NCBI GenBank assembly: GCA_039931955.1
Contig: JBDTQY010000055.1
Location: forward strand, 1 to 25,814
Reading direction: 5' to 3'
DNA from: Chloroflexota bacterium
GTDB lineage: Bacteria > Chloroflexota > Limnocylindria > Limnocylindrales > CSP1-4
Length of the DNA stretch: 25,814 nucleotides
In this document: piece by piece, positions 1 through 25,814 of the stretch
How the letters are laid out: every line of letters starts with the position of its first letter
How positions within the stretch are numbered: the stretch's first letter is position 1
Notes under the pieces: model-generated
The model's input: the letters and a program-made list of their open reading frames with translations, nothing else
Databases searched by the model: none
Told to the model about the DNA's origin: nothing
Translations under genes and position numbers: made by a program

Positions 1-790
1 CCCGTGCGACTTCGGCCCGCTCGGAGGCGAGCCGGGCGAGTTGGAGACGAAGCACTTCCTTGTCGCGATGGCGCCGGTCGACGCTCGCCTGATCCAGGGC
101 GGTGGATGGAGGCAGTCGGCCCAACGCCCCGCCGATGAACGCCAGGTCGTCCGATTCGGCACGCACCCCGGCCCGGGTGATGACTTCGTCGAGCGCCCTC
201 GGAGCCACGGGTACCCGGTGCTCGTGGTACGCGATGACGAACGAACCGCCGTCACGGACGAGGCGGAGCTCGCCTGCCTCGAGGACCCGTCCGTAGTGAT
301 CGCCGAGGATCGGCAGCAGGACCCTGTTCCGAAGGTGCGATTCCGGTGGATCCCAGTCGACATCGAAGTAGCGGGCGTAACGGCTGGACGGACCGTTCTC
401 CAGGACGTCCCACCACCATGGGTTCTCGGCCCCGGAGATGGCCATGTGGTTCGGGACGATATCCACGATCTGTCCCAGGCGGTGGCGCCTGAGGGTTCTA
501 CCGTACTCGCCGAATGCGACCTCCCCGCCCAGTTCCGCATTCACCCGTCCCGGGTCCACTACGTCGTAGCCATGTGTGCTGCCGGGCGCCGCCTGGAGAA
601 TGGGCGAACTGTAGACGTGGCTGATGCCCAGTCGCGCCAGGTAGGGTGCCAGATCCCCGGCGGCGCGGAAGCCGAAATCTGGCCGCAACTGGACGCGATA
701 CGTGGCCCGCGGCACGCGATGCCCGGGGTGGTCGTCGGCACCGCCGATCCGCACGGCCCGATTCGCTCGGGAACCGCTGACCCGGCTCAA
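1..790 (-). CDS. treY: Malto-oligosyltrehalose synthase (GH13), N-terminal part; runs off the window
   Basis: Not in the ORF track; translated by hand. Reads RATYRVQLRPDFGF...LARLGISHVYSSPILQAAPGSTHGYDVVDP...GQIVDIVPNHMAI...NPWWWDVLENGPSSRYARYFDVDWDP, the typical TreY N-terminus. The TTG at 790 overlaps the glgX TGA (TTGA); the true start could be a later GTG. Confidence 0.93.
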   Translation of the reverse strand, partial: MSRVSGSRANRAVRIGGADDHPGHRVPRATYRVQLRPDFGFRAAGDLAPYLARLGISHVYSSPILQAAPGSTHGYDVVDPGRVNAELGGEVAFGEYGRTLRRHRLGQIVDIVPNHMAISGAENPWWWDVLENGPSSRYARYFDVDWDPPESHLRNRVLLPILGDHYGRVLEAGELRLVRDGGSFVIAYHEHRVPVAPRALDEVITRAGVRAESDDLAFIGGALGRLPPSTALDQASVDRRHRDKEVLRLQLARLASERAEVAR

Positions 791-3030
791 GGTCGGATTC
801 CACGAAGGACAACGACGGAGTGCCCAGCGACGGTAAGCGAACTGCCGGCAACCAGGTGGCTGCCCGAGTCCGGAAATGGCTCGTCGGCAGCTGTGTCGAG
901 TTCGACTTCCCACACCTCAGCGCGGCCGACATCGGGGAGAACGAAAGCCCGTGAATCCGCCTGTGGATTGAAGGCGATGAAGAAGGGCTCATCCGCGATG
1001 GGCGCGCCATCCGGGTCCGTGATCCCCTCGCCCGAAATGAAGACACCGATGCCCTGCTCCAAGGGGTCGTGCCAGTGCTCGACGCCCATGCGCGTGCCAT
1101 CGGGTGCGGTCCACTCGATCTGGTGCGCCCCCTCGCCATGGATGGGTCGATCCTGGAACCAGCGGCGTCGTCGGAACGCGGGATGGTCCCGGCGGAAGGC
1201 GATCAGCTTCCGGGTGAACGCCAGGAGGTCGCGATCCGCCCGTTCCCAGTCCAGCCAGGAGACCTCGTTGTCCTGCGCGTATCCATTGTTGTTGCCACCC
1301 TGCGTCCGACCGATCTCGTCGCCGGCGAGGAGCATCGGGACGCCCTGGGACAGGAACATCGTGGCCAGCAGGTTGCGCTGATCGCGGGCGCGGGCCTCAA
1401 GGATGGCGGGGTCGCTCGTCGGACCCTCCGCCCCATGGTTCCACGAGCGGTTGTGGTTCTCGCCGTCCCGATTGTCCTCGCCGTTCGCCTCGTTGTGCTT
1501 GTCGTCGTAGGCGACCAGGTCAGCCATTGTGAACCCGTCATGGGCGGTCACGAAGTTGACGCTCGCGTACGGCCGCCGTCCGTTGGAGGCGTAGAGGTCC
1601 GAGCTCCCGGTCAGGCGAAAGCCGAATTCGGCGAGAGGCTCGGGCGTTCCGCGCCAGAAATCCCGGATGGCGTCCCGGTACTTGCCGTTCCACTCGGACC
1701 ACTGTGGTGGGAAGTTGCCGACCTGGTAGCCCCCCTCCCCGACATCCCACGGTTCTGCGATCAGCTTCACCTGGTTGATGGTCGGGTCCTGGTGAATGAG
1801 ATCGAAGAAGGCGGACAGCCGGTCGACTTCGTGAAGCTCGCGTGCCAGGGCGGCCGCGAGGTCGAAACGGAACCCATCCACGTGCATGTCCTGGATCCAG
1901 TAGCGCAGGCTGTCCATGATCAGTTGGAGGCTATGGGGGTGGCGGACGTTGAGGGTGTTGCCGGTCCCCGTGTAGTCCATGTAATGCCGTCGATCGTGGT
2001 TGAGGAGGCGGTAGTAGGCCGCGTTATCGATCCCCTTGAACGACAGTATCGGACCGAGGTGGTTTCCCTCGGCCGTGTGGTTGTAAACGACGTCCAGGAT
2101 CACCTCGATGTCTGCCGCGTGGAGCGCCTTGACCATCGCCTTGAACTCGCGGACCTGCGCGTTGCCCGTGTTGACGCTCGCGTAGCCGGCATGGGGGGCG
2201 AGGAACCCGATGGAGTTGTATCCCCAGTAGTTCTGAAGGCCCCGCTCGACGAGATGAGCGTCGTGAATGAAGTGATGGATCGGCAGCAGCTCGACGGCGG
2301 TCACCCCGAGCGAACGGAGGTAGCCGATGGCGACGGGATGGGCCATACCGGCGTACGTACCCCGGATCTCGGCCGGGATGTCCGGATGGGTGGCCGTGAA
2401 TCCCTTGACGTGGACCTCGTAGATGACCGTCTCGTTCGGCGCGTGGCGGGGCGGACGATCGTCGCCCCAGTCGAAGTCAGGATCCACCACGACTGAGCGG
2501 GGCATGAACGGGGCGCTGTCGTCGTCGTTGGTGCTGCCTTCCGGGTCCTCGAATCGGTACGGGAAAACCGCAGGATCCCAGGTGACGCGACCCTCAATGG
2601 CCTTGGCGTACGGGTCCAGGAGCAGCTTGGCGGGGTTGCAGCGGTGCCCGTTGGCGGGATCCCACGGACCGTGGACGCGGTACCCGTAGCGCTGACCGCC
2701 CACGACGTGCCGCGCGTAGACGTGCCACACGTGGCCGGTTGATTCGGGCATCGGGATCCGGGTCTCCGCGCCGCCCTCGTCGAACAGGCAGAGCTCGACG
2801 CGCTCGGCAGCCTCTGAGTAGAGCGAGAAGTTCGTACCCCAACCGTCAAAGGTGGCGCCGAGCGGGTAGGGAACTCCCGCCCGGAAACCGCTCTCGCCTG
2901 GCGAGGTGGTTGTCCGGTTGGCCGTGGGTTCGGGAGGTTCATCGGCCGGGCGTGGCTGGTTGAGGTCTGTCGCGTTGTGAATGAGTATCTCCTGGGCTTG
3001 CCGGCCGCAATGGTGGACGAGGGGCGGCAA
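787..3030 (-). CDS. glgX: Glycogen debranching enzyme GlgX/TreX (isoamylase, GH13 + CBM48)
   Basis: Motifs PYPLGAT, YEVHVKGFT, NYWGYNSIGF, DVVYNHTAEG, DGFRFDLA, KLIAEPWD, NFVTAHDGFT. Start uncertain: TTG 3030 has no SD, and an SD-supported ATT lies at 2982. Confidence 0.96.
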   Translation of the reverse strand: MPPLVHHCGRQAQEILIHNATDLNQPRPADEPPEPTANRTTTSPGESGFRAGVPYPLGATFDGWGTNFSLYSEAAERVELCLFDEGGAETRIPMPESTGHVWHVYARHVVGGQRYGYRVHGPWDPANGHRCNPAKLLLDPYAKAIEGRVTWDPAVFPYRFEDPEGSTNDDDSAPFMPRSVVVDPDFDWGDDRPPRHAPNETVIYEVHVKGFTATHPDIPAEIRGTYAGMAHPVAIGYLRSLGVTAVELLPIHHFIHDAHLVERGLQNYWGYNSIGFLAPHAGYASVNTGNAQVREFKAMVKALHAADIEVILDVVYNHTAEGNHLGPILSFKGIDNAAYYRLLNHDRRHYMDYTGTGNTLNVRHPHSLQLIMDSLRYWIQDMHVDGFRFDLAAALARELHEVDRLSAFFDLIHQDPTINQVKLIAEPWDVGEGGYQVGNFPPQWSEWNGKYRDAIRDFWRGTPEPLAEFGFRLTGSSDLYASNGRRPYASVNFVTAHDGFTMADLVAYDDKHNEANGEDNRDGENHNRSWNHGAEGPTSDPAILEARARDQRNLLATMFLSQGVPMLLAGDEIGRTQGGNNNGYAQDNEVSWLDWERADRDLLAFTRKLIAFRRDHPAFRRRRWFQDRPIHGEGAHQIEWTAPDGTRMGVEHWHDPLEQGIGVFISGEGITDPDGAPIADEPFFIAFNPQADSRAFVLPDVGRAEVWEVELDTAADEPFPDSGSHLVAGSSLTVAGHSVVVLRGIRP

Positions 3031-3155
3031 ACCGTGGCCGTGGTGGGCCCGACCTGACCGTAGGCGAGGTCGGGCAGCGTGTCAAACGACCGCGTCGTGC
3101 GCAGGTGCAGGGCTCGGGGCGTTCCCGACGCTCAGAATCAGGCCGATGCGCCGCG

Positions 3156-3161
3156 TATCAT
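3156..3161 (+). promoter_or_regulatory. Putative -10 element TATCAT, 8 nt before ATG 3170 (likely leaderless)
   Basis: TATCAT-ctgcggcg-ATG with no SD between them. Confidence 0.55.
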
Positions 3162-3169
3162 CTGCGGCG

Positions 3170-3880
3170 ATGTGCGAGCACTACGTCGCCCGTGCGGCGT
3201 CCCCGTTCCGGCTCGACGAACTCTGGCCGTTCACCGAGCGCCTTGAGCGCTTCGGGATCGCCGGGTTCGGCTGGGGAGCATCGTGGCTCGAGCCGGCGGG
3301 TTCCATCGGCAGCTATCGCGAAGTTCAGGCGTTCCGGGACGATTCCGGGCGCGAGCGTGTGGGCCGCGTCGAGACGACCGCTGCTCTGGTGCATCTGCGA
3401 CGGCCGTCCCGACTCTCCACGCTGGGGATGGCCGACACGCAGCCGTTCGACGATCCTGCGGGGCGCTTCAGCCTCAGTCACAACGGCGATCTCCTCCACT
3501 ATCGGCCGTACAGAGCCCGATTTCTGGAGCAAGGACGTCTCTTCGGCAGGGCCGACAGCGAGGTCGGCGCCCGATGGCTTGAAGACGAGTGGAACGATGG
3601 CGAGCCCGTGCCGCACCTGATGGCCGCACTGCACGACACCTTCGGGGGCCAGGCCAACCTGGCGGTCCTCGTCAAGGACGGGTCGGTGCACCACTACGCG
3701 GGGAATCGTGAGAACCCCGTCTTCACCTTCAGGCTCGGCGACATCGGCCTCGCAAGCACCGGCCTCTACTCGCTGGATCGGTCGCTCTTCCGGTTCGCGG
3801 CCAAGGGGGCCACGGAGCGCCGGCTGGTACCCATCCGGAGCACTGCGTCCCTCGACGCCGGGGGCCGACTGGCCGTGTAA
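3170..3880 (+). CDS. Class II glutamine amidotransferase-like Ntn hydrolase (EgtC/YafJ/Dug3-like)
   Basis: A start at 3170 gives M-C-E, placing the nucleophilic Cys at position 1 after Met removal. GFGWG, HLRRPS, TQPF, SHNGDL, DSEV and GQANL segments match the GATase-II pattern. Confidence 0.8.
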   Translation: MCEHYVARAASPFRLDELWPFTERLERFGIAGFGWGASWLEPAGSIGSYREVQAFRDDSGRERVGRVETTAALVHLRRPSRLSTLGMADTQPFDDPAGRFSLSHNGDLLHYRPYRARFLEQGRLFGRADSEVGARWLEDEWNDGEPVPHLMAALHDTFGGQANLAVLVKDGSVHHYAGNRENPVFTFRLGDIGLASTGLYSLDRSLFRFAAKGATERRLVPIRSTASLDAGGRLAV

Positions 3881-3942
3881 CAACAAGTCCCCGGTGGGCG
3901 TCTCTCGCGTGACCAGGTGACACCGGAATGAGGGACTGGACC

Positions 3943-5277
3943 GTGGACTTGGAAATCGGCTCGACGGAAGGTGGTACCGCGAACAGGCCGACCGAACAAC
4001 TCCCCGCATCCCAGCTCGTCCGGCTATCGCTGTACTGGCTCGGGCTCTCGGCGATCTTCATCGGGGTCTCCCAGATCCTCTCTGGTCGGATCCAATTCGA
4101 GGAGGGAGGCCCGCTGTTCACGGGTCGCGGGACAGAGGGTCAAACGCTCTTCCTGCTGACCTTTGCAGGGGCGATTATCGCGGCCCTCGTCCAGCCCACC
4201 GTGGGTACGATTTCCGACTACACGATCAGCCGCTGGGGGCGACGCAAGCCGTACATCTTCATCGGCTCCGTCCTGGACATCCTGTTCCTGTACGGCGTCG
4301 CGTCATCCAATTCGATCCTCTCGGTTGCGGCGTTCATGGCCCTCCTGCAGTTCAGCGCGAACTTCGCTCAAGGCCCGTTCCAGGGCTACGTTCCGGATCT
4401 CATCCCCGCCAAACAGGTCGGCCTTGCCTCGGCCCTCGTAGGCCTCTTCCAGGTCCTCGGGAATGGTGCCGGCTTCGGTATCGCCAACTTCGCGATTGCC
4501 ACCAACAATTACTTCCTTGGCACCATGGCTCTTGGCGCGCTCGAACTTGCAACGATGGTCTCCGTCGTGTGGAGGGTCCCCGAGGGTCGGAACGCCGAGC
4601 CAAGACGGGGGCGCTCCTGGTTCACGATCGCCCGCCAGGCCTGGAGCACGGACATCCTCCGCGACCGGAATTTCGTCTGGCTCGTGGGGTCGCGCTGGTT
4701 CTTCCTCATGGGCGCCACCATGCTCATCAACCAGTCCATCTTCTACTTTGCACAGTCCTTCGGATTCAGCCGGGAGGAGACCGGCGGCACGAACTTCCTC
4801 GTCTTGGTGGCGGCGCTCGTTGGCAACGTGCTCACGGTCTTTCCGGCCGGTCGAATCTCGGACCGGGTCGGCCGGAAGCCGGTGATCTATGCGGCGTGCG
4901 TGGTTGCCGGCAGCGGAATGTTGATCGTCGCGCTGGCGCCAGCCATCCCGATCGTCGTGTTCGGGGCCGGGCTGTTCGGGGCTGGTTCGGGGATGTTCCT
5001 TGCCGTCGACTGGGCACTGATGACTGACATCATCCCGAAAGCTTCTTCGGGGCGGTACATGGGCATCAGCAACGTGGCCACCGCCACTGCTGGGATCGTG
5101 TCGCTGCTCGTCGGCGGCAAGCTCATGGACATCGTGAACGGCGTGGCGACCTATGGCGACGGCCCGCGTGCGGCCTTCCTCCTGGCGGTCGCGTTCTTCG
5201 CGCTCGGCGCCATCCTGCTTCGACCAGTCGTCGAGCCGAACCGTCGTGGGGACCTCATGGCCCAGCCCTCGTCATGA
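3943..5277 (+). CDS. MFS transporter (resembles sucrose/maltose SLC45/GPH-like group)
   Basis: About 12 hydrophobic segments; GTISDYTISRWGRRKPY, QGPFQGYVPDL and GRISDRVGRK motifs. GTG 3943 follows GAGGGA; alternative ATG at 3928. Confidence 0.88.
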   Translation: MDLEIGSTEGGTANRPTEQLPASQLVRLSLYWLGLSAIFIGVSQILSGRIQFEEGGPLFTGRGTEGQTLFLLTFAGAIIAALVQPTVGTISDYTISRWGRRKPYIFIGSVLDILFLYGVASSNSILSVAAFMALLQFSANFAQGPFQGYVPDLIPAKQVGLASALVGLFQVLGNGAGFGIANFAIATNNYFLGTMALGALELATMVSVVWRVPEGRNAEPRRGRSWFTIARQAWSTDILRDRNFVWLVGSRWFFLMGATMLINQSIFYFAQSFGFSREETGGTNFLVLVAALVGNVLTVFPAGRISDRVGRKPVIYAACVVAGSGMLIVALAPAIPIVVFGAGLFGAGSGMFLAVDWALMTDIIPKASSGRYMGISNVATATAGIVSLLVGGKLMDIVNGVATYGDGPRAAFLLAVAFFALGAILLRPVVEPNRRGDLMAQPSS

Positions 5278-5432
5278 GCTCGGCGGCGGCGCCCGCGACC
5301 TTGAGGCGCCCACACCCTCACCTGTGTCGCCGGTCCGATTGGGCCTTGTAAGGACTGAGCCCCTCGCCTACCGTACGAAGTCGGAGCGGCGAAGGCGCGG
5401 CCCTGGCGCCTCGATCCGGGTGGGGGTGGACG

Positions 5433-5894
5433 ATGAGCATCTCTTCGATGGCGCGCTTGGCGGAAGGCGACTCGGCTGAGCCCGACTCAACCTTGCAGAG
5501 CGCGATCAGGCTGATTGCCAGTTACATCCCGGCCGAAGCGATCGCGACGTACATCGTCGTCCTCGGCCTGCTGTCGCCCGGAGCCGAAGCATCGTCGGAT
5601 CAGGTCATGGCCATTCGCCTCGTCTGCTTCGTGATCGGGGTTCTGGTCGCGATCGGACTGGCGTTCGTGACCTTCAAGGGCGGAGCCCTCACACGCCGCG
5701 AGCAGCAGCGGAGGCAATGGCTCGTTGCCGCGATGGCTGCCATTTCGTTTGCGATCTATGCCGCGGCCATGCCGTCGTTCTTCTTTCAGGCGGACATCCT
5801 GACCATCCCCTGGTCGCAGTGGGCCGCCGTCCTGGCGATCATCGTTGCCGTGATCACCCCGACGATCGCGAAGAGCCTTCGACTCCGCAAGTAG
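5433..5894 (+). CDS. Hypothetical membrane protein, 153 aa, about 4 TM helices
   Basis: ATG preceded by GGGGGTGG; four hydrophobic stretches; fills the gap between the MFS gene and cphB. Confidence 0.8.
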   Translation: MSISSMARLAEGDSAEPDSTLQSAIRLIASYIPAEAIATYIVVLGLLSPGAEASSDQVMAIRLVCFVIGVLVAIGLAFVTFKGGALTRREQQRRQWLVAAMAAISFAIYAAAMPSFFFQADILTIPWSQWAAVLAIIVAVITPTIAKSLRLRK

Positions 5895-5962
5895 CCGCGG
5901 TCACGCGAGCGCAATCGGGGGGTCTCATTGCCGCACGGCTCCGGATCATGGCTGGGCGCGGC

Positions 5963-5968
5963 TATACT
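5963..5968 (+). promoter_or_regulatory. Putative -10 element TATACT of cphB-cphA
   Basis: Near-consensus hexamer 11 nt before ATG 5980; no SD. Confidence 0.6.
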
Positions 5969-5979
5969 CCCGCGCATCC

Positions 5980-6819
5980 ATGAGCGACGGGACAGTCATC
6001 GTCATTGGCGGCGCTGAGGACAAGATCCGCGACCGGATCATCCTCAATCGCTTCGTGGCGCTCGCCGGCGGTGAAGACGCGATTATCGTCGTCATCTCGA
6101 CGGCCTCTTCACTCGGGACCGAGGCGGGGGAGCGCTACCGCGCGATCTTCACGGAGCTCGGGGCCAGGACGGTTCGGCCGCTCCACGCGGTGACCCGGGC
6201 CCAGGCGAACGACGAGACCTTCGCGCGCGCCGTGCGCGATGCGACCGGCGTCTACCTGACCGGCGGCAACCAGCTACGCCTCTCGTCCATGATCGGCGGA
6301 ACGCGCCTGGCAGAGGCGATCCTGGACCGGTTCCACGAGGGCGCCGTCGTTGCCGGGACCTCGGCCGGAGCGTCGGCCATGTCGAGTCACATGATCGCCT
6401 TCGGGGCTTCCGGGGCCACGCCCAAGCATCGGATGGCTGCCATCGCCGCGGGCCTCGGTGTATTGCCGGGCGTGATCGTTGACCAGCACTTTCAGCAGCG
6501 CAATCGCCTGGGACGACTGCTCAGCCTGATCGCCCAGAACCCGAGCCTCCTCGGCATCGGGGTGGACGAGGACACCGCGGGTGTGGTTGGCCCCGATCGC
6601 GTCATGGAGGTCATCGGCCGGGGCAGCATCACCATCGTTGACGGGGCGGCCGCCGAAACCGACGCCTGGGACGTCCGCGGGCACCGGCCGGTCATGATCA
6701 GTGGCGTCGTCCTGCATTCGCTGCCAGCCGGCTACCAGTTCGACCTCAAGCGCCGGCATCGGATCACAACGCCTGCGCTCAAAGTCCTTCCCGGTGGAGA
6801 GGCCGCCGCGTCCAGCTAG
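5980..6819 (+). CDS. cphB: Cyanophycinase (peptidase S51), intracellular type
   Basis: VIGGAEDK, LTGGNQLRL, catalytic GTSAGA, DQHFQQRNRLGRL and GVDEDT motifs; no signal peptide; directly upstream of cphA. Confidence 0.95.
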   Translation: MSDGTVIVIGGAEDKIRDRIILNRFVALAGGEDAIIVVISTASSLGTEAGERYRAIFTELGARTVRPLHAVTRAQANDETFARAVRDATGVYLTGGNQLRLSSMIGGTRLAEAILDRFHEGAVVAGTSAGASAMSSHMIAFGASGATPKHRMAAIAAGLGVLPGVIVDQHFQQRNRLGRLLSLIAQNPSLLGIGVDEDTAGVVGPDRVMEVIGRGSITIVDGAAAETDAWDVRGHRPVMISGVVLHSLPAGYQFDLKRRHRITTPALKVLPGGEAAASS

Positions 6820-6868
6820 CATGGCGACAGCGCGTCGGCCGGGCCGGCGCGGTAATGGAGGAACCAGC

Positions 6869-9667
6869 ATGGTCGAGGCCGCCGCGAAGACCAGCCGCGC
6901 CAAGCGCTCGCGAGCGGTCACGACGGAGCGACCTGCGCCGGACCTTCGCATCCTGGAGACCCGGATCCTGCGCGGTCCCAACTTCTGGTCTCGCTCACCG
7001 GTCGTCCGAATGCTGGTTGATCTCGGGTCGCTGGAGCAGTTCCCGAGCAACACGATCCCGGGCTTCGTGGACGGACTCGTCGCGTGGATTCCCTCGCTCG
7101 AGGATCACGCCTGCTCGCTCAACCGGCGTGGTGGCTTCCTGACGAGATTGCGGGACGGCACCTGGGCGGGCCATGTCTCCGAGCATATCGCCCTCGAGCT
7201 GCAGAACCTTGCCGGGACGGACGTCCGCCACGGCAAGACCCGCGGCGCCGGCACATCGGGCCAGTACAACGTCGTCTACGAATTCCGCGAGGAGACGGTG
7301 GGGGTCGAGGCCGGCAAACTTGCCGTCCGGATCGTCAATCACCTCGTTGATCCGTCGGCCGATCCGGATCTCGACTACATCACGGAGCTTGAGCGGCTCA
7401 TCCGTCTCGCGGAGCGCGCCGCGTTCGGACCTTCCACCCAGGCGATCCTCGATGAAGCGGCCTCGCGCGATATCCCGTTCATCCGCCTGGACCGGCACTC
7501 GCTGGTCCAGCTCGGCCAGGGGGTCCACCAGCAGCGAATCCGGGCGACGATGACGTCACGGACGTCCGGAATAGGCGTCGATATCGCCAGTGACAAGAAC
7601 CTGACGAACCGACTCCTCGATTCGGCGGGCCTGCCGGTACCGAAGGCGGATGTGGTGGAAGACGTCGAATCGGCCGTGGCCGTCGCGCGACGCCTTGGCT
7701 TCCCGTGTGTGATCAAGCCGCTCGACGGCAACCACGGTCGAGGCGTCCACCTGGATCTCCAGTCCGACGAGGACGTTCGGGAGGCATTCGCCGGCGCACT
7801 CCGCGAATCGCGCTCGGGCGAGGTCGTCGTCGAGACGTACATCCACGGCAATGACTACCGATGCCTCGTGATCGGCGGCCGCGTGGCAGCAATCGCCGAG
7901 CGTGTTCCGGCTTCAGTCACGGGCGATGGTGCCCTGACCGTTCGGGAACTCGTCGATCGGACCAACGCCGATCCGAGACGCGGAATCGGCCACGAGAAGG
8001 TGTTGACGAAAATCCGGATCGACGAGCCCGCGGAGGAGCTCGTGCGCGCCCAGGGCTTCGAGCTGGACGGGGTGCCGCCAACCGGGGTCCGAATCAAGCT
8101 GGCGCTGACCGGCAACATGTCGACGGGCGGCACCTCGATCGACCGGACGCTTGAGGCGCACCCTGACAACGTCGAGATCGCCGAAATGGCGGCCCGGGTG
8201 GTGGGTCTGGATATCGCCGGAATCGACTTCATCTGCCCCGACATCACCGTTCCCGTGCGCGAGACGGGCGGCGCGATCGTCGAGGTCAATGCGGCACCTG
8301 GTTTCCGCATGCACACCCACCCGACCGAGGGCGAGCCGCAGTACGTCGCCCGGCCGGTCATCGACCTGCTCTTTCCGGCGGGCGCGCCTTCACGAATCCC
8401 GATCATCGGGGTGACCGGCACCAACGGCAAGACGACGACTGTCCGGATGATCGCCCACATCCTCAAGCTGATGGGGCGCCGGGTCGGCATGACATCGACG
8501 GATGGAATCGTCGTCGATGGGCGGACGATCAAGCGCGGCGACATGTCCGGTCCAAGGTCGGCCCGGATGATTCTCCAGAACCCGACGGTTGACACGGCGG
8601 TCTTCGAAGTTGCCCGTGGCGGCATCCTCCGTGAGGGCCTCGGCTACGACCGCAACGACGTGGCCGTCGTCACCAATGTGACCGCCGACCATCTCGGGCT
8701 GGGCGGCATCGACACCGTTCGTCAGCTGGCTGATGTGAAGGGAGTCCTCGTCGAGTCGGTGCCGCGGTCAGGCACTGCCGTCCTGAACGCCGACGACGTC
8801 AACGTCGCCCGGATGGGCCAGCGCTGCGATGGCGCGGTCATCTACTTCTCGATGCAGACGCAGAAGGGTCAGCCGGGTTTCGACCGGATCGACGGCCACG
8901 CGGGCAGGGGTGGCGCCGCGTTCGTGATCAAGCCGACACCCGAGGGCGACCAGATCGTCCTGCGTCACGGTCCTCGAACGATGCCCGTTCTCTACACCCA
9001 CCTGATCCCGGCGACGTTCGGGGGCAAGGCCCGGATGAACGTCGCGAACGCCCTCGCCGCCGCCGCCGCCGCCTGGGCGGCCGGCGCCCATCTGCACGAT
9101 ATCCGGCAGGGACTGCGGACCTTCACGACGTCGTTCTTCCAGGCGCCGGGTCGCCTCAACCTGGTGGAGGTCAGTGGGGTCCGAGTCGTGATCGACTATT
9201 GCCACAACGTGGATGGGATGCGGAACCTGTCCGACTTCGTCAACAAGATGATGCTGGACGGCGGGATTCGGTCCGGCCGGGCGATCGGCGTGATCGGCGT
9301 TCCCGGCGACCGGCGCGACGAGGATATGCGCGACTATGGAGCGCTGGCCGCCACCGCCTTCGACGAGATCATCGTCCGCGAGGATCGCAACCTTCGAGGC
9401 AGGGCCCCGTCAGAGACCGCTGACCTGGTGGCCGCCGGCGTCGCCGGGGCCAAGGCGGACGGAGTACGGACAGGCGCGACGGAACTGATCCTGGACGAAC
9501 TGACGGCGGTCCGGGTGGCGCTCCGGCGGGCGAACCCGGGTGACCTGCTGGTGATGTGCGTCGATGATGCCATCGCGGTCTACAAGGAGACGATGGCCGC
9601 CGCGGGCGAAGGCCTCGGCACGACGGCCTTCGCCGATCCGGGCGAACTCGAGGCACCCGAGGGCTGA
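6869..9667 (+). CDS. cphA: Cyanophycin synthetase CphA1 (N + ATP-grasp G + Mur-ligase-like M domains), 932 aa
   Basis: ATG 6869 after GGAGG. Motifs RGPNFWS, Cx19HxxEH, FGPSTQAI, VIKPLDGNHGRGV, NMSTGGTS, EVNAAPGFRMH, GTNGKTTT, EVARGGILREGLG and DYCHN. Confidence 0.97.
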   Translation: MVEAAAKTSRAKRSRAVTTERPAPDLRILETRILRGPNFWSRSPVVRMLVDLGSLEQFPSNTIPGFVDGLVAWIPSLEDHACSLNRRGGFLTRLRDGTWAGHVSEHIALELQNLAGTDVRHGKTRGAGTSGQYNVVYEFREETVGVEAGKLAVRIVNHLVDPSADPDLDYITELERLIRLAERAAFGPSTQAILDEAASRDIPFIRLDRHSLVQLGQGVHQQRIRATMTSRTSGIGVDIASDKNLTNRLLDSAGLPVPKADVVEDVESAVAVARRLGFPCVIKPLDGNHGRGVHLDLQSDEDVREAFAGALRESRSGEVVVETYIHGNDYRCLVIGGRVAAIAERVPASVTGDGALTVRELVDRTNADPRRGIGHEKVLTKIRIDEPAEELVRAQGFELDGVPPTGVRIKLALTGNMSTGGTSIDRTLEAHPDNVEIAEMAARVVGLDIAGIDFICPDITVPVRETGGAIVEVNAAPGFRMHTHPTEGEPQYVARPVIDLLFPAGAPSRIPIIGVTGTNGKTTTVRMIAHILKLMGRRVGMTSTDGIVVDGRTIKRGDMSGPRSARMILQNPTVDTAVFEVARGGILREGLGYDRNDVAVVTNVTADHLGLGGIDTVRQLADVKGVLVESVPRSGTAVLNADDVNVARMGQRCDGAVIYFSMQTQKGQPGFDRIDGHAGRGGAAFVIKPTPEGDQIVLRHGPRTMPVLYTHLIPATFGGKARMNVANALAAAAAAWAAGAHLHDIRQGLRTFTTSFFQAPGRLNLVEVSGVRVVIDYCHNVDGMRNLSDFVNKMMLDGGIRSGRAIGVIGVPGDRRDEDMRDYGALAATAFDEIIVREDRNLRGRAPSETADLVAAGVAGAKADGVRTGATELILDELTAVRVALRRANPGDLLVMCVDDAIAVYKETMAAAGEGLGTTAFADPGELEAPEG

Positions 9668-9725
9668 ATCCGGCCGGGTCGAGAGGTCGCTACCGAGTCC
9701 GAGCCTGGTGCGTGGGCCGCCGAAA

Positions 9726-9824
9726 CTAGCGGCCGAGGTTCAGGTTGGCGCTCACCGAACGGACGATCAGCCAGATCTCGCCGATCGAGATGACGACAAG
9801 TGCGATGCCGATGGCCATTTCCAC
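9726..9824 (-). CDS. Small single-TM protein, 32 aa: MEMAIGIALVVISIGEIWLIVRSVSANLNLGR
   Basis: Not in the ORF track. GGAGGAG lies 7 nt before GTG 9824; stop TAG at 9728-9726; one hydrophobic helix. Confidence 0.6.
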   Translation of the reverse strand: MEMAIGIALVVISIGEIWLIVRSVSANLNLGR

Positions 9825-9918
9825 GGGGCGGCTCCTCCAGCGAATTCGGGCCGGTCATCCGGCGCTGCGCTGCATCATGGGCTTCTGAGCCGACCGCCGC
9901 AACGTGAATTCGCACGCC

Positions 9919-11670
9919 TCAGCGACTGGACCGGTCGTCCAGGCGCGGGACCAGGCCGATGAGTTCGGCGGTCGTCTCCACGGGACGAAATCGCAATCTC
10001 TCGAGCAGCGCGAAGACTCCGTCCCGATCCTCGTGGCACAGGAGCACCACGATCCGGGCGGCGTCGGGTCGGGCACCGTCGGTGGCGCCCGCGCCGTTCA
10101 ATTCGGCGCCCAGTGCGACAGCCTCGGACTCGTAGACCGGAATGTCCTCGGTCCATCCACCGGCCATGGCGCCCGCCCGAAGTTCGCCCACGACCGACTC
10201 GCGTGACCGCCCGCGCAGGTAGCGCTGGGTCTCCTTGATGGCGATCCGCTGCGCTCTGACGGCCGCGATCTGTCCGAGGCCCCGCAGGGTGTCATCCGGC
10301 CGATCGCCGGCCGTGCCGATGACCACCGTGATGGGCGTGACCCTGCCTCCTGCTCCACCGGCGATCCCCTCGGCAAGGTCCATCAGGACACTGAGGCCCG
10401 CTTCGTTGTGGGCGAAATCGATGATCGCTACCCGGTTCCCGTTACGGAAGACGTTGGTTCGACCCGGAGATTCGGTGGATGTGGGCCGGAAAGCCAGGAG
10501 GCCCGTCCTGGCCTCGTCGATGGTCACCCCGAGCGCGCGCGCCCCTGCAGTCGCGGCCAGCGCGTTGGCGATGTTGTGGCGGGCGAGACCAGCCATCGTG
10601 ATCGGGATATCCCGGACCGCTGCGATCGGGGTCCAGGTCGTGCCCTCCGCCTCGCCCAGATCCCCCCGTCGGACCAGGTAGGCACGACCCCCAGCGGCCA
10701 GATGGCGACGCACCGGGCCCGAATCGGAACCGCGGAGGGTGAACAATGCGACCCGACTTCGAACGGTTCGGCTTACCGCCCGGACGAGCGGGTCATCGGC
10801 GTTCAGGATCACCCAGCCATCCGGCTTGGTAATCCGGCAGATGGTGGCCTTGACCTCGGCCAGCTCCGGCAGCGTGTGGATTCCTTGGAGATCCAGATGG
10901 TCGGAGGTGACGTTCGTCAGGATGCTCGCGTCGTTCGATTCGTAGCCCACCCCGCGGAGGACCATCCCGCCGCGTGCGGTCTCCAGGACGGCGACATCGA
11001 CGTCCCCCCGGCGCAGGATCTCGTGCGCGCCGCCGGGACCCGTCCAGTCGCCTTCGTCCACCATCCGTTCGTCGACCAGGACGCCGTCCGAGGTCGTCGT
11101 TCCAACATGCCGTCCCGCCTGCAGCAGGATCCGGGTCAGGAGGCGCGTCGTGGTGGACTTGCCGTTAGTGCCCGAGATGGAAATGATGGGGATGTGTCGG
11201 TCAGCGTCCCGGATCCACGGGGGAGGGGTGGTGCTCGCCCCGCGGATTCGCTCCGACCATGCGTCGAGGAGCCGTTGCTGGGAGCCCGTCAGGCGCGCCC
11301 GGTGCGCTGGCGTCGCGGCCCGATCGACGAGGGCGACCGATGCCTCGGCGATGAGACGGGCCCGCTCGGCACCGGCCCATGGCCACGTGACGATCCAGTG
11401 GCCAGGGTCCGATGAGCGGTGGGCCCGGATGCCCCCAATGCCCTCGCCGTGCTCCGCGCGCAGTCTTCGCGCCCAGCCTGTGAGCGTCAGGACCGGCTCC
11501 GGCCAGAGTCGCCGTGGAACGCTGGCGCCGAGGCGGACGAGCGAGTGGCGACCCGGATCGCGCTGCCCGTACCAGGAGCGGCGCCTTCCGACGGCGACCT
11601 CAACCTTGACCACCGGCTCGAGCCGGTAGACGTTGGGTCCCTCGAGCAGGCGGATCTCGATCAATCGCAC
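9919..11670 (-). CDS. CphA-derived protein: degenerate N domain + Mur-ligase-like M domain, no ATP-grasp domain (583 aa)
   Basis: N-terminus RLIEIRLLEGPNVYRLEPVVKVEV aligns with CphA RILETRILRGPNFWSRSPVVRMLV. M-domain motifs SGTNGKSTT, LETARGG, TNVTSDHL, LNADD, NIANALAA, PGRTN, DFAHN, AGDRPD and YLRGR. The 797-aa ORF-track call is over-extended upstream. Confidence 0.88.
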   Translation of the reverse strand: MRLIEIRLLEGPNVYRLEPVVKVEVAVGRRRSWYGQRDPGRHSLVRLGASVPRRLWPEPVLTLTGWARRLRAEHGEGIGGIRAHRSSDPGHWIVTWPWAGAERARLIAEASVALVDRAATPAHRARLTGSQQRLLDAWSERIRGASTTPPPWIRDADRHIPIISISGTNGKSTTTRLLTRILLQAGRHVGTTTSDGVLVDERMVDEGDWTGPGGAHEILRRGDVDVAVLETARGGMVLRGVGYESNDASILTNVTSDHLDLQGIHTLPELAEVKATICRITKPDGWVILNADDPLVRAVSRTVRSRVALFTLRGSDSGPVRRHLAAGGRAYLVRRGDLGEAEGTTWTPIAAVRDIPITMAGLARHNIANALAATAGARALGVTIDEARTGLLAFRPTSTESPGRTNVFRNGNRVAIIDFAHNEAGLSVLMDLAEGIAGGAGGRVTPITVVIGTAGDRPDDTLRGLGQIAAVRAQRIAIKETQRYLRGRSRESVVGELRAGAMAGGWTEDIPVYESEAVALGAELNGAGATDGARPDAARIVVLLCHEDRDGVFALLERLRFRPVETTAELIGLVPRLDDRSSR

Positions 11671-11679
11671 GGTCCGTGG

Positions 11680-11685
11680 AGGATA
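11680..11685 (-). promoter_or_regulatory. Putative extended -10 (TGt-TATCCT) of the CphA-like gene
   Basis: Minus strand reads ttgt-TATCCT-9 nt-GTG; no SD. Confidence 0.5.
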
Positions 11686-11765
11686 ACAACGCCCCCGGGG
11701 ATGGCGAAGGGCGTTTGCGCGCAGTGGCTCAGCGGGTCGGCGGGCAGCCTCGGCCAAGGGGCGCC

Positions 11766-11771
11766 TACACT
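11766..11771 (+). promoter_or_regulatory. Putative -10 TACACT of the M20 peptidase gene (leaderless)
   Basis: TACACT-cagcgaa-ATG, 7 nt spacing. Confidence 0.55.
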
Positions 11772-11778
11772 CAGCGAA

Positions 11779-13032
11779 ATGGAGACCATGACCGACCCCG
11801 GCGGCACTGTGACCCCCGACGAGCTGTCGCGCCTGGAGCAGGCCGTGACTGTCTCGATGCCCCGCTTCCTCGACGAACTGGAGAGACTCTGCAACGTTGA
11901 CTGCGGGAGCTACTCTCCGGCCGGTGTGAACCTGGTGGCGGCCTGGGTCGCAGCCAGGTTCGAGCAGCTCGGCGGGACCGTGGAGCGCCGCCCGGACCCA
12001 TCCGGGTCGTACGGCGACACGATCATCGGAACCTTTCACGGCGGCGCGCCCAGCGGACCCCGGATCCTCCTGATCGGTCATATGGACACGGTCTTTCCCG
12101 ACGGGACGGCCGCACTTCGTCCATTCCGCATCGATGACGGGATCGCCAGGGGTCCGGGAGTGACCGACATGAAGGGCGGCCTCCTGGCGGGGATCCATGC
12201 CCTCGAGGCGATCCGGCAGATCGGCGGCAGCTGGTCGGGTCTCCCGTTCGAGCGGATCGTCTACGTGGCCAATCCCGATGAGGAGATCGGATCGCCCAGC
12301 TCGACGCCCCACATTCGCGAGATCGCTGCCGATTCCGATGTGGCTTTCGTGCTTGAGTGTGCCCGAGCCAACGGGGATTTCGTCTCTTCACGGAAGGGTA
12401 TCGCCGACCTCAGGTTGACGATCCACGGACGAGCCGCCCACGCCGGGGTGGAGCCGGAGCAGGGGAGGAACGCCATCGTCGCGGGAGCACGCATGGTGGA
12501 GCGCATCCAGGCCCTCAACGGACGCTGGCCGGGCGTGACCGCCAACGTCGGCGTCTTCCAGTCCGGAACGAGACCCAACGTCATTCCGGACCTCGCCCAT
12601 CTCGAGGTCGACGTCCGGGGCGTCGTCCGTGATGCCCTCGAGGCGGCCGTGGCCGCGGTCCACGAGATTGCCGCCGATCCGGGCGTTCCAGACGTCACAG
12701 TGGAGGTCGAGCAGATCGCGGGCTGGCTGCCCATGGAGAAGCTCGAACGATCGGGCCGTTTATCGGACCACGTCATGGGCATCGCCCAACGCCTCGGTTT
12801 CATGACGACGGACGTGGGCACCGGCGGCGCGTCGGACGCAAACACGACGTCGGGGATGGGCGTGCCCTCGATCGATGGCCTGGGCCCTGTAGGCGGGCGC
12901 GACCACTCACCGGACGAGTACCTCGAAGTCGATTCAATCGGTCCGCGGACCACACTCCTGGCTGCGCTGCTTCTCGCCGTCGGTCGAGACCCTGAGGTCG
13001 CTGCCTGGAGGTCGGATCCGCGGCGTCCCTGA
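11779..13032 (+). CDS. M20 family metallopeptidase, carboxypeptidase G2-like
   Basis: GHMDTV, GPGVTDMKGG, DEEIGS, GRAAHAG, GGASDAN and DGLGPVGGRDHSPDEY motifs. Start 11779 or 11788. Confidence 0.92.
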   Translation: METMTDPGGTVTPDELSRLEQAVTVSMPRFLDELERLCNVDCGSYSPAGVNLVAAWVAARFEQLGGTVERRPDPSGSYGDTIIGTFHGGAPSGPRILLIGHMDTVFPDGTAALRPFRIDDGIARGPGVTDMKGGLLAGIHALEAIRQIGGSWSGLPFERIVYVANPDEEIGSPSSTPHIREIAADSDVAFVLECARANGDFVSSRKGIADLRLTIHGRAAHAGVEPEQGRNAIVAGARMVERIQALNGRWPGVTANVGVFQSGTRPNVIPDLAHLEVDVRGVVRDALEAAVAAVHEIAADPGVPDVTVEVEQIAGWLPMEKLERSGRLSDHVMGIAQRLGFMTTDVGTGGASDANTTSGMGVPSIDGLGPVGGRDHSPDEYLEVDSIGPRTTLLAALLLAVGRDPEVAAWRSDPRRP

Positions 13033-13035
13033 CAG

Positions 13036-13075
13036 CGTCCCTCATCGTCCGCTCGTTGCGGGTGGGATGGGGACG
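13036..13075. terminator. GC-rich hairpin between the convergent M20 and azlD genes (possible bidirectional terminator)
   Basis: cgtccc/gggacg, catc/gatg and ccgc/gcgg stems; no U-tract. Confidence 0.35.
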
Positions 13076-13104
13076 GAGGTCGCCCGATCCTGAGGGTCCA
13101 GGGG

Positions 13105-13437
13105 TCAGGCCAGGCCCAGCGCGCGAGCCAGCGCCGCAAGACCCGCGGCAGCGACGAGACCGAGCAGGAGCCCGCGTCGTGCGGCCACGATCAGGACGCA
13201 CAGGGCGATTGCTGGCCACTCGATACCGACGTGCAGGGAGGGGTGGCGGGTCGAATCGATCGCGACCATGGCGTTGACGGCAGCCAGCGCCGCCAGCACT
13301 GCGGGGCCGACGAGGCGCAGATACTCCTGGGCCGCTCGCGGCAGCCGATGAACGGCAGGCACGAGGAGCGGCACGGCGCGCCACGGGTAGGTGGCAGCGG
13401 CCATCAGGACCGCGAGCCAGACGAGCTGCGTGCTCAT
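13105..13437 (-). CDS. azlD: AzlD-family branched-chain amino acid transport protein, 110 aa
   Basis: MSTQLVWLAVLMAAATYPWRAVP...YLRLVGPAVLAAL pattern; ATGA overlap with the azlC stop. Confidence 0.82.
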   Translation of the reverse strand: MSTQLVWLAVLMAAATYPWRAVPLLVPAVHRLPRAAQEYLRLVGPAVLAALAAVNAMVAIDSTRHPSLHVGIEWPAIALCVLIVAARRGLLLGLVAAAGLAALARALGLA

Positions 13438-14195
13438 CCGGGGACAGTCCCGTCCGACTCTCCGGGCGGCGTCGGTCCGAACACGATGAACGCCTCGGGA
13501 GGGTCCTCGCGCGGCCTTCGCGGCGTGGCCAAACCGACCACGGGCCCCAGCAGGCCGCCGGCGAGGATGCCCGCGGCCGGGTCCCAGGCTAGGCCGACGG
13601 CGACGCCGGAGATCGCCCCAGCCAGGGCTGCCGTCAACTCCCGGCGGCCGGTGACGAGGCCAACGGCGAGGCCTGCCATTGCGGCCGGAAAGATCACATC
13701 GAGCCCGAACCTCGAGGGGTCCGGGATCTGGCCGCCGATCAACACGCCGGCCAGCGTGGCCAGGTTCCAGGGAATGAAGACCGTGACGATGGCGGCCCAC
13801 CAGTAGCCGGGCAGGTCAGCCCGCCCGATCCGCCGAAAGTGGGCGATTGACAGGGCAAACGACTCGTCGGTCAGCACGTGAGCAAGGGCCGCGCGCAGCA
13901 ACCGCGGCTGGTCCACGAGGTACGGTGCCAGCGCCGCGCTGTACAGGGCGTGGCGGGCATTGAGGAATGCCGTGAGCAGCACGACGCCAAGCCAGGAGAA
14001 GCCTCCCAGCACGAAGCCGATCGCCGCGAATTGCGACGCACCCGCGAAAACGATGACGGACATGGAACTGGCCTCGATCGGCGAGAACCCGGCGGCGCGG
14101 GCGGCAAGCCCATAGACGAAGCCAGCGCCACTGGTTGAGGCGATGATCCCGAGCCCATCGATCCTCAGTCGCCGCCTCGAAGCGTCGACATCCAT
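13434..14195 (-). CDS. azlC: AzlC-family branched-chain amino acid permease/exporter
   Basis: SVIVFAGASQF, FLNARHALYS, HVLTDESFA and GLDVIFPA motifs. Start uncertain (14195, 14231 or 14258). Confidence 0.9.
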   Translation of the reverse strand: MDVDASRRRLRIDGLGIIASTSGAGFVYGLAARAAGFSPIEASSMSVIVFAGASQFAAIGFVLGGFSWLGVVLLTAFLNARHALYSAALAPYLVDQPRLLRAALAHVLTDESFALSIAHFRRIGRADLPGYWWAAIVTVFIPWNLATLAGVLIGGQIPDPSRFGLDVIFPAAMAGLAVGLVTGRRELTAALAGAISGVAVGLAWDPAAGILAGGLLGPVVGLATPRRPREDPPEAFIVFGPTPPGESDGTVPG

Positions 14196-14295
14196 GGGGA
14201 CGGACCGTTGCCGCCCACTGCTCTCAGTCATCGACGGGATCCTGCATTCCGGAGTCATTCGTCACGCCGCAAGCGCCCAATGTCCGACGGCCGGC

Positions 14296-14400
14296 GCCCC
14301 GAAGGATCAGCCCTGGAACGATCAGCCCTGGAACGATCAGCCCCGGAACGGTCAGCCTCCGAACGAGCAGTGCCCCGAACGGCCAGCCTCGAACCGTCAG
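14296..14400. repeat. Degenerate tandem repeat, 7 x about 15 bp, consensus ccc(c/t)ggaacgatcag
   Basis: Units: gccccgaaggatcag / ccctggaacgatcag / ccctggaacgatcag / ccccggaacggtcag / cctccgaacgagcag / tgccccgaacggccag / cctcgaaccgtcag. Confidence 0.9.
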
Positions 14401-14669
14401 CGGAGAAACGTCCTTGCGCACGTGCCATCACACACCACGTAGACGGCATGCAGGTCGCGCGCGTAGCCGGCCGAATGGAGAAGGCCACGGCACCCCGCGG
14501 TCGGACACTTCCAGACCCACGCCCGCTCGATGGCGTCGAAGGGGGTCGTCTCGGCGGCCAGAGTTGCCGCGAGCGACTCGCGCGCCTCGATGAGCCTGGC
14601 GATCACGGCCGCACGTTCGGCTTCGGATTCGCTGGTGTACGGGTAACTCTGGCCGACGTTCGAGGTCAC
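14397..14669 (-). CDS. Small hypothetical protein, 90 aa, with a C-x4-C...C-x3-C putative zinc site
   Basis: GGAGG 5 nt before GTG; an N-terminal amphipathic helix is followed by WKCPTAGC...H...H...VCDGTC; candidate -10 CATACT at 14710-14705. Confidence 0.8.
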   Translation of the reverse strand: MTSNVGQSYPYTSESEAERAAVIARLIEARESLAATLAAETTPFDAIERAWVWKCPTAGCRGLLHSAGYARDLHAVYVVCDGTCARTFLR

Positions 14670-14782
14670 GGGATCCTCCGCGGGTGGTCCGATCTGGAGG
14701 TCGAGTATGGCATAGGGACCACGTCCCTCAGGCGCATCTGACCGAGCCGCGACACCAACGCGTCAGCGCGCCGCGCGGTGGA

Positions 14783-16081
14783 TCAGTCGTTCGTTCCAAG
14801 CACGGACGGGACACCCGGTCCGAGGTAGTGCTCGACGTTCCGGAGCTTGGCCAGCGGGATGAGCGCAACCAGCAGCAGACCAGCGGTCGCGAGGAGCAGC
14901 CCGTCCATGCCGAGCCCGTCGGCCACGACGCCACCGATGAGGCTCCCGGCAATCTGCCCGATGGCAAGGAAGACGGAATAGAGGCCCATGATCGCGCCGC
15001 GGTCCGTGGGGAACCGCTCGCTCACGTCAGCCAGAAGCCCAACAGCCGCCGGCGTGGCCCCGGCGAGCACGAACAGGCCGACCCCGAAGCCGACCGCCGC
15101 CGCCCCGACGAAGATCGCAGCTGGCAGCGATCCCGCTGCGCTGAACCCGGCGTGGTTGACGATGAGGCCCGCAGCCACCAGTCCGAGCCCGCCTATCACC
15201 CCGAACAGGATGATGGTGGTCCGTCGAAACGCATCGAACCGGTTGCCCCACCACAGGATTCCGGACCCGAAGACGATCGCGATCACGATGGCAGCGAGCG
15301 TGATCTGCAGCGCAGAGAAACCCTGCAGCAACCACTGATCCGGAAAGGCCGGGTTCGTCTTCGAGAACTGGAAGAGCGACTGGCTGAACCACAATCCGAT
15401 GGAGGCGTTCACCGCGATCCAGGTCGGAGCCAGGAGCAGCACGTGCGAGTGGCTGATCAGGGCTACATACCTGCCGATCCCGGACTGGCCCGCAGAGACT
15501 GACGGCGCCGGATGGTCCCGGTCTTCGACCCCGAACCAGTAGATCGCGAGCGACCCCACGTAGAACACCGCGTTAAGGAGAAAGGCCGTCGATCCGATCG
15601 CCTCGAAGAGCAGGGGTGCGACGATGAATCCGGCGCCGAGCCCGGCCAGCGTGGCACCCTCGAACCTGGCGGAGGCCTTGCCCCGAAGGGTCTCACTTCC
15701 GGCCGTGGCCAGGGCGATGAAGCCGAGGATGGACGGCACCGAAGCGGCGGTCGATGCGCCCTCCAGGATGCGCGTCCCGCCGAGCAGGCCGATGTTGGTC
15801 GTGAAGGCGGTGATGACCACGGCGACGATCCCGAAGACCGGGCCGTAGAGCATCACGCGGTGATGCCCGAATCGGTCGGCCAGGACGCCGAAAATCGGGG
15901 AGAGCACCAGCTCGGCGACGAAGAACGTCGCCGCCAGCGCCCCGACGACCTTCGCGTCGACGCCGCTCTGTCCTGCCTTGGCGAGGTCGGCCAGATAGAA
16001 CGCCAGCATGGCGCCCGTGAGTCCGGTACTGAACCGGAGGGTGAAGGTCCCGAGTAGCACGGCCCGCAGGGATCGATCCAT
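14783..16081 (-). CDS. MFS transporter
   Basis: About 12 TM segments; FGVLADRFGHHRV, GGTRILEGAS and DRGAIMGLYS motifs. Confidence 0.9.
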   Translation of the reverse strand: MDRSLRAVLLGTFTLRFSTGLTGAMLAFYLADLAKAGQSGVDAKVVGALAATFFVAELVLSPIFGVLADRFGHHRVMLYGPVFGIVAVVITAFTTNIGLLGGTRILEGASTAASVPSILGFIALATAGSETLRGKASARFEGATLAGLGAGFIVAPLLFEAIGSTAFLLNAVFYVGSLAIYWFGVEDRDHPAPSVSAGQSGIGRYVALISHSHVLLLAPTWIAVNASIGLWFSQSLFQFSKTNPAFPDQWLLQGFSALQITLAAIVIAIVFGSGILWWGNRFDAFRRTTIILFGVIGGLGLVAAGLIVNHAGFSAAGSLPAAIFVGAAAVGFGVGLFVLAGATPAAVGLLADVSERFPTDRGAIMGLYSVFLAIGQIAGSLIGGVVADGLGMDGLLLATAGLLLVALIPLAKLRNVEHYLGPGVPSVLGTND

Positions 16082-16088
16082 CCGACGA

Positions 16089-16094
16089 AGGGTA
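16089..16094 (-). promoter_or_regulatory. Putative -10 TACCCT of the MFS gene (leaderless)
   Basis: Minus strand TACCCT-tcgtcgg-ATG, 7 nt spacing. Confidence 0.5.
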
Positions 16095-16164
16095 GCGGGC
16101 CCACCCGGCCCGCGCGCGACCCGGGCGTCGAGCGATTCTCATAGGCAGCGGCCGCCGGGACCCG

Positions 16165-16170
16165 TATCAT
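16165..16170 (+). promoter_or_regulatory. Putative -10 TATCAT of the degV gene
   Basis: Hexamer about 55 nt upstream of the SD-led GTG 16225. Confidence 0.45.
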
Positions 16171-16224
16171 CCCCGGGAGCAACGTACGCCCTTCGATCCG
16201 GTGGGCATCATGAGAGGAGCGCCA

Positions 16225-17079
16225 GTGAGCCACGTCGCCATCGTCACGGATTCAGCGTCCGATCTGGATCCTGCCCATGCGACCTCCCTCGGGATTTCCG
16301 TCGTGCCGCTCTCGGTGACGTTCGGAAAGGAGAGCTTCAGGGCCGGCGTTGAGCTCAGTACCACGGAGTTCTGGGCTCGGATGACGGCGCCAGCCGCCCC
16401 GTTTCCGACCACCGCGGCCTGTGCCCCCGGTGACTTCCTGACCGCCTACCAGGCCGCCTTCGACGCCGGAGCCCCTTCCATCGTCTCCATTCACGTGGCC
16501 GGGACCCTGTCCGGGACGATCAAGAGCGCCGAGGTCGCCAGGGGCATGATGCCGGACCGCGAGATCCACATCATCGACACCCTTGGAGCCTCGATGTGCG
16601 AGGGCCTCCTGGCCGAGGTCGCGATCGAGATGGCCGTCGCAGGCGCGGACGGCGCTGACATCGCTCGCGCCATCGAGGGCCGGCGCGCGGATGTCGTCAT
16701 GCTGGTCGCGCTCGACACGCTCGAATACCTCAAGCGTGGCGGGCGGATCAGCGGCGCGCAGGCTGCCATTGGGACGCTGCTCTCGATGAAGCCGATCATC
16801 GAGGTCAAGGACGGCAAGGTCGAGACGCGCGACAAGGTCCGAACCCGGGGCAAGGCTCGCGAGCGGCTCATCGACCTGGTCGCGGTCCGGCCGATGGAAC
16901 GCCTTTCGGTCCTGCACACCACGGGTGCCGACGTCGAAGTCTTCCGCGACGCTCTCGTGGCACGGGTGCCGGGTGGGATAGCCCCCGATCGCGTGACGGT
17001 CGACCTGGTGGGCCCCTCCGTGGGTCCGCACCTGGGACCCGGATGCGTCGGAGCGGTTGCGCTGTACCGGGCCGAATAG
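16225..17079 (+). CDS. DegV family fatty-acid-binding protein
   Basis: AIVTDSASDL, FPTTAA, IHVAGTLSGT, IIDT, LKRGGRI and VGPHLGPG motifs; GAGAGGAG SD before GTG. Confidence 0.94.
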   Translation: MSHVAIVTDSASDLDPAHATSLGISVVPLSVTFGKESFRAGVELSTTEFWARMTAPAAPFPTTAACAPGDFLTAYQAAFDAGAPSIVSIHVAGTLSGTIKSAEVARGMMPDREIHIIDTLGASMCEGLLAEVAIEMAVAGADGADIARAIEGRRADVVMLVALDTLEYLKRGGRISGAQAAIGTLLSMKPIIEVKDGKVETRDKVRTRGKARERLIDLVAVRPMERLSVLHTTGADVEVFRDALVARVPGGIAPDRVTVDLVGPSVGPHLGPGCVGAVALYRAE

Positions 17080-17150
17080 CCCCTTTACCGAAGGTTGTGG
17101 CACGGTTACATCCGGGATTCCGGACGGTGTCAGCGCGCGGTATTGACGGC

Positions 17151-17156
17151 TATACT
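17151..17156 (+). promoter_or_regulatory. Putative -10 TATACT of gdh
   Basis: Near-consensus hexamer; TGTCAG 17 bp upstream could act as -35. Confidence 0.55.
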
Positions 17157-17250
17157 CTGATCGCATTCCGCGCGTGAAGCGTCCCGCCTGTCGGGCCCGC
17201 GTCGCGCACCGTGGGGTCGTCCGGGAGACGGCTCAGCATCGAGGCGGCGG

Positions 17251-18549
17251 ATGCCCACCTCGAACCGGAGGAAGTCCGAGCACATGACCACCGAACCCGC
17301 CACGGTCGAGATCAATCCATGGACAGTGGCGAAAGAGCAATTCGATCTGGCTGCCGAGCGACTCGGCCTTGACCCCGGCATGCGCGCCATCCTGCGCGAG
17401 CCGCGCCGGGAGCTGACCGTCAACTTCCCCGTCCACATGGATGATGGATCCGTCCGGGTGTTCACCGGGTACCGTGTTCAGCACAACCTCGGTCGAGGAC
17501 CCGCCAAGGGTGGGATCCGCTACCACCAGAACGTGTCCCGTGACGAGGTCAAGGCCCTCGCCATGTGGATGACCTGGAAGTGCGCGGTCGTCGGCATTCC
17601 GTATGGCGGCGGCAAGGGCGGCGTCATCGTCGACCCCAAGAAGCTGTCGTTGCGTGAGTTGGAGGCGTTGACGCGCCGCTTCTTCACCGAGATCGAGATT
17701 TTGGTCGGGCCGGAGAAGGATATTCCCGCCCCGGACGTCAACACCAATGCCCAGGTCATGGCCTGGATGATGGACACCTACTCCATGCACGCCGGCTACA
17801 CCGTGCCGGGCGTCGTCACCGGCAAGCCCATCAGCCTCGGTGGCTCCGAGGGTCGCAATGAAGCGACCGCGCGGGGAACGGTCTACTGCATCGTCGAGGC
17901 GGCACGGCACCTCGGACTTGAGCTCAAGAAGGCTCGCGTCTCCGTTCAGGGCTTCGGCAACGCCGGCTCGATCGCGGCGACACTCATCGGCGACGAGGGC
18001 GCCACGGTGGTCGCGGTCTCCGACTCGACCGGCGGGATCCACAACCCCTCGGGCCTCAACATTCCGGGGGTCATTGCCTGGAAGAAGGAGCACGGGACCG
18101 TCCAGGGCTTCCCTGGCGCAATCGACGTCTCGAGCGCGGATGTCCTGACGGTCGACTGCGACATCCTCATTCCGGCGGCGCTCGAGAACCAGATCACGAA
18201 GGAAGTGGCGCCCCACGTCAAGGCGCGTCTGATCGCCGAGGCCGCCAATGGCCCGACCACGCCGGAGGCCGACAAGATCCTCTGGAAGAACTCCAAGTTC
18301 ATGATCCCGGACATTCTGTGCAACGCCGGTGGTGTCACGGTCTCCTACTTCGAGTGGGTCCAGGACCTCAACCGCGACCACTGGAGCGAGCAGGTCGTCA
18401 ACGAGAAGCTCAAGGAGATCATGGTCAAGGCCTTCGTCTCGGTCCTGGCCATTGCGCGACGCGAGCAGTGCGACATGCGAACGGCCGCCTATCTCCTCGC
18501 GGTCGAGCGAGTGGCGGACGCGATGTCCCTCCGCGGCCTGTACCCGTGA
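17251..18549 (+). CDS. gdh: Glu/Leu/Phe/Val dehydrogenase, most likely glutamate dehydrogenase
   Basis: GPAKGGIRYH, GGGKGG, DIPAPDVNT, GGSEGRNEATARG, QGFGNAG, EAANGPTT and NAGGVTVSYFEW motifs. Start 17251 or 17284. Confidence 0.95.
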   Translation: MPTSNRRKSEHMTTEPATVEINPWTVAKEQFDLAAERLGLDPGMRAILREPRRELTVNFPVHMDDGSVRVFTGYRVQHNLGRGPAKGGIRYHQNVSRDEVKALAMWMTWKCAVVGIPYGGGKGGVIVDPKKLSLRELEALTRRFFTEIEILVGPEKDIPAPDVNTNAQVMAWMMDTYSMHAGYTVPGVVTGKPISLGGSEGRNEATARGTVYCIVEAARHLGLELKKARVSVQGFGNAGSIAATLIGDEGATVVAVSDSTGGIHNPSGLNIPGVIAWKKEHGTVQGFPGAIDVSSADVLTVDCDILIPAALENQITKEVAPHVKARLIAEAANGPTTPEADKILWKNSKFMIPDILCNAGGVTVSYFEWVQDLNRDHWSEQVVNEKLKEIMVKAFVSVLAIARREQCDMRTAAYLLAVERVADAMSLRGLYP

Positions 18550-18683
18550 TCGGAACCACGAACTAGTCCAGCAGGGCCCCGGCCATCGGTCGGAGCCCTC
18601 TGATTCCCTGTGCCGCCAGCAGCCCCGAAGTCGGACTCGCGGCCCCGGATGAGGAACCACCTTGGTTCGATGGAATCGAGTGC

Positions 18684-18689
18684 TACCAT
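18684..18689 (+). promoter_or_regulatory. Putative -10 TACCAT (leaderless start at 18697)
   Basis: TACCAT-cccgcac-ATG, 7 nt spacing. Confidence 0.55.
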
Positions 18690-18696
18690 CCCGCAC

Positions 18697-19302
18697 ATGC
18701 TCGACCATGAAGAGAAGTTCCTGTTCAAGGAGGAGATCAGTCACCTCGCCAACGCGGTGGCTGAGCCTGGCACCCTCGACAACGTCGAGGACCTCCTCAC
18801 GGATGTGATCACCAGTCCGCGCTTCGACTCCGAAGTGTTCACCCTGGAGCGGAGCCTCCAGGTCATGCTCGGGGCTCGCGCCGGCACGACCCTCGTCGGG
18901 TTGCTGACGGTGGCGCCAGAGGTCTTCGACGAAGTCGCCGAGGTTCGCATTCCACCCGAAGTGCACGAGCGACTTGTTGCCTGGCGGGCTCGCTTCGGCC
19001 TGGCCATCGATAACGCCCTGAACTTTCTCAACAACCCGGACGGGATCCAGGGCCACAATTTTGCAACCCAGATCGCGCATGTCGAGGAGCGCCGGGTTCT
19101 CCAGGGACGGTTGACGCTGATCCGGTACAACAACGAGCCGCAGTTCTTCGTGGCCGACGCCGTGGTCTTCCTGAGCCTCGTCGCCGACGTCATGGACCGC
19201 CTGGGTCCGTACCTCGAACCCGACGCCGTCGACGCCGACACCATCTCCCGGCTCCGGGACGGCGTTCAGCTCATCGAGCGCAAGACCGCGGCTCGCTCCT
19301 AG
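18697..19302 (+). CDS. Hypothetical soluble protein, 201 aa
   Basis: Open frame with strong G/C third-position bias and globular composition; start chosen from the -10 spacing; no family recognised. Confidence 0.82.
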   Translation: MLDHEEKFLFKEEISHLANAVAEPGTLDNVEDLLTDVITSPRFDSEVFTLERSLQVMLGARAGTTLVGLLTVAPEVFDEVAEVRIPPEVHERLVAWRARFGLAIDNALNFLNNPDGIQGHNFATQIAHVEERRVLQGRLTLIRYNNEPQFFVADAVVFLSLVADVMDRLGPYLEPDAVDADTISRLRDGVQLIERKTAARS

Positions 19303-19339
19303 CGCAGGTGCGATGGGACGCCGGGCCACAGGTCTCCTG

Positions 19340-20500
19340 ATGGTCCGCCAGCTGTACCTCGCGGCCACCGGTCAGAACCGGGGGAAGACCACGACCTCCC
19401 TGGGCTTGCTCGACGGTTTCATCACCCGCGGTCTGCACGCAGGCTTCATGAAGCCGGTCGGCCAGCGCACCATCATCGATCACGGAGAACCGGCCGACGA
19501 GGACGCGGTCCTCATGCACGAGACCTATGGTTTGCCGGAGCCGTACAGCGTCATGAGCCCGGTTCACATTCCGCGTGGCTTCACCAAATCGTACATCGCG
19601 GGCCAGGTCGTTGACGACCTTGGAGCGCGGATCGCGGAGGCCGCGGCGAGCTATGCGGACCACGACATCCTCCTGGTCGAAGGAACCGGCCACGCCGGCG
19701 TGGGAGCGGTCATCGGGCTGTCAAATGCCGCGGTGGCGGCCCTCTTGGGGGCGCCGGCCATCATCGTCAGCGAGGGTGGCGTCGGGCGCCCGATCGACGA
19801 GATCGTCCTCAACGCGGCGCTCTTCAGGGCGCACGGGGTGAAGGTGGCGGGGGCCATCGTCAACAAGGTGGATATCGACGCTCAGCCCGGGATTGACAAG
19901 GTCATTGCGCGCGGCCTTGAGCCGTATGGGATCCCCCTCCTCGGCGTCCTTCCCATCCGGCCGATCCTGTCCAATCCGACCCTCGAGATGATCCTCGACG
20001 GCGTGCCGGGTGAATTGATCCACGAGGGGCCGGACCTGGACCGAGTCATCGACGGCGTGGCGGTCGGGGCCATGGAGCCACGACACATGCTGGAGCGCGT
20101 CGGCCCGGGGACCCTGGTGATCGTTCCTGGTGACCGCGAGGACGTCATCCTCACCCTGACGACGGCACACCAACTCGGCCTGTCAGGCGAGCCTGCCCCC
20201 GACGATCGCGATCCGCAGTCCGCGCCGACCATTCTCGACGATCACGACGGAGCGGCCATCGGTCTCGTCCTGACCGGCGGTTATCGACCGCGGCCGGCGG
20301 TGATCGACGCCATCCGGCGGGCCGACCTCTTTGCCACCCTCGTCGTCGAGGACACCTACGCCGTCACGTCGCAGGTGCACGATCTGCTGGTCAAGACGCA
20401 CCCGGCCGATGTCGTGAAGATCGACCTGATCAAGGACCTGGTGGCCGCCTATCTCGACGTCGATCGCATTCTCGAGGTCGCTACCACGAAGGCTCGCTAG
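19340..20500 (+). CDS. Phosphotransacetylase-family N-terminal protein (BioD-like P-loop + DRTGG), no PTA catalytic domain
   Basis: TGQNRGKTT P-loop, FMKPVG, LVEGTGH, GGVGRPIDE, IVPGDREDV and LVLTGG motifs; the ORF ends where the PTA catalytic domain would begin. Confidence 0.88.
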   Translation: MVRQLYLAATGQNRGKTTTSLGLLDGFITRGLHAGFMKPVGQRTIIDHGEPADEDAVLMHETYGLPEPYSVMSPVHIPRGFTKSYIAGQVVDDLGARIAEAAASYADHDILLVEGTGHAGVGAVIGLSNAAVAALLGAPAIIVSEGGVGRPIDEIVLNAALFRAHGVKVAGAIVNKVDIDAQPGIDKVIARGLEPYGIPLLGVLPIRPILSNPTLEMILDGVPGELIHEGPDLDRVIDGVAVGAMEPRHMLERVGPGTLVIVPGDREDVILTLTTAHQLGLSGEPAPDDRDPQSAPTILDDHDGAAIGLVLTGGYRPRPAVIDAIRRADLFATLVVEDTYAVTSQVHDLLVKTHPADVVKIDLIKDLVAAYLDVDRILEVATTKAR

Positions 20501-20536
20501 CTCCCCACGAGTTTGGCTTGCAGCGAGGCGACGGCG

Positions 20537-21373
20537 TCAGTCGAGGACTTCGTTATCGATGAGGCGCGTGCTTCCGATCCGGACCGCGAGCGACAGGACC
20601 GCGGGACCCGAGACCACCGAGAGCTCACGGAGCGTCTCCGCGTCGGCGCACGAGACGTAGTCCACGGCGGCCAGCGGCTCACTTGCCAGCTCGGCTGTCA
20701 TCTCACCCCGGAGCACGTCGGCCGACCGCTCTCCGGCAACCCAGGCGCGCCTCGCGCGCTCCAGGGCGCGATGGAGCACCGCCGCCGCGGTCCGCTCTCG
20801 GGGGCTCAGGTGAACGTTCCTGGATGACATCGCCAGACCGTCCGGCTCCCGAACCGTGGGGCAGGCGATGACTTCCGTCGGCAGAGCGAGGTCGAGGGCC
20901 ATCCGACGGATGACCGCTACCTGCTGAGCGTCCTTCTGGCCGAAGTAGGCTCGCTCGGCTCGGACCAGCCCGAACAGGACGGAGACCACCGTCGCCACGC
21001 CATCGAAGTGCCCAGGTCTGGCCGCGCCCTCCAGCGGGCGGGCGATCGCCCCGACGGAGACGACGGTGTCAAACCCCGGGGCATAGATCTCAGTGACCGA
21101 GGGCGCGAAGACGAGGTCGACACCTTCTGCCTGGCACATCGCGACGTCCCGATCCTCGTTCCTCGGGTATTGCCCGAGATCAGATGGGTCCTCGAACTGC
21201 CGCGGGTTCACGAAGATGCTCACCACGGTGGTGGCGTTTTCCATCCGCCCGCGCGCGATGAGGGTTCGATGGCCCTCGTGCAGCCAGCCCATGGTCGGGA
21301 TCAGACCGATGGGATGAGGGCTGGCTTCGAGTGCCGTCCGAAGGGCGGCTCGTGTCCGGACGACCCGGGTCAA
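20537..21373 (-). CDS. panC: Pantoate--beta-alanine ligase
   Basis: PTMGWLHEGH, SIFVNPRQF, RPGHFDGV, FGQKDAQQ, REPDGLAMSSRN and RLIDN motifs; TTG start 7 nt after the panB stop. Confidence 0.95.
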   Translation of the reverse strand: MTRVVRTRAALRTALEASPHPIGLIPTMGWLHEGHRTLIARGRMENATTVVSIFVNPRQFEDPSDLGQYPRNEDRDVAMCQAEGVDLVFAPSVTEIYAPGFDTVVSVGAIARPLEGAARPGHFDGVATVVSVLFGLVRAERAYFGQKDAQQVAVIRRMALDLALPTEVIACPTVREPDGLAMSSRNVHLSPRERTAAAVLHRALERARRAWVAGERSADVLRGEMTAELASEPLAAVDYVSCADAETLRELSVVSGPAVLSLAVRIGSTRLIDNEVLD

Positions 21374-21380
21374 CGTGGGC

Positions 21381-22304
21381 TCAGAGGTCGCGGTCGAGCG
21401 GGATCCCCGCTGCGAAGTCGGCGAGCCCGCCACGGGCCCGGTCGTCGCTCGTCCGGCCGAGGGCTTCGTCCAGGGTGGCGTCGTCCATCCGGATTGTCTC
21501 GGCCGGACCCGGGAACGAGCCGGCCACGACATCCGCCGCCCAGGCCTGGGCGGCGGCACGGATGGTGCCATCGAGATCGGCGTAGGGGCGTGCGTGTCGT
21601 GGCGTGAACGTGCCGATGCCGAGGAGGTCGGTGATGACCTGGACCTGGCCACTGCAGCCCGCTCCTGCCCCGATCCCGATGGTCGGGATCCGCAGTCGTG
21701 AGGTGATGAGCGCCGCGAGTTGCTCCGGGACCAGCTCCAGGACGATGGAAAAGGCGCCCGCCTCCTGGATGGCTGCGGCGTCCGCGAGGAGCGCGCGAGC
21801 GGTCTCCCGGCTCTTGCCCTGGACGCGCACCTTGCCACCGAGGCCGTGCTGGGATTGCGGCGTCCAGCCGATATGCCCCATGACCGGGATGCCGGCCCTG
21901 ACAAGGGCCTCCACGACCCGGGTGCTGCGCACGCCGCCCTCGACCTTGACGGCGGTTGCACCACTCTCGCGGAGGAAGCGGCCGGCGTTCTCAAGTGCCT
22001 CGTCCACGGATGCATACGACAGGAACGGCATGTCGCCGATGATGAGCGCCCGACTCGTGCCGCGGACAACGGCTGCCGTGTGATGCAGCATCTCGGCCAT
22101 CGTCACGCGGACCGTCGAGTCGTAGCCGAGTAGCACCTGGCCGAGCGAGTCCCCCACGAGGAGCATGGGGATGCCGGCCTCGTCCAGGATTCGGGCCGTC
22201 GGGTAGTCGTAGGCCGTCAGCATCGGTAGCCGTTCGCCATCGGCATGCATCCGGAGGATGTCCGTGACTGTCAGCCGGCGAACTGGATTACTCGTTGCGC
22301 TCAT
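21381..22304 (-). CDS. panB: 3-methyl-2-oxobutanoate hydroxymethyltransferase
   Basis: MLTAYDY, LLVGDSLG, GDMPFLSY, AVKVEGG, MGHIGWTPQ and IGIGAG motifs. Confidence 0.96.
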   Translation of the reverse strand: MSATSNPVRRLTVTDILRMHADGERLPMLTAYDYPTARILDEAGIPMLLVGDSLGQVLLGYDSTVRVTMAEMLHHTAAVVRGTSRALIIGDMPFLSYASVDEALENAGRFLRESGATAVKVEGGVRSTRVVEALVRAGIPVMGHIGWTPQSQHGLGGKVRVQGKSRETARALLADAAAIQEAGAFSIVLELVPEQLAALITSRLRIPTIGIGAGAGCSGQVQVITDLLGIGTFTPRHARPYADLDGTIRAAAQAWAADVVAGSFPGPAETIRMDDATLDEALGRTSDDRARGGLADFAAGIPLDRDL

Positions 22305-23698
22305 CGTGCCTGCTCCTGCATGGCTGCAGTCTGCCCCGCCGTATCGCGATCGTCCAATGCCCGCGCAATGCGATCCAGGATCCGATCGGCAACGACGCGT
22401 TTCGGCAGGTTTGGGAGATCGGTCTTCGTGCCGGCCGCATCGAGCATCACCACGCGATTGGTATCGGTCCCAAATCCCGAGCCCGCTTCAGTAACGTCAT
22501 TGGCCACGAGCAGATCGACCCCCTTGCGACGCAGCTTGTCCGGAGCCCGGTCCAGGGCACCGGCTTCCGCCGCAAAGCCGACCAGAAACGGGCGAGGCGC
22601 CGCGGGCTGGCGGCTCGGCTCGCCGGCACTGTCGAGCCCGCGCGCGATCCGCGCGACCTCGGCGAGGAGGTCCGGCGTCGGCTCCAGGTGCAGGGTGAGG
22701 CCGTCGCCCCGTGCGAGCTTTGTCGCTGATCGCGATGCTGGCGTGAAGTCCGCGACGGCCGCAGCCATCACCAGCGCGTCGAAGCGCGCAGTGGTCGGGG
22801 CGGCCGGACCGCCGAAGAGCGCCCCGAGCAGAGCTCCCCGCAGGTCGCCCGTGGTCTCGACGCGGATGACCCGGGCCCGGTCCTCCGGCAACGGGACGCT
22901 GACATCGGCGGCGATGAGCGTGACCGACGCACCTCGATCCAGCGCCGCCTCGGCCACGGCAACACCCATCTTGCCGCTGGAACGATTACCGATGAAACGG
23001 ACCGGGTCGATGGGCTCTCGAGTTCCGCCGGTGGTCACGACAATGTGTCGCCCGGTGAGATCGGCGTCATGGGGCCTATCGAGAGCCAGGGGTGGGCGTG
23101 CACCGGGATCCGGCTGCCGGATCGGATGGTCGGTGACGGCGTGCACGATGGCGTCGACGATCTTCCCGAGATCGGCGAGGCGGCCCACGCCTGATATACC
23201 GGATGCCAGTGCCCCGGTTTCCGGGTCAACGACGGCGTAGCCAAAGTCATCCCGCAGGCGGCGGACGTTGGCCCTCGTCGCCGGATGCGTCCACATGTCT
23301 CCGTCCATGGCCGGGGCGACCACGACCGGAGCCGAGCTGGCCAGGCACGCGGCGGTGACGACGTCACCTGCGAGTCCGTTGGCCATGGCGCCCAGCCAAT
23401 GTGCCGTGGCTGGCGCCACCACGATGGCGTCGGCGCTGTCGGCGATCACGATGTGCCCGATCCTGCCATCGGGGCGCAGTTCCAGGAGGTCGGTCTCGAC
23501 CGGGTGCCTCGACAGGGCGGCAAAACTGAGCGGCCCCACGAATCGCGTCGCGCTAGGCGACAGCAGCACCACGACATCGGCGCCCTCGGCCGTCAGGAGA
23601 CGGAGGAGCGCAACCGCCTTGTAGGCGGCGATGGAGCCCGTGACGCCGAGCGCGATCAATCGCCCCGTCAGTCGTGGACCGGATCCCGATTCCGGCAT
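22301..23698 (-). CDS. coaBC: Bifunctional phosphopantothenoylcysteine decarboxylase/ligase CoaBC
   Basis: LGVTGSIAAYKA, VVAPAT, APAMDGDMW, GGTREPIDPVRFIGNRSSGKMG, AAVADF, VGFAAE and LVANDV motifs; ATGA overlap with panB. Confidence 0.96.
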   Translation of the reverse strand: MPESGSGPRLTGRLIALGVTGSIAAYKAVALLRLLTAEGADVVVLLSPSATRFVGPLSFAALSRHPVETDLLELRPDGRIGHIVIADSADAIVVAPATAHWLGAMANGLAGDVVTAACLASSAPVVVAPAMDGDMWTHPATRANVRRLRDDFGYAVVDPETGALASGISGVGRLADLGKIVDAIVHAVTDHPIRQPDPGARPPLALDRPHDADLTGRHIVVTTGGTREPIDPVRFIGNRSSGKMGVAVAEAALDRGASVTLIAADVSVPLPEDRARVIRVETTGDLRGALLGALFGGPAAPTTARFDALVMAAAVADFTPASRSATKLARGDGLTLHLEPTPDLLAEVARIARGLDSAGEPSRQPAAPRPFLVGFAAEAGALDRAPDKLRRKGVDLLVANDVTEAGSGFGTDTNRVVMLDAAGTKTDLPNLPKRVVADRILDRIARALDDRDTAGQTAAMQEQAR

Positions 23699-23703
23699 CT
23701 GGT

Positions 23704-24555
23704 TCAGCCTGGCCCGCCGGCGAACTGGTGGCGCCGCGCAGGATCGTCCTCGCCCTGCACGAACGGGACACCGCCGCCCACCTCGGCATGGAGGACGGCC
23801 AGGCCCTTGAGCGTCAGGGCGGGGTCGATGACGTCGTAGCCGATCACGCCATCCGCCCAGCGCGCGGCGCTGAGCCCACCGGTCATGACGACGCGCACGG
23901 AACTCGGGTCAACGCCGGCGACGGCCGCCAGCTCATGCCGGACGCGATCGATCAGGCCGGAGGCCAACGCCTGGTACCCGATCACCGTCCCGGCCTGGAT
24001 CGCTGAGATCGTGTCGCGCCCGATCACGTGGTCCGGGACGTGCAGGGCCACCCGAGGCAGCCTCGCCGTACGGGCCGCCAGCGCCTCCAGTCCAAGATCC
24101 AGACCGGGGGCGATGGCCCCCCCGAGAAAACCGCCCTCGGCATCGACCGCATCGACGGTCGTGGCCGTTCCGAAATCGGCCACCACCGACGGCGCACCGT
24201 AGATCCGGGCCACTGCCAATGCGTTGACGAGCCGATCCGGACCGACTTCGTCCGGGCGATCGACATGAATAGCGATCGGGATCGTGCCCACGTCGGCAAC
24301 GAGGACGGGCAGCCCACGGCGACTCGCAATCTGCTCGATGGCGCTGGTGAGCGAGGGGACGACCGACACCAGCGCGATCGCGGTGACGTCTCCGACGGAT
24401 AGCCCGTCCAGGCCCAGGCGTTCGCCGACCAGGCCCTCCAGCTCGTCCGCGGTCGCCCCCGGAGCGGTCACCGCACGGCGGCTGCCGAGGAGCCTTCCGT
24501 CACGGAACCAGCCGAGGGTGATGTTCGTGTTGCCGATATCGAGGACAAGGAGCAT
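23704..24555 (-). CDS. coaX: Type III pantothenate kinase
   Basis: LVLDIGNTN, VGPDRLVN, VADFGTATT, GGAIAPG, LPRV and TGG motifs; ATG 24555. Confidence 0.95.
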   Translation of the reverse strand: MLLVLDIGNTNITLGWFRDGRLLGSRRAVTAPGATADELEGLVGERLGLDGLSVGDVTAIALVSVVPSLTSAIEQIASRRGLPVLVADVGTIPIAIHVDRPDEVGPDRLVNALAVARIYGAPSVVADFGTATTVDAVDAEGGFLGGAIAPGLDLGLEALAARTARLPRVALHVPDHVIGRDTISAIQAGTVIGYQALASGLIDRVRHELAAVAGVDPSSVRVVMTGGLSAARWADGVIGYDVIDPALTLKGLAVLHAEVGGGVPFVQGEDDPARRHQFAGGPG

Positions 24556-24562
24556 GGCCCGG

Positions 24563-24568
24563 ATGATA
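24563..24568 (-). promoter_or_regulatory. Putative -10 TATCAT of the coaX-coaBC-panB-panC operon (leaderless)
   Basis: Minus strand TATCAT-ccgggcc-ATG, 7 nt spacing. Confidence 0.6.
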
Positions 24569-24708
24569 CGCGCGCCTCGCCACACCGCTGCCCGCCGGCC
24601 GCGGTGGACATCCGCTCGGCGGCGGGTTTCTGGCTGGTCCGGCGGTTGGTGGTGCGGTACCATCGGACCCGTTCCGTCTGTCCCGTGCCCGCCCGGAGGT
24701 GCCCTTCC

Positions 24709-25140
24709 GTGAACCTGGAGCCACCGGCGAAGTTCTTCGTCAACGACGGCGTGGTCTCGACGCGCGAGGACATGCTCAACCTCCTCCGCCCGCTCCTGAA
24801 GCAGACCGTCTCCTACCGCTACCTGCGCGGTCGTGACCTCGTCGCGCATGGGACGGGCTGGGTCGAGCGGATCGTGGTGGATCAGCCCGAGGTCTCCACC
24901 TTCTTCACGCCGATCGCTGTCACGCTCAACGTGGATTCGTTCGAGCACCTCGAGTTTCAGACGCGCCCCGACCAACTCCTGGTCTACACGCTCGTCCAGG
25001 GCGACGAGCGCGTGATCGTTGAGTTCGCCCCGACCGGTGATGGAGCCGAGCGCTCGCCATTTGCCCCGCGACAGCTCGCCTTCGATACATCCGGATTCGT
25101 TCAGATGGAACTCCTCGGGCTGGAGTCCGCGGAGGACTGA
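24709..25140 (+). CDS. Hypothetical protein, 143 aa, beta-rich with an acidic tail
   Basis: GGAGGT SD before GTG 24709; candidate -10 TACCAT at 24658-24663; strong third-position bias. Confidence 0.82.
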   Translation: MNLEPPAKFFVNDGVVSTREDMLNLLRPLLKQTVSYRYLRGRDLVAHGTGWVERIVVDQPEVSTFFTPIAVTLNVDSFEHLEFQTRPDQLLVYTLVQGDERVIVEFAPTGDGAERSPFAPRQLAFDTSGFVQMELLGLESAED

Positions 25141-25213
25141 CCGCCGCTACGTCGCGGCTCGAGCACCGCACCCACACCTGCAGATTCGCGTCCTCGGCGG
25201 CATGGCGGCGCGC

Positions 25214-25219
25214 TACCAT
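25214..25219 (+). promoter_or_regulatory. Putative -10 TACCAT of the NCS2 permease, implying a leader of about 195 nt
   Basis: Same hexamer type as at other starts in this window. Confidence 0.45.
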
Positions 25220-25422
25220 CGCTCCACTGCTCCCGACGCGGGCGTCCCATGTCCGGCAGGTACCGCTCCCGCCGGTCCGCGGCGGAGATCGAGGTGGCCT
25301 TGAGGGAAGGCCACGCTGCCCGCCTGACGCCCCTGAGAGGTGCGGCCTGGGCCGAGAGGCCGAGGGGCGTCGACCGAGCCTCCTGGCTGGTCCGCCGGAA
25401 GGGAAGGGAGGGAACTCGGCGC

Positions 25423-25814
25423 GTGGACGCAATTGCGCGGTATTTCAAGTTCTCGGAGCGCGGCACCAGCCTCGCGACGGAGACTCGAGCCGGTCTGACC
25501 ACTTTCATGGTCATGGTCTATATCGTTTTCCTGAACGCGGGCATCCTTGGCGATGGGTTCGGCCTCGCGGCCGACGACCCCGGTCGGATCGCTCTCTCAG
25601 CGGCTACTGCCCTGGTCGCCGGCGTCATGACGATCGCCATGGGCGTGATCGGCAACTATCCGTTCGCCCTGGCCGCGGGCCTTGGCATCAACGCCATCGT
25701 CGCCTTTTCGCTGACCGCGCGTGGGCTCTCGCCTGCCGGCGCGATGGGCGTCATCGTCCTCGAGGGCCTCGTCGTCGTGATCCTGGTGGCCGTTGGCTTC
25801 CGGGAAGCGGTGAT
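25423..25814 (+). CDS. NCS2/AzgA-family nucleobase (guanine/hypoxanthine-type) permease, N-terminal part
   Basis: Not in the ORF track. Hand translation VDAIARYFKFSERGTSLATETRAGLTTFMVMVYIVFLNAGIL...NYPFALAAGLGINAIVAF; GGGAGG SD upstream; cut by the window end. Confidence 0.92.
   Translation, partial: MDAIARYFKFSERGTSLATETRAGLTTFMVMVYIVFLNAGILGDGFGLAADDPGRIALSAATALVAGVMTIAMGVIGNYPFALAAGLGINAIVAFSLTARGLSPAGAMGVIVLEGLVVVILVAVGFREAV

Follow-up and report, generated by a model that had tools for sequence, protein, structure and literature searches.

Cyanophycin is a nitrogen-storage polymer whose biosynthesis is currently considered to need a single enzyme, CphA1, built of an N domain, an ATP-grasp G domain and a Mur-ligase M domain, or CphA2 for recycling. 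CphA1 structures are available for Synechocystis sp. UTEX2470 (7LG5, 7LGJ and 7LGQ) and for Trichodesmium (7WAC and 7WAE). The P-loop of TeCphA1 spans residues 495-501 and includes K499 (PMC9427784), and mutation of D585/H586 in SuCphA1 inactivates its M domain (PMC9262961).

In the current work a window of 25,814 nucleotides from a member of the Chloroflexota (contig JBDTQY010000055.1) was analyzed, in which a complete cphB-cphA pair is faced by a gene for a CphA-type protein consisting of an N and an M domain only (here named N-M).

A gene convergent to cphA

The following genes of the window are relevant to the analysis:

5980..6819, (+) strand: cphB (cyanophycinase); TIGR02069 263.8 bits, Peptidase_S51
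6869..9667, (+) strand: cphA, a complete CphA1 with N domain (carrying Cx19HxxEH), G and M domains; TIGR02068 1142 bits, model positions 1-856
9919..11670, (-) strand: N-M gene, GTG start, TGA stop, 583 aa; open reading frame and translation
11779..13032, (+) strand: M20 metallopeptidase (CPG2-like), divergently oriented to the N-M gene with 108 bp between them; Pfam Peptidase_M20 and M20_dimer

The start codon of cphA is uncertain, its frame being open from position 6701, and the encoded protein matches the Pfam Cyanophycin_syn, ATP-grasp and Mur_ligase_M/C families. The N-M gene and cphA converge, their stop codons lying 251 bp apart, and the complete cphB-cphA pair that a preliminary description of this DNA had placed opposite the N-M gene is indeed present (cphA at about 6869-9667). 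Against the glutamate carboxypeptidase model NF004788 the M20 protein scores 280 bits, under the cut-off of 349. A separate MurE is encoded elsewhere in the genome, on contig C15.

Orthologs of the window's N-M protein form more than 100 clusters of about 584 aa with 68-81% identity to it, and these support the assigned start, as all open with V/M-R-L-(I/V)-E. A longer frame reaching position 12312 was rejected as coding, the upstream stretch being Arg/Gly-rich off-frame sequence. The dN/dS ratio is 0.16-0.27 for both domains, and the gene is intact, conserved and under purifying selection. A scan of its flanks for a promoter or terminator returned nothing exceeding the shuffled expectation, and the sequencing runs found to contain the N-M sequence were soil-metagenome DNA runs, with no RNA run among them.

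Domain architecture of the N-M protein

The N-M protein is composed of a CphA-type N domain and a complete CphA-type Mur-ligase M domain, without an ATP-grasp G domain:

11206..11670, (-) strand: N domain, residues 1-155, diverged CphA-type without the Cx19HxxEH metallopeptidase site; hhalign, Foldseek and motif check
10471..11205, (-) strand: Mcore, residues 156-400, with P-loop, Mg ligands, D257-H258 and K274; Pfam Mur_ligase_M 72.6 bits and invariant columns
11152..11172, (-) strand: P-loop G167-T-N-G-K-S-T173, equivalent to the TeCphA1 P-loop 495-501
9991..10470, (-) strand: Mlid (Mur-ligase C-terminal domain), residues 401-560, complete, with G455-D-R457 and the family motif Y484-L-R-G-R488

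This architecture, already read from the sequence in the preliminary description, was confirmed by Pfam, by the span of the TIGR02068 match and by Foldseek analysis of an AlphaFold2 model. Pfam recognizes only Mur_ligase_M (residues 165-375) and, weakly, Mur_ligase_C (residues 403-498). The former (PF08245) scores 72.6 bits at a cut-off of 24, in keeping with the intact M domain claimed earlier, while the latter (PF02875) scores 21.5 bits, under its cut-off of 28.4, and is matched by 64 of 64 relatives at E<=1e-3; with its C-terminal domain confidently modelled, the protein belongs to the Mur ligase superfamily (PF08245 plus PF02875). None of the ATP-grasp Pfam families matches the N-M protein, as against nine ATP-grasp models for the neighbouring CphA. 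The TIGR02068 match amounts to 360 bits over model positions 475-838 only and does not reach the cut-off of 850. The P-loop begins at residue 167, compared to residue 573 of the neighbour's long open reading frame (residue 517 if the ATG at 6869 is taken as the start), so that about 350 residues are missing by this measure, just as had been described.

The N-terminal part had been called a CphA-like segment, and whereas its homology to CphA was upheld, it proved to be a full, diverged N domain. Its first 40 residues are 35% identical to the CphA N terminus (E 9e-5), and a profile-profile comparison of the family's N region with CphA1 N domains established homology for residues 1-158 (hhalign probability 98%, E 1.9e-13, 148 columns). 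PF18921 has no match in the N-M protein and matches 3 of 64 relatives. The Cx19HxxEH motif is absent, as originally noted, both from this protein and from 47 of 47 family members checked, and the N domain is weakly conserved in the family except for an RxLxGPN hairpin and one strand. In the AlphaFold2 model (pLDDT 92.7) Mlid is confident and residues 31-50 are of low confidence; its best Foldseek match is SuCphA1 (7lgj_A; E 3.7e-39, TMq 0.75), to which N and M are both aligned and G is skipped, compared to E-values of about 1e-20 to 1e-22 for MurE. On structural grounds N and M together are the polymer-holding unit for side-chain ligation; in the N-M protein itself the N domain may just stabilize Mcore rather than hold polymer.

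Catalytic residues and substrate pocket

By alignment, residues K171, S172, S194 and E230 of the N-M protein correspond to K499, T500, T522 and E558 of TeCphA1, and D257/H258 (residue offset 328) to D585/H586 of SuCphA1, while K274 occupies the position of the Mur-ligase carbamyl-lysine. Further residues conserved in the N-M family and common to CphA1 are N290, D293, R404, D418, H421, G455-D-R457 and R486-G-R488. The ATP-binding and catalytic residues are all invariant across N-M clades that are only 30-40% identical, and judged by these residues the M domain is apparently catalytically competent.

Other positions set the two groups apart. In the 480s segment CphA1 carries E480-D481 (27/28) followed by N/D484-L-RGR, whereas N-M proteins have E-(T/K/L/M)-x-x-Y484 (45/46 and 20/32 in the two clades) followed by L-RGR, with a one-residue insertion ahead of Y484 relative to CphA1. 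Common to both N-M clades are also the replacement of the CphA1 residues R458 by P/T/S, R/K213 and S214 by G-G, M209 by W/Y, and E239 by R. N-M and CphA1 share an invariant CphA-specific loop, G207-D208-x-x-G211, and an invariant RGR motif, neither of which is present in MurE. The altered segment equivalent to the MurE DNPR motif, together with the altered CphA-specific loop, suggests an acceptor or incoming amino acid unlike that of CphA1, and lends some support to the idea of another substrate; it is only by analogy with MurE DNPR that these residues are placed in the pocket.

Phylogeny and origin

As had been anticipated, the M domain groups with CphA and not with MurC-F, FolC or CapB: compared to its 360 bits against TIGR02068 it scores at most 99 bits against MurE models, and compared to 239 bits against PDB 7LG5 at most 58 bits against MurE. 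Within this lineage the N-M M domains fall outside the CphA1 M-domain clade (support 100/99), the window protein being located in a 100%-supported clade inside the N-M family. The preliminary description had presented the gene as the opposite reduction to CphA2. This is adequate for the architecture, but the gene did not arise by reduction of the cphA next to it: a recent deletion within that cphA was ruled out by an identity of just 38% and by the position of the M domain outside the CphA1 clade. The N-M gene thus belongs to a deep, old family, not derived from the neighbouring CphA. In the best tree CphA1 lies within the N-M radiation (95/81), while an AU test leaves N-M monophyly unrejected (p 0.37). 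N-M may be the older form, with CphA1 arising from insertion of an ATP-grasp domain between N and M.

Distribution and linkage to cphA

Members of the N-M family are 530-600 aa in length and have an RxLxGPN N terminus, a P-loop near residues 150-190, the motif (Y/H/F)-L-R-G-R and no G domain, all of which are found in the window protein; 5583 relatives at E<=1e-3 were scored among length-matched candidates. The linkage of homologs to cphA that the preliminary description had looked for is strong. Across 301 genomes of the phylum, N-M is present in 36 of the 39 that carry cphA, and no case of N-M without cphA was encountered. The order seen in the window (cphB-cphA, a convergent N-M gene and a divergent M20 gene) is kept in families f1 and f3, the N-M proteins of which are approximately 40% identical to each other, with the M20 gene retained at the same position in five loci of f1, five loci of f3 and in locus L072 (two families of the class).

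A convergent arrangement with cphA also occurs in family f17, in Actinomycetota (Terrabacter, Kribbella), in Thermomicrobiales and in Acidobacteriota, the M20 pairing being absent from f17 and Actinomycetota. Gammaproteobacteria have a tandem operon of an iadA-like gene, cphB, cphA and N-M, and in Plesiocystis (Myxococcota) and Planctomycetaceae (Planctomycetota) N-M adjoins cphA in tandem, following it. At least six bacterial phyla thus have an N-M gene as a companion of their cyanophycin genes, and its arrangement follows two different orders. Unlinked copies exist as well: in family f30 of the Chloroflexota they lie beside proS/proC and housekeeping genes, and some N-M loci of Actinomycetota and Sphaerobacteraceae have no cphA within 8 kb. 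In Kribbella, genes for an ECF sigma factor, a Dyp peroxidase and a PCuAC protein are situated between N-M and cphA and give no functional hint.

Proposed function and alternative explanations

The reading that we favour, with doubt and confidence in about equal measure, is that N-M would be an active, stand-alone, ATP-dependent side-chain ligase that acts in trans on Asp-ended cyanophycin chains and does not duplicate CphA1. As a member of the cyanophycin-synthetase lineage, with its N domain packed against Mcore and Mlid, it would form amide bonds with release of ADP and carry out in trans the half-reaction of the M domain. The Asp that ends a cyanophycin-type chain or a short (beta-Asp-Arg)n-Asp segment would first be phosphorylated at its free beta-carboxylate, to which an amino acid would next be joined with no extension of the backbone. 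Because the DNPR-equivalent segment and the CphA-specific loop are consistently unlike those of CphA1, N-M probably departs from the M domain of CphA1 either in its acceptor or in the amino acid that it adds. The polymer of the neighbouring CphA1 would then be completed, capped or diversified by N-M, which would not duplicate that enzyme. Against this proposal speak the weak conservation of the N domain, the intact M domain of the partner CphA1, which makes a plain addition of Arg look redundant, and the fact that N-M does not adjoin cphA in f30 and in some Actinomycetota. Side-chain-only ligation, a residue other than Arg and a hetero-oligomer of N-M with CphA had all been suggested in the preliminary description and stay putative. 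A more specific version, which we put forward tentatively and as less likely than not, is that N-M may attach a residue other than Arg to the terminal Asp, or may act on bare poly-Asp that the M domain of CphA1 does not serve; if so, the cyanophycin of many non-cyanobacterial phyla would be a capped or mixed-side-chain polymer, with its length or composition set by a second enzyme.

It is unlikely, in our judgement, that N-M is instead a synthetase of dipeptides or primers, joining free Asp to Arg or another amino acid to give beta-Asp-X, which would start CphA1 chains or reverse a dipeptidase-like reaction of the M20 enzyme. That the gene is divergently paired in two families with an M20 peptidase of CPG2 type, and in the tandem clade shares its operon with a gene for an iadA-like dipeptidase, would agree with such a role, as would the slow de novo initiation of CphA1, for which (beta-Asp-Arg)-Asp is the minimal primer (PMC9262961). 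The M domain of CphA1, however, requires a chain ending in unmodified Asp (PMC9427784), the N domain is kept across the whole N-M family, and the M20 pairing is not found in f17 and Actinomycetota. Furthermore, the primer-making idea raised in the preliminary description was weakened by the partner enzymes: Cx19HxxEH is carried by 28 of 28 CphA1 partners of N-M versus 31 of 37 lone CphA1s, which gives no sign of compensation.

Similarly improbable is a ligase for a non-cyanophycin substrate, such as another Asp- or Glu-containing peptide or metabolite, that is found near cphA by shared nitrogen regulation or common descent. The pocket residues unlike CphA1, the f30 copies beside proS/proC and the actinobacterial and Sphaerobacteraceae loci devoid of a nearby cphA are what this explanation would lead one to expect, yet it is opposed by the consistent co-occurrence with cphA in the genomes of the phylum, by a linkage that persists through two gene orders and at least six phyla, and by the retention in N-M and CphA1 of the loop and RGR motif that MurE lacks.

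A mainly non-catalytic role, in which N-M would bind CphA1 or the granule as a regulatory or structural subunit, appears quite improbable. Being paralogous to those of CphA1, its N and M domains could use the interfaces of the CphA1 tetramer, in which Mcore contacts the Gcore of other protomers (PMC9427784), and CphA2 is an example of an inactive M domain that has been retained (PMC10273328); nevertheless, the ATP-binding and catalytic residues of N-M are invariant between distant clades, N-M has a full Mlid where the M domain of CphA2 is truncated, and W346, aligned with W672 of the SuCphA1 tetramer, shows no conservation among family members. Finally, a decaying, functionless remnant of a duplicated cphA, as a shorter paralog beside a complete gene might suggest, is already refuted by the intact frame under purifying selection, the thousands of relatives, the M domain outside the CphA1 clade and the confident structure model.

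Significance

A second, apparently active ligase that travels with cphA would imply that current models leave out a step by which the polymer is made, finished or diversified, and the N-M family is probably the mark of a so far unrecognized step in cyanophycin metabolism. Should N-M add a different residue or cap chains, this would explain variation in both composition and length of natural cyanophycin and would provide a tool for tailored polymer production. Terrabacter, Kribbella, Luteimonas lutimaris and Plesiocystis pacifica are cultured carriers of the family, which makes the question directly testable.

Comparison with known systems

A literature search for a G-less CphA relative, or for any characterized enzyme of N plus M architecture, found no description, in line with the preliminary statement that none is known; in the papers covered by this search the name "CphA3" refers to Aeromonas beta-lactamases. 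With CphA1 the N-M protein shares a homologous N domain, a CphA-type M domain (34-43% identical), the ATP/Mg and catalytic residues, the GDxxGP loop, the RGR motif and, in the predicted model, the same relative arrangement of N and M. It differs from CphA1 in having neither the approximately 330-aa ATP-grasp G domain, for which reason it cannot extend the backbone, nor Cx19HxxEH, and in residues 209, 213, 214, 239, 458, 481 and 484.

Like CphA2, it resembles a reduced CphA1 relative in which a single catalytic domain is retained alongside a non-catalytic N domain; in CphA2, however, the retained catalytic domain is G, and M is truncated and inactive (PMC10273328), whereas N-M has no G domain and a complete M domain that, from its sequence, is apparently active.

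The Mur ligases (MurC-F, Mpl, MurT, FolC, CapB/PgsB, CfbE and pMur ligases) have in common with N-M the Mur_ligase_M/C folds, the P-loop, the DH motif and the carbamyl-lysine position. ADP-forming acyl-phosphate chemistry is general to this family. In contrast to these enzymes, N-M has a CphA N domain in place of the N-terminal UDP-binding domain (no PF01225), and its scores fall far short of the cut-off of each of the families, with 86-99 bits against MurE models with cut-offs of 257-373 (TIGR01085: 86 versus 257), the DNPR segment of MurE being replaced in N-M by YLRGR.

Domain architecture

The minus-strand gene facing cphA encodes a relative of cyanophycin synthetase which consists of the N-terminal (N) and Mur-ligase-type (M) domains of CphA without the ATP-grasp (G) domain, and is referred to here as the N-M protein. 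The features of the locus are as follows:

2981-5894, plus strand: genes for an Ntn/GATase_6-like protein, an MFS transporter and a 153-aa protein without family match, upstream of cphB
5980-6819, plus strand: cyanophycinase gene cphB (TIGR02069)
6869-9667, plus strand: complete cphA (CphA1 type)
9726-9824, minus strand: 32-codon ORF between the convergent cphA and N-M genes
9919-11670, minus strand: N-M gene
11779-13032, plus strand: CPG2-like M20 metallopeptidase gene, divergent from the N-M gene (108-bp gap), its position being conserved in families f1 and f3 of the phylum

Pfam identified Mur_ligase_M (residues 165-375, 72.6 bits) and a weak Mur_ligase_C (403-498) in the N-M protein and no ATP-grasp or other family, and returned Cyanophycin_syn, nine ATP-grasp models and both Mur-ligase domains for the neighbouring frame (6701-9667). 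The cyanophycin synthetase model TIGR02068 matched the N-M protein at model positions 475-838 only (360 bits, cut-off 850; best NCBIfam MurE model, 99 bits), and the neighbour at positions 1-856 (1142 bits). BLASTP between the two neighbours gave 38% identity across the M domain (160-489 versus 566-902) and a short N-terminal match (1-40 versus 82-121, E 9e-5). The P-loop is located at residue 167 of the N-M protein and at 573 in the neighbour's long frame, which corresponds to 517 from the ATG at 6869, and therefore the figures of 167 and 517 in the preliminary description are right.

The AlphaFold2 model, for which 64 sequences were aligned, was confident (pLDDT 92.7, pTM 0.93) with the exception of residues 31-50, and its top Foldseek match was SuCphA1 (7lgj_A, E 3.7e-39, TMq 0.75) in an alignment that covers N and M and skips G, followed by MurE structures at 1e-20 to 1e-22. 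Profile searches and predicted structure agree with the absence of the G domain first noted from the sequence. Profiles of the N region (first ~158 residues, 25 family members) and of the CphA1 N domain (12 sequences) were compared, and with an hhalign probability of 98% (E 1.9e-13, 148 columns) the N region is a full N domain. The stretch equivalent to the primer-generating Cx19HxxEH site of CphA1 is shortened and without the Cys, His and Glu; as had been noted for this protein, the motif is absent, and it is so in all 47 family members checked.

Gene model, family and phylogeny

The minus-strand frame ending at 9919 extends without a stop to 12312 (797 codons), its first 214 codons having the Arg/Gly/Pro-rich composition usual for off-frame sequence at 67% G+C, and homologs support a GTG start at 11670 and 583 residues. 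Over 100 clusters with 68-81% identity have a length of ~584 aa, four orthologs begin V-R-L/V-I/V-E at the same place, and dN/dS against these is 0.16-0.27, with the N-terminal 155 codons similar to the remainder; these data establish the N-M gene as real and as subject to purifying selection, and a pseudogene is excluded. The 32-codon ORF has a tblastn counterpart at this position in a single close relative (locus L033; 59% identity, E 5e-6).

When 1.8 billion cluster representatives were searched exhaustively, 1157 matched at E<=1e-30, and many of these proteins are 530-600 aa long, carry an N terminus of the RxLxGPN type and have their P-loop at about residue 150-190. All 64 aligned relatives carry both Mur_ligase_M and Mur_ligase_C, while three reach Cyanophycin_syn and two DUF4938 in Pfam. 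Sequence comparison with known structures gave 239 bits for 7LG5 and 58 bits for the best Mur ligase, and in a maximum-likelihood tree of M domains (85 rows, 401 columns, LG+C20, five MurE outgroups) the M domain likewise branches with CphA and not with MurE, as the assignment to CphA had presumed. Full-length CphA1 M domains form one clade (100/99 support), and the N-M proteins split into clade A, which includes the protein studied here, and clade B, composed of ~570-aa "RRLTGPN" proteins. The best topology was (MurE,(A,(B,CphA1))), with 95/81 support for B plus CphA1, and a single N-M clade was not rejected by the AU test (p 0.37); the split from CphA1 is therefore old, a single insertion of G and its repeated loss being both compatible with the tree. 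Origin by local deletion of the neighbouring cphA is rejected, the family being deep and outside the CphA1 M-domain clade.

G loss can evidently also arise independently, since P0230, a 533-aa G-less protein, is nested inside the CphA1 clade by its M domain, beside a Bacteroidota-like CphA1. It probably represents an independent loss of the ATP-grasp domain; its gene (L152:5001-6602) is complete, on a 22-kb contig with no cphA nearby, and its N domain weakly matches PF18921.

Active site and differences from CphA1

Competence was judged by sequence, residues being aligned to those of SuCphA1 with an offset of 328 as far as residue 259. K274, N290, D293, R404, D418, H421, G455-D456-R457 and R486-G-R488 vary little or not at all among the 64 relatives, which are only 30-40% identical to the N-M protein, K274 being at the position of the carbamylated lysine of MurD/E/F. 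Equally conserved are K171, S172, S194 and E230, which align with TeCphA1 K499, T500, T522 and E558 that hold ATP and Mg (PMC9427784), and D257-H258, which align with SuCphA1 D585-H586, the double mutation of which was used to inactivate the M domain (PMC9262961).

Because a plain copy of the activity of CphA1 would be redundant, consistent differences were sought. Where CphA1 has (R/K)-E480-D481 (D in 27/28) and then x-(N/D)484-L-R-G-R, both N-M clades have E/D, T/K/L/M at 481, an extra residue, a Y484-type position and then L-R-G-R; position 481 is never Asp in clade A, and position 484 is Y in 45/46 of clade A and Y/H/F in 30/32 of clade B. The DNPR motif binds the incoming amino acid in Mur ligases, and segment 480-488 aligns with that of MurE, the alignment in this loop being uncertain. 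In addition, R458 (GDR-R) of CphA1 is replaced by P/T/S, the CphA-specific loop GD-M-S-GP-(R/K)-S-A by GD-(W/Y)-(T/S)-G-(P/F)-G-G-A, E239 by Arg in both clades and E279 by Arg in clade A. With two acidic positions lost and two basic ones gained, recognition of either the acceptor or the incoming amino acid probably differs from that in CphA1.

Linkage to cphA

A CphA-type match was present in 39 of 301 genomes sampled across the phylum, as full-length cphA plus N-M in 36, cphA alone in 3 and N-M alone in none; within the family of the present genome, both genes are absent from 9/15. Synteny was assessed by searching 19 fetched 20-kb loci by tblastn with the proteins of the window. In 5/5 f1 and 5/5 f3 loci the gene order is again cphB, cphA, convergent N-M and divergent M20, even though f3 N-M proteins are only ~40% identical to that of the window, and the Ntn/GATase_6-like and MFS transporter genes are syntenic in f1 loci only. 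In four f17 loci cphB-cphA is convergent with N-M but M20 is missing, and in f30 (6 Mb) cphA and N-M are unlinked in seven genomes. Copies from f3 and f17 group together, and those from f1 apart, in both the N-M and CphA parts of the tree; the partner phylogenies agree at the level checked, which fits long co-inheritance.

Other clade-A members on metagenomic contigs are again convergent with cphA, and in clade B the gene immediately follows cphA, the operon comprising Amidohydro_1 (iadA-like), cphB, cphA and N-M, separated by 6-9 bp. Among GTDB species genomes, a scan placed N-M genes convergent with or <5 kb from cphA in Terrabacter aerolatus NBRC 106305, Terrabacter sp. BE26, two Kribbella strains, Thermomicrobiales and an Acidobacteriota MAG. 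The arrangement is tandem in Luteimonas lutimaris JCM 16916, Plesiocystis pacifica SIR-1, Lysobacterales and Steroidobacteraceae, and N-M is ~3 kb downstream in Planctomycetaceae; at most Bacteroidota, cyanobacterial and clostridial cphA loci none was found within 8 kb. The linkage first seen at this one locus recurs across groups.

At seven f3 and f17 loci (L037, L039-L041, L043-L045) the convergent frames end 0-20 bp apart, and in L044 they overlap by ~17 bp; transcription of one gene must therefore enter the other. The N-M match is in two pieces in different frames in one f1 genome (G261:C37:4996-6849) and contains one TAG stop in three f3 genomes (G097, G009, G058), possibly due to frameshifts, pseudogenes or assembly errors.

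Proposed function

In CphA, N and M form the structural unit for side-chain ligation. The N-M protein has exactly these two domains and a predicted-intact active site, and would most simply perform the side-chain half-reaction in trans, as a side-chain-only ligase of the kind initially proposed. A role as primer or dipeptide synthetase, also raised initially, is attractive in that N-M is paired with a CPG2-like M20 peptidase or an iadA-like gene; however, Cx19HxxEH is present in 28/28 CphA1s with an N-M neighbour versus 31/37 without (counts from related genomes, hence not independent), and N-M would not, on this motif, compensate for primer dependence of CphA1. Action on an unrelated substrate is possible for unlinked copies, against which stands the strict co-occurrence with cphA, and a purely structural or regulatory role fits poorly with an invariant catalytic set.

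As no iadA, iaaA or cphZ is recognizable within the window, a candidate for the hydrolysis of beta-Asp-Arg (N-acyl-arginine) is the M20 metallopeptidase, which scores 280 bits to NF004788, less than the cut-off of that model.

Comparison with known cyanophycin enzymes

No mention of a G-less CphA relative was found by literature searches or in PMC9262961, PMC9427784, PMC10273328 and PMC10206079, nor is one discussed in a 2023 bioinformatic survey of cyanophycin genes, and neither NCBIfam nor Pfam has a dedicated model for the family; the biochemical class, a Mur-type ligase of CphA lineage, is known, whereas the N-M architecture and its role are undescribed in these sources. The tandem CphA1-like genes of Pseudoduganella violacea (L143) and a Betaproteobacteria MAG (L145) both encode G domains, the upstream copy matching weakly in its M domain, and this duplication differs in kind from the N-M family. 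CphA1 has the same set of catalytic and conserved residues as the N-M proteins. In CphA2 the M domain is truncated, whereas the C-terminal lid domain of the N-M protein is complete, so that the architecture is, as initially described, the opposite of CphA2 in missing G and keeping M, although it represents a deep, old family and not a local reduction.
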